A stretch of DNA of 64,000 nucleotides from the NCBI RefSeq assembly GCF_004010195.1, contig NC_057753.1, positions 14,173,937 through 14,237,936 on the forward strand, in the 5' to 3' direction. This stretch comes from Chiloscyllium plagiosum. Lineage: Eukaryota. Shown here one piece after another: positions 1-64,000 of the stretch (position 1 is the stretch's first letter; each line of letters opens with the position of its first letter). The translations under genes and the position numbers were made by a program. The notes below the pieces were generated by a model that saw only the letters and a program-made list of their open reading frames with translations, had not been told where the DNA came from and ran no database searches.

Positions 1-655
1 ACAGGATCTGAGGAGCACAAGTTGGGAGCATAGGTTGGCGGGGAAAGATGTCGTGGAAATGTGGAACTTTTTCAAGGAACAGATACGACGTGTCCTTGAT
101 CTGTATGTACCGGTCAGACAGGAAAGAAATGGTCGTGTGAGGGAACCTTGGTTGACGAGGGAGGTTGAATGTCTTGTAAAGAGGAAGAAGGAGGCTTACA
201 TAAGGTTGAGGAAACAGGGTTCAGACAGAGCAGTGGAGGGATACAGGATAGCCAGAAGGGACCTGAAGAAAGGGATTAGGAGAGCCAAGAGAGGGCAAGA
301 AAAATCTTTGGCGGATAGGATCAAGGATAACCCAAAGGCATTTTATGCGTATGTGAGAAACATGAGAATGACGAGAACGAGGGTAGGTCCGATCAAGGAC
401 AGCAGTGGGAGACTGTGTATTGAGTCCGAAGAGATAGGAGAGGTCTTGAATGAGTACTTTTCTTCAGTATTTACGAATGAGAGGAACCGTATTGTTGAAG
501 AGGTGAGTGTGAAACGGACTGGTAAGCTAGAGGAGATACATGTTAGGAAGGAAGATGTGTTGGACATTTTGAACAACTTGAGGATAGACAAGTCCCCCGG
601 GCCTGATGGGATATATCCTAGGATTAAGTGGGAAACAAGAGAGGAAATTGCAGTA
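1..655 (+). mobile_element. CR1-clade LINE ORF2 fragment (region between endonuclease and RT)
   Basis: ORF 35..673 has CR1 ORF2 motifs PWLT, IKDNPKAFYAY, VGPIKD, LNEYFSSVFT, KSPGPDGIYPR; truncated at junction with a Penelope fragment. Confidence 0.9.
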
Positions 656-1475
656 CCACCTTCCACCCCATGAATGTCCCAATATATGTGAAATCCTTCG
701 CTGTTTCCGCCATCTTCAGTCAGACCACACCACCTAAGATATAATTTCTTCCAACCACTACCTGCGTTCTGCAGAGACCATTCTCTCCACGAATCCCTTG
801 TTATGGTTACACCTCCCCACCACCATCAGTCCACCCTACACATACTCAGTACATTACCTTGCCGCCACACGAGATATAAAACCTGCGCCTATACCTACCC
901 CATCACCTTCAGCAAAAGCCCTAAAGGATAATTCCAAGTCTGCTGCAGACAGGAAGGCAATTTACAGAGCAGTACATGGAACATCTCTGGGATTACCGCA
1001 CCAAACAACCTCACCACCCTGTGGCCAATGACTTCAACTCCTACATCCCACTCACCCCAACGACATGCAAGTCCAAACCCACCCAATAACTGAAGGAAGA
1101 GCACCTCATCGTTCTACCTTGGCACCTTCCAACCACGTGGCATCAACATTGACTTCACCAGTTTTGAAATCTCCACTTCCCCACGTTCTCTTACATGCAA
1201 AATTTCAACTCAGCAGCATCCTCTTGACCTGTTTTACCTGTCCATCTTCCTTCCCACCTATCCACTCTACCCTCCCCACCGAACATCAAAATTAAATCAC
1301 ACCTGCATCGACCTATCGCCTTCCTACATATCATCCCCCAGTCCTAACCCAATTTATCTGGCATCAAACCTCCCGCTCCATATTCCTGATGAAGGGATTA
1401 TGTCTGTAACGTTGAATCTCCTGCTTCTTGAATGCTATCTGACCTACTGTGCTTTTCCAGTGACACACGTTTTGA
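656..1475 (+). mobile_element. Decayed Penelope-like retroelement 3' part (GIY-YIG region + terminal repeat)
   Basis: Frameshifted EHLWD..TKQPHHPVA..FNS and EEHLI motifs homologous to 18900-19225; ends in the ctgatgaaggg...cttttccag terminal repeat. Confidence 0.75.
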
Positions 1476-2135
1476 CAGGAAATGCTGCAGATTCTGAGAA
1501 GGTGAAAGTCGGTTGGCTGCACTGAAAGCAATTGTTTTAATGACTGGTCCAGAGATGTGAAAGTAGGTAAATGCTTGGGTAGAACTGGTCAGGCACAGCA
1601 TTTTACCTAATGTTGAGTCCTGCAAGCTGTTATGCCTCCAAGTGGAAGATGAGACGTTGTTCCAATTTGTGTTAGCCTCTCTGAACTACTGTAAAGGCGT
1701 GGCAAAATTATGGTAATTTGCTAAATCTGACATCTACTCCATTACAATGCAGGAATGTGTCAGCTACACGCGCAAGGCTTTCCATAAATTTCTTCTGCTC
1801 TTGATTTTGTTTGAGAAATAAGGACATACACGTTGTAACTGCGAGAATTTTGCTCTTAATTTCAAAAATTGTGGTTGTGGGTATTCCATATAAAAGGTCA
1901 GTTGGGACTTGAGTGTTGCAATTTAGTCGAATGGTGCCAACCACACAAACTTCATATTCCCTCTCTTCTGACACTCGAGCATCAGCTTTAACTTATAGAT
2001 TGTGAGATCTTGAGTGAGACTTGCAGATAATACAATTTAATTCTGATGAAAAACGAATCTTCCTGAGCTTCAAATGAGGCTTACAAAGTAGAGCATATTC
2101 CTTTGCCAACCTCTATAGCAGTTCCATGTCACTGA

Positions 2136-2174
2136 GGTTTTTGTACAACACCAGGAGAGTTTTAAACCACTGTG
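2136..2174 (-). other. 23-RSS of V1
   Basis: CACAGTG (2174-2168) + 23 nt + ACAAAAACC (2144-2136), perfect consensus. Confidence 0.97.
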
Positions 2175-2605
2175 TATCTCAAACCGCAGAAATATACAGC
2201 AGTGTCCTGTATTTCTGATCGTGTGATTTTTAAAGGAAACTTCTTTTCTTCATTTGTTTGATTGGCCTCAAATCTTCCATTGACAAAATCTGCATCCTCT
2301 TTTTGACTGATATCCCGATATAAAATGAAGTCAAGAGCCTGATTCGAATACTGCCTGTACCAATATAGTTCAGGGTTGGAATGGTCTGCTGTGTAGCTGC
2401 AGTCTGCAATCACATCATCGCCTTCAATCACAGATAGTGCTATCCGAGGTTGTGTGACCGAATTTGAACGAATATCACCTGAAATATAAACGAACTGCAG
2501 TTTAATTACCATACCATGTTACAAAGTATAATAGCCTCACCGAAAACGTAATCCAAAGCCAAACCTACCTAATATCAATGATAAAATGAGAAGACCGTTG
2601 TACAT
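2175..2605 (-). CDS. TCR alpha/delta-type V segment V1 (family A), intact; leader 2605-2569, V exon 2478-2175
   Basis: Leader MYNGLLILSLILG, gt/ag phase-1 intron, SVTQ..C..WYRQ..DTAVYFC, consensus 23-RSS. Confidence 0.93.
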
Positions 2606-2940
2606 CGTAGCAACGATTATGCACAACTGACGCGCCACTGAAAGAAGGGGTCCAATAGATCTTACAATCTATTAATGTACCGGGAGGAACTGTCTAGCAG
2701 GGAATAATATTGGGAGTTGAAAGAAATATATTGACTGGATTGAAACAATAGATCTAAATTATATTGCTGTACTTTCTCGAAGTCCATTAAAGTGCATCAG
2801 TTATCAAACATATTCAGTAGATCTAGAAGGAAGAAAAGACAGAGAGTGGTAAGTCAACACACTGCGGGGTTTTGTTCATTTCGTGACTGGCTCCTCCCTC
2901 CTTTCTTCATCACATTACTCAAAAAGTGATTGACGTGTTG

Positions 2941-2950
2941 TGATGTCACT
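2941..2950 (-). promoter_or_regulatory. CRE-like TCR V promoter decamer AGTGACATCA
   Basis: Exact AGTGAYRTCA match ~340 nt upstream of V1 ATG; paralogous AGTTACGTCA at 9312-9321 upstream of V2. Confidence 0.55.
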
Positions 2951-3321
2951 ACCGAGAACTTTTCATGTCGCAAAAAGAAAAGAACAATTACTGGAAAGTG
3001 TGCAAGGGCAGGTGAACAAAAGTTAAACGTTAGAAAGAAGATAGCAGAAACAGAAGAACACAATTTTGAAATAATAGTGAATGAATGAAAGTTAACTATA
3101 CAATTCTGCTCTGTGTCTGTGTGATGGTCAGACTCAGCAGTTTGCTTCCACAGCAGATAAATGACAGTCTGATCCGAAGTTACTTTGTCTTCCTCTCAAT
3201 GGGCGTGCTCATCTCAGTTCCTGCTAGCACATTGCAACTGTTCAGAATTGTACACAAACTTCAAAATAAGAGTTCATAATGCCACACGAGCTTCTTTTTA
3301 ACAGGGTGAGATGTCTTTACT

Positions 3322-3575
3322 CACCGTGAGTTCAAGAAAGTGTCGCAGTACAGGCAGAGTCAGTCAGCTGAACCTAAGCGATAGATAAAGAGAACGTTGC
3401 ATTTGAAGCTTGAATTTGTGTACAGAAACATACTTCAGTCATGAAAACCATGGTTTCTTTTTCTCACAACATGACGGGCTGCATTGTCGGTAATAGAATA
3501 CTGCATGTTTCTTGAAAGCTTCCCCGGGAGGAATGCTACCCACAAACGTCGACTTTGAGTAACGGCACTGACATT
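3322..3575 (-). pseudogene. psi TCR V (family B), internally deleted
   Basis: Degenerate leader (~3575-3530), FYYRQ, SLSIA*VQLTDSA, heptamer CACGGTG 3328-3322; 5' part of V exon missing; family-B flanks on both sides. Confidence 0.75.
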
Positions 3576-4529
3576 GTCTTCTGTGAGCAGGGCATTTGGA
3601 AATTTGGAAAAAAATCCCATACGAAAAACTCGCTCTCAGTAAGCTGCTGCCGGGACTCTGAATGTGTACATATTGCTGTCTTGTATCGCTAACATGCAGT
3701 GAGGGCATGGACAGAGAACTAATTCTCAGTGAATTGGCGCACCCCGAGATGGGTTGCTGTTATTCTCTTTAAAATGGAGAAATAGCATTCAGATATATTG
3801 GTTTCAATCCATGACAAATAATCCCCGAGATTCCAAGTAGCCATAATCTGAACACTGTTTTCTTTGCTCAATTTACTGCCATAATTGTAATAATCAGTTA
3901 AAAATGACCTGCCATGTACCACTACATTGTGAACTCGTGACCACATCAAAATCCTTGAATCCCAAGTGCTACACTTTAAATCCCATCTGCTACGTCACTG
4001 AACTCAACCTCAACGTTATCTGTCAGTATTGAGCTTTTACCAATTCCACCCTCATCGTCGCCATGTATTGTTTATTCTGTGCATTCTGCCTCCGTTACAT
4101 CTCTCTGCCTCTGCTAGTTCCTCACAGCACACTCTGCTGGGATTTTTTTTGTCAGTTGTGACATATTGTTTTGTTTGTTGGCAAGCATTTATTGGCTGTC
4201 CACAGCTGCTTTTCAGCCGAGTGGTTTGCGAGTCCATTCACATTGCAGGTAGGAGTCAACCACATCTCTGGGCGTCTGGAGTCAGATGTATGTCAGACCA
4301 TGTAATTACAACAGATTTCCCTTCCTGAAGGATATACGTGAGCAATATCTTATTTAACCCAGCTGACTATGGTTTCATGGTCATCAGTAGATTCTTAACG
4401 TCAGTAATTTACTAACGAATAGAAATTCCACTATGTGCTGCTGAAAGACTCGAACCGGAGTCGCCAGAAGTTTAGCTTCAGGATTAACAGTCTGACGATA
4501 CTACCAAGAGACTATTATCTCCCGCACAT

Positions 4530-7500
4530 GAAGGGAGCAGCTTTAGCTTCTTTCCACTTTGTATTGTGGTTCTGTCTCACTGAGATGCTGTTGTTTTTAC
4601 TTGGCAGTTGGCGAACCAAGAGACTCCTTGTCAAGAGATTTGACGACGCTAAGACGAGTGGCAGAGGCATGTTTTGTTATTTGAATCGAAATGAGATGTT
4701 AAAAGACCATTTGGTAGGCGGGAGTGATGTTGTGACCGTGCAAAAACGCCGAATAACCGATGCTCAACTAGACTTATGACAGGTACTGCAACTGGCTTTG
4801 TCATTAGAAAATGTGGAAAATGGAGCTTAAGAGTAAAAGTGTATGTCAGTGGAAGTGGGCACACTCTCCAGAACGACAGAGTTTAGGAAATATCACTTGA
4901 CTAAAGGCAGTTGCATGGCATTAATGGGGACATATACTGAAGAGAGGGACTTTAGGTCAGACTACAGCAAAACCACAAAATAAAACCAAGCTTTAACCAA
5001 ACGGTTAACATTTCCTCGAGAGTTCGGCCGGGCAGCGCAATTAAAGTGGTGGGCGGTTTGCAAAAGAGGCAGCAAAATAAATCTACTGAATTGAATATGA
5101 CAACTCGAACCCCGTCATCCAGGTGAGTGCACACGCTCGAAAGTTCACCTTGAGCTGACTTCAAACAGTAAAATTGCTTGGCAAAAGCAAATCAGAGTTG
5201 AGAATGTGCTGATGGAAAAGCACAGCAGATCAGGCAGCATCCAAGGAGCAGGAAAGTCGAAATTTTCGGAGGGAGCCCTTCATCTGCAGACCTCACTTCT
5301 GCCAACAGCAAATCAGAACCAATCAAAATAAACTTCCGGTTAAATTGTCACCTGGTTCTAATTCAGTTTGATTCTGCAGCAGACGTATCAGTGATTATGG
5401 AACCAGTCTTTACCAGATTTCATCCTGAACTCCATACCTTACGTTTGTGTAACACATTGGCGAAGCTCAGAACCTTAAGGTACAGGTGAGGTTCCAATCT
5501 CTCATGAGAAACAATTGGTTCAGATTCCAGTGACTGCAGTTAAAGGCTCAGCCGAAGATCGAAGCAGCGAAATTAGTTGAGAAACATTCAGCTTGATTGG
5601 CTCAACATTATTGTTACATCACAATATATTTGTCTGAGTCAAGTCCAAATTAAATAGATGGAAAACTTTATGGAAGGTCTAGGAGCTATCAAAAGAGCTA
5701 AGGCGACCTTACATATTGACCTGGAAGGTATTCCACTATTTTGCAACGCCCACCAGCTGCCATTTGTCTTATGTACAAGACTAGGCGAGGAAAATAAGGA
5801 GACAGGATAGCGAAGGAATCTTCAAATTAGTATAATTTGCAAAAAAGGGCAGAACTGCTCGTACCAATTATGAAGCCCGATAGGTCAGTTCACCTTTGTG
5901 GGGATTCCAAAAACTGTAAACAGTATTGTGCAGCTATATGAATACTGAAACTTTGCATAGAAAACTTACAAAAAATCTGAAGAGACAGCCGGTGCATGGA
6001 GATTTCCTTCATGAGACATACCTACCACAATTGAGATTATACGAAGATCCTTGAGCTGTGAGACAATTAATAATCGGAAGGGTTTGCACCAATATAGGTG
6101 ACTGCCTTTTGGGACATCAGCAGCCCATGCAATCTTCTGTTGAATAATGGAATACATTTCACGAGATTTACCTTCGATTGCCAGTTATCTGAATGACGTG
6201 CTAATAACTGATAAGATACCTGAGATAATTTAGACAACTTGTTATATGGCTTAGGGGGGGAGAATATGTGTTTCAGGCACCCAAAGCGACGTGCTTGCGT
6301 TACAAAGTCAACAACACCGAGTTTCACAAGTTTGAAGGTAATGGGAGGACAATCGAAATTGCCCCGCTGTCACATTTCAGAGGTCAGGTCATTTCTTTGA
6401 TTGGTATTTTATATCAGCATGTTTATACATAACCTGTGCTCCATGCTGGTACACTCATGACTGCTATTAAAAATGGGCCAGCCTGGGAAATGGCCTCGCA
6501 GTCAAGATGCAGGTTTTAGGGAGCAGAAGAATAACTATAATCATCTGGGTATTGGCACAATACGGATCCCAAGCAAAAGGTGTTGCTGACATACGATACA
6601 CCCCTGTATGCTTAACAGAGTAATGTTCACTCACCCCGTGACTTTAGTGAATAGGAATGCACGACAGTGCATGCTTCGCAGACATTGCCTGAAACTGAAG
6701 CAAAATTATGCCTGATGGAACAGCAATGTCTGGCAGTTTTCATGATATCCACAGATTCTTGTCGAATTTAGATGTTGCCTCTTATTCTGATTGTGCGCAA
6801 ATATAATTTGGAACACTCGACACGAATGAAAGTGGCCAATGTGAAAGTCTTGCGCCAGCACACACTGCCAGATACAACACTCGTACTGTCAGCACGAGAA
6901 GAATCTGTTCTGGTTTCAAACTTCCTTTACACACTTGCAATCACCACTGGCAATATCTGACTGTGGACATAAAAAAGAATGGCAAAACAGAAACCACTGG
7001 GAGAAACAAAAAGCTATCAGATACAGAATTGCAACGTTTCTGGACCTGGTGAGACCACATCATTGTGAAGGATAGCACATAATTATAGGGAGCACGAGTT
7101 TTGTTCCGAGCAAATGTCATCTCCAGACCCCAGCTAAACTCCACCAGGGATTTTCAAAATGGATATGTTGGCGACAGGTTATGTCTGTTTGGCAGCCTTG
7201 GATCCTGGTGTAGCTGGGCTGATGGCTTTAGTCTCAGAATGCTAACAAGGTAACAAATTACTGCCAGCAGCTCATCCATATTCATGAGAATGACCGGGTA
7301 AGCCCTGGACCCGTTTACATGTCGACTATGCCATCTCTTTCATTGGGTCTATGTTCGTAGTCATTGAGGACGCCCATTAAAAATGGTTGCATGTGCATGG
7401 AGTTCATTCAACGAACACGGGGATGGCGACTGAAAATCTGTGAGCATATTGTACAATACCTACGGTGGTCATTGACAGTGCTCATAACCTATAAGCAAGG

Positions 7501-8480
7501 AATTGGGACATTTCCTAAAGTCGAATGGATTTAGAAAACAATCCATGCAACCTATCGTCCAGTAGTCTGGAGGTAAAAACAGCCCAAGCATTCAAGGAAT
7601 GCTTAACGAAGCAGCCTACATCCACACTCAAAACCAAACGGTACCAGTTCCTGTTTGATTATAGGACCACCTCTCAGACAAACACAGGGACACCTCCAGC
7701 ATATTTCGCAATGGGGGAAACCTCTGCAATAATCTAAACCTGATCTTTCTCGGCATATATGGAAGGGCGAAATGGTATCAGGAAAGCCAATGCAGAGCAC
7801 AAGTCTCCTCCAAGCAAGAGACTATGTATACTTCAGAGGACGAAGTTTGTTGTCGACACTGCTGGAATGGTCTAACATGAGTAAGGGTTCTGCTCAACAC
7901 AAGGTTAGATCCTATAACATACAAAGAACACAGAGGAGAGACGGTCCTGAGCAAGCACGTGGAACTCGTGAATGCTCAGACCCGACAGAAGGGGCAGGAG
8001 TAAAACTGACCCGGCATCTCAGAACACCTCCGAAGTCTTTCAGAACCTATAGTTTCTCATTCTCACTCTAGTGGTGAAGAAACCTCTGAGGACGAGCTGG
8101 ACATGGCAAATGTAGCAGACTTGATTATTTCACCTCCGATATTAGAAGATGATTTTATTCTAAGATGCTCGGGGCACAAGTCATGGTCCACGTCCATTAA
8201 ATGACTCCAGTATCCGAGACAGAGACAGAAAACCGGATCTTTTGCGAAAACGATCCGGGAGAAGCTACAGGAAAACAAAGGAGAGGCTTCAGTCCCAGGT
8301 CATACAGGAGGAGGGATATAATATTTGGAACAATGTCATTCAGATTGATCTCAAAGAATGAGTAACCTAGTCGCGCTGTTAACTTGGCGCGATCAAGGCG
8401 ACCTCGTAGATGTAAACATGTCTGTCACGGGTTCTTTTCACTCCAGGAGCGAACTGAACCAGACGCTTAGAAGGTAAGGT
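4530..8480 (+). mobile_element. Decayed Ty3/Gypsy LTR retrotransposon, copy 1
   Basis: Protease-like QFDSAADVSVI (~5365), RT-like LPFG (~6100), integrase-like WTRLHVDY..VIEDAH.KW (~7305-7390), purine tract then partial LTR-like sequence ~8305-8480; many stops/frameshifts. Confidence 0.85.
5197..5306 (-). mobile_element. Penelope terminal-repeat fragment inserted in Gypsy copy 1
   Basis: Absent from Gypsy copy 2 (~11845); flanked by duplicated agcaaatcaga (5186-5196, 5307-5317); homologous to 18655-18750. Confidence 0.8.
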
Positions 8481-8520
8481 TGTTCCTTCACCAACTTCTA
8501 TAGAAGTTCCATGTCACTGA

Positions 8521-8559
8521 GGTTTTTGTACAACGCCAGACGAATTTTCAACCACTGTG
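8521..8559 (-). other. 23-RSS of V2
   Basis: CACAGTG (8559-8553) + 23 nt + ACAAAAACC (8529-8521). Confidence 0.97.
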
Positions 8560-8990
8560 TCTCTCAACCCGCAGAAATACACAGCAGTGTCCTGGATTTC
8601 TGATCGTGTAATCTTTAAAGGAAACTTCTTTTCTGCATTCCTTTGTTTGGCCTCAAATCTTCCATTGACAAAATCTGCATCTTTTCTTCGATTGTTATCC
8701 CGATATAAAATGAAGTCCGGAGCCTGATTCGAATACTGCCTGTACCAGTATAGGTCAGGGTTCGAAGACCTTGTTGTGTAGCTGCAACCTACAATTACAG
8801 TATCGCCTTCAATCACAGAGAGTTTTTTGCGAGGTTGTGTGACTGACTCTGACCGAACATCACCTGAAATATAAAGGAACTGCAGTTTGATTACTGTACT
8901 GTGTTAGAAAATATAATCGCCTCACAGAAAACGAAATCCATATCCAAACCTACCTAATATCAACGATAAAATTAGAAGACCATTGTACAT
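8560..8990 (-). CDS. TCR alpha/delta-type V segment V2 (family A), intact; leader 8990-8954, V exon 8863-8560
   Basis: Leader MYNGLLILSLILG; DVRSESVTQ..C..WYRQYSNQAPDFILY..DTAVYFCGLRD; consensus RSS; paralog of V1. Confidence 0.93.
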
Positions 8991-9681
8991 CGTAGGAACA
9001 ATTGTGCACAACTAAATCGCAACTGAAAGAACGGGTCTAATAGATGTTACAATATATTAATGTAAAATGAGGAACTGTCTAGCAGGGAATACTTTCATGT
9101 GGTGAAAAAAATACTTGAACTGGATTGAAACAATAGATCTAAATTATTTTGTGGTACTTGCTCGAAGTGCATTAAGCCGCATCAGTTAGGAAACGCATTC
9201 AGTAGATACAGAAGGAAGGAAAGACACATACAGCGGAGTTTTGTTCATATTGTGACTGGCTCCTCCCTGCCTTCTTCACCACCTTCCTATAAATGTGATT
9301 GAAATGTGGTGTGACGTAACTACCAAGAATCTTTCATGTTTTAAAAATAAAAGTACACTTAGCAGAAACTGTATATACGTAGGATTGCAAGAGGAGAAAA
9401 AGTTAAAAGTTAAGGAAGAAAAAAGCACAAACAGAAGATGCAAATATGAAATATTAGTCAATGAATGAACGTTAAATATACAATTCTGCTCTGTGTCTGT
9501 GTAATGATCAGGATCTGCAGTTTATTCCTGAGCAGTTAGATGACAGTTTAATCCGAGGTTAGTTTGGCTTCCGCTTGATGGGCATGCCACTTTCAGCTCC
9601 TGCTAACACATTGTAACTGTCCAGAATTCTACATTAACTTCAAAATAAGTGTCAATCCATGCTCCAAGAGATATTTGTAAT

Positions 9682-10291
9682 CACTTTGAGTTCCAATAAG
9701 TGTAGTAATATTGATAGGGTCAGTCAGCTGCACCTCAGTGATCGACAAACACAAGGTTTAGGATATAGAGAAGCTGCAGAGCTGGGCAGAAAGGTGGCAG
9801 ATGGAATTCAATGTAGCTAAGTGCGAGGTGACTCACTTTGGGAAGAATAACATTGGCGCAACATCGAGGGCCCAAGGGCCTGTACTCCGCTGTATTCTTC
9901 TATGTTCTATGTTCTATGTTCTACAACGTTGTATTTCACGTTTGAATTTGTGTAGAGGAACATACTTCACTCATGAACACCGCAGTCTTTGTTTACACTA
10001 AGAGTAGGCTGTATTGTCGGTAGTAGACTACCGTATAGTTAGTTCATGTAGTATCATCGTTGCAGATTACAGTCATGGCATCATCTTCTCCCCTGAACAT
10101 GAAAGAAGCCGACTGAGTGACAGAATATCTGTGAATCACATCTGAAAGGGTGAACAAATATCAAGTGCAAAATATCAGAATGGTGCTATTCTGAAGCATG
10201 ATTTGTAAGGAAATGGGCATTGCATTTCTTGAAAACCTCCCCGTGAGGAATGCTACCCACAAAGGTCGAAGTTGAGTTACAGCACTGACAT
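9682..10291 (-). pseudogene. psi TCR V (family B) interrupted by CR1 fragment
   Basis: Leader relic ~10291-10240; exon from 10141 DVIHRYSVTQSAS..C..T*..YYRQ; SITEVQLTD; heptamer mutated to CAAAGTG (9688-9682). Confidence 0.8.
9760..9923 (+). mobile_element. Short internally deleted CR1 insertion with (TTCTATG)n tail
   Basis: WQMEFNVAKCEVTHFG RT motif joined directly to 3' tail; approximate TSD acaaggtt/acaacgtt. Confidence 0.8.
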
Positions 10292-10474
10292 TGTCTTCCG
10301 TGAGCAGAGCATTTGGTTATTTGAAAACATCCATCCTAAAACCTCGCTCTCAGTAAACTGCTGCTGGTATTATGAATCCTTACATATCACTATCTTGTGT
10401 CGCTTGAAGGTGTGAACAGCGAACTAACTCTCAGTGAATTGGAACACCCCGAGTTTGGTTACTGTTACTCTCTT

Positions 10475-10617
10475 TATGGGCATTTAAACTGGCATTGGAT
10501 AGGCATATGAAGGATAGTGGGCTAGTGTAGGTTAGGTGGGCTTGCAACGGCGCAACATCGAGGGCCAAAGGGCCTGTACTGCGCAGTATTTTTCTATGTT
10601 CTATGTTCTATGTTCTA
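10475..10617 (+). mobile_element. 5'-truncated CR1 3' end with (TTCTATG)n tail
   Basis: Same ggcgcaacatcgagggcc..ctgtact tail as 9855-9923; absent from duplicate unit 1. Confidence 0.8.
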
Positions 10618-11199
10618 TAACCACACCAAAATCCTTGAATCCCAAGAGTTAACATCTCGGAAATGATCGTAAATCCCATCTGCCACGTCACTGAACATAG
10701 TCTCAATGTTATCTGTCATTATTGAGCTTTTACCAGTTCCACCATAATACTAGCCATGTATTACGTTTTCCTTCCGTTCTATCTCAGTTATATCAAACTC
10801 CCTCTGCTGGTTCCTCGCAGCACTCAACACTGGAACTTTTTTGTCAGTTTCGCTGACTGGCAAGTATTTATTGTCCACACACAACTGCTCTTGAACCCAG
10901 TGGCAAGCACGTCCATTTCAGATAGCAGGTAAGAGGAAATCACAGCTCTGGGTGCCTGAAGCCAGATGTGAGTGAGAACGGGTATTTACAACAGATTTCC
11001 TTCCCTAATGGATATACGTGAGCAAGATCTTTTCATTGCCACAACTGAATATGGTTTCACGGTCACCAGTAGACTCTTCATTCCAGTTATTTACTAACGA
11101 ATAGAAATTATTTTATGTGCTGCTGAAAAGCTAGAACCTGGGATTTTAGTTTCAGGATTAACAGTCTGGCAATACGACCACGAGGCTATCACTTCACCC

Positions 11200-14100
11200 G
11201 GATGAAGGGAGCCGTGTCACTATCTTTCCACTTCGCATTGTTGTTCTGACTCAAAAGATGCTGTCGTTTTTACTCAGCAGTTCGAGAATCGGGAGAATTC
11301 TTATCGAGAGTTTTGACCAAGTTAAGACGAATGGCAGAGGCATTTGTTGATATTTGAACCGAAATGAGATGTTAGGCGGGAATAATCATGTGACCATTCA
11401 AAAACGCCGACTAACTGAACTTCAGCCCAACTGGACATCAGACAGGTACAGCAACTAGCTTTGTACTTTTAAAATGTGGCAAAATGAGCTTAAGAGTGAA
11501 AGGGTAGTTCAGTGGAAGTGGGCACACTCTCCAAAATGACAGAGGTTGGGAAATATCACGTGACTAAAGGCAATTGCATAGTATTAATGAGGACACATCC
11601 TGAAGAGAGGGACTTTCGGTAAGACCACAGAACAAAACCAAGTCTTGGCCAAACAGTTAACATTTTCTCGAGAAATCGGGCTGACAGCCCAATTAAAGTT
11701 TCAGCTAGTATGCAAAAGAGACAGCAAAAGAAATCTACTGGGTCTGAAGTGAACACGACAACTCGAAGCCCGGCATCCAGGAGATTGCACACGCTAGAAA
11801 GTTCACCTGGAGTGAATTCAAACAGTAAAAGTGTTCACGCAAAAGCAAATCAGAACCAATCAAAATAAACTTCCAGTCAAATGTTCACTTGGTTCTCATG
11901 CAGTTTGATACTGCTGCAGCTGTGTCAGTGATTACGGAACCAGTCTTTACCAGATTTCATCCTGGCCTCCAACCCTTAAGTTTGTGTAGCACATCGGCGA
12001 AACTAAGAACTTATAACGGGAACTGGTACAGATTAAGGAACAACTTGGGTTCCAATCTCTCATGAGAAACAATTGGTTCAGATACCACTGACTGCAGTTA
12101 AAGGCTCGGACGAAGATTGAAGTGGCCAAATTAATTGAGAAACGTTCAACTTGATTGTCTCAACATCATTGATGGTTACAAACAATTGCACAATGTGCAG
12201 AACAACTCGGGCCAATTATGACGCTGAAAGGGTTAGTTCTTTTTGTGGGGATTCCAAAAACTGTAAACATTGCGTAGAAAACTTACAAAAAATAATTGAA
12301 GAGGCAGCCAGGGCGTGGATATTTCCTTCATGAGACATCCATACACACAATTGAGATTAGACGATGATCCTTGAGATGTGAGACAATTAATAAGGCTTTG
12401 CACCAATACCTGCGACTGCCTTTTGGGCTATCAGCAGCCCATGCAATCTTCTACTGAAAAATAGAGAACATTTCACGAGGGTTACCTTAGGTCGCCAGTT
12501 ATCTGAATGATGTGCTAATAACAGATAAAACATCTGAAAAAAATTAGAAAGCTTGGAAATAATGTTATTTGGCTTAGGACAGAGAATGTATGTTACAGGC
12601 ACCCCAAGTGACATGTTTGTGGTACAAAGTCAACAACCCTTATTTATACTGGTTTGACAGTAATGTGAGAGCAATGGAAAGTGCCTGGCTCCAACATTTC
12701 AGAGCTCATGTCATTCCTTTGACTGGTGAATTATTACAGCATGTAAATATATAACTTGTCCTCTACCCTCGCACACTCATGCCTGCTACTAAAAGTGGAC
12801 CAGCCTTGGAAATGGTCTCGATGCCAAGATGCAGGTTTCAGGGAGCAGAAGAATAACTATTATCATCTCGATATTAGCACAGTACGAATCCCAAGCAAGA
12901 GTGTTGCTCACATACCATACGCCCCTGTATGTTATCAGAATAATGTTCACTCAGCAGTGATGTAGCGAAGAGGAACACCCGATAGCCCATGCTTCTCAGA
13001 CATTGGCTGATGCTGACGGTCGGGTACGTTTTGGTGCCGCCCTTTTGACGCCGATCATTTGGCCCCGCCGTTTTGACTCGAAACTGTTTTGGCGTTCATT
13101 ACTCTGGCGCTGAGCTGTTTTGGTGCCAATTCAGAATTTTGAAAAAGTCTTGTTTGCTTAAAGAAGAGAGGATGACTAACGACTTGATGTAATTTTCTCA
13201 ACTAGCAAGAGTTGATAGTCAAAGCTGTAATGACCCGCTGTAGATTCAAATCTCGTTTTCTAATTATTTTCTCATTTAATAATTGTTAATAGTCATCTAC
13301 TGCCTTGATGATACTTAAGCTCTTCTGTCTTCACATTGGAAAGCTGTAATACATTTTTCTTTCTATTTCCTTGTACAGTCCATACCAGAAATGGCTGTAA
13401 ACATTCTAAGCAAGAGAAACAAACCAAAACTTTCATACAATGGTTATCTATATGTGTTTGATAAATGTAGCAAAATGCAGAAATTCGTTTTTATGATGAA
13501 TAGTTTAAAAATAATGAATAAAAAAGAATTAGATTTATTTCTTACAATGCAATAAAAACGAATTTCTTACGGGCTCTACAAGACTTTTTTTAAATACTGA
13601 ATTGGTATCAAAACAGTTCAGCGCCAAAGTAATGAGCGCCAAAACAGTTCAGAGCCAAAACGGCGGGGCCAAATGATCGGCGCCAAAAGGGCGGCGCCAC
13701 ATAGTCCCATTTCGGATGCTGAAGCAATATTATGCCTGATAGCACAGGAATGTCTGGCAGTTATCATGATGTCCACAGATTCTGGTCGAATTCAGATTTG
13801 TCTTCTTATTCTGATTGTGAACAAGTGTAATTTGGAACACTCTACGGCAAGGAACATGGTCAATATGGTAGTCTTACGCGGCCAAACACTGCCAGATGCA
13901 ACACCAGTAGAGCCACCACTAGAAGAGTCTGTTCTGGTTTCAAACTTCCTTTACGCACTTGTGGTCACCACTGGCAATGTCTGTCGTGGATAGAAAAAAA
14001 TGGCAAAACGGAAACCACTGGGGGGAACGAAAAGGCTAGCAGAAACAGGATTGGAATCTTTCTGGACCTGGCGAGATCACATCACTGTGGAGGACAGCAT

Positions 14101-14750
14101 ATTATTATTATGGGGAGCTCGATTTTTGCCCCGAACAAATGTCACCTCCAGACACCAGTTGAACTCCACCAGGGATTTCCAAAATGGATATGTTGGCGAG
14201 AAGTTATGTCCAGTTGTCAGCCTTGGATCCTGATGTAGCTGGGTTGATGGTATAGCTCCCAGAGTGCTAACAAGGTAACAAATTACTGCCAGCAGCTTAT
14301 CCATATTCATGAGAATGGCCGGGAAGACCCTGGATTCGTTTGCACGTCGATTATGATATTCCTTTCATGGGTCTCTTCTTAGTTATTGTGGACTCACATT
14401 CAAAATGGTTGGATGTGCATGCAGTTTATTCATCAAACACGGGGATGGCGAAAGGAAACACACATGGTAGTCACGGACAGCAGTTATAACTTACCAGCAA
14501 GGAATTTGGATAATTTCTAGAGTCGAATGGCTTCAGGCATGTAAGAACAGATCCATACCACCCATCATCCAATTGTCTGGTGGTAAATGCAGTCCAAACT
14601 TTCAAGGAATGCTCAGCGAAGCGGCCTGCAACTTCACTCAAAGTGAAACTATCCCAGTTCATGTTTGATTATAGGACCACCTCTCAGACAACCACAGAAA
14701 CAGCTCCAGCAAAGTTAGCAATGGGGAGAAACCTCTGCACCAGTCGAAAC
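11200..14750 (+). mobile_element. Decayed Ty3/Gypsy retrotransposon, copy 2 (3'-truncated)
   Basis: Colinear with 4530-7740; MQFDTAAAVSVITE protease motif; integrase-like VIVDSHSKWLDVH. Confidence 0.85.
13017..13714 (+). mobile_element. Non-autonomous Mutator-like (MULE) DNA transposon
   Basis: ~135-bp imperfect TIRs with internal TTTGGCGCC-type repeats; 8-bp TSD GATGCTGA (13009-13016, 13715-13722); internal ORF start at 13391 MAVNILSKRNKPKLSYNGYLYVFDK resembling a FLYWCH N-terminus. Confidence 0.8.
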
Positions 14751-15399
14751 AAGTAACAGAGCTTCAGTCATAGTGGGTGCCGGGTTCAGAAATCCAGAAC
14801 ACCACCCAAATTGCCAGCAGCATTAACTCACAAGCAGAGTTAGCGAACATTCTTTTTGAGAACTGGAATGTCAAGATAAACTTCATTAATTCACTGATGA
14901 CATTCAAATTATTTGCTCTAACTTTTGTTACTTTTTGCTCGCCTGCCTATGGTTTTGAGCAGCACTTACCACATCTCTCATGTCAGCTTCCTGGATGCAT
15001 TGCTCACAGTTTGTTCAGATAATGCATTTGCTCAGAGTGGGTTTTAAATCAGGATTGTTTCGTTCATACACAGAACAGATCTCAGACCTTTAAAACAGCC
15101 GTAAATTTACATTCTGAACAATGTTAGCTATACTTAAGACTGTGTCCTTAATGATCTGTAACTTCCGTAATTTATTGAATGTTTGTAACAATTAAAGAAC
15201 AGAAAACTTATCATCACCGATGCTCTCGAATGTGTGGAGCCATTACCAATCGAAAAACAGTGAAGTAAAAGAAATGCGGATTAAGTTCTTAGAGTTCTGC
15301 AAAATAATAACTTTTCAGCAAAATCTACTTTATCTTCATCACCATCGCAATATTTTCTCTGTAAATATTCTGTTGCGTGTTTGATAGATGTCAGTACCA

Positions 15400-16505
15400 G
15401 TAGAAGGTATAGACTAGCTATTTGCATACAGAATTAGATCGAATGTAGAAGACAGAGGGTGGTGATGGAGGGTTGCTTTTCAGGCTGGAGACCTGTGATG
15501 AGTGCTGTGTTGAAAAGATTGGTGCTGGATCCACCGACTTTCATCATTTCAATAAATGATTTCGATTTTACCATAGGAGGTATACTTAGTAAGTTGGCAG
15601 ATGACACCAAAATTGGAGATGTGGTCGACAGTGAAGAAGGTTTTCTCCGAGTACAACTGCATCTTAGTCAGAATGGCGTATGGGTCGAGAAGTGGCAGAC
15701 ATAGGTTAATTTAGATAAATGTAAGGTACTGCAACTAGTGAAGGCAAATTAGGGCAGGGTTACAACACATAATGAAAAGGTCCTGGGGGTGTTAATGAAT
15801 AAATAACCTTGCAGTGCACGTTCATAGTTATTTGAAAGTGGAGTCGTCAATAGGTAGGATAGTGAAGAAAACGTTTGGCATGGTTTTCTTTGCTGATCAG
15901 AGCAACGAGTATAGGAGTTGGGAGGTCATGATGTGGCTGTACAGAACATTGGTTAGGCCACTTTTGGAATATTGCCTGCAATTTCGGTCTCAAGGATTTT
16001 GTGAAATCTGAAATTTGAAAGTGTTCCATGAAAAAAAAATAGAAAAAGGTTGCCAGGGTTGCAGGGTTTGAGCTAAAGAAAAGAGAGGCTGAATAGACTG
16101 GGCCTGTTCTCACTAGAGCATCAGAGGCTGAGGGGTAGCCTGGCAGAAGTTTATAAAATCATGAAGGGTGCAGATAGAGTAAGTAGACACGGTATCTTCC
16201 CTTGGGTGGGGTGGTATAGAACTATAGGATTTAGGGTGCAAGGGGAATAATTTAAAAGGAACTACGGGGCAACTTTTTTACTCAAATATTCGCCTGTATG
16301 GAATGAGTTGTCAGAGAAATTGGTGGAGAGTGACATAATTACAATACTTCAAACGCATCTGGGTGAGTATATGAATCGAAAAAGTTTGCTGGATTATGGG
16401 CCAAGTGGTGGAAATTGGGACCAGATTCGTATACGACATCTGGTCGGCATGGACGAGTTGGACGAAAATATTTGTTTTTGTTCTGTACAGTTCTATGACT
16501 CTGTG
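15400..16505 (+). mobile_element. CR1 LINE 3' fragment (RT C-terminus + 3' UTR)
   Basis: FSGWRPV..LADDTKIG, LYRTLVRPLLEYC motifs; tctatgactc tail. Confidence 0.9.
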
Positions 16506-17105
16506 ACCTTAGAGTCGCTACCTCTCCTTCTGTTTAAAGACCTGAGGGGAGTGATTGAATAACAGAATTTCCAAATAAATTCTGAATAAATAAAATTTCA
16601 AAAGGAAGTTGAAATGTACTTCTTTCACATTTACATGGTAAAAGTGCTAACTGCACGATTCAGATACAAAGCAGATATATTGTTACTTTCTTCTATGTAA
16701 CAGGGTCATCGAATATTGAAGACGACCAATCAAAAGCTCAGCTCTCAGGAATCTCATGTAGTCTGTCTGGTTGCAATTGACTTGTGGTGGAGGTGAGGAT
16801 GTGAAGCTTAGAGAAGGACAGCTCATTCCTAGCTCATTGTCTGCAACTAATATGAAAGCGGGTTCGTTAGAGTGGGAAGTACAATTGGGTCTGATTAAAT
16901 GGTACTCTGTTCGGGAGTCTGCATCTCTGATATCACGTCTTCCATTTTTCGCTTCTCAGCAACTACGAGAAACAGTGGGTTGACAGGTTGATCCTTGGTT
17001 AGGTTGGTTTCCTCTCAGAGTGAGTGTGAGCTCCTAAAATCACATTGTACTGTCCAGGTTTCTGCAGAAATTCCAACAGATGAATATCCATCTACCTTGA
17101 AAGAC

Positions 17106-17144
17106 AGTTTTTGCACAAGGGTGGGACACTTTCTCATCACTGTG
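17106..17144 (-). other. 23-RSS of V3
   Basis: CACAGTG + 23 nt + GCAAAAACT. Confidence 0.92.
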
Positions 17145-17599
17145 TGTCACTGAGCACGCAGAAGTATACAGAAGCATCAGTCAGCTGCAGCCACGAAATA
17201 GTCAAACTCATGGATTTTGTCGATGTCTGAAGTAATGCTAAAAAGCGTCGATTAGCAAAATCTGCCTTATCCTCAGAACCAGAAGGATATATTCTCAGGA
17301 TAAATTCGGGCTGCGAATCTGGCTGTTGTCGATACCAGAATAATACATAGTTGCTCGATGTAGTATCAAAGGTACAGCTCAGATTCACCGCCTCTCCCTC
17401 TGTCTGAACGGCTGAGGAGAGTGGTTGAGTGACAGAATCTGCATGACTCATGTCTGAAAGGGAAAGCATATAACAATTGCCAAAAAGAGAGAATGTCGTT
17501 AGTTTAAAATGGGACTTGAAAAGAAAAGTGCGATACATTTGCTTCTCAGTTACCTGTTAGAAATGCTCCCCACACAAAGCAGATGCTCAACAGCCGCAT
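17145..17599 (-). CDS. TCR alpha/delta-type V segment V3 (family B), intact; leader 17599-17554, V exon 17453-17145
   Basis: Leader MRLLSICFVWGAFLT (alternative in-frame ATG at 17611); DMSHADSVTQ..LSC..LFWYRQ..DASVYFCVLSD; RSS. Confidence 0.93.
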
Positions 17600-18261
17600 G
17601 ATCTCTGACATTTATTCAACAAGGCAGTCAGTTAAATAAGGTCTACCACTCTAAAGCTTCGCTCACAGGAAGCAGCTGTCGTATTTGTTGATGATCTCAC
17701 CTCATTGGTTTGTGTCGGTGACAATGCCGTGATGGTGGCAGGGGGAGATATGACAATCAGTGAATTGACACTTCCCAAGATGAGTTACACAATTTGCCCT
17801 GAAAACAGACGATCGACAAGTCCGATAGTTTGGCTCAATCCATGATCAGCAGCTGCCATGTTTTCGGTAGCCTTATTCGCAAGACCATTTCTTTCTGTCC
17901 CAATTCCCTAATTTAAGGCAGCTTTCATTGTTAACCAGTGAGATGGTTCTCCCAAAATACTGACGCCCGCCCCCTTCGAAAATTTCAGCCCACCCTAAAA
18001 TTTCTGTGACCATGCAAAATGACCCTATCAAAGTACTGACCCTCCTGTGCTACCTCCCGCTTCATTGTACTTAACGTCAAACCTATCCATTATCATCTCT
18101 GATATCACGTCTTCCATTTTTCGCTTCTTCATACCAATCTATCGGTTTTTTTTCTCTAGTTAGACTTAAAATTACGTGTTTTGATCTGATTGTTCCTTTC
18201 AACAATCATCAGTAGACTCAGTCTCAGATTCCTACCTCACTCTCACTCTCTGTATGTGCCT

Positions 18262-18448
18262 TCCAGCGGAAGCTGGTACAATTGCAACATTTAAGAGGCA
18301 TTTGGATGGGTATATGAATAGGAAGGGTTTCGAGCGATATGGGCCGGGTGCTGGCAGGTGGGACAAGATTGGGTTGGGATATCTGGTCGGCATGGATGGG
18401 TTGGAACGAAGGGACTATTTCCATGCTGTACATCTCTGTGACTCTAAT
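18262..18448 (+). mobile_element. CR1 3' end fragment
   Basis: AGTIATFKRHLDGYM motif and 3' UTR homologous to 16320-16505. Confidence 0.75.
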
Positions 18449-18621
18449 ATAGCCCCATGTACAGCTGAAAACGATCTCAGAAGCTCTATCTGCCCCAGGG
18501 GTTATAAATCCCCTGTTATTTTTACATGTGTTTTTGTCATAGATTATGCATGTCCTACTGTGTGGTGTCATTCTGTCTGCACTCGTGTTCGATTTGAAAC
18601 CTGTTCCAACATTTAGAAATC

Positions 18622-19228
18622 TTTGAGGAGAAAGCGAGGTCTGCAGATGCTGGAGATCAGAGCTGAAAATGAGTTGCTGGAAAAGCGCAGCAGGTCAGGC
18701 AGCATCCAGGGAACAGGAGAATCGACGTTTCGGGCATAAGCCCTTCTTCAGGATTGAGGAAAGTTTGTCCAGCAGGCTAAGATAAAAGGTAGGGAGGAGG
18801 GACTTGGGGGAGGGGCGTCGGAAATGTGATAGGTGGAAGAGGTCAAGGTGAGGGTGATAGGTCAGACTGGGGTGGGGGCGGAGAGGTCAGGAAGAAGATT
18901 GCAGGTTAGGAAGGCGGTGCTGAATTCGATGGATTTGACTGAGACAAGGTGGGGGGAGGGGGAATGAGGAAACTGGTGAAATCCGAGTTCATCCCTTGTG
19001 GTTGGCGGGTTCCTAGGCGGAAGATGAGGCGCTCTTCCTCCAGCCGTCGTTTTGTTTTGGTCTGGTGATGGAGGAGTCCAAAGACCTGCATATCCTTGGT
19101 GGAGTGGGAGGGGGAGTTGAAGTGTTGAGCCACAGGGTGGTTGGGTTGGTTGATCCGGGTGTCCCAGAGGTGTTCTCTGAAACGCTTCGCAAGTAGCCGG
19201 CCTGTCTCCCCAATATAGAGGAGGCAGG
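18622..19228 (-). mobile_element. Penelope-like retroelement 3' end, well preserved
   Basis: Uninterrupted frame LYIGETGRLLAKRFREHLWD..HPVAQHFNSPSH..LEEERLIFRLGT (GIY-YIG C-terminal part), then terminal repeat 18622-18760. Confidence 0.88.
18720..18755 (-). ncRNA. Minimal type I hammerhead ribozyme motif in Penelope terminal repeat
   Basis: Minus strand AAUC-CUGAAGA-A-GGGC(UUAU)GCCC-GAAA-CG-UC-GAUU: stem I AAUC/GAUU, stem II 4 bp, palindromic ACGU in place of stem III. Confidence 0.7.
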
Positions 19229-21093
19229 CAGCTTGTCCGAGGATAGGTCGGCACTCTGCCCCTCTCTATAGGTTTAGGTGAGGGGGATACCCTTTCCAAT
19301 GTTTGCTTTCACCTTCGGCTGGTGAGTGAGTGAATCAGACAGACTCCCTGACAAACACAAATAAACAGGCATTGTGTTCGGAGGTGATAAATCCAAAGAA
19401 GATTGGACAGGCAGGACTCAGATCCGCCAGATGATGGAGAGGCAGGACAAAAAAAAAGGAAAGATAAATTAAAAACCAACAACTTCATTAGAAAGCGTTT
19501 TGAGAATGTCCTTCAGATTTTTCTTTGTTCACACGAACATAAGAAGAGGATACAAGAGTGGGCCACCCGGCTGTTTGCAGGTCGTTCAACAATTCAGGAA
19601 GATCATAGTTGATCTAAATGTAATAACAAAAATGTATTCCTGCACATTCCTCATAATCCTTCATTCCCTTGGTCGTCAAAAATCTGTTAAACATCGTTTT
19701 TAAAATATTAAAATATTGTATGTCCGATGTACTTTGAGAAATGGAATTCCAAAGAATCAAATTCCATTAAATGAAAAAAAAAACATCAAACATGCTTTCT
19801 CATCTCTACCTAAAATGGACGCTCTAAACTCGACACATCCTTTCATTTTGACAATTGGACAGCGAATCTGTGGTCTGAGTGCTCTTTGGGATAATGCACC
19901 TCTGGTCAGGTCATTACGGTGAAGCTACACATATAAAGCAAGGTAATTGTGCTGCAGTTCATTCTCAGTGAGAATAACTTACAGACTACCGGTATCAATG
20001 GAGTCTTTGTGACCTTTCTTTGGAAAAGAACATGGAATCAACTCCCATGGGAGAAATTATGACAGCAGATAATAATGAAAAGATATAGCTCCTTGGACAC
20101 ACATTGCATTTCGCAATGCGGAAAGAGGCCGATCATTCTAATGACCATTCCTGGTGCAGATGCACGCTCCTGCTTCTTCTCAAACTCTTCAAACAATTCT
20201 TGTTGCTTTCTTTCTGCTGTGTTCGTCCAGTGCAAAATATTCAGCATTTATCACAAGTCCATCATCTGTCAGCAAAACAGGTCAAAACAAGAAGTGAAGC
20301 TTTTACAGTTCTGGTCACATTAATCGAGCAATAAATATCCCTGGACATCTTTGTTAAACCGAGATAACAATAGTGGAGCCATAACAAGAGAAATCACATT
20401 CAAATTGCAATTGAAACTTGATAAACTGCAATGTAACTCATAGCCTGAAACATTTTAGGTTTTTTTTTTATTGCTGTCTCAAATAAAAATGATGTTGTGT
20501 TCAGTGGTACAGAGAGAACCCAACAGAAGTGAATAAGAATGAAACTCAAGACAGATGCATGCCATTTGAGTGGGGCAAGGACTGTAATGATTCACGAATA
20601 GTTAAACCAACAGAGGAGATACAAATTGAGACAGTTGACAATCATACCGAGAAAGAGCAGGAGAGGGGAATTGGGTCAAAGTACAGTACAGGACCATTAC
20701 TGTGTCACCCATTCTACAGTCCCACCCTCAGCAAATATATTTAATATCTTTGGATGCTGGCAGCACATTGCTTTCTCTTGGAGGTGAGAATATGAAACTC
20801 AGAAATTGAGAGGTCCCTCCATGTCACTGTCTACAACTTTCATGACAACATATTGTTGAGGTTGGAGACTAGCAAGAGTGCGTTCACACGGGATTCTGTT
20901 CTCCCTGTATCTCGTGCTCAAAGTGTGTCGTTTACTTTCTCAACAATTACAGGAAGCAGGTCAGTGACAGTTTGATCCAACGTTAGCTTGGTTTCCTCTC
21001 AGTGTGGGTTTGAGCTAGTAACAGAAAATTGTAGCTGCCCTGGATTCAACTCAAATTGCAACAAGTAGAGACATATCTGTTGTCTAAAGGCAT

Positions 21094-21132
21094 AGATTTT
21101 GTAAAGGGTTCAGACTGTTTCTCATCACTGTG
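21094..21132 (-). other. 23-RSS of V4
   Basis: CACAGTG + 23 nt + ACAAAATCT. Confidence 0.92.
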
Positions 21133-21587
21133 AGTTCCAAAAAGCACAGTAATACACGGCAGTGTCAGTCAGCTCCAGCCCGGCTATTGTCAAACTGGTG
21201 AATTTCTTCGAGGTCTGAAGATCTATAGAAAAACGTTCTGTAGCAAAATCTGCTTTATACACATTGCCATTAGTACTTTTCCTCAGTATGTATTCGGGCT
21301 GTGTGCCTGGATGCTGTCGATACCAGAATAGTACATAGCTACTCCATGTAGTGTCATAGGTACAGTTAAGTTTCACCGCTTCTCCTTCTGTCACAGTATC
21401 TGAGGCAAGTGACTGAGTGACAGAATCCGCTTGACTCAGATCTGAAAGGGAAAACAAATATCAAAGGCATCATGACTGCCGGGCATCAGGTAAACATAGA
21501 ATTTGTCATAGAAATTTGATAAGCCTTTCCTTCACATTTACCTGTCAGAATTGATCCCAACAATACACAGATACTGAGGAGCCACAT
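21133..21587 (-). CDS. TCR alpha/delta-type V segment V4 (family B), intact; leader 21587-21542, V exon 21441-21133
   Basis: Leader MWLLSICVLLGSILT; DLSQADSVTQ..LNC..LFWYRQHPGTQPEYIL..DTAVYYCAFWNS; RSS. Confidence 0.94.
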
Positions 21588-22184
21588 TGTCTCTATCCTC
21601 TGTGCAACAGTCAGATATTTGAAGATACTCATTCCAAAACCCCGCCTTCGGTATGATGATGTCGTGTTTCTGAGTTTCATGTTTCCTGCTCTCTGTTCAA
21701 GGACGACTGACTCTTAGTGCATTAACACATTCTGAATTGGGTTGCAGTCACCGTTCACAAAACGAAGTAAAGGGAACTCTGACAAATTGGTTTCCATCCA
21801 TGATAATCAAATCCACAGATTCTCAGTACCCTTAATCAAAATGATATGTTCGTTTACTGTCATACTGACGAATTGGCGCCACTTCATGCTGTTAATCAGT
21901 TAATTGTCTCAAATTGCCTTGGCTTCCACAAGGGCTCCGTCACACCCGTTAACGATGCGGCCCGACAAACTGCACACTATCAAAGTGCAATCCCTCAATC
22001 CCAGAACCAGCATCACTGAACTCAATTTCAACCTCATACAGCAACATCTTATTTATCATTTTCACTAGATTATGCTTTTACTCTGGAATTCTGCTACTGT
22101 TTCATTAAACTCATGCTCACGACTATCCTACTCCCTCTTCTGGATCCTCTCAGCATTCGTCACTAAGCTCATTTACACTTTCGA

Positions 22185-22490
22185 TTAGTTTAGATTCACT
22201 ACAGTGCGGCCCAACAAGTCCACACCAACGCTCCAAAGAGTAACCTATCCAGACCCATTTCCTTCTAACTAATGCTCCAAATACCATGTAAAGTTTAGCA
22301 TTGCCAATTCATCTAACCAGCACATCTATGGACAGTAGGAGGAAACCGGAGCACCCAGAGGAAACCCACGCAGACACAGGGAGAATGTACAATATCCACA
22401 CAGACAGTCGCACCCAGGCTGGAATCTAATTCGGGTGCCTGGCGCTGTGAGGCAGCAGTACTAACCACTGAGCCACCATGACACCCACTT
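22185..22490 (-). mobile_element. tRNA-derived SINE (elasmobranch HE1-like)
   Basis: Reverse complement of ggtggctcagtggttagtactgctgcctcacagcgcc head, homologous to 25187-25510. Confidence 0.85.
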
Positions 22491-22704
22491 TAGTTGCAGC
22501 TAATCCTTTTCTTTAGCACTGAAGACTGAGGCCACGCAGAAAAAAAAACAGTTTTACATCTGAATAATTGCACAGTTGTTGTGTTAGGTATTACCGACCT
22601 CAGAGTCTGATTTGTGTGTGTGCATATGTATGTGCGAGTGTACTGCCTGTGTGAATATGTGTTTTTTTCTGCGTGCGTGTGCTCGAGACTAAACTTGTTT
22701 CTGT

Positions 22705-22805
22705 ATGTTCCTGAAGAAGGGTTTATGCCCGAAACGTCGATTCTCCTGTTCCTTTGATGCTGCCTGACCTGCTGAGCTTTTCCAGCAACACATATGTAAG
22801 TTCTG
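22705..22805 (+). mobile_element. Solitary Penelope terminal repeat with hammerhead core
   Basis: CTGAAGAAGGGTTTATGCCCGAAACGTCGATT (22711-22742); near-identical to reverse complement of 18670-18751. Confidence 0.8.
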
Positions 22806-25186
22806 TATGTTCAGAGTCAGTTTAAGATCAGGAATATTTTGTAGACACTGGGTAGCTCTCATCAATCAGATTCATCATTATAACGAACAAAACTATAGGT
22901 GGTCCACAGTGTCAGTTATACTTCAGGCAGCCCTCCCTATTTCTCGAAAATCTTCCGTAATTTTCGATTTGTGTGGGACAGTTAGCAGATCATAAATGCC
23001 TTTCCTCCCCAGATGATAATCGTTGCGTTCAAACTCACTAATTCAATACACAATTTAGATGAACTTATTCAAGGGATGGATGTCAACTGAGGATTGACAG
23101 TCAAAAACTGAGTTTAATTTTTAGTAACCTTAAATTTGAGACAAGAGGCTTGCATTTAACTCGCATTTGTTACATCTTGCCATCCAGAAAACAAAAACAT
23201 TTATCCCGACTCTCTGTCTTCTGTACATAAGTCAGTCAACTGTCAATACTGATAAAGTAATCCATATGATCCAACTTTGAAAATTAACCTTTGGTGTGGC
23301 ACCTTACCAAATGCCTTTCGGAGTTCATGTATATTCCATCCACAGAATACCCATTTTCCAAATAGCTTGTCACATCTTCGAAGAAGATGTGCAAAAGCCA
23401 AAAAACTTCAAGTTAATGATTATCACGTTAACAATGATCTAATCCAGTGATGGAACTCTTTCGATCGGCTGAGTAGCATACTTTTCCTTCTTTGTCTTAT
23501 GTTCTCCAGATCTTACCATTGCAGTCAAGTAAAAGAGTAGGGACGTAATTATAAATCATTATGCAACAAGTTGTTAACACGTAGGATATGTGACCAATTT
23601 CCTACCGGAGAGGAAAATAAAGCACTGTTTCCAAAAAGTAACCAAATACATTTACAAATTTTGGGAGGAGTAAGTTGCCTGCTATGTAGAAATGCTAGAG
23701 GAGAGTGAATCAATGAACAGTAACTTGAATCCACAAATACTGCCATGAAAGGCCGAATGGTCGCTTTTCACTCCATGTAATCATTTGATTCTAATAGTTG
23801 CCAAAAATGATAGGTGGAGAGGCGCTTTGAGGGATAAGCCAGGACAATAAAATATTCCCTTTCTGGGTGGGACACTTTCTGGATCTGATGCATCTCACTG
23901 TGCCTGTGCACATTAATATGTGGCGGAGTCTGACAACTCAATGGCCTGATATGCAAATTGATCATATTTTTTGCAAAGTCGAGGTAACAGCAACTCACTG
24001 CTCAACCTCTGGATAACTGAGATTCAGGCTTTGATCACAGCATCAAACTAGCTATTGCAGGCCATTCCCGGTAATTTGACGGTACCAGTACATGTAGTAG
24101 CTGCCCAGATTGAACTCACTGGTTTTACCGGTCAGTCTCAAAGCTTGGTCACGTAGCTCCATCTTTGCCTCCAGCTTGCTCAACACTGCCACGGAATGGG
24201 CTTCTGGTGAAGTAAGAAAGTATTCATTAAACCGAGGTGGCTACAGGTCGTACAATTCCATCAAACCCTACTCCTGAGAAACTAATAAACACGTTAATAT
24301 TATAATTGGACCCTACGCACTGGAGCTGAATGCATGAAGTAGAAGAAGAGACCTCGGTGACACTATGCTTCCTGATGCTGCGTTAACTGAGGCTGTCTAC
24401 CGTCCAGCCACTCATTGACAAAACAGTTTGGCAGATATCTGGACTCTGAGCTTCAGTGACTGGTTTTTATGATTCGGCAGAAGAGGACATGGCAGAATTG
24501 GTTTTCTGCCATTGATGTCTAATAAAAAGAGGCAGGGTTCTTCCCATACCCATTAGGCTGGGCGTCAGTACCGCCTAATTTCCAAAGTTGAGAGTTGAAT
24601 GAATTGATGGTCGATGTGTGACATTATATTCTTATTTCAAATATATACTTTGTTCGTAAAAATAGCTTTGCTTATGTACATAGTCACGAAAGTGCAATAG
24701 CATTTGATGAAAAAAAAAATCCAAAAACAATATGGAACTTCATTTAACTTCACTATAAAAAAGGACTCATTTACCCTTTGCCGCTTCCTGTATGTGCATC
24801 AATACTCGTTCTGTTCCAAAATGTTATCCACATAACAGTGAAGTTGACTGTTACTCATTAATGTCTCATTTTGGAACTTATCAAAAGCTTTCTGAAAATC
24901 CGAATGTGGCAAAAACCGTAACTCAGCAGACTTACTTTACTAGTTGGATCCTAAACAAAAATGCAATGCATATGTCAAGCATGGTTTGTCCGTTATAAAA
25001 TTATGTTGGTTTTCTCCAATCCCGTTCATTCTTTCAAAATGTTCTGTTATCCCTGTCTCTCTGTTTTAATCTCTGCCATTTTTTAAATAATGTTAGACTC
25101 ACGTTCTGTTTAGCAAAATGATTTTGCACCGTGTCCTACACGATACCGGATATTCCTGTCTCTCACAGTCTCTACATTCTCTACAC

Positions 25187-25510
25187 CGGGCGGCACGGTG
25201 GCACAGTGGTTAGCACTGCTGCCTCACAGCGCCTGAGACCTGGGTTCAATTCCTGCCTCAGGTGACTGACTGTGTGGAGTTTGCACGTTCTCCCCGTGTC
25301 TGCGTGGGTTTCCTCCGGGTGCTCCGGTTTCCTCCCACAGTCCAAAGATGTGCAGGGTCAGGTGAATTGGCCATACTAAATTGCCCGTAGTGTTAGGTAA
25401 GGGGTAAATGTAGGGGTATGGGTGGGTTTTGCTTCGGCGGGTCGGTGTGGACTTGTTGGGCCGAAGGGCCTGTTTCCACACTGTAATCTAATCTAATCTA
25501 ATCTAATCTA
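25187..25510 (+). mobile_element. tRNA-derived SINE (HE1-like), full length with (AATCT)n tail
   Basis: A-box tggcacagtggttagc, B-box ggttcaattcc, conserved core, short-tandem-repeat tail. Confidence 0.92.
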
Positions 25511-25534
25511 AAAAAAAAATTCAAATCAGCATAT

Positions 25535-25816
25535 GTGCATTTATTTTGCATGTAATGCAGCGCTGGGAGCCTGGTCTAATAACTCTGAGTTTCGGCAGAA
25601 GATGTGAAGCGATTTCTGGCAAATGCAGCACTGTCACTGAAGTCATCTGCAAAGCAGATGAGAACTCCTTGGTGGCCAAGGGACAGAGGTAGCCAGTGCC
25701 ACAGTAGGCAGGCACTTGCATCCTCTGTGTAGAAGCAGATGAGGGTTACATTCTCTCCAGTCCTCACGGTCATCTTGCCCTCTGGCTGATGAATGAGCGA
25801 TTCAGACATGCGTGCT
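25535..25816 (-). pseudogene. psi TCR V of a divergent family
   Basis: Acceptor tccttcag; ARMSESLIHQPEGKMTVRTGENVTLICFY..LLWH..RNRFTS; frameshifted end resembling ALYYC; no recognisable RSS. Confidence 0.65.
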
Positions 25817-28800
25817 GAAGGACATGGATAATGAGGCATTTTGTTTGGAAAAGTTAGTAAAACGGGCACTCTTCGTGTAATGGAGAGAAGAGGGGGAGAC
25901 AAATGAGCTTATTGTTTTAACATCAATGCCTTCATATGGTTTAGAATTTTATTACCGAATTGATTGTCATGATCATTCGAACAGATAAAGAGGTTGTATT
26001 TGAAGGGCATTGGGCCCTTCAGCACATCTTCCACAATTGAAAAGAAATGAGGTTCATCTAACTCAGCATCACAGCATATTCTTGATAATCTTTCATCCTC
26101 TTGGTTATCGAGAATCTATTTAGGTCTACCTTAAAATACTTTATGGTTCTGCATTGAATGCCTCTTCAGAAAAGATATTGCAAATGCTCACAACCCACCG
26201 AATATTAAAAAAAAGGTTCCTTCTCTCTGAATGTAATGGGTGCTCTCTTACTTATAACAACTGAAGAGGATAGTAAATGTGTCAGAGCATTCATATCTGA
26301 CTCTTCTATTGTCTAGAGGCTATAACCAAAAGCTATCTCTGCTTTCTATGTCTATCTCAGCCTTGAATAGACCTACAGCACAGACTCTGTGGCAAATAGG
26401 TCCACAGGTTCATTTTCATGTGATGAAGAAGTGTCTACTCATAACTATATGAAATGCACACCAAGTATTCTGAGATCCGCTGTTCCACTCCAAGACTCTC
26501 CCAAAGGGGGAAACAACATTTCCGCCTTTACACTGTTAAGTTTTCATTGCGCCTCTATCAATCGTGTGGGACTGGAAGGTGGGCCCATTTCAAGAAATGT
26601 TGAGATACAACCACAGCGTCACATGATCCATGTAACTTGCTCCAAGACTCAAGATTTATTCTCATGAGAAAAGCAAAACATGTTTGACCACATTCATTTA
26701 TCAGGATGCTTCCAAACATTGAATAACTAATTTTCTGGTGCACTCCTGAGGTTCTCTTGTGAATGCTTCGACACTCCAAGTCCATGGATCGAGGGCAATA
26801 TCTGATCTATTAATTGTTGCGAACAAGTACAGGAATTAAGCATGTTCTCCAGCATTAGGGATACAACTAAAAGAAGCTGAGGAAAATCGGACTTTGATTC
26901 CATTTTAAGGTATAGGCTAATTAGATTGTGGGACTTACCCATTGCATGTGAGCCAATGTTAATCCGCAAACTCACACTTCGCACACACACTCTCTTGACA
27001 AACTGTAGGCAGCACTTTCGGTAATCTGACATAGGAAAATGAAAAAGAGCTGTTCAGAATGACAGGTATCACAAGAAAGACAACCAATGCGCGATAGAAA
27101 CATTAAAACATCAAAAACGAATTTGTAAATGTCAGCTGGTTATGCGACATGAGGGGAACAACTCCTGCACACTGTCGCTAAGTGCATCTATTGTCGATTT
27201 TAATGATCATATGTCATGCTGCACTCCCTCTGATCGAATCCATGTTTCGTTTCTCTTTGCTTTTGTATAGTAATGGAGAACGGCCAGGAGAGGGTGCAAT
27301 TGTATCACGTTGAACTGAAGGGACTGAAAAGGGAAAGAGTCGAGGAGATTTTTTTTTTAAATTAGTAGATTAACTGTTATCTTTCAATCAAATTATTTTC
27401 TCCCAAAGTGATGGACAACCGCTTCTGATCTGATATTCAACACCTGAGGCAATGTTCCAATGTCTCAAATGTTTTGCCAATGATTCGAGTAAGTCACCAA
27501 GAGTGGCAGAACAATGCACAGCATAACGTATACACACATTGAAATGCAACGTCAGAGCCCCCCAAAAAACAAAGATGTACTATTAAAGATTCAGCAGACC
27601 TACACGCACATACATGCAAGAATTTAAATAACAATTCAAACCTGAAAATCATCGGTGATCCAGGCCTTTGCCCTTTTGTTAGTGTCTGGATGAGGTACAA
27701 GAACAGCACTTCTTGCTCTGGTCTGCTGTGCAATATGAAAAGTTCAGCCACTGTTAATTTCGGTGTTACATTCTGATCAATAGGACATGAAAATGGGGGT
27801 GCGATTAAAATTGATTATCTTCGCTCTGAATATCATCATCCCAGATGAGTTGCACTTTAGATTTTCGGTCTAAGACATCGTGTCATCGTTCAAGTGACCA
27901 TTCTGAGACAACATTATTACTTGATTTTTAAAATATGCCCTTTATCATTGAATGTTGGGTGGGAAGCAAATAAAATATTTGCATACGTTCCAAACCAACG
28001 GACAAATATATCGAGATGGCCAACAGCAACAGATAAACGGGGACATATTCAGCTGTACGTTCCCTCCCAAGAAACTCACCATTCTTAATTGGAAACATAT
28101 CGTCTTTCCTTCAGTGTCATTTGGTGAAAATCCTGCCATTCTCTCTCGAACAGATCCACGTGTCTACATAGACAGCTAATACGAAAGCAGCTTCAAAAGC
28201 TAGCTCAACACGACCTTCTCTAGCTATATTAAGGGTGAGAAACAAGTATTTATCCAGCCAGCTATTCCCATTTCCCCTCAGGGAACAAATCACCTCGTAG
28301 CGAATGGTATCACCGGGGAATCAAGTTGAGATATTTTCTCAAAGTAAATCTTGAGCGTCTGAGACTCTGTAAAAAGGTAGGGCAATGCCAGTGCGCATTT
28401 TTTTACTGCCAGAGAGGCAAGCACAGTGGTGTAAAGAAAATAGTTTTTTTAAAGGATAGTTTCAGAAGAATCAGTATGAGTCAATATGTACCAAGACGCA
28501 CTCATGGGAAACAATGAATAGCCTCCCTATTGGGAAATGCAATGTGTTCCCAGGGAACAGGATGCTTGTACAGGTGATTTCTCCCATCATTTCTACCAAG
28601 TTACACACTCATGATCAAACAATAGTTCACATACACTTCCCTGGCCCTGGTGGCTGTGGAAGGCAACTCGTTGACTGTGATTGCGGAACCAGACCTCCTT
28701 CAGCTTCTTGCAGAGTGGCCGCTGTCGGGAGGGATGGGAGCCGCACCATCTGAGCACCGCTATGGCAGCGTGGGTAGATCAGGGAGGAATCGGGCACACT

Positions 28801-30294
28801 TCACTACGAGCAGAAACTCCGCGTTCTTACTGTCAGCGAAAACAGGAGGACAGTTGCTGCCATGTGCCTCTGAGCTGTGATGATTGCCATGTTGCAATTC
28901 AATTGGCATCCTGTCCAGAAACTCTGGGTGGACGGGAGATAAAGAGATAGCCTCGCCATCTCAACATCAACAACTGTGCAGAGGAAAGACAATCACTGAG
29001 AGAAAGTGAATTTGTGGAGCTTCCACGGAAATATTCCATGCTTCGTAATCAGTGAGAATCGAGATTGTTTCAGTTTTCTCAACGTGCTCAGATATTTTGT
29101 AAGTCACTTTTAGAGTTGGTGAGAGTAGAACGTGAATCCATTTGAACCAAATTTAGGAACACTGCATTGCACATCAGTAACCCCTCTGACTTTCAAGTCT
29201 CTAACTAATCTGGATTGATTCCATTCAAGATAATGAGGATAATCAATGTTAATTAGACCTCTATCTTTATCGCCTCTTGAAATGAGTGCAGCACCGAAAT
29301 AAAGAGCAAGCCTCCTCTTTCTAATGCATAAGCAGGCCAGAGCAGAAAATGAAACTGGTACGCTCCCATTCACAAACTAAACAAATACAAAGTGCTGATA
29401 TCACTTGGCAACACCTTAGTGAAACCCCAGAGAATAATAATGAGATCAGTAATGAGAATTATCATACGGAAAACAGCTGAAAAGAATTCTCTTTACACTG
29501 GTATTACGTGAACCTCCATGTGACAGCTTTTTGTTTCATCATGGAATCTTCAATGAAAGTAACGTTATCCATGACACACGGAGAAACTAAAGGCATAAGG
29601 GAATGAAGGTGAAATCAGATTAACGATAGTGAGAGGCGAACAGACGGAACGAAACCGTACCAGATGGGCGAGATTGATATGAAGTACTACATGGGAATGG
29701 TACTGAAAATTTCACTGTTATGTTGAAACTGTATACATTCATGCATTTGTCATTAAGCACGTATACGCACTGACACACTCACATGCAAACACATTCATAC
29801 ATACACAGAGCCTGGTGCCATGCTTTGTTCTAAACAGATAAACACAGTTCTATGTGATCACATCGATGACGAGCGAATTAATTCACCATTTCCTCGGTGT
29901 ACTCGAATCAACAACTTCAGTGAAACGCATTCTAAATACCCACCCACTTGTAAACTGCTGACGTGTTTCCAGATGTTCCCAACTCATTCCGTTGTGGTGG
30001 AGGTGTGGATGTGAAAGTCGACGAAGGAGAGCTTTCTGCCAACTCACTGTCTACAAATCACATTAAAAAACAGATTGTTCAGAGTGTCAATTAGAATGGA
30101 TTCTGCTCTGTGTCTGTATGAGAGCTGAGAATCTGTAATGTATTTTCTCAGCAGCTTCAGGAAGCTTTGGTTGACAGTTTGATTGTGGTAGGATGGTTTT
30201 GCATCAGTGCGTTCTTAAGCTCCTGAATGCACATAATAACTACACAAGACTCTGCAGAGACATCAAAATGAAGACCAATCTATGATCAAAAAGC

Positions 30295-30787
30295 AATTTT
30301 TGTACAGGGGAGAGACTGTTATCATCACTGTGTGGTTCCTCAAATCACAGTAATACACGACAACATCAGTAAGCTGCAGTCTGGTGATCATTAGACTGGT
30401 GAATTTCTTCGAGCTTCTGAAGTACTGCAGCAAAGTGATCTTTTGCAAACTTTGCTTTATTCTCGCCGGTTTCAGAATATCTCCTCAGTATATATTCGGG
30501 GTGTGTCTGTGCACTGCTGGTACCAATCTAATGAATAATAATTTTCTGTAGTACCATAGGTGCAACTCAGAGTCAATGCCTCTCCTTCTGTCCGAGCATG
30601 TGAGGAGATAAACTGAGCGACTGAATCTCCATGACTCAGGTCTGAAATTGGCAACAGATAATAATTGTAAAATGTCAGGCTGGTATCAACTAAAATCATG
30701 GTTTAAAAAATGAATGTAAATTGGATTTTCTCTGCATTTACCTGTCCGAATTGATCCAAACCCAACCCAAATGCGGAGTAACCACAT
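30295..30787 (-). pseudogene. psi TCR V6 (family B), frameshifted; leader 30787-30742, exon 30641-30333, RSS 30332-30295
   Basis: DLSHGDSVAQ..LSC..WYQQ / PEYILRR / KFTSLMITRLQLTDVVVYYC in three frames; CACAGTG + 22 nt + ACAAAAATT. Confidence 0.9.
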
Positions 30788-31643
30788 TGGTTCTATCCTC
30801 ACTATTACAGGGCTGTCCGATATTTGAGGACACCCATTCCAAACCTCCACCTTCAACGTACTGCTGCACTGACTCTGGATGATCCCATGTCACTGCCTGT
30901 TTTCAGTCGTGATGCTTAGAGCGTGAGAAGAAGAGAGCCGACTCTCAATATATTGACACTCCCCAAGATGCGTCGTGGTCATTGGTTTTATCACAGGTCA
31001 TTCTGGAACGAAGGCTTTCATCTATGATAAGCAATTTCACAGATTCCTAGTGCGACTGAACTCAAGATTATTGTGATAAACCAGGCATTAAAATTGGCCA
31101 CATATGACACCCACGTGATATAAGTCCCTAATGCAAACCTTGTGGACCAACAAACCATGCACTCTCAAAACACAATCCCTCAAATCCAATCTGCTGCATT
31201 ACTGAACTCAATTTCAATCTTTATCCAGCAATATTTCTGAAATCATTTTTCATAATGTTTCCCTTTATTCTGGTATTCCAGGGCTATTTCCTGCATGCGT
31301 GCTCACGATAATCAAGCATGCCTTTCTTGGTTCGTTTCAGATCTATTTAGTGAGCTGTGTTTCACTTTCTTCCCCCACCTCTCTGGGTTTGTTTTCTGCC
31401 TCGATTAACACAGAGGCCTCTCAGAACAGGACCAGTTTTACCTGTGATGAACGTCACAGTTGCTGTCTTAGAGGCAAGCACGCCTGATATCTGTGTCTGG
31501 TGTCTGTACGTTATTTACATTACGGTCTGTTTTATTTTGTGTATGTGTCTATATGACCTTTTGCATGTCCATGTGTTTCGCGTGTTTGCATTCCAAGATA
31601 TTTGCATTTGTGTGCTTTTGCACATGTGTGTTTGACTTTGAAC

Positions 31644-31645
<2 letters not shown>

Positions 31646-31689
<44 letters not shown>
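31646..31689. repeat. (TA)n microsatellite in TG-rich low-complexity region
   Basis: Perfect dinucleotide run of about 22 units. Confidence 0.95.
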
Positions 31690-31693
<4 letters not shown>

Positions 31694-32759
31694 ATCTGCA
31701 TTTGTACCTCTGGGCATGAGTGCATTTTATCTGTTTATATGTGTTTGATTATGTGTTGTGCGCCTGTGCATTCCTGTGTAAGTGATCATGTGTGAGTGAC
31801 TGTAAGAATGTTTACTTGTGTTTATTGGCTTTCCTGTATTCGCAACTATGTTTCAGTGCGTTAGCAGCTTCGGTGTTTGGTGTCGTGCCTACCACAGTGT
31901 CTGATTTTAAACAGGGTTAAAATAATTGGAAGGTTTATCTGCAGCGTTGCTTCACATTTCTAATGTCAATGCAGAAGTCATTAGTCGTTCCCTGATACAT
32001 ACATTGTTCAGAGGGATGATCCTGAATGAAAGACCGAAAACAGCTAGCAGTCTCTTCCCTGTTCCCCTCCCATCTGTTCAACATGACACAATGCCACCCT
32101 CTGTGATAGATGCACATTTCTTCACAAGAGGATGATAATAACCATTCAGGATTCAGTCAGATGGAGGATATAACCCCATTCAAACTCAAATTAAATTTAC
32201 TCACATGCAGAGTGAGTGTGCCGTCTTGGCTGCTCTCCACTCACATGTCAAGTTGAAGTTCATCAATTTACTCATTATATTTTTTTTCTGTATTTCTCTT
32301 TGCTTGAATGACTCGTGTTCAGAGACATGATTTCCGCATCTCCCATGCCAGTTTCTAGGAGTCACAATTTTTTTAAGCAGTGGTTCTGGATGCATTGACA
32401 TGTACACTCTCAACAGATCACGCAACGTGAATGAGATTAATCCTTAAAACAGACTAAAGTTTAGATTATCGTCAACTTCAACTGTTCTGCTCATGCTGTT
32501 ATACACATCACGTAATTCTTGCTTTATTCATAATGATTAACAGGTCAGACATGGATCTCCAAACATGGACTCTAAATGTGCAGCCATTTCCCGGAAAGCA
32601 GCTGAAACGTGACACAAAATCAAATGAGTTTATTGGAGGGCGGGAGATCGAAACACAAATGAGGGAAAGTGTTTGCGTTTAACACCATCAGAATCATTCT
32701 TCTATTATAGGCAGGATGAATTGGCAGGGAGACATTCTTGTAGTTTCCTTTCCTTTGTG

Positions 32760-33135
32760 TCAAGAGACTCAAAATCCTCTATCAGGTTGAAATGAAGACT
32801 TGGCAGTGCATAGGCAGAAATGTTGCTCCCCTCAATGAGGTTGTATCTGAAGAGAAGGCATAAAGTCTTAATATGGATCCATATATTTGAGAGACAGGTA
32901 AAGAGGAATATCTTTTATCAGATGGCAAAAAATCCATTGAAGTATTGACCACAGATGTCAATATACAATGAATAATCGAGGCTGTGATGTATTTTATGAG
33001 TAAGAGAATCAAGACTTCTAGAAGATAGGCAGGAATGTGAAGTTCAAAATGATCAGATCAGCTATGATATCTTCGAAATTTGTAACCAATTCTATGGACT
33101 GAATGGCCGATTTCTTTTTCTATGTCTTAGATTCT
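32760..33135 (+). mobile_element. Decayed CR1 3' fragment
   Basis: Similarity to CR1 C-terminus and 3' UTR (gactgaatggccga..tctatgtctta). Confidence 0.55.
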
Positions 33136-33487
33136 GCAGTCTTTATGACTGCGGCCAAATAATAATGTAGGCACATGTATATGCCCTTTAGACAATTAGT
33201 TGTTAAGATTTGTCATGCACGAGCAAATTGCTGGTAGAAAGGGAAGTAAAAAGCAGTAATGAAAGTAAACAGCTAAACACATGCATACACATGACGTTGA
33301 AACTACCAGTTCTGTGAAAGCAGTAGTGAAGAGAATACGATTGAGCAGTAGCAGAAATACTAGCAGAGCTCTGAAGGGCAAAATACCCCCCTTTAAGTTT
33401 AAACTCTTCTTAATCGCTGAGCTGTAGTCAATGATGGGCTTATTCGTGCTTTGAGAATCAACGGAAAATACTTCATTTCCTCTTGTG

Positions 33488-33990
33488 TTTTTTTGTACAG
33501 GTCTGGATTTGATCTTTTTCACTCTGTCCCTGCACAATAATATATTACATTGTCTGACATTCTCAATATTCTGATATTTAAAGTAAAGACGTTGTTTGAT
33601 ACATCTTTGGAAGCAGTGACTTGTCCTATAACCTCTGGATTGCTGTTGCTTTCACTGTGGTGCCAAACTAGCCATTGCAGACCATTCCCGGGGTGTTCAC
33701 TGTACCAGAACATGCTGTAGCTTCCCAGATCGACCCCGCTGGTTTTACACGTCAGTCTTAGAGATTGCCCAGGGATCCCTGACTCTGCTCCTGGCTGAGT
33801 GAACATCACCTCCAACTCGGCCCTAGTAAAGTAAAGTGACTCAGAGTTGTGTACTTCTCCACGGGAAGTGAAATAACAGGGAATGAAAATGTCTAAAATG
33901 TGGAAGAAACGGAAATTGGAAGTACGCACTCGATAAAAAAGCAAGAAACAAAAGCATAGACCTCAGCAACATAGTCCTTCCTGCAGCCAT
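33488..33990 (-). pseudogene. Immunoglobulin heavy-chain-type V segment (VH/TAILV-like) in the TCR V array, probably non-functional
   Basis: Leader 33990-33930 MAAGRTMLLRSMLLFLAFLS with donor gtgcgt; EVMFTQPGAESGIPGQSLRLTCKTSGVDLGSYSMFW..PGNGLQWLV..TASKDVSNNVFTL..IYYCAG; RSS CAGAGTG + 23 + ACAAAAAAA; 1-nt deficit after the acceptor at 33823. Confidence 0.88.
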
Positions 33991-34569
33991 GTTATATGTG
34001 ATAGTCTGGCCTCAGGTCACATATAGACAACGCAGTTTGGCGGATTGTTGGATTCTGATCCTTCCTCACAGGCGTTTATGAATAAGCAGAACGGAGGGCG
34101 TGTTTGAAGATACAGTATTGGTCGCCTAATATCGACGTTTGATGCAAATAATACAAGGTCCTGCCCATCAGTGGGGGCTGTGCTGCAGCACCATCTATTG
34201 TCAATGTTGTGTGAATAATTGAGCTCACTATTGCCCACTCAGAAAAAGATTCCATATCAACACACATATGGTCAGTTGTGGACGACAAGTTGGCTCGGTG
34301 TGGGGACAAATAATCGAATCTCTTTGAGGATTATGTGTGTGTTCCATGCTGAGATGGCAGAGTGTGTTAAATGGGGATCACAAATATGATCACTGAGGCA
34401 TTTACAGCGGTACTTTTAATAGAATTACAGAGCTGATCTGTGTGGCAATTTTAGAATTTTGACTGTGTGGGAATGATATTCACACTGAGTGTCTGGATTG
34501 CACAGATGTAAGTGTAGGAATGAAAGATATGGTCAATGTGGGGATTTTAAAGGGAGTCAGCGTGGAGAG

Positions 34570-36500
34570 TTGACTTGATTTGGTTTAATTTATTGCCATA
34601 TTTACCTAAGTACAGTGAAAAATATTTGCTTGCGAGTACAGGCAGACATTGTAAGCAAGAGCATACAGATTGTCCGGTGGAAAAATACTCGAAGAGAGTA
34701 AGGTATACGGGTTACAGGGCACATTACATGCACCAGTCAAGATCAACTTAATTTGAATTTAGCGAGTCCATTCATCTGTCTAATACCACCAGGGAAGAAG
34801 TTGTTCTTGAAACTGCTGGTGCATGTGTTCAAGCTTCTTTATCTTCTGCTTGATAGTTGGGGTTGCAGGAGAGCGCTACTCGGGTGAGATTGGTCTTTGA
34901 TGATATTGGCAGCTTTTCCACTGCTACGAGATGTGTATATGGAGATCATGGATGAGGCGTTGGCTTCCATGATGGTCTAGACTGTGCACACTACCTGATT
35001 GTTATGATCCTTGGCAAAGCAATTGCTGAAACAGTCTGTGATGAAAACCAGACGGTATAATTTGCATGGTGCATCTGTAAAGGTTGGTGATGGTCCTTAT
35101 GGACATGCCAAATTTGCTGAGCTGCCTGAGGAAGAAAAAGCTTTGATGTGCTTTCGAGATTGTTGCATTTATGTAAGAGGTCCAGGGTAGGTTGTCGATT
35201 ATCTTCACTCTTAGGAACTTGAAGCTCTCAACTCTACCAACATCCACTTCATTGAAGTAAATAGTACGTGTCCGCCTCCTTTCCTGTTGAGGTTAATATT
35301 CATTTCTTTAGTTTTTTCGACATTGAGAGAAATGGGTGTTGCCATTGCACATCGTCATCAAGCCCTGTATCTCCTTTCTGAAATCTGACTCACCATTTTT
35401 TTGACATCTGTCCTCCCAGTGGTCTCGTCAGCAAACCTGTCAATGGCGTTTGTTCAGAATTTGACTGCACAACCGTGGGTGAATAGGGACTATAGTAGGA
35501 TGAGAAAGATTCCTTGGTGGTTGGGGGTCTAGTGTTGGGTGTTATCCTGGAGGTAGTTCAGTTGTCTACCTTCACTAATTGCATTCGATGGGCCAGGTAA
35601 GAATCTAGTTGCAGTGTGTGGAGCTGGGATTTGAGAATTGGAGTTTTAATAGCAGTCTGTAGGGGATAACGGTATTAAACGCAGAGCTGTAACCAATAAG
35701 CAGTTGTCTGATGTAGATTTCCTTGTTGCCCAGATTTTTCAGGGATGAGTGCAAGGTTATGAAAATGGCGTTTGCTGCGGACCTGTTACATCGGTAGGTA
35801 AATTACAGAGGATAGAGGCAATCTTTGAGGCTGGAGTTGATGTGGTCCTTCACCAGCCTCTCGAAGCTCTTCATGACTGTGACGTTTGAGTGACGGGATA
35901 GTAGCTATTAAGGCATGTTGTATGCGCTTTCTTAGGTACTGGGATGATTGTCGTCTTCTTGAAGCATGTGGAACTTTAGCTTATAATTGGGAGAGTTTGA
36001 CGATATCAGTGCATGGCCAGCAATCCGTCTGTTCGATTTCCTTGGGTTGAGCCATGGAATGACGGTTCTGGTGTGTGCAGCAGTGACAGAGCGAGCAGTT
36101 TCATCCATGGCTGTCTGGGCAGATGACACCACTCAGATGGCATTCTGCTCGAACTGTGCATAGTAAGCAGTGAGCATATCAGGGAAAAATGCATCTGTTT
36201 TTCTGCTATCGTGTTCTGCTCCATTTTGTATCCCATTGAGTTGATTATGTCTGCCACAGGCAATGCGAGTCCATATGGTTGGTTTGGGCCCCGTACTTGG
36301 TACTGCCTCGTCATATCCACGATGGTTTTGCCGAGGTCGTACGTCACAGACTACAGAGATCATTGGTGGGAGGAATACTCAGTTGATCACTTTAGAGATA
36401 ATAATTTAGGTTGGTATGGGCATTAGTTGGGTGGATAGTGTGGAATTTTAGAAGCAGTCAATCTGAAGATTACAGAAGTGGTCAGTAGCGGCGCGAATGT
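34570..36500 (-). mobile_element. Rex1/Babar-type LINE remnant
   Basis: VESFKFL.VKIIDNLPWTSYINATISKAHQ.FFFLRQL.KFGMS..TNLYRCT and FPDMLTAYYAQFEQ motifs. Confidence 0.8.
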
Positions 36501-36657
36501 GGGGATTGCAGAGATGCTCGATTTTCGCAGATAACATAGTAATCTATGTCGCAACTTTGCTAAAAAAGAAACCTGAAGCTATATCAAAAACGTTTGGACA
36601 TGCTTCACATGGGGAACAAAAGCAACAAATTCACATATCTTTTTTCCCCCTCAGATG

Positions 36658-36970
36658 TGGGCGTCACGGTGGCACAGTGGTTAGCACTGCTGCCTCACAG
36701 CGCCAGAGACCCGGGTTCATATCCCACCTCAGGCTACTGACTGTGTGGAGTTTGCACGTTCTCCCTGTGTCTGCGTGGATTTCCTCCGGGTGCTCCGGTT
36801 TCCTCCCACAGTCCAAAGATGTGCAGGTAAGGTGAATTGGCCGTGCTAAAATGCCCGTAGTGTTAGGTAAGGGGTAAATGTAGGGGTATGGGTAGGTTGC
36901 GCTTCAGCGGGTCGGTGTGGACTTGTTAGGCAGAAGGGTCTGTTTCCACACTGTAATGTAATCCAAAAAA
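36658..36970 (+). mobile_element. tRNA-derived SINE (HE1-like)
   Basis: Highly similar to 25187-25490. Confidence 0.92.
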
Positions 36971-37137
36971 TCTAAATAACAAAATAAGAAAAGAATAAAA
37001 TAGTGTGAGAATGGAACCAGGAAGAATGTTGGAAAGCTGAGTCAAACATCTATGGGACAATGATTTGCTAAACAGTTTGGTGAGAATGGCGACAGAAAAA
37101 CGATGCCTGGAGCTACAGGATAGGCACAGCTTCAAAG

Positions 37138-37572
37138 GAGGAGAAAGTGAGGAGTGCAGATGCTACAGATCAGAGTCGAGAATGTGGTGCTGGAAAAGCA
37201 TAGCAGTACAGGCAGCATCCGAGGAGCCGGAGAATCAACTATTTGGGCTTAAGTCCTTCACCTGGAGTCATTCCTGATCAAAGGCTTATGCTTGGAATGT
37301 CGATTCTCCTGTTTCCCAGAAGCTGCCTGGCCTACTATGCTTTTGCAGCACCACACTGTCGACTCTAATCTCCGACATTTGAAGTCCTCACTTTCTCCTG
37401 GTTGATTTCAAACCCACTGCGAAGCTTCTTCCAGGAATGCCAACTTTGAAAAGTTTCCCCTCCTCTCTCTCTGCAGTCATTCCTGATGAAGGGCCTATGC
37501 TAGAAACTTGCATTCTCCTGCTCCTCAGATGCTTCCTGACATGGTGTGCTTTTCCAGCACCACACTCTCACC
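37138..37572. mobile_element. Penelope terminal-repeat cluster: inverted pair plus a direct copy
   Basis: Minus copy ~37138-37266, plus copy ~37270-37400, third plus copy ~37478-37572, all with degenerate hammerhead cores. Confidence 0.8.
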
Positions 37573-40500
37573 AGTTTCAACGTAGGCATTTACCTAAAAC
37601 CCCATTAATGTCTGTCTTTGTAGTATGCTTGTCAAACAGTCATCAATCGATCGATCGGTGGATCTAATAATCTGTTTCTCGATATATCAACTTTTCTCTC
37701 AACCTATCTGTCTGTCTATTTTTCTATCTGTCTATCTACCTATCTTTCTGTCTTTCTATTGCTGTGGACTAGGTCAAACCCTCAAAACATTCTTAAGCAG
37801 ACAGCCAGGACTGTAACTTTGCAATTTGTTTCATAAGTATATAGTGCAATTTTCCCGGAGTAACTTAGCGACATTGACTACCAGGTTTTAAAATAGGCAA
37901 CAGTCAGATCACAAAATTAGGAATGAAACATAAAGAACAGAATAAAATAACAGCCAGTGAACTCCGTAAATCCAAACTAGACTTAATTATGTGGTTCTGA
38001 ATATGTCCAACAGTCCCAATAAACAAAACCTTGAAACACAGAGCAAAAAAATTAAGCAAAGGCTTACAGGTCGAAGTTAGAAGGCAGAAGGAGAGACAAT
38101 TTAGCAGCCTGTTTCGACACAGCTCCACAGTTGAACTTCGAACCAAGTCCTGAGTTGAACTGCTCAACTTGCGAGCTGCTCACACCCCCTTGACTTAAAC
38201 AGGTTACTTCTAAAAACATAAAAACTTTGTCTTAAAGTCTCATCTCCTTACGTATAAGTTTAAAAAAAACTTTTCATTTCTGTACCAAACCCACATGTTT
38301 CCTAGCCCGGAGTGTTTTGTGGGCCCACAGAAAAGTATCAAGGACACAGTAATCTTGCAAAAAGAACCACAAAATGATACCAATCAATATCAAAAGATGG
38401 CTACATTTTTAAAACTCTTCATATAAAAACTAGTAAGTCGTCTAAAATACACATATACACTGCACTAACTGCATACATGCAAACAGAAACAACCACGTGC
38501 GAATTTAGGCCGTGGCACAGCCACCAATGAATGCCTCCATATCTCATTCGAGTCTCGACAATGCATCGGCAATCACGTTTTTACGACCAGCCACATGCAC
38601 ATTTGTCAAATTGAATGGCTGAAATGGAAAGCTGCATTGAAAAAATCTGGTATTTTCGTTCTTAGATTTCTCCACAACTATGAATGGGTTATGATCAGTG
38701 TTAATAATTGTCTCAGGTGCGTTGCTGGTAACTGAAATGTTGTCATGCCAACAATATGCTCACAGTCTCTCCACCGTTGAATATTTCTGTTAATGAACGG
38801 TCAATGTCCTGGAAAACTATCCGATGGGTCTTTCTATTCTTTCGTCGTCCTCCTACAACCACATCCACAGAACAGAACATAGATTGGAAAAGCTGTTAGA
38901 GTTGGAATTCGGTTCTTCTGCATCATTACAGGTTGACGAGGTGACAGGTTCAGGAGGAATTAGGTCAAAATCTTTAATAATACTATTTTGTCTCCATAAT
39001 CATTGGCTTACAAAATTGTACAGTAGAAACAACTTTACAAACCTACATCTGATGACTTGACTATGACAGAGAACTGCAAAGTGTTAAAGACCGATAGGCA
39101 ATATAATATATATGGTGCAATTCTGAGACATGTTTTCGATTTAATTCTCAATTACACCTTATGAATGGTGTCCACATTTTGGGAGTTCTGAATTTTAAGA
39201 TTCCACTTAATCATAGCTAACACTATATTGAAGTGAAATTCCAGAATTAATAATGAATGTCGTGGAATCTAGTTAATTCTCTACCTGATGAACAAATTCG
39301 ATTGGCGATTTTTACAATGTGATAAAAGTCTAAACTTTAATAATAACCATGCCTTTCTGCATCTGTCTGAAACTGTCTCATTGTAAGAGAATTTGAAAAT
39401 GCGAGTGAGGACTGCACAATGTGCAGGAAGCCTCTCTCCTTCCAGAGACATGTCAGAAAAATAGTCCTGACGATGTTGTAGAGCTTGTTTTGGGTTGGGC
39501 CAGTCCCCTGAGAAGTCTTGGAACTCGACTGTGGTGTGGAGTATGTAGAACTCCAAAAATTCCGAAATATCTTACTGTGCTTCAAATAACTCAGAAAATT
39601 GCCAGCTTTGTGTCCGGTCCCCATTTTGTTAGGGTTCCTGACGATTCATTTGATCAAATACAGATACAGCGTTTGAAAGTGTACTCTTGGGTTTTGATAC
39701 CCTCTGTGAATTCGTAAAGTCTCTACTTCGAAAGGCAACAATACATCTAACTGTATCAACGACGGGGAAATTTGATCATATGCTACATTTTCTGATAGAA
39801 CGAAGAGGTATAATAATGTGCTTGTGCTCTGGCCGTGACTGCTGTCTGTTCTCAATATATTTGTGTATCGGTCCACAGCGCATTGTCCTTTGTGTGTGTA
39901 GGAGATCTCTACTCCTCTCTACACCATGCTTCAACTGCTCGACTCTGTGGGAAAGGACACTGCAGTATACTTTGGATTCTGTCAGTGATCTACTCACAAG
40001 ACAGGTTCCTTCCACAGCCAATGATTGCACAACCTCAAGTCCATTGCATTTTGTTTACTTTGAGACTGGGACAATTGTCTTAGGCAGTGCAGACAAAATT
40101 TAAACAATGTTATTGTGGCGTGGGCTGTTGCGCTGCGAAGGTTTTCAGCAGCGTTTTGTTAATTCTATGCTTAAAAAATACGGCTCTTACTTAAACTCAC
40201 GGGCGATTTGAAGTTTGCCTAAATGGCAATGGAATCTTAATGCTTCGGGATCAATATACCTTTATTCTGAAAATCGAAACATGCTTCCATCTATCTTCGT
40301 CTCCAACCAAGGGTTTTTATTGGCTCGGTGTCCTCTGGTTCTGCTTTCATTCTCCTAGGCTTTTGCTGTCTACTTCAAAGACGTTTTGCACAGGGTTTGC
40401 AAAAGCTTCACAGATGCAAAGACGTTGGGATGAATAAAGAAACGACCAAAACGAATGGATTGTTGAAAGGCCATCGAATATGATAGGCATATAGAGAGAC

Positions 40501-41214
40501 GAAGAGCCAGGGAGTCTATAATGTAAAAAGCGAGTGTAAGATGGAGGAACGCTTTAAGAAATTATCTAAGAGATTGTGATGGACAGAAAGAGATCGAGAA
40601 AGATGTTAATGTAGTGGGCGACAGAGGGAGAAATATGAGGAGAACAGTATAAAATGAGGGCATTGATGGAGTCAGAAATAAATAGGAGGGAGAGAGGAAG
40701 AAAGCAAGAGAGAAAATTAGATGGATGTGGATATAAAGGAAGAAATGCAGTTTCAACCACATGATGTTGGATAAGTATGACAGTTAGTTGCTTCTGACAG
40801 TTGCTCAGATGATGTAAGAAGCGATTCACCACGTCGAATCCATCCACAGAAGCAGAGGAGTGATAGAGGAAGATCCAGACAGACATAGAGACACACGGAC
40901 TGACAGAAGCAGAGAAATTAAACTAATACCACACAGCAAAAATGAAAGACTGTCACAACGAGATAAGGATACCATGAGAGGACAAAATATGAAATATTCT
41001 GAGAGAAGTATACAAGCCACGATATTAGCTAATCACATCTTTGGACCGTGCCTACAATTCAATAATATCATGGAAAATGTTCAACCTTAAATTAACCATT
41101 CAGCGTTATGGGAAAACAAAAGCAAAATTCCATCTGCATTGAATTTAACCAGCTCTGTTATTGACACTTTCAAGTATTAAACACTCTGAAATATTAAGGT
41201 GGAGAATCAAAGCA

Positions 41215-41530
41215 TGTGGGTGGCACGATGGTTTAGTGGTCAGCACTGCTGCCTGACAGCGATAGAGACTGTGGTTCAGTACCAGACTTCCACGACTGTC
41301 TGTGTGGAGTTTGCACATGTCTCCACCATCTGCATGGGATTCCTCCGGGTGTTTCGGTTACCTCTCCCAATCCAAAGATTTGCAAGCTAGTTCGATTGTC
41401 TACGGGGAATGTAGGACTGCAGGGATATGGTAGAAGTATGGTCTGAGTGAGAAGAATGTCGTCGAATCTATGTGGACTTGATGAGATGAAAGGCCTGCTT
41501 TCACACAGCTGCAGTTTTGCATTCTATGCA
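41215..41530 (+). mobile_element. Degenerate tRNA-derived SINE
   Basis: gtggcacgatgg..tagtggtcagcactgctgcc..gtgtggagtttgcacatgtctcc. Confidence 0.7.
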
Positions 41531-43522
41531 AAGTTATGAATGCTTAAATAATTCTGTCAGCGTCAGTCGACAGCTCGTTCAAAAGCCGTGGATGGGCAGA
41601 AGTTCCCCTGGAAGAGACAGGTCGGTGCGTTGGAAGTGTTCAGGAAGGATAAGGAGAAGGAGGGAGCATTAGCACCTGGCCCACAACGATTCGAAGATTG
41701 GCACCATATCTTGATCTTGACAGAAAGTCTCTGATTCTCTGAAGGAAATGGAGTAAAGGCGTTTTTGAGTTCCCCCATCTTCGTTCACGTAAATATTATT
41801 CATTCATCATGCTTCGCAAGTGTGGCAAATGTTCAATTTTACAATGTCTCATATTCTCAGTCCAACCCCATGGGGGCAGAGTAGATGTTAATACATTGAG
41901 TTTTTTTAAAAAAAAAGACGATCGTGGAAATGGGACCAAAACAAACAGAGAGCTGAAGACGATGACGAAACACGGTGGAAGGAGAATTCCAGTTAAACAC
42001 AAACAAAGTGAATGAAGAAGTGTGTAAATCCCAGTTAACAAAGTCTGAACAACGATGCAAAACCCTTTCAATGTGAGGAAAGTAAGCTGAGTAATGAGGA
42101 GGTAAAATGCGATCACAGTTAGCTGCTGGTAGGGATAAAGAAATACTAAAGGCTTAGTTGTCCTTGAAAGGAAATTAGTGTATCAATGAGATTGGGCTTT
42201 AGGATCACCCTCGTTCTTTTTTTTTAAAATAACCCGATGCATACACCCCAGCAAGAGTGCTAAACTAATTTATTTAATCAGAGATTTTTATTTAGGATTT
42301 TGAATGCACTGCCTGGGAGAGTGCTGGACAGGAATTCCAAAGCAGGATTGAAAAGAGAATGGATACGTATTTAAAAGTTTGCAATTTGGAGATATAAGGA
42401 GAAATGTTGAAGATAGGGACAAACTAAGTAGCTCTTTCAGAAGCAGAAATATGTGTGATAGCCCGAATGGCCTGTTTCTGAGCTGTAAAATTTTATCGTT
42501 CCATGAGTGTATGATATTCTAACTGTAAAGTGTTTAACCTCTCGATTAGCCTCTCCATAACTTTCTCCATGCTCTTTGTGTCAACCTCTATAGATGCCTT
42601 TCGATATAACATCGTGCCACTACAAGTTTGGCGTTTGTATATTCGTGTTACTCCTCCAAATCATTAGTTTTTTGAGAAATAAATGTGACTCGAGGACTAA
42701 GCACTGTGGCACAACTATATTCACAGGTTGGCATTCTGAAGCGCCCTCATCTTCTGTACTTGCATTTTTTCTTCGATCACTGAGAAAATCTTTCACCCAA
42801 CATTAGGCAATAGCTCAGTGGGATTGTCACTTTTAATCCGATATGGCAGATGGCAGAGTCTGAAATATTTTTTTGAAAACAAAAGTCAAGATTTCAGAGT
42901 TTAATGATAATCATGAATTCATGTCATGTGGTTGGCTGACACTCCGTCAGTTGATTATTTCCAGGTAAAATCTTCACAGGCCCATTAGAACGAAGGAATG
43001 CTCATGCATTAGACAGAGATAAACGGCACTGGCTTAAATTCAGCAACACTATTCCTCCCAGTGGTGGGATTGAGAAGGAGAGTCGCTTATAATAAGGTCA
43101 ACCAGAAGGCGAATTCATGCCTCTCGGTTCATGGTACTCTCCATCACAAACCAGGCAGCCTAGCTAAGCAACTCTCATGCACGCAGATAAATAAGAACAT
43201 ACATACAATACAAATACATTCACGGGGTGGATGTGTGCGTGTGGACTGCGGATTGGTGGCAGTGCTGGTACCTGAGATAGATGCTGGGTCGTCAATATGT
43301 AATGCAGTTATCACTGAGCTGACGTACTCTATTAACTGAGTGACAGTAAGCCAATAAGCTCTCCTCCTCCAGCCCACGTTGCTCCAGAAAATTACCGCTG
43401 AACCAAGGCAGTGAGGTGAGAGCATCCAGATTCATGACAACTATACGTTTAGGGCAGAGTTTATAGGATTGATAGCTTCAGCTATGCCACTGTCCAGTTA
43501 AACTGAAGACAGCAACAATACA

Positions 43523-44010
43523 ATCAGCATCTGGTTTGCGTGGGGAGCATTTCTGATAGGTAAATTAGGAGGAAATGAAATTTACATTTTGTTTTTTGGC
43601 ATCATATTTTAAACTAACACTAGAATGACAGTTTACAATTGATCTCTGTTTTTGCTTTCAGACCTGAGTCATAGTGATTCTGTCATTCAGTCACCCTCGT
43701 CAATTGTTCAGACAGAAGGAGAGGCAGTGACTCTCAACTGTACCCATGATACTACATTTGGCAGGTATGCATTACTCTGGTATCGACAACACGAAAACAT
43801 ACAGCCTGAGTGTATTCTGTGGACAGATACAGACGGTGATGAGGTTAAAGGAAGTTTCGCTGAAGATCGCTTCTCTGCAGAACTTGAGAACTCCAAGAAA
43901 GTCACCAGTTTGACTATCACTGAGCTCGAGCTAATTGACTCTGCCGTGTATTACTGCACTTTATCAGACACACGGTGATGAGAAACAGTTTCACTTCTGC
44001 AACAAAATAT
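43523..44010 (+). pseudogene. TCR V7 (family B): open V exon 43662-43970 but leader lacks a usable ATG
   Basis: Leader relic ISIWFAWGAFLI with donor at 43560; in-frame TAA at 43499 separates it from ATG 43484; DLSHSDSVIQ..LNC..WYRQ..DSAVYYCTLSD; CACGGTG (43971-43977) + 24 nt + ACAAAATAT. Confidence 0.85.
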
Positions 44011-45529
44011 TGCCTTTGGGATGTCGTTTGGCCTCTATCTATGGCGTGTATGTGAAGTCCCGGACAACTACAAAGTGCTGCCAGAAGCACACCGAGAGGA
44101 AACCAAAGTAACCTCTAATGAAATGGTCAGCCAACTGTACACTGGCGCTGCTGAGAAAATAAAAACTGCAGACTCCGAGCACACTAACTGTTACAAAAGA
44201 GAATCACTTGTGAGCACAACCATTCTAAAACCTACTCTCAGCAATCTACTTTTGCGAGATTTGTAGAGAGAGATTTGGATTTCAGTTAAAAGAAGCAACC
44301 CAAATAATCAGTTTGAATTTAACGTGAATTATTCCACCCCGCCATTCTGAGAAAGAAGGAACCAAAGATTAGTCTGTTAGCTAGCCAGGTGTTAATAAAA
44401 TATTCTCGCATTGGGATACTGCATGAAGTGAAGCAGGCATCGAGGAGAATACAAAGGTTGCGCCTGTTTTATGAATCATTCACTTGCATTGTGAAATTTG
44501 CACAATATGTTCAAGCCATCCATGACACAGAAACTCACTCTGAGCAAATAAACCCTTTGACAAGGTGATGCTTTGAATCTGGGGTACTGACACGGGTGAT
44601 TGAGAAAGGGCTGTTAAAATTAAGAGGCTGTTAAGCTTTGGGAAACGAAAGTGGGATAGAGAAGAAGGCGAGACTTAATCCATTGAAGGGTGATGAATGT
44701 AACCAGCAGACGGAGAAAGATAAACAATTCAATACATTACAGGGGCAGAATTAGACAAATTTAACCATTGGAACAGCTCTGTCACAACAACACGTCGCCA
44801 GCGAATTGATTGTGTCCAGCTTGAATGACGAAGTGTGAACGACTGGAAACAAAAATTCAAAGGTTGACTCTTTCGAGTTCAAACAGATGGTTAATTGCCT
44901 ATTCAAACACGTTCCCAGATTTCAATATAAGTGCAACGGTGGAAGGTAAATTACTACTCCCACGTTTGGAAACAGACTTGATGACCTTTTGCAGTGCTTT
45001 TTGCGACACATTATCATCTGCAGCTTCTTGTTCCATTGATCAGGGAGTAATTGCTTAAGCCACCTCTGGGCTTCCAATTAACAAGAGTGTTTATTGCTGG
45101 ATACTGAGGAGATTCTTGCGGTTTCTAGGCCTGCTGCACACTTAAATCCAAGTAAAAAGATTTCCATCACAGTCACAAATTTTGAGCCGAATTTACCAAA
45201 ACACAGCACGTGCCAGAATGCAACATTTTCCAATAATTACTGCAAATGCAACAAATCCATTATCCTGCAAAAATCTCATCCTATGATGAAACGTTTCGGA
45301 GATTTTAAAAACAACGAGTTACCGTGGATTGTAGTCAATATTATGATATCAAAAATGAGATCTTGAGCTGCACACAGAAAACGTACTCACAGACAGACAT
45401 GTGTGAGCTACAAAGACAATCGAACGGAGTCATTAAGACATATGGTTTGTGCAGGTCTCAGGCGCTGTGAGGCAGCAGTGCTAACCACTGTGCCACCGTG
45501 CCGCCCACATATGCTGAAAGTAACAAGAA

Positions 45530-45890
45530 GGTTAAGATAGATAGACCATAAGATTGCAAATCATATGGGCAAAAGAACATACAGTCATCCACCGAGAGTG
45601 CTATGCAATTCAGCTAGAACATAGCTGATCTGATCATCTTCAAATCCAGTTTTGTTTTGCATTTACCCTATTATCATTCACTATACTTGGAAACCGAACC
45701 TCAACTGGCCTCTGTGGTAAAGAATGCCACAGATTCACCACCATTCGAGAAACAGAATTGCTGCGGACCGCTGATGTAACTACCTGAAAATGACAGTCAT
45801 TCAGGAATATATACTCTGGTCTATACGCACCCACAAGGTGAAACACCTCTCTGTATCTATACGGTTAAGGGCCCAAAGAATCTTCACTTG
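45530..45890 (-). mobile_element. CR1 3' fragment
   Basis: RMVVNLWHSLPQRPVE motif in ORF 45640..45846. Confidence 0.7.
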
Positions 45891-45899
45891 GCGGGGCGG

Positions 45900-46595
45900 G
45901 TAAGTGGGTGTAGGATGCTGATGGAGGTAAGATGTTGATAGTTCACATTAAGTGAGCGAAATGTGAGAATGGCAGAACAATGGCGTGCTCCCTGCCAGAC
46001 CTAAAACGACAGACAGTTCCAATAGAATAGCGGAAGGGAGGCAGGACATGACAGCAAGTTGAAAGAAAGGGATGTAATGGGAGCAGCTTCACAATTTAAA
46101 CGTGTTGAACTCAGTAACAAGTCCATAAGGCTTTGAAGTGCCCAATGTGAATATAAGATGTTGTTCCTCCAATTTCAGCTGTGACTCATTGTGACAACGC
46201 AGCATGCTGAGGACAGGCATGGGCGCATGGCGACCAGGACGTTGTGCAAAAATGACCGGCCATGGGACTGACATGGTGGTGCTTGCATAAAAAACGGAGG
46301 TGTTCTGCAATGTGCGCTCAGTCTGTGTTTGCCTTCTCCAAAGTAAAGTTGGCCAGATAGGGCACAACAAAAAGAATACGCAAGACTGGAGGAGGTACAG
46401 GCGAAATGCTGCTTCACATGGAAAGACTGTCTGGGCCCTGAATGGTAAGCCGAGTGGAGGTAATTTGACAGGTGTTGCGCCTTCTGCGGTTACATGGGAA
46501 GATGCCTTGGGGGGGGGGGGGCGGTTAGTGTTTGTGTTCGTGGAATGAGTTAGGTTTTCCCAGAGGGAATGATCCCTGCAAAATGCAGATGGGGC
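45900..46595 (-). mobile_element. Decayed Penelope-like GIY-YIG fragment
   Basis: MKQHFACTSSSLAY..LYFGEGKHRL and LEEQHLIFTLGT..GL..EFNTF motifs. Confidence 0.75.
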
Positions 46596-47428
46596 GTCTC
46601 AAATTCGGAAATGGAATAAAATAGCTACAGGACTGTGAGAGCTAAACTCCACAAAACTCAACAAGATAACAGCAAACCTTGTTCCGACAACACAATCGGT
46701 CTTTATTAACAAGTAAACTGCATACAGAATGGCTGAACTTGGAAAGAGGTAGAGTTGATTACAGCTCAAATTCTCTCTCACAAGTTTGCACTCACAGACA
46801 GAATAGCAGAAATATTTATACTTAAAACTTAACAATAGCTATCAATAACTATCATTGGAGGTTAGTCATCTATTAGACTGGTACATTGAATTATGATCTG
46901 TGTTATTACTTGCGAGGTTTATCATATTGACTTCACAAAACCTTGTGCCACATAGGTTAACTCATCACCATCATGTATTCTCCAGTGAAAAAAGTAAGAA
47001 AAACAAGGAAATAAGCAAAAAATGAAAGTCACTAATAAGGCCATTGTGAACTCAACATCTTCATGATGCTGAATTTGAATATTTGTCATGTGCTCAAATG
47101 ATGTGTTTCCTGAATGCAGCCGTGACCGTTAATGTGACATTACTTTTACTCATCGTTACATCATTTTAATTTTGACTAAATGTTGCATCATGAGATGCTT
47201 CAACTGTGGAAAGGACAAAATAGTGTCCAGTGAGACATGTCAGAGAAGCAGACACTGTCATCTAAGAAATAAGACATAACATAATTTGCAATCTCTGTTA
47301 ACAGTAATCATATTTCCATCATTAGTAGTTGTACAGATCAGTTATCACATCGCCTGAAGAAACAAGTTGTCTCAACTGTTCCATAGATAAAAATACCATT
47401 CCATCATTTAGCCGCCAGAGGACGACAT

Positions 47429-47439
47429 AGTGACGTACA
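47429..47439 (+). promoter_or_regulatory. CRE-like element upstream of V8
   Basis: AGTGACGTACA ~210 nt upstream of ATG 47650. Confidence 0.4.
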
Positions 47440-47649
47440 TCGCCCATTTTCTAACCATATTCGAGCAGCAAAACAGGGACAGCCTTGCCCATAGCTTCCA
47501 TTTGAATTTCTTGCTCTGCCCCACAGTGCCCATTGTATGCAGTTCTACAATCGCTACTGTTTAGATTACAGTCCAGCGCAGCAGCAGTCCGTATCATTGC
47601 CTAAACAGATAATTTTTCGGACTGCTGTGTTACGGAATCAGGCAGGACC

Positions 47650-48121
47650 ATGCAGACACTGCTTGCAGTGCTTCTCATCATTATACCATTGCTCAGTAAG
47701 TATCTCTTGTCGAATCTGTTCTGGAAGCGTGCTGTCAGGAACATATTTTTACCGCTGCGAAACTGACCAAGGTAATTGTGGTTAAAACTATAACGAGAAA
47801 TCCGGTTTTTTTCCTAGATTGGAGCCAGCAAGCAACAGTGGAGCAACCAGACCCTGAAACGATGGTTGAAGAGCAAAGCAAAGTTACACTAACCTGCATT
47901 TTAAAAAGAAGCAGCAATCGAATGTACATCTACTGGTATAGTCATCGCCTTGGACAGGCTCCACATCTAATCGTTCGAATTATAGGAGAGAATCTAAAAA
48001 AGAATGGAAACTTTCCTGAACGTTTCTCTTCAATGTTTGATAGTGTTAACAAAATTACCAAGCTAAAGATCAGCAATGTACTTATTTCTGATTCTGCAAT
48101 GTACTACTGTGCTTTGGACCC
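47650..48121 (+). CDS. TCR alpha/delta-type V segment V8 (family C), intact; leader 47650-47695, V exon 47818-48121
   Basis: Leader MQTLLAVLLIIIPLL with gtaagt donor; NWSQQATVEQ..VTLTC..IYWYSHRLGQAPHLIV..DSAMYYCALDP. Confidence 0.92.
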
Positions 48122-48161
48122 CACGGTGACACAGATATATAGAAGATCCTGTACATAAACC
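48122..48161 (+). other. RSS of V8 (24-nt spacer)
   Basis: CACGGTG (48122-48128) + 24 nt + ACATAAACC (48153-48161). Confidence 0.85.
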
Positions 48162-48699
48162 CATACCAGATGCCCCAGGTGGTGAACAGCCCGATGTAAT
48201 CTAACAACAGTAAATCGAATTTACAGTTCATTCTCTGCCATTCCCTGCATTAATTGTCGAACCAGTCATGAAATATTTAGTCATTTGACCTTCTGCCTCA
48301 TTTCCTGCAACCAACAAATCTACTCTGGAAAAGCATGACAAGCTCATATTTTCATCATCATAGTGGCTTGCCACAGCAGTCATAGCGGGCAAATGTTATT
48401 TGTCTACTTGTTGGGAAATAATACTTTTAAGGAAATCTGAGTGTGTCACTGCCTCGTGGTATTCATTTTTGCCCAAACTATCTGTAGCCTGGTAAGTCAT
48501 GTTTCTGAGCTGCATTTCCGATCCTCATGGCACTGTACTGCCGATCAAACTAATGTCAATTTTTGAGCAATAGAGAAATCGGTCCACATACTCAAGTAAG
48601 GCGAGACAGATCGGAGAACAATTTTAAAAAAGGCAAACGAGAGCTGTGAAGGGAGTTGCTAAAGAATCCAGCATCAATAGAACAGGAGAAAGAAGGACA

Positions 48700-49750
48700 T
48701 TTAAATTGTCATATGAACTATGAGCAGAGGTTTGGCCATACTGTCCTGCAAGCCTGCTCCACCATGCAACATGACCATGGATAATCATTGATCTCAATGC
48801 CAGATTCCACTTATGTCCCCATACTCGTTGACTTCTTTAAATTTTAAAACTGCATGTATCGCTTTCTTGGATATTTTCAGTCACCTACCCTTGAGAACAT
48901 TCTGTGCTACAGACTTCCACAGGTTCAATACTCTGCCTGAATATTTCTTCAACTGTCTCAGTCATAAGTAGACCATCCTGTATACTGAGAGCATGTACTT
49001 TGGTTAAGGAATCCCCATTCAGAAAAAGCTCCTTTCTGCATTTAATCCGCCCAACCATGTAGAACATTTTACATTTCAGTAAGTTATCCTATCACCCTTC
49101 TAAACTGTCATAAAGAGACAAACTACTTATATAACAGTCCTGCCATCTTCTGTATTAGCCAGGTAAACTAGCATTATATGAAAATCTGTCATTTCTTGTG
49201 TACAGAAGCAAACTATCACGCACAATACTCTAGGTATCAAGGCACCAAGACAATGAATAAATGTAGAAACACAGCCATACTTTTAACTGGTATCGTCTTG
49301 CAATGAAGGTGCATAAATCGTTTGCCTTCTGAATTGCTTTCTACAGCTGCCTGTCTGTTTTCATTGAGTGATGTTCATGGACATTCAAATTATTTTCTAC
49401 AGTCATGATTCCAAAAATTATTACAACTTCAAAAAGACTCTTGTTCTCTGTCTTTCACACCAATTTATATTACTTCACACGTAAACACGTTCTACACAAT
49501 CTGCCATGTTTTTAACTACTTGCTCAACTTGTCTAAGGTACTGCGATGCCCCCTTGTCTCATTTGCACAATTCGCAACTGTGCACAATTACGTGTCCTCA
49601 ACAAATGTGGAAACGCTGAATGTGGCTCTTTCATCTCATTTGAATGTGTCATGAATAACTGGGCTTAAGCGCCGATTATTATCGTACACCATCCATGACT
49701 GCCTGCCACCGTTACCATGTGCTTTAATTCGCCAACGTATCTCTTACGCG
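48700..49750 (-). mobile_element. Old CR1/L2-type LINE remnant
   Basis: Degenerate similarity to the reverse complement of the other CR1 RT and 3' UTR copies. Confidence 0.55.
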
Positions 49751-52278
49751 AATATCAAAAGTTATCATTATTTTTTGAAAATCCAAACATACCACATCTC
49801 CAGAAAAAAATACCTCTTAATAAATAGTTAAGACTTTCATAAACTTATGGCGGATTTATCCAATCATCTCACGCTATCCAAATGTTAATGCCTGCCCAGT
49901 ACCTGTTTCTGAGCCGACAGAATTTCGGAAAATGATAACCAATACACATAATATTTCCAACACCACTTGCTTTAGTGCAATTATAAGGCCCTTGTGTGTG
50001 AATCGTCAATCGTTTACCCATTAATTCCCGAGCAACATTTTCTTACTGATACTGATTACCTTCGAATACACCCTGGAACTAAATACTTCGATTCCTCTCA
50101 TGCATAAGATGATCATTGTAACCTGGTTTGTGATTTTTTTCTGTTATTTTTATTGTTTTCATTATTATTTCCATGACGTCTAATTGCACGGAAACTGTGT
50201 TTTTCGTCACTAAGCTTTTTTTTAAAACTTCACATATTTGTCAAAGCTTTTATGGTTAGTTAATGCATTCTCAGCAGTTTATCGCTCTTTGCTATTTTAC
50301 TTGTCTTCATCATTTTGAGCTCATAGCAAATACAATCCAATCAAATTTTTGAATTCGAAAATGCTGCCGGTCCCCAAGGCTGCTCTTTATTCTGACAGCC
50401 TTCTTTATATCATGTTGGATCTAATATCCATTCTTAATTTATCGTACAAACCCATGTTTGTGTCACCTTCCTTTTTTATTGTTGACTTAGATGGGACTGA
50501 ATAATTGATGCCATTCGTGTACATATCCATTAAATGTAAATCATTACCTGTCCAAAACCGTTCTAAAAAGTCTCCAATCAATCCTTCCAACTTTGCGACT
50601 CTTAGTCTCAAAGCACCTTTTTATTGCGAATCAGATGTTGAATAGTTCATCTATGCAGGTTGCGGCTGTTATTGTTCGCTTTAAATCATTTAAAGTACGA
50701 GAGTTCCAATGTTCAATTAATCCCTTTAAAGTTTCCGTCTTTGGGTATCATGCCATTCGTCTCAGCTTTAGTATTTCGCTATCAGTATCACTGCAACTGA
50801 TCACATTGAACAATCGAAAAGGATCATGCGCAAACAAATGCACACACATTTATGTGTACACATTTGCATATATATCCACATGCATGCAGACACACACACA
50901 CGCACACAGTATTCACACACACATTTATTTGTTGTTTTTTGCAACCAATTCTGATCCGTACTCATACTCATCAAATAGCCCAGAGGACGCTGCAGAAAAA
51001 ATAAGTGACTATTCTATCTGTGCTCTATCAAATGTTCACACAGATATCTGTAAATTCATCTACATTTTGACAATTTATTCGATCTCATTTGTTCAGATAC
51101 AACTTAAAGCGATAAACATTCGTCCAGTTCCCTCAAAGTGGTGACTCCTATTGTAGCAGTATAGGTCAACGGATGATGGGCGTGTGCTAAAACTTTTGAC
51201 GAAACTTGAACTGGAGTGTTTGACAATGTAGTATTGCAACATTTTGACAGAAATGTTTGCAATACTAAATTTTGAAATGAAAGGCATACTAATGGAGAAT
51301 GGACGGGCTTGACTGTCATATATCATTTGAGAGATTGTTGTAGCTGTGCTGGAAATCTAAGAACGTGTTTTGCTGTTGCTTAGTCACTGTAGGACTGTAT
51401 GACGCGGCACAAAACGGTATCCACGTTTCCTGTGCTGTCACAAAACACTTGACTCCATTTGGCTGCTGTGGAAAACATTGTTTCAAATCGCATTCCCTTC
51501 CCCTTATTCTTTCCAAAGTTCCAATGTCCACATGTTTTCCCACCACTTCAGCACATAAACGATTTATCTGTGCACCAATGCATGATGTGAGTACTGGACA
51601 TTCACAGTCTTCAGTACATTTCCAGTAAATTACCTCGCTAAACTCTTCTTGAACAGCACATCTCAGCATGGAGTCCAGGACAGCTCCACTTGTATCAGAA
51701 ATCAGTTAAGGAAACTCTGCACCAACGTGCAGAAGAGAAGAAGAATTATATGTTAATTGTAGCTCATTTACGTGCATGTTAGGAGCTACTGATCGACTCA
51801 TTCCGGATCATACGTCCCTGCCTTCAAAAAAAGCAATAAAAAAAGACACAGCTCAAAAGTGAAGAACACTAGTAGAATGACGATGATCAGTAGTCAAGTG
51901 ATTCAAGGCTCAAAGACAGTCAGATTCCTCCTCAGTCTCCTGAATTTTGTGTTTATGGAACATATTTTACGCAAGCCATACGTTAATTGAATGTCTCTGC
52001 GCTCTTTGCCATATCTCTCTATGTGAATCATCCAAACATCAGGAGTTCACTCTCCTGTCTGTAGTACCAGTTACCGTATCGTCTCTTGCACTGGTTGTTT
52101 GAATGTAATAAAATTATTTCATAGAGAAGGGAGGGACCATGTTCAAAGCATCTCTGAAATTGGTCAGTCCATTAAAAAAATTATGAGTAACCCTTAAATT
52201 ATGAGGTGAATGAAGTCAGCGGAAATCGGCACCATATGCAAGCATATGTGTTGAGGTCGTCTGATAGGAACTTTCAAT

Positions 52279-52317
52279 AGATATTGAACGGCGGCACGCA
52301 GTCTTTGTCTCACCGTG
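52279..52317 (-). other. 23-RSS of V9 with weak nonamer
   Basis: CACGGTG + 23 nt + TCAATATCT. Confidence 0.75.
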
Positions 52318-52725
52318 CCTCATTCCACAATGATACACTCCTGCGTCCGATAGCACTGTGCTGACAATACTGAGAATATTATAGCTTCTTTTGGGATCGA
52401 TGAAAAGATTGAATCGCCCGTCAGTAGCGTTCCCAATGATAGCAGAAAGGATGAATTTTGGGCCACAGTTCTCCAGTTGTTTGTACCAGTGGATACTGTC
52501 GCTGCCACTGGTGGCTGCATGGCACTGGATTACAACTGATTGTCCCTCATGTGAGAACATCTCCTCTGCTTGCTTGATTGCAGCCTTTCCACTCATGGCT
52601 GTTGAGGAAAAGGTGACCAGGTAAATGACAGGAAAAAAAAGCTGTGGTAATTAAAGCTGAATTACCTGCTGCAAGAAACACTTACCTAAAATAAGTAAAC
52701 ATACACTTATAGTTAGTCCATGCAT
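52318..52725 (-). CDS. TCR alpha/delta-type V segment V9 (family D), intact; leader 52725-52686, V exon 52598-52318
   Basis: Leader MHGLTISVCLLIL with gtaagt donor; AMSGKAAIKQ..VVIQC..IHWYKQ..GPKFIL..GRFNL..DAGVYHCGMR. Confidence 0.9.
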
Positions 52726-55165
52726 CGTTTTTCAATTTCTTTGAGCTCGCAGCATAGGGCAATCAATTTCACATGAGTAGATTCTGGATTGAATGCTGCT
52801 GCCTTTGTGTCATGTTTCAAGTTCATATCTCTTTTATATTCACAGTGAGCATTGGAGCAAACCAATCTTGGCGTCCCAATCTCACAGACACGTCTTCCTG
52901 TCGCACAGTTCCTCACTTGACTCCAAAACGTAGTATTCACTGAGAAGAGTGATGGGTTGACTCGTCCTTTCACCATTTGGAACTGGAATCATATTCCAAA
53001 GAGGCAGAATGTCCTGAATGCTGATGGTTTGGGAACCAACGCCAGTTTTAAGGCACTCATTGACCTTTCATACGGGACACTTGTGTTTGAAATACACTTA
53101 TCCGACAAAAATGGATTTTTGCGATATTATGAGCTCTCATATATGATTATATTTTACTGATTTTTATTCATGCAGAGCATATGAAAAACGATTAAAGCAG
53201 CATTTGTTTTGCTCAGGGACACTTTTAAAGGGTCGTCAAACTATAAGGATTATTACTGTAGCCGTGCTGCCATACATGCATGGTGCACACGTCTTTCGGT
53301 GCACAGTATTTTTATTGCTTGCATTTTACGCCATTCATCATCACATAATCAAATATAAGTTCACAGGAATTATATGCAAACCGAATACATGTACAGACAT
53401 GATGCATCAATAGCTGACTACATTAGTAATAATCATGGTAACTCAAGATCTTCTGTGCAAAATCAAATCTGACAATCGTGTGATTTTACAAGCGAACTTT
53501 TCAATGACAATGTGCGGCCATGAGATGCATAGTTGACACTTCCCATTTTTGGAAAATGCAATAATTTACTGTATTAATTTTGACTCAGAACAATAGAGAT
53601 AGAAATATTCTCAACATCAGAGCTATAACGCAGTCTGCAACATCACAATCACAGATTATATGGTCATCCTCACATTCCTGCATTATTCTGCTAGTTGCGC
53701 ACAATTTCTCGTCAGTATCGGTGAGATGACAACAGTGATTATGCTGCGTCAATGAAGAACTTTGAGACAAGTAGAGACATGAATGTAAAAACTGTGAGAG
53801 AGATGGATACAGAAAAGTCGGAAGTGATGCTGGCAGAAAGCCTGATGGAGAGGTAGGGAGAAAAAAGTAATAGATCACAGGGATAATGTAAGATTAAAAT
53901 GGAGAAAACTGGAGCGAGAAGAAAGAAGAGAGAGAGAGAGAGATAGGAATGCAAAGAGATTGAGGCAGTTGGTGAAATGACCAGAGGAAACACAGAGCGA
54001 AAAATAAGAGTGAGTGCAGAAAATGAAGTCAGATATTGAGCCTTTTAAGAATCGGAGATGAAAAACTTCACAGCACGATAACGTCATAGCAGAAATAGGG
54101 CAAATAAGTGATTCACTTTCATCAGGAGCTCGATATTTCCATCTGGTGGTGATCAGCGGTATATGATCATAATCTGATCATCTTTGACTCCTTAATTTAC
54201 TGAAGAATTTTAATGCATGATTCTTCTCGTTCGCAATGTTTAATTTTAATATCATTAAATGCAGTTGAACCTTGATGCAGGACTTCACAGAAATTCTGTT
54301 TAAATCCTAAATCTAAATTCTGATTGGGGTGCCTCATTAAACCAAAACAAAATTCCCCTTCTCCACTCATCATTACAACCAGTGGAGAGAATCACCGTGC
54401 TTGATTCCATCAGAATTTTCTTCGTTCAGGTGCAATAGGCCAGCCATTCCCGTGAAATGAACTGACTTTAAACAATATGGTTTAAGAGTAGTGCCAAAGA
54501 GATCCTGACTATAGAATTCTGACAGGTGCAACAGGTGCAAATATGACTCTGTATGTATGTATATTATACACACTGTGACTTTAATGTAATGGTCGCCATT
54601 ATAAACATGCACTTAGTTTGGTGAGCTTTCTGCAACATAACGTAAGGAGAAACTTAATTTACTACATAAATGCCATGAGGCGAACACGGTTGCAGGAGGA
54701 TAAGATGGAGCAACTGAGAGACTACCAGAATTTGAGAGAAAGAATTGGCACAAAATGAAGCAACTCACGATAAATATAATATTTTGCGTTACCATAGCTA
54801 TCTCACTATTTCAGAATCCTGCACCACATTTCCAACAAGCCTGATCTTTCACCCAGCCAGAACACTGACTTAGACAAATCAGTACATTTCCATTCGCTGT
54901 AATACAGGTCTCCACATGTGGCCTACTCAGTAGTTCCAACTGAGCGGTATCAAAGGGAGGATTGAAAATGTACTGAGGAACAGCAGAATATTTTTGTTGG
55001 CAATTAAAATACATGACTTTCCTGAGCAGAGTGCATTGGTTCAACTATTCAGTAGTTGCATTGCATGTGCAATCCTCGATTAAAACAAGTTTCAGCCTTT
55101 CCTTCCCTCATTTCCCAGACAGAGCTTCCCTATTTGAACGTGTATTTCTTTTGTTTGTTTTTCAG

Positions 55166-55240
55166 ATCTGAGTCATGAAGATTCTGTGATCATCAGGTTC
55201 ACTCATGCCTTTTTCGGAAGGAAAGATCAATCCTTACTTG
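55166..55240 (+). pseudogene. Truncated family-B V exon start (relic)
   Basis: Polypyrimidine tract + ttcag then ATCTGAGTCATGAAGATTCTGTG (DLSHEDSV), matching V4/V6/V7 exon starts; similarity lost downstream. Confidence 0.6.
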
Positions 55241-56535
55241 GTCTAGCCTACATCTGACTCCTGGCCACAGCCAATGTGGTTGACTCTGAACTGCCCTCGG
55301 AAGATCAGTGATATGGATAACAAATGCTACCATAGTCAGCGGTGCCCTCGTACCGTGAATGAACGATAAAGCAAAAAGATGCCTTCTCACTGATGCTCAA
55401 TATGGTTCTAACCAGGGACACTCAGCTACGAGCCGATATCTTGTGTTAAGAACAATGTCACTAGCGAAGACAACATCAGACCAACTTTTTCTGATCGTAC
55501 AGAGCCACAGACCCACGTTTTTCAATTCACTGTTTTTTTTTTCCGGACCATAAATGGAATGGGCTGCAATTGGCCACAACAGACGAAAAATGCCATCTGA
55601 TGGAATCAAGCACGGTGATTCTCTCCACTGGTTGTAATGATGAGTGGAGAAGGGGAATTTTGTTATGGTTTAATGAGGCACCCCAATCAGAATTTAGAGC
55701 ACAGCATTGTTCAAAGAAGGCAACCCGCCCGACTAGCAGCCTATTCAGCTCTGTCATCATTAATTTCTATTATCACAGAACCAGTGGTAGCATCATTTTG
55801 TGCAGACGACCATCTTGGGGGAAAAAAACAGCAAAAGAGGAATCGAATAATGAATGGCAGCTCACCATTCAAGATCTCCTCCAAGGTACGTTCCATCCTG
55901 TCTTGGAGCTGCATTTGCTCTTGCCCTTGATTCAAATCCCAGAACCCTCTCTCTAATAGCACTCGACATGCCCTGACATCCTCAAGAATGCAATGGTTCA
56001 AGAAGACATCTTGCTATCTCCTTCCCAAGAGCAATTAAGAATCAGTAACAAATTCTGGCCTTCTCTATGACGATGAGATCTCTTCAAAGTAAATAAACCA
56101 AAATAATTCACGAGGCAGATAAACCTCAGTGGACCCAGAGTTGGCTGACAGCAAGGTAACAGAATTCCAGAGGACACAATGGCTGGGAAATGAAAGCAAT
56201 CCATTGAAAAGTAAATGGCTGTGGCTTTGTACGATCATAGAAATCTTTAATCTCCATCCATCTCTGAATTTGAGGAATTGTAGTCTCAGTAAGGATATTG
56301 ACCATAAATCATCTCAGGATAAGTCAATTTATTGACAATCAGAAAATCGCGTTCCTAGGTTACCTATTAACGTATTATCCGAATTTGGTGATCATTTGGA
56401 GTACTCCATACAGATCTGAGTGCCCTGCTTTGGGAAGGATTTTATTAACCTGTGAAGGGCGCAGAAATGATTTCCAAAGGTGCTGCGGACATTTCCGGTT
56501 TTGAAGCAAAATCATGCATATCTACATTTCTGCAG

Positions 56536-56830
56536 GTGATCGTGGAGCAATTTAAGTCGCACAGGACTTGATGACAGTAATGCAGACTGAAAGGGACTCA
56601 TTGATTATTAATTCCAGCTGTTACACTAATCCAACTCGTATTAATTAGAACACATGGACGATCATAAATGCTTTCTAATCTGCATCACTAGGTGTACAAC
56701 TACTTTTAAAACAAACATTATGGGGCCAAATATTTCTGCCTTTATTTATCGTGAGGGGTATTTCCCTACACGTGACCTTTGGCTGTCTAATAGCGGAATG
56801 TATTCATTTGGACTGAGAAGTACAGACACA
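56536..56830 (+). pseudogene. Highly decayed TCR V relic
   Basis: tgcag acceptor; GDRGAI*VAQDLMTVMQTERDSLII.. and end DLWLSNSGMYSFGLRS; V-exon length. Confidence 0.55.
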
Positions 56831-56949
56831 GGACACAGAGGAAGCCTTTTTAAGTAAAGGATTACTACAATGGGAGATTTTGAATGAAGTATTGGCTCTG
56901 GACCGGGATTTATCGATTGTTAATACTAAGCAAGTAAAGCTTATACATT

Positions 56950-58500
56950 TGATTTGATTTGATTTCTTGCTATCACATAAACAAGATAGATTGAAAGTTA
57001 AGGTTTTGCATTCTAAGCAGCCAAGTCATATCTTGCATGAGTATCTGTGTAACACAACAGAAAGCAGAACATAGTGTTACAACTACAGATCAGCTCTAAA
57101 ACACGGGAGGTCCGTTCGTAAGGGTGATAGCAGCAGGAAAGAAACTGTTCCTGAAACTTGTGGGCACGTACATTAAACTTTCTAATGTTCTAATGGATGA
57201 TAGAGGGTCGAAGTTATGATAACTGGATCAGTTTTGCTGCTTTGATCAGTTTTGCTGCTCACCCGAGGCAGTGATAATTGTCATGGAAGTCAATAGAAGG
57301 AGGATTGGCTTTCATGATGCCCTGAATTGCATCACATTTATCCAATTTCTTGCGACCTTGGGCAGAGTAGTCGCCATTCCAAGCTTTGATGGAATCGGAC
57401 AGGATGCTTTCAATGGTGCTTGTATGCAAAGTGATAACAGTCATTGTGGAAATGCAGAATTGCCTTAGCGTTCTGTGGAAGTCAAGGTGTTGTTGTGCTT
57501 TCTTGTCTGTATCGTCGACATAAATGGACTGGGACAGATTGTAATGACATTTGCTTCTCGGAAATTGAAGTTTGCAAACAAAGTCAACTCAGCACCATTG
57601 ATATCGAAAGAGGCCTAAACTTCACTCCGTTTCCTGAACTCGATTAACCAGTTCCTTAATTTTGCCAACATTTATTTAAAAATTGTTTATGCACTATGCC
57701 ACAGGGCTATGTATCTCTTTCATATAATCTGTCTCGTTGTTGTCTGAGATCCAATCCATTGTGGAACAGCTGAATTTTGCTAGATAGTGTTGAATGTATA
57801 ACGAGCATAGTAAAGGGAGATGTGCACAGCCTTGTGAAATATCAGTTTTGAGGATAATTGTGGAGGAGGTATTGTTGCCTATCCTTACTGATGTGCTTTG
57901 TGGGTCACGAAGAAGCGGATCTAGTTCCAGACAGTGTAGTAGATTCCTAGGTTTCAGAGCTTGGAGATGTATTTGTTCGGAATTCTGGTGCTGAAGGCGG
58001 ACCTAACTGCTAATAAATAGGAGTCAGAAGACGCTGTCCTCATTATATGGTGTATGGCTAAGTAAAGGGTGACTGTCGTGGACCTAGTGAGATTTTAGGA
58101 GAATTGTACTGTTTCAAAACAATCTGGGAGTCAGGAGCTGCTTTTTGCATTTCATCGCCTCTCAAAGAATGTCATAACAATGGATCTCAGAGTGACTGGG
58201 CAGCAGTCGTTCTGGCATGTTTACTGCAGCAGCGGAATGATAGTAGACAACTTGAAGCAGATGGCAATGTCACATCGTAGTCACGAGAGGGTAAAGTTAT
58301 CTGCAAATATTCCCACCAGCTGGTCTATGCAGCATTTGAGTGCACAGTTAGTGGGAATATTCCAGATGGCGTCCTCGCTTTCTGTGGGTTCACTTTCAAG
58401 AAGAACCAATCTCTGGCGGTTTCTGTATGCACAGGTGCACTCGGTGCAGACGGGACACGTGACCTTCTTTTCAAAACGAACATAAAAGACATTAAGCTAA
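56950..58500 (-). mobile_element. Rex1/Babar-type LINE remnant
   Basis: STIESILSDSIKAWNG.YSAQGRKKL motif; colinear with 34570-36000. Confidence 0.7.
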
Positions 58501-59099
58501 TCTAGGAGGGGTGCATATTCAGCGATTCTACTCGAGTTTGCTTTGCAGTCCGTTCTATTGTGTAAGTCTTGCTACCGTCAAAGTGTGTTCGTTTGGTTAG
58601 TCTGGGATAAGCAGTGTTTGGAAAGCAGCAATTTATTAAAGCTGGACTCAGATTTCAATATTCGTCCACATTTCAGTGAGGAATTGTTTGCAAAAAAATG
58701 GTTGAGCTTGACCAACAAAGATGATCATTCCATATATATTAGTATCCAAGATTCTCCTATTCACTGCCCTTGGATTTTCCCACTTTTTTTCAAACGTCAT
58801 CAAGGCACAACTTGTTTTGTTCCAAGAGCAAGGTCAATAAAAATATAACTGTCTGGAAATGATCAATACGAGTACAATTATAATGTTTAAAATACCTTTG
58901 CATAAATGTACGAATAGAAAAGGTTTGAAGTGATATGTGCCTGGAGCAAACACATGGGTCTAGTTTAGTTTAGGATTATTCTCAGCATGGTGTAGTTCAA
59001 GTGAAGACTTTGTTTCGGTGCTGTATGACTCTTTGACTCAATGAGTATGACTCTAAGAGAAATAAACTGAACATCTGCATAAATATTAAACAACCAGAA

Positions 59100-60630
59100 C
59101 TTAGAACAAAGTACAAAGAACAATACGCAAAGGAACAGCCCCTTTGGCCTTCCAAGCCTGCGCCAAAGTATTTTGCATTCGTCCAGGTGTTGCTTGACTG
59201 CTGCTATTGGGTCTGCTCCAACCACGCCCTCTGGCCGGGCGTTTTAGGTTTCCTTTCTGTGAAAAAACATGCCGAACCCATCTGTTTGAAACATCCTTCC
59301 TACCCTCCCATCTCTCTTTCCCAACAGCGCACCTTGAACCTGTGTCGCCTACTAATTTGCCCCTACACCTTGGGAAAAGCCTCATACTTTCCAATAGATC
59401 CATGTCGTTCATAACCTGAAAAAATTCTATTAGGTCATCCCTAAATCTCCGGCATTCCAATGAAAACAAACCCAGTCTATCAAATGTTTCTTCAAAGATA
59501 ACATACAAAATGCCAATAGATATTTTTGAAACATCTCCAAATCATAGAAATTCTTCTGATAGTGTGAAGATAAGGACTGTAATCAATATTCTAAGTATGG
59601 CCTAACTAAAGTTCAATAAGGCTGCTGCACAACCTGCCTATCTTTATACTCAATTCCCCTTCCCATCAAACCAAGCATGGCGTAGACATTTATTACTATT
59701 TTAACTACTTGCACTGAAATCGCCAATGATCTGTGGAATGCACATACAAGTTCCCTTGGATAGCCATGCGTTTATGGGTTCAACCATTCGCTGTATAATT
59801 TCTACCTTTCTTTGTCCATCCACAAAGTATCACCTTACATTTGGTGCGATTAAATCCTATCTTCTATTTTTCCGTCCATGGTCCAACTGATTTATATCCT
59901 ATTGATTCCTAATCGTATGTCTATCGAAATGCAATTCAAACATTGTAACTGTGTTCGTATTGATCACTTCCATATATATTCAGACTGAACTTGGCACTTT
60001 TTTAATTGATCTTGCACTTGTAACAAAACTCCTCACTATCTGTAACTCTACCAATCTTGATATGATCCACAAACGTACTAATTCAACCAGCCACATTTTC
60101 CTCCAAATAACTTATGGTGATGACGAACAGCAGAGGTATCAGCACTGAACACTGTAGAACACCACTTGTCACAAGCCTTTATTCAGAAAATTATCCTTCC
60201 GCCGCAACCATGCTTCTCTTATGACTAGAGAAGTTCTGCATTCATCTCGCCAGCTCACACTTGATGTCATATGACTTCACCTTTTGTACAAGTCTACCAT
60301 GAGGGATCTTGTCAAAGTATTTACTGAAATCCATGTAGACAACTCTAACTACTTTTCGATCATCAATCATCTTCGTCACCTCCTCAAAACTTTGATCAAG
60401 CTACTGAGGCACAAACTTCCCAGCAAAACATGAGAAAGTCATCTCGTGCAGGTAAGTGCATGAGCTTCTAAATGCATATAGATCTTAGCCCTGACAACAT
60501 TTGCAATAATGCCCCTACCACTAAAGTGACGCTTATAGGCCTGTAATTTCCTGGATTATCGCTGCGGCAAGTCTGAAATATTGGAATAATATTGTCTATT
60601 CTCCAGTCCTCTGGAACCTCACCTGAGGCT
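59100..60630 (-). mobile_element. CR1 LINE 3' fragment
   Basis: DRLGLFSLECRRFRDDLIEFFQVM; upstream VYMDFSKYFDKIPH RT motif (~60340-60300). Confidence 0.85.
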
Positions 60631-60805
60631 GGGGGTTCTTTATTTTGTGGTAACGTTGGGTCAATCAGAGATCAGACTATCTATGTTTATTACAGTTTCT
60701 CTCTCTGAACATGAAATACGATGTTAATATATCAGTTCCGTCACAAACACTAACTTGTGGTTACAACTGCAGCACCAACAATCAGTTGAAATAAGCTCAT
60801 ATTAT

Positions 60806-60820
60806 CAGGAAGTGACATCA
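60806..60820 (+). promoter_or_regulatory. Composite Ets/CRE-like decamer CAGGAAGTGACATCA
   Basis: Exact AGTGACATCA (60811-60820) overlapping GGAA, upstream of psiV at 61681. Confidence 0.45.
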
Positions 60821-61680
60821 TACCAGCTTTGCTGTCAGCTTCCTTTTTTCATATTCTGCATGTTATTTAGACTCAACAAACACTTTGTGTTCTTTAGCAG
60901 CAGTCATGCAGATCCCCATTCTTGCTCTAATTTCTGTTACTCTCAACATCGGCAAGAGGGATTTTTTTAGACCAAAACATTTGAATTTCTAGCGAAACAA
61001 AAGACAGAAGATCGGGAGTATATTTTTATCTCGTGTTGGGCTCTGGATGAAGCCACACCCGTTACTGTGAGCAGTTTTAATATCTTCGGTATAAAAGAAG
61101 AGACAAAACACAATCTAAGTACGAATAATAATGATGAGACTAGAATTGAGGGATACAAACTATCGAAGGAAACAGTAAAGAGACTAAGTTTCTTTGCTGT
61201 GTCAAAGGGAGCGCTGAGGTGAAACCACATAGAAATGTTTAAACCGATGAAGCTTTTCAATGCTTTGAAATGGATAAGGTATTTCTACATTTCGATGACT
61301 TCAAAATTGTAGATCATAAAAATGAGACACGCGAACAAATGGATTACTAGTTCAGAAAAATCTTCTTTCCGCTTTAGAAAACGAAACTCAGTGCCAAAAC
61401 GAAATGCTGAATCATTTATCCAGACATATGAACGCAAATTTCGATAGACAGTGAAGACAATAAGCATGAGCGGGATGTCTAGACTTAAGAACCAAATGTA
61501 GCAAAGGAGAAGTTTCATTAGATACGTAAGCGCCAACTAGAACAGAAAAATTAATTTGTTATTTTCTGCTCGAATATTCATTTATTTTTATTATGAACAA
61601 AATGCATTTTTTTTCTCATTGGTCCTGTTCTGTTAAAAATGTCGCTAATTATTTCCGTTTTCTTTAACACCACGTTCCAG

Positions 61681-62023
61681 AACAGAGCGATGGAAATCCA
61701 GTTACGCAGGTTGAGCCTTCACTCACACATCCCGAAGGAGACGTTGCTACCTTAAACTGAAATTACATTGGCGATGCTTATTATTTATTCTGTTACCATC
61801 AGTTTCCAGGAAGGCAGCCTGAGTTTGCCACCCTGAGGTTCACGAGCGGTAGCGATTTGTTTAAGACAAATTATGCTCGAAACCGGTTTTATGATAATTT
61901 CCAGCAGTCAGGCAATATGTACCTACTGAACGCCTCTGATCTACGGCTTTCTGACACTTCTGTTTATTACTGTGAAATGTGACTCACAGTGGTAAGAATG
62001 AACGGAAGTCTCATATAATAACA
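61681..62023 (+). pseudogene. psi TCR V10 (in-frame stops)
   Basis: QSDGNPVTQVEPSLTHPEGDVATLN*..LFCYHQFPGRQPEF..DTSVYYCEM*; first Cys to TGA, conserved Trp to Cys; CACAGTG (61985-61991) + 23 + ATAATAACA; leader not identified. Confidence 0.88.
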
Positions 62024-62409
62024 TTCGCTGGTTTCTGGGTCACAGATGTTCCCGTTAAGGGCTGTTTATAACAGGGAGTCAGACAATAAAAATTCAGCAC
62101 ATTACTGAATGCATAAGAATTGTTACTACGCACCAAAACATTAATGAAACCTGTCACATCGAATATTGATTCTAATTATGTTATTCACTGCATGAGGACA
62201 GAATTACCTACTGCTTCTTTGGAGAACTGTGGGACTATCCCATTCATATAAGGAGTGATACGAAGCAGGTGATCGAAAGGGAGTTACAGCCATGTCCAGT
62301 TGCTGTCAAAAGAAGTGTTGTTAGAGGAAAGAGTAATTTTGCTTTCAATACGCCATTCTAAAGTGAAAAATTATTTTCATACAAACAAAAAGGAATTGAA
62401 TTGTTGCAT

Positions 62410-62725
62410 TTCATTAGATTCCCTACAGTATGAAAACAGACGAATCGACCCATCAAGTCCACACTCATCCTCTGAAGAGTAACCCACTCAGACTCATTCT
62501 CATACTGTACATTCACCACTGAATAATGCATCTAACACTATGCGCAAAGTAGCATAGCCATATCAGGTGACCTGCACATCTTTGGATTGTGGGAGGAAAG
62601 CAGAGCACCCAGAGGAAACCAAACCAGATATGGGGAGACTGTGCAACCTCAGTATAGACAGTCACGTGAGGCAGGAATCGGACCCGGTTCCCTGGCAATG
62701 TGAGGCAGCAGTGCGACCATGACTC
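62410..62725 (-). mobile_element. tRNA-derived SINE (HE1-like), decayed
   Basis: Homologous to 22185-22490. Confidence 0.8.
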
Positions 62726-63289
62726 CCTTAATAAAATCTATTAAACAATGGTTAATAGAGGAAAAACTATAAGGATCATTTGACATTTTGACGGCAGCAA
62801 AGCAGATGATCTGAAAACCACATTAATGCAAAAGACGAATTGAAGATAATACAGATTTTTGCTGCAAATACCAGAATTATTTTGTGAAATATCCACATAT
62901 AGTTAAGTTCCAATATATACATGAAGGTTCACCTGCTTCCATGATTAATTTTGCGTCCATCTTAGTTTAGGGCTGGAACCAATATTTCGACTCAAAACTG
63001 ATGTTGCAATACCTTGAAAATGTGAAATTGTGTGCAGTTCCTAATGAAAATTGTGAACTGTGTTTGGAATGTACTCAATGTAAACGAAACTGTAGTAGGT
63101 TCATGAATGCTGCATCTGTTGTTGTCATTTAGATTTGTCTGAAATCAGTGCTTCACACTAAAACATCTGTGTTGCTCCCCAGTCTGTCCACTATTCTATT
63201 CTCCTTGTACCACTGAAACAGTTTCTCAATCGATGAAAAATCCCCCTCCTCTCAATGTGCAGATGGATGCAGAAACTCTGCTCACCAAA

Positions 63290-63527
63290 CCCACTGTATT
63301 TAAGGAATTAGATTGTAAAGATGGGAGCTTGAGAGCATTGAAATGTTTATGAAACAGTAACAGTCGAAAAGGTGAATATTATGGTCACCATTTTGTCACG
63401 AGATAAATGCAAAAGAAGTTATGTTCCCCAACGGGAAGCACGGGTAATAAATTTAAGATATATGTTGACATTTCAAACTGTACCACAGCAACTGGGTTCT
63501 GTGAGACTGAGTCTGCACAGTTACGAT
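63290..63527 (-). pseudogene. Decayed TCR V relic
   Basis: ttgcag acceptor then DRNCADSVSQNPVAVVQFE; remainder degenerate. Confidence 0.5.
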
Positions 63528-64000
63528 CTGCAATGAAATGGGGGGGGGGGAGCATTTTTGAAGTTATTATTGTGTGATATGAACATTTTAAGGCAAGCTG
63601 AACTAATGCTAGAAGCAAGAACATACAAGTAAAATGGAGGTTCCTTGAACAGTATTGATGGCAATAGAAAATTGTTGAAATTGTTGTGCTACGTGATAAG
63701 AGGGCTGAAAGAGCGGAACATTAGTAAATCCCCGCCATTAACGTATGCTGAACAGATAGTAGATTTGTCCAGGTCAAGGAGGAGCTGAGTTGCTTCCGAT
63801 CTGAATCTGGATGGTGTTGAGTCGTCTCTAGTCCTGCTATTAGTTGATGCGTCCCTGTCAGAGTCAACAAGTGATATCCAATCAGTTTTCAGCTCCTTTG
63901 TACCTCAACCCATGCTGTTAGAGAATTAGCCATTAGAGCACAAAGAATAGGAACTCAAGGAGGGTACTTGGCACTGCGACACTGCCTGGCTATTGAATGA

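Follow-up and report, generated by a model that had tools for sequence, protein, structure and literature searches.

The stretch analysed (G000:C44:14173937-14237936, on contig C44; the window) comprises 64,000 nt of Chiloscyllium plagiosum DNA and holds on its minus strand a V segment of the immunoglobulin heavy-chain (IgH) type, with a leader exon, an intron, a V exon, and a 23-spacer RSS (Table 1). The start of the leader at ATG 33972 matches the starts of the paralogues in the alignment, and a second in-frame ATG lies at 33990. Aligned with these paralogues, the V exon shows both cysteines and the FR2 tryptophan, and no internal stop. It is recognized as a Pfam V-set domain (E 4e-10), and the three alignments displayed by a PDB search are all to VH-type domains. 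The framework quoted in the initial annotation is present on the minus strand, and its dissimilarity to the flanking TCR V segments, claimed there, is borne out by identities of 22–30% to 16 TCR V segments of contig C44, compared with 52–58% to the 10 IgM-like V segments of the same genome that were included in the tree. The nearest named proteins are from sharks, Chiloscyllium among them, while a protein search with the single V restricted to near lengths returned no matches.

The V segments to the left of this gene share its orientation, as had been proposed for the neighbours in general, but those that follow to its right are oriented +, +, −, and +. The annotated lack of a D/J/C cluster nearby was also found, as neither the window nor C44 13.97–14.55 Mb yielded a J, D, or C motif with an RSS, and no minicluster of the IgM/IgW kind, with D, J, and IgH C within kilobases, surrounds the segment in a motif scan of 664 kb. 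The octamer-like element upstream of the leader is probably not a defining one, since most VH-like loci lack it. Directly after the nonamer, at 33474-33487 (−), there is a short purine-rich motif that is kept in most VH-like copies, and a perfect CACAGTG lies inside CDR2 at 33653-33659 (−), with no nonamer 12 or 23 nt away. Elsewhere in the window, a TCR V with an open frame at 47832-48119 (+) has an RSS spacer of 24 nt.

Table 1. Features of the VH-like segment, its relatives, and the linked TCR locus (positions without a contig or locus name are those of the window)
Feature	Position	Strand	Remark
Leader exon	33930..33990	-	phase-1 donor
Leader-V intron	33823..33929	-	107 nt, GT..TAG (GT-AG)
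IgH-type V exon (likely TAILV lineage)	33527..33822	-	stop-free
Leader second part	33813..33822	-	10 nt; 11 nt in 7/7 near-full-length paralogues
In-frame deletion in CDR2/C''	33641..33642	-	6 nt, two codons, relative to all paralogues
RSS heptamer CAGAGTG	33520..33526	-	third base off consensus CAC
RSS spacer	33497-33519	-	23 nt, normal
RSS nonamer ACAAAAAAA	33488-33496	-	normal
Octamer-like ATTTGCAT, upstream of leader	34142..34149	-	present in 3/14 VH-like loci
Second VH-like segment in window	24004..24189	-	decayed: stops, frameshift
Duplicated block, ~8 kb	28000..36450	.	broken TCR V (30338-30627) and the VH-like segment; left edge mapped to 28000
VH-like copy 14284	L035:6730-7017 = C44:14284666-14284953	-	open frame, in-frame leader, CAC heptamer
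Two VH-like copies	L031:8019-8306; L032:8474-8761	+	consensus RSS; same direction as D-J-C delta
D with 12- and 23-RSS	C44:14552210-14552228	+	single D, strict and lenient scans
10 J motifs	downstream on C44	+	motif scan
C1 exon	C44:14569303	+	best own-genome match to catshark P0008 constant region
TM exon, TCR-type	C44:14571267	+	follows C1 exon
At least 113 J-alpha-type motifs	C44:14592406-14693667	+	46 + 67, two scans; many in repeated units

The segment has its own leader, as annotated, but leader and V exon are not in the same reading frame: a single base has been lost immediately behind the splice acceptor, and the resulting frameshift brings a stop five codons past the canonical splice junction. 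Similarly, the annotated 23-spacer RSS is confirmed in its spacer and nonamer but not in its heptamer, which begins with CAG, compared with CAC in all seven near-full-length paralogues. Among the 35 stop-free full-length V exons found in 664 kb, the heptamer starts with CAC in 33, with TAC in one, and with CAG in this one only. According to an extract of one report, whose statement was not obtained with shark RAG, altering any of the heptamer's first three bases almost wholly prevented cleavage, given there as data not shown (PMC2875030). In addition to the deletion in CDR2, the intron is devoid of a stretch of ~15 nt before the acceptor, present in all seven near-full-length paralogues and possibly corresponding to the branch-point region, and the exon bears nine private amino-acid-changing substitutions, compared with seven in the sister copy 14311. 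With the frameshift and the CAG heptamer, the intact gene implied by the initial annotation is not supported, and the lesions visible in this copy make it likely a pseudogene. The loss of function may be recent, given a stop-free exon and a dN/dS that is not raised: it amounts to 0.49–0.56 against four sisters and to 0.51–0.85 among the sisters, so that relaxed selection was not detected with this measure, which has low power over ~95 codons.

An assembly error as the cause of these lesions was rejected, as contigs from two other samples with the same species label (X1 and X3; both come from one study, and their library type is not recorded) can be aligned over the lesion sites without gaps. 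Record 1 of X1 covers 33200-34300 and record 9 of X3 covers 33397-33831, each with 0 gaps; the latter has one substitution, at 33568, and both carry the same lesions. Since outside the lesion sites both contigs nevertheless show differences to the window and between themselves, the lesions are real and shared; this evidence comes from assembled contigs, in which a rarer intact allele can be hidden. The single-cell runs X5 and X6 gave 0 reads on the segment in only ~2% and ~6% of each run. No match of at least 99% to L041:400-5600, which holds copies 14338 and 14342, was found in X7, X5, X6, or X8; the V-region matches were few and partial, and the loose ends listed there resembled IgM VH. Neither of these results is a test of silence.

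This segment is one of a family of loci. Of the 864 kb read around the window, the first 664 kb were surveyed with tblastn, which gave 60 clusters of TCR-type V (44 on the minus and 16 on the plus strand) and a further 15 that are VH-like; as two of the latter are pieces of one gene, 14 VH-like loci are counted. They span 154 kb (C44 14.198–14.352 Mb), with 12 in minus orientation, and comprise eight near-full-length copies (the segment described here plus seven) and six fragmentary ones. Five sisters look intact (14245, 14256, 14311, 14338, and 14351): their leader is in frame, their exon is open, and their heptamer begins with CAC. In copy 14284 a serine replaces the second cysteine, and the same serine is found in the matching V of Chiloscyllium punctatum P0004; copy 14342 is interrupted by a stop, and its acceptor is broken. 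The decayed VH-like segment at 24004-24189, absent from the initial annotation, sits just upstream of an intact TCR V. The plus-strand copies in L031 and L032 resemble the catshark V more than they resemble the segment in question; because their orientation is that of D-J-C delta, deletion could suffice for joining. Several VH-like loci have been copied together with a TCR V, and the ~8 kb block that contains the segment recurs several times, with 70–79% identity, at C44:14.305–14.354 Mb. This recurrence suggests that the segment was born by duplication of a TCR V plus VH-like block and then decayed.

Downstream on the same contig, 345 kb from the segment and on the opposite strand, lies a D with the J motifs, the constant exons, and the long J array listed in Table 1, an order that we take to be the layout of TCR delta followed by J-alpha. 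As the strands are opposite, joining of the segment to D-delta would need an inversion; most V segments at C44:14.17–14.52 Mb are inverted relative to D-J-C delta. A PDB search with the C exon of C44 gave only IgH CH1 matches, and the identity of C-delta rests therefore on the architecture and on P0008. A TCR-alpha constant region was not found in the genome with Pfam PF09291, nor was C-alpha found at C44:14.64–14.84 Mb, where N gaps are many. C-alpha may include a TM-like exon on C93099 (L141), and NAR-TCR V matches occur on C44 at 12.18–13.69 Mb. The synteny proposed as a check of the initial annotation was thus recovered on the delta side, with D-J-C delta and a J-alpha array in cis, but not for C-alpha.

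The lineage of the V exon was examined in two IQ-TREE runs of 69 and 33 rows (LG+G4; 97 columns, few for the number of rows), from which the six fragmentary C44 copies were omitted and in which the labels IgM-like and IgW-like were set by similarity to named proteins. The segment groups with VH, away from TCR V, in both of them (support 96/99 with 69 rows and 95/97 with 33 rows), and its closest relatives are copies 14311, 14351, 14338, and 14342 (99/94). The VH-like group, for which the trees contain the eight near-full-length copies of C44 together with a single V from each of catshark, basking shark, and Chiloscyllium punctatum, is parted by one branch, unstarred, from the true IgH V segments, which comprise IgM-like, IgW-like, chimaera, bony-fish, and tetrapod VH (91/98 with 69 rows; 85/99 with 33 rows). 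As rooted in the 69-row tree, the TCR-linked group is a basal grade and not a clade, and the branch that joins it is unstarred in both trees. AU tests on the 33-row set rejected both a grouping with IgM VH (p 0.0003) and a grouping with TCR V (p 0.026), so the segment is not an IgM VH, nor, with its low identity to TCR V, a conventional TCR alpha/delta V. It falls outside the IgW-like V in both trees; the AU tests covered IgM and TCR V. The description as IgM/IgW-VH-like was right about the VH side, but these placements assign the segment to a separate TCR-linked VH-like lineage, which is neither IgM VH nor grouped with IgW-like V. Neither clustering of the exon with TCR V segments nor a contig unlinked to TCR alpha/delta constant genes, the two outcomes that the initial annotation had named as fatal to it, was found, since the exon stands apart from the TCR V segments and the contig is linked to a TCR-delta constant gene.

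One FR2 position separates these groups. The position after the FR2 tryptophan, which presumably faces the partner domain, is occupied by Tyr or Phe in 11/11 members of the VH-like group and Tyr in 19/19 TCR V, compared with Val or Ile in 29/29 true IgH V. The later Leu and Trp of FR2 are mostly VH-like in the VH-like group.

Taking all of this together, the segment is explained with considerable confidence as an IgH-type V in the shark TCR alpha/delta V array, likely of the TAILV type, in a copy that is likely a pseudogene. A pseudogene call has to be weighed against a TAILV-type segment that still works at a low level, through occasional cutting at the CAG heptamer and an alternative splice that restores the frame. 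The stop-free exon with both cysteines and the tryptophan, a dN/dS of ~0.5, and a good nonamer and spacer are in keeping with such residual function, and on paper a donor 4 nt downstream, and acceptors 31–34 nt upstream or 32–38 nt downstream, would give an open frame. However, these alternative sites are weaker, the donor and the upstream acceptors being judged by eye as poorer consensus matches, two independent rare events would be required, and the CDR2 deletion and the private amino-acid changes add further damage, which together make low-level function improbable.

Two other readings concern the origin of the segment rather than its state. It could be the stranded VH of a decayed IgM/IgW minicluster that never took part in TCR chains, which would account for its identity to IgM-like VH and has a precedent in the IgM clusters that are interleaved with TCR V segments in other elasmobranchs (PMC12227049 Table S1). 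This origin is nevertheless very improbable in view of the AU rejection of an IgM VH grouping, the lack of D, J, and IgH C motifs nearby, the five sisters with intact frames and RSSs, a lineage common to three other shark species (catshark, basking shark, and Chiloscyllium punctatum), and the Tyr or Phe after the FR2 tryptophan throughout the group. Alternatively, the TCR-linked VH-like lineage could be separate from the TAILV of the nurse shark and go back to a VH that entered the locus in a parallel or older capture. The diversity of the group (47–73% identity to the segment), its unstarred monophyly, and the apparent label of the nearest catshark model, "IgWV" and not "TAILV" (PMC12227049 Table S1), are in its favor. 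Yet the same table lists a catshark "TAILV" gene beside the "IgWVTCRD" model, 2 kb from it; this row is probably P0008, matched by name only, and the P0008 V falls outside the IgW-like V in the trees. As position and distinctness from IgM and IgW also fit the definition of TAILV, a separate lineage is very improbable.

The preferred reading therefore remains that of a decayed TAILV-type segment, whose membership in TAILV, set by position and proxies rather than by nurse-shark TAILV sequences, is likely; protein searches gave no match that bears the name TAILV. What had been annotated as a cis-located gene of the VH/TAILV lineage thus stands in its VH type and its cis linkage, likely also in its lineage, but not as an intact gene. 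The further claim, that it provides genomic evidence of Ig-TCR locus mixing, adds nothing new, as it has already been published that the TCR alpha/delta locus of sharks contains VH-type V segments (PMC12227049 section 6, Table S1). RAG would join the 23-RSS of intact members of the family to a 12-RSS, either that of D-delta or that of a J-alpha, with an inversion where the copy is on the minus strand, and the predicted product would be a chimera in which a TCR constant region carries an Ig-like V. In the copy described here, cutting at the CAG heptamer would be next to nil, and a transcript rearranged despite this would be spliced out of frame and stop after five codons. This would be an example of birth-and-death turnover, in which a block with one TCR V and one VH-like V was duplicated, and one copy decayed while five sisters stayed intact.

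This copy alone is of little weight, as it is probably dead and its arrangement is published. The value lies in the map, which places five intact-looking segments of the TAILV type in cis with TCR-delta, most of them inverted, and offers a possible signature against true VH; family size and the TCR-type FR2 residue are the parts worth following. Map and signature would let repertoire studies separate cis use of TAILV from IgM/IgW trans-rearrangement in Chiloscyllium plagiosum. It is conceivable, although rather doubtful, that TAILV constitutes here an expanded V family (14 loci, five of them intact-looking, amplified as a TCR V plus TAILV block) whose VH framework, with a TCR-type pairing residue, has been retooled for TCR gamma or beta V. 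If so, the five intact copies would lend themselves to tests of what antibody-like T-cell receptors bind.

In a 2019 study, TAILV was reportedly defined as an IgH-like V inside the TCR alpha/delta translocon without an IgH D-J-C of its own; its tree position is said to be apart from IgM and IgW VH, and its 23-RSS to fit D-delta and J-alpha. The name TAILV also appears in PMC12227049 (section 15 and Table S1). The segment described here is likewise an IgH-like V in the TCR alpha/delta translocon, cis to D-J-C delta, without an IgH D-J-C, distinct from IgM and IgW VH, and provided with a 23-RSS; unlike TAILV, it is frameshifted, has a CAG heptamer, and is one of 14 loci in 154 kb. The gene models P0008 (catshark, XP_038644089.1) and P0001 (basking shark), which are predictions and not cloned rearrangements, join a V of this VH-like type to a TCR constant region. 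The V of P0008 falls into the same tree group, with 58% identity and Tyr after the FR2 tryptophan, and its C region matches the C-delta exon of C44 best, but it belongs to an intact model from another shark order and is nearer to copies 14245 and 14256 than to the segment.

The VH segments of shark IgM and IgW, which are arranged in V-D-D-J-C miniclusters, can trans-rearrange to TCR-delta (PMC12227049 section 6; an excerpt of PMC6795676). They share with the segment the VH framework, the leader-intron layout, and the 23-spacer RSS, whereas the segment falls into another clade, has no minicluster, lies cis and not trans to TCR-delta, and carries Tyr instead of Val after the FR2 tryptophan. IgM-like V exons elsewhere in the genome (L015, L016, L020, and L028) run into D-like or J-like sequence without an RSS and look like germline-joined VD or VDJ genes. 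Finally, use of VH on TCR-delta in sharks and other vertebrates is described in the consulted parts of PMC6795676, PMC7615758, and PMC12698447. The VH-delta of coelacanth, amphibians, birds, crocodilians, and monotremes is, as far as the parts of PMC7615758 and PMC12698447 go, likewise an antibody-type V in the TCR alpha/delta locus, but of other lineages than the shark segments.
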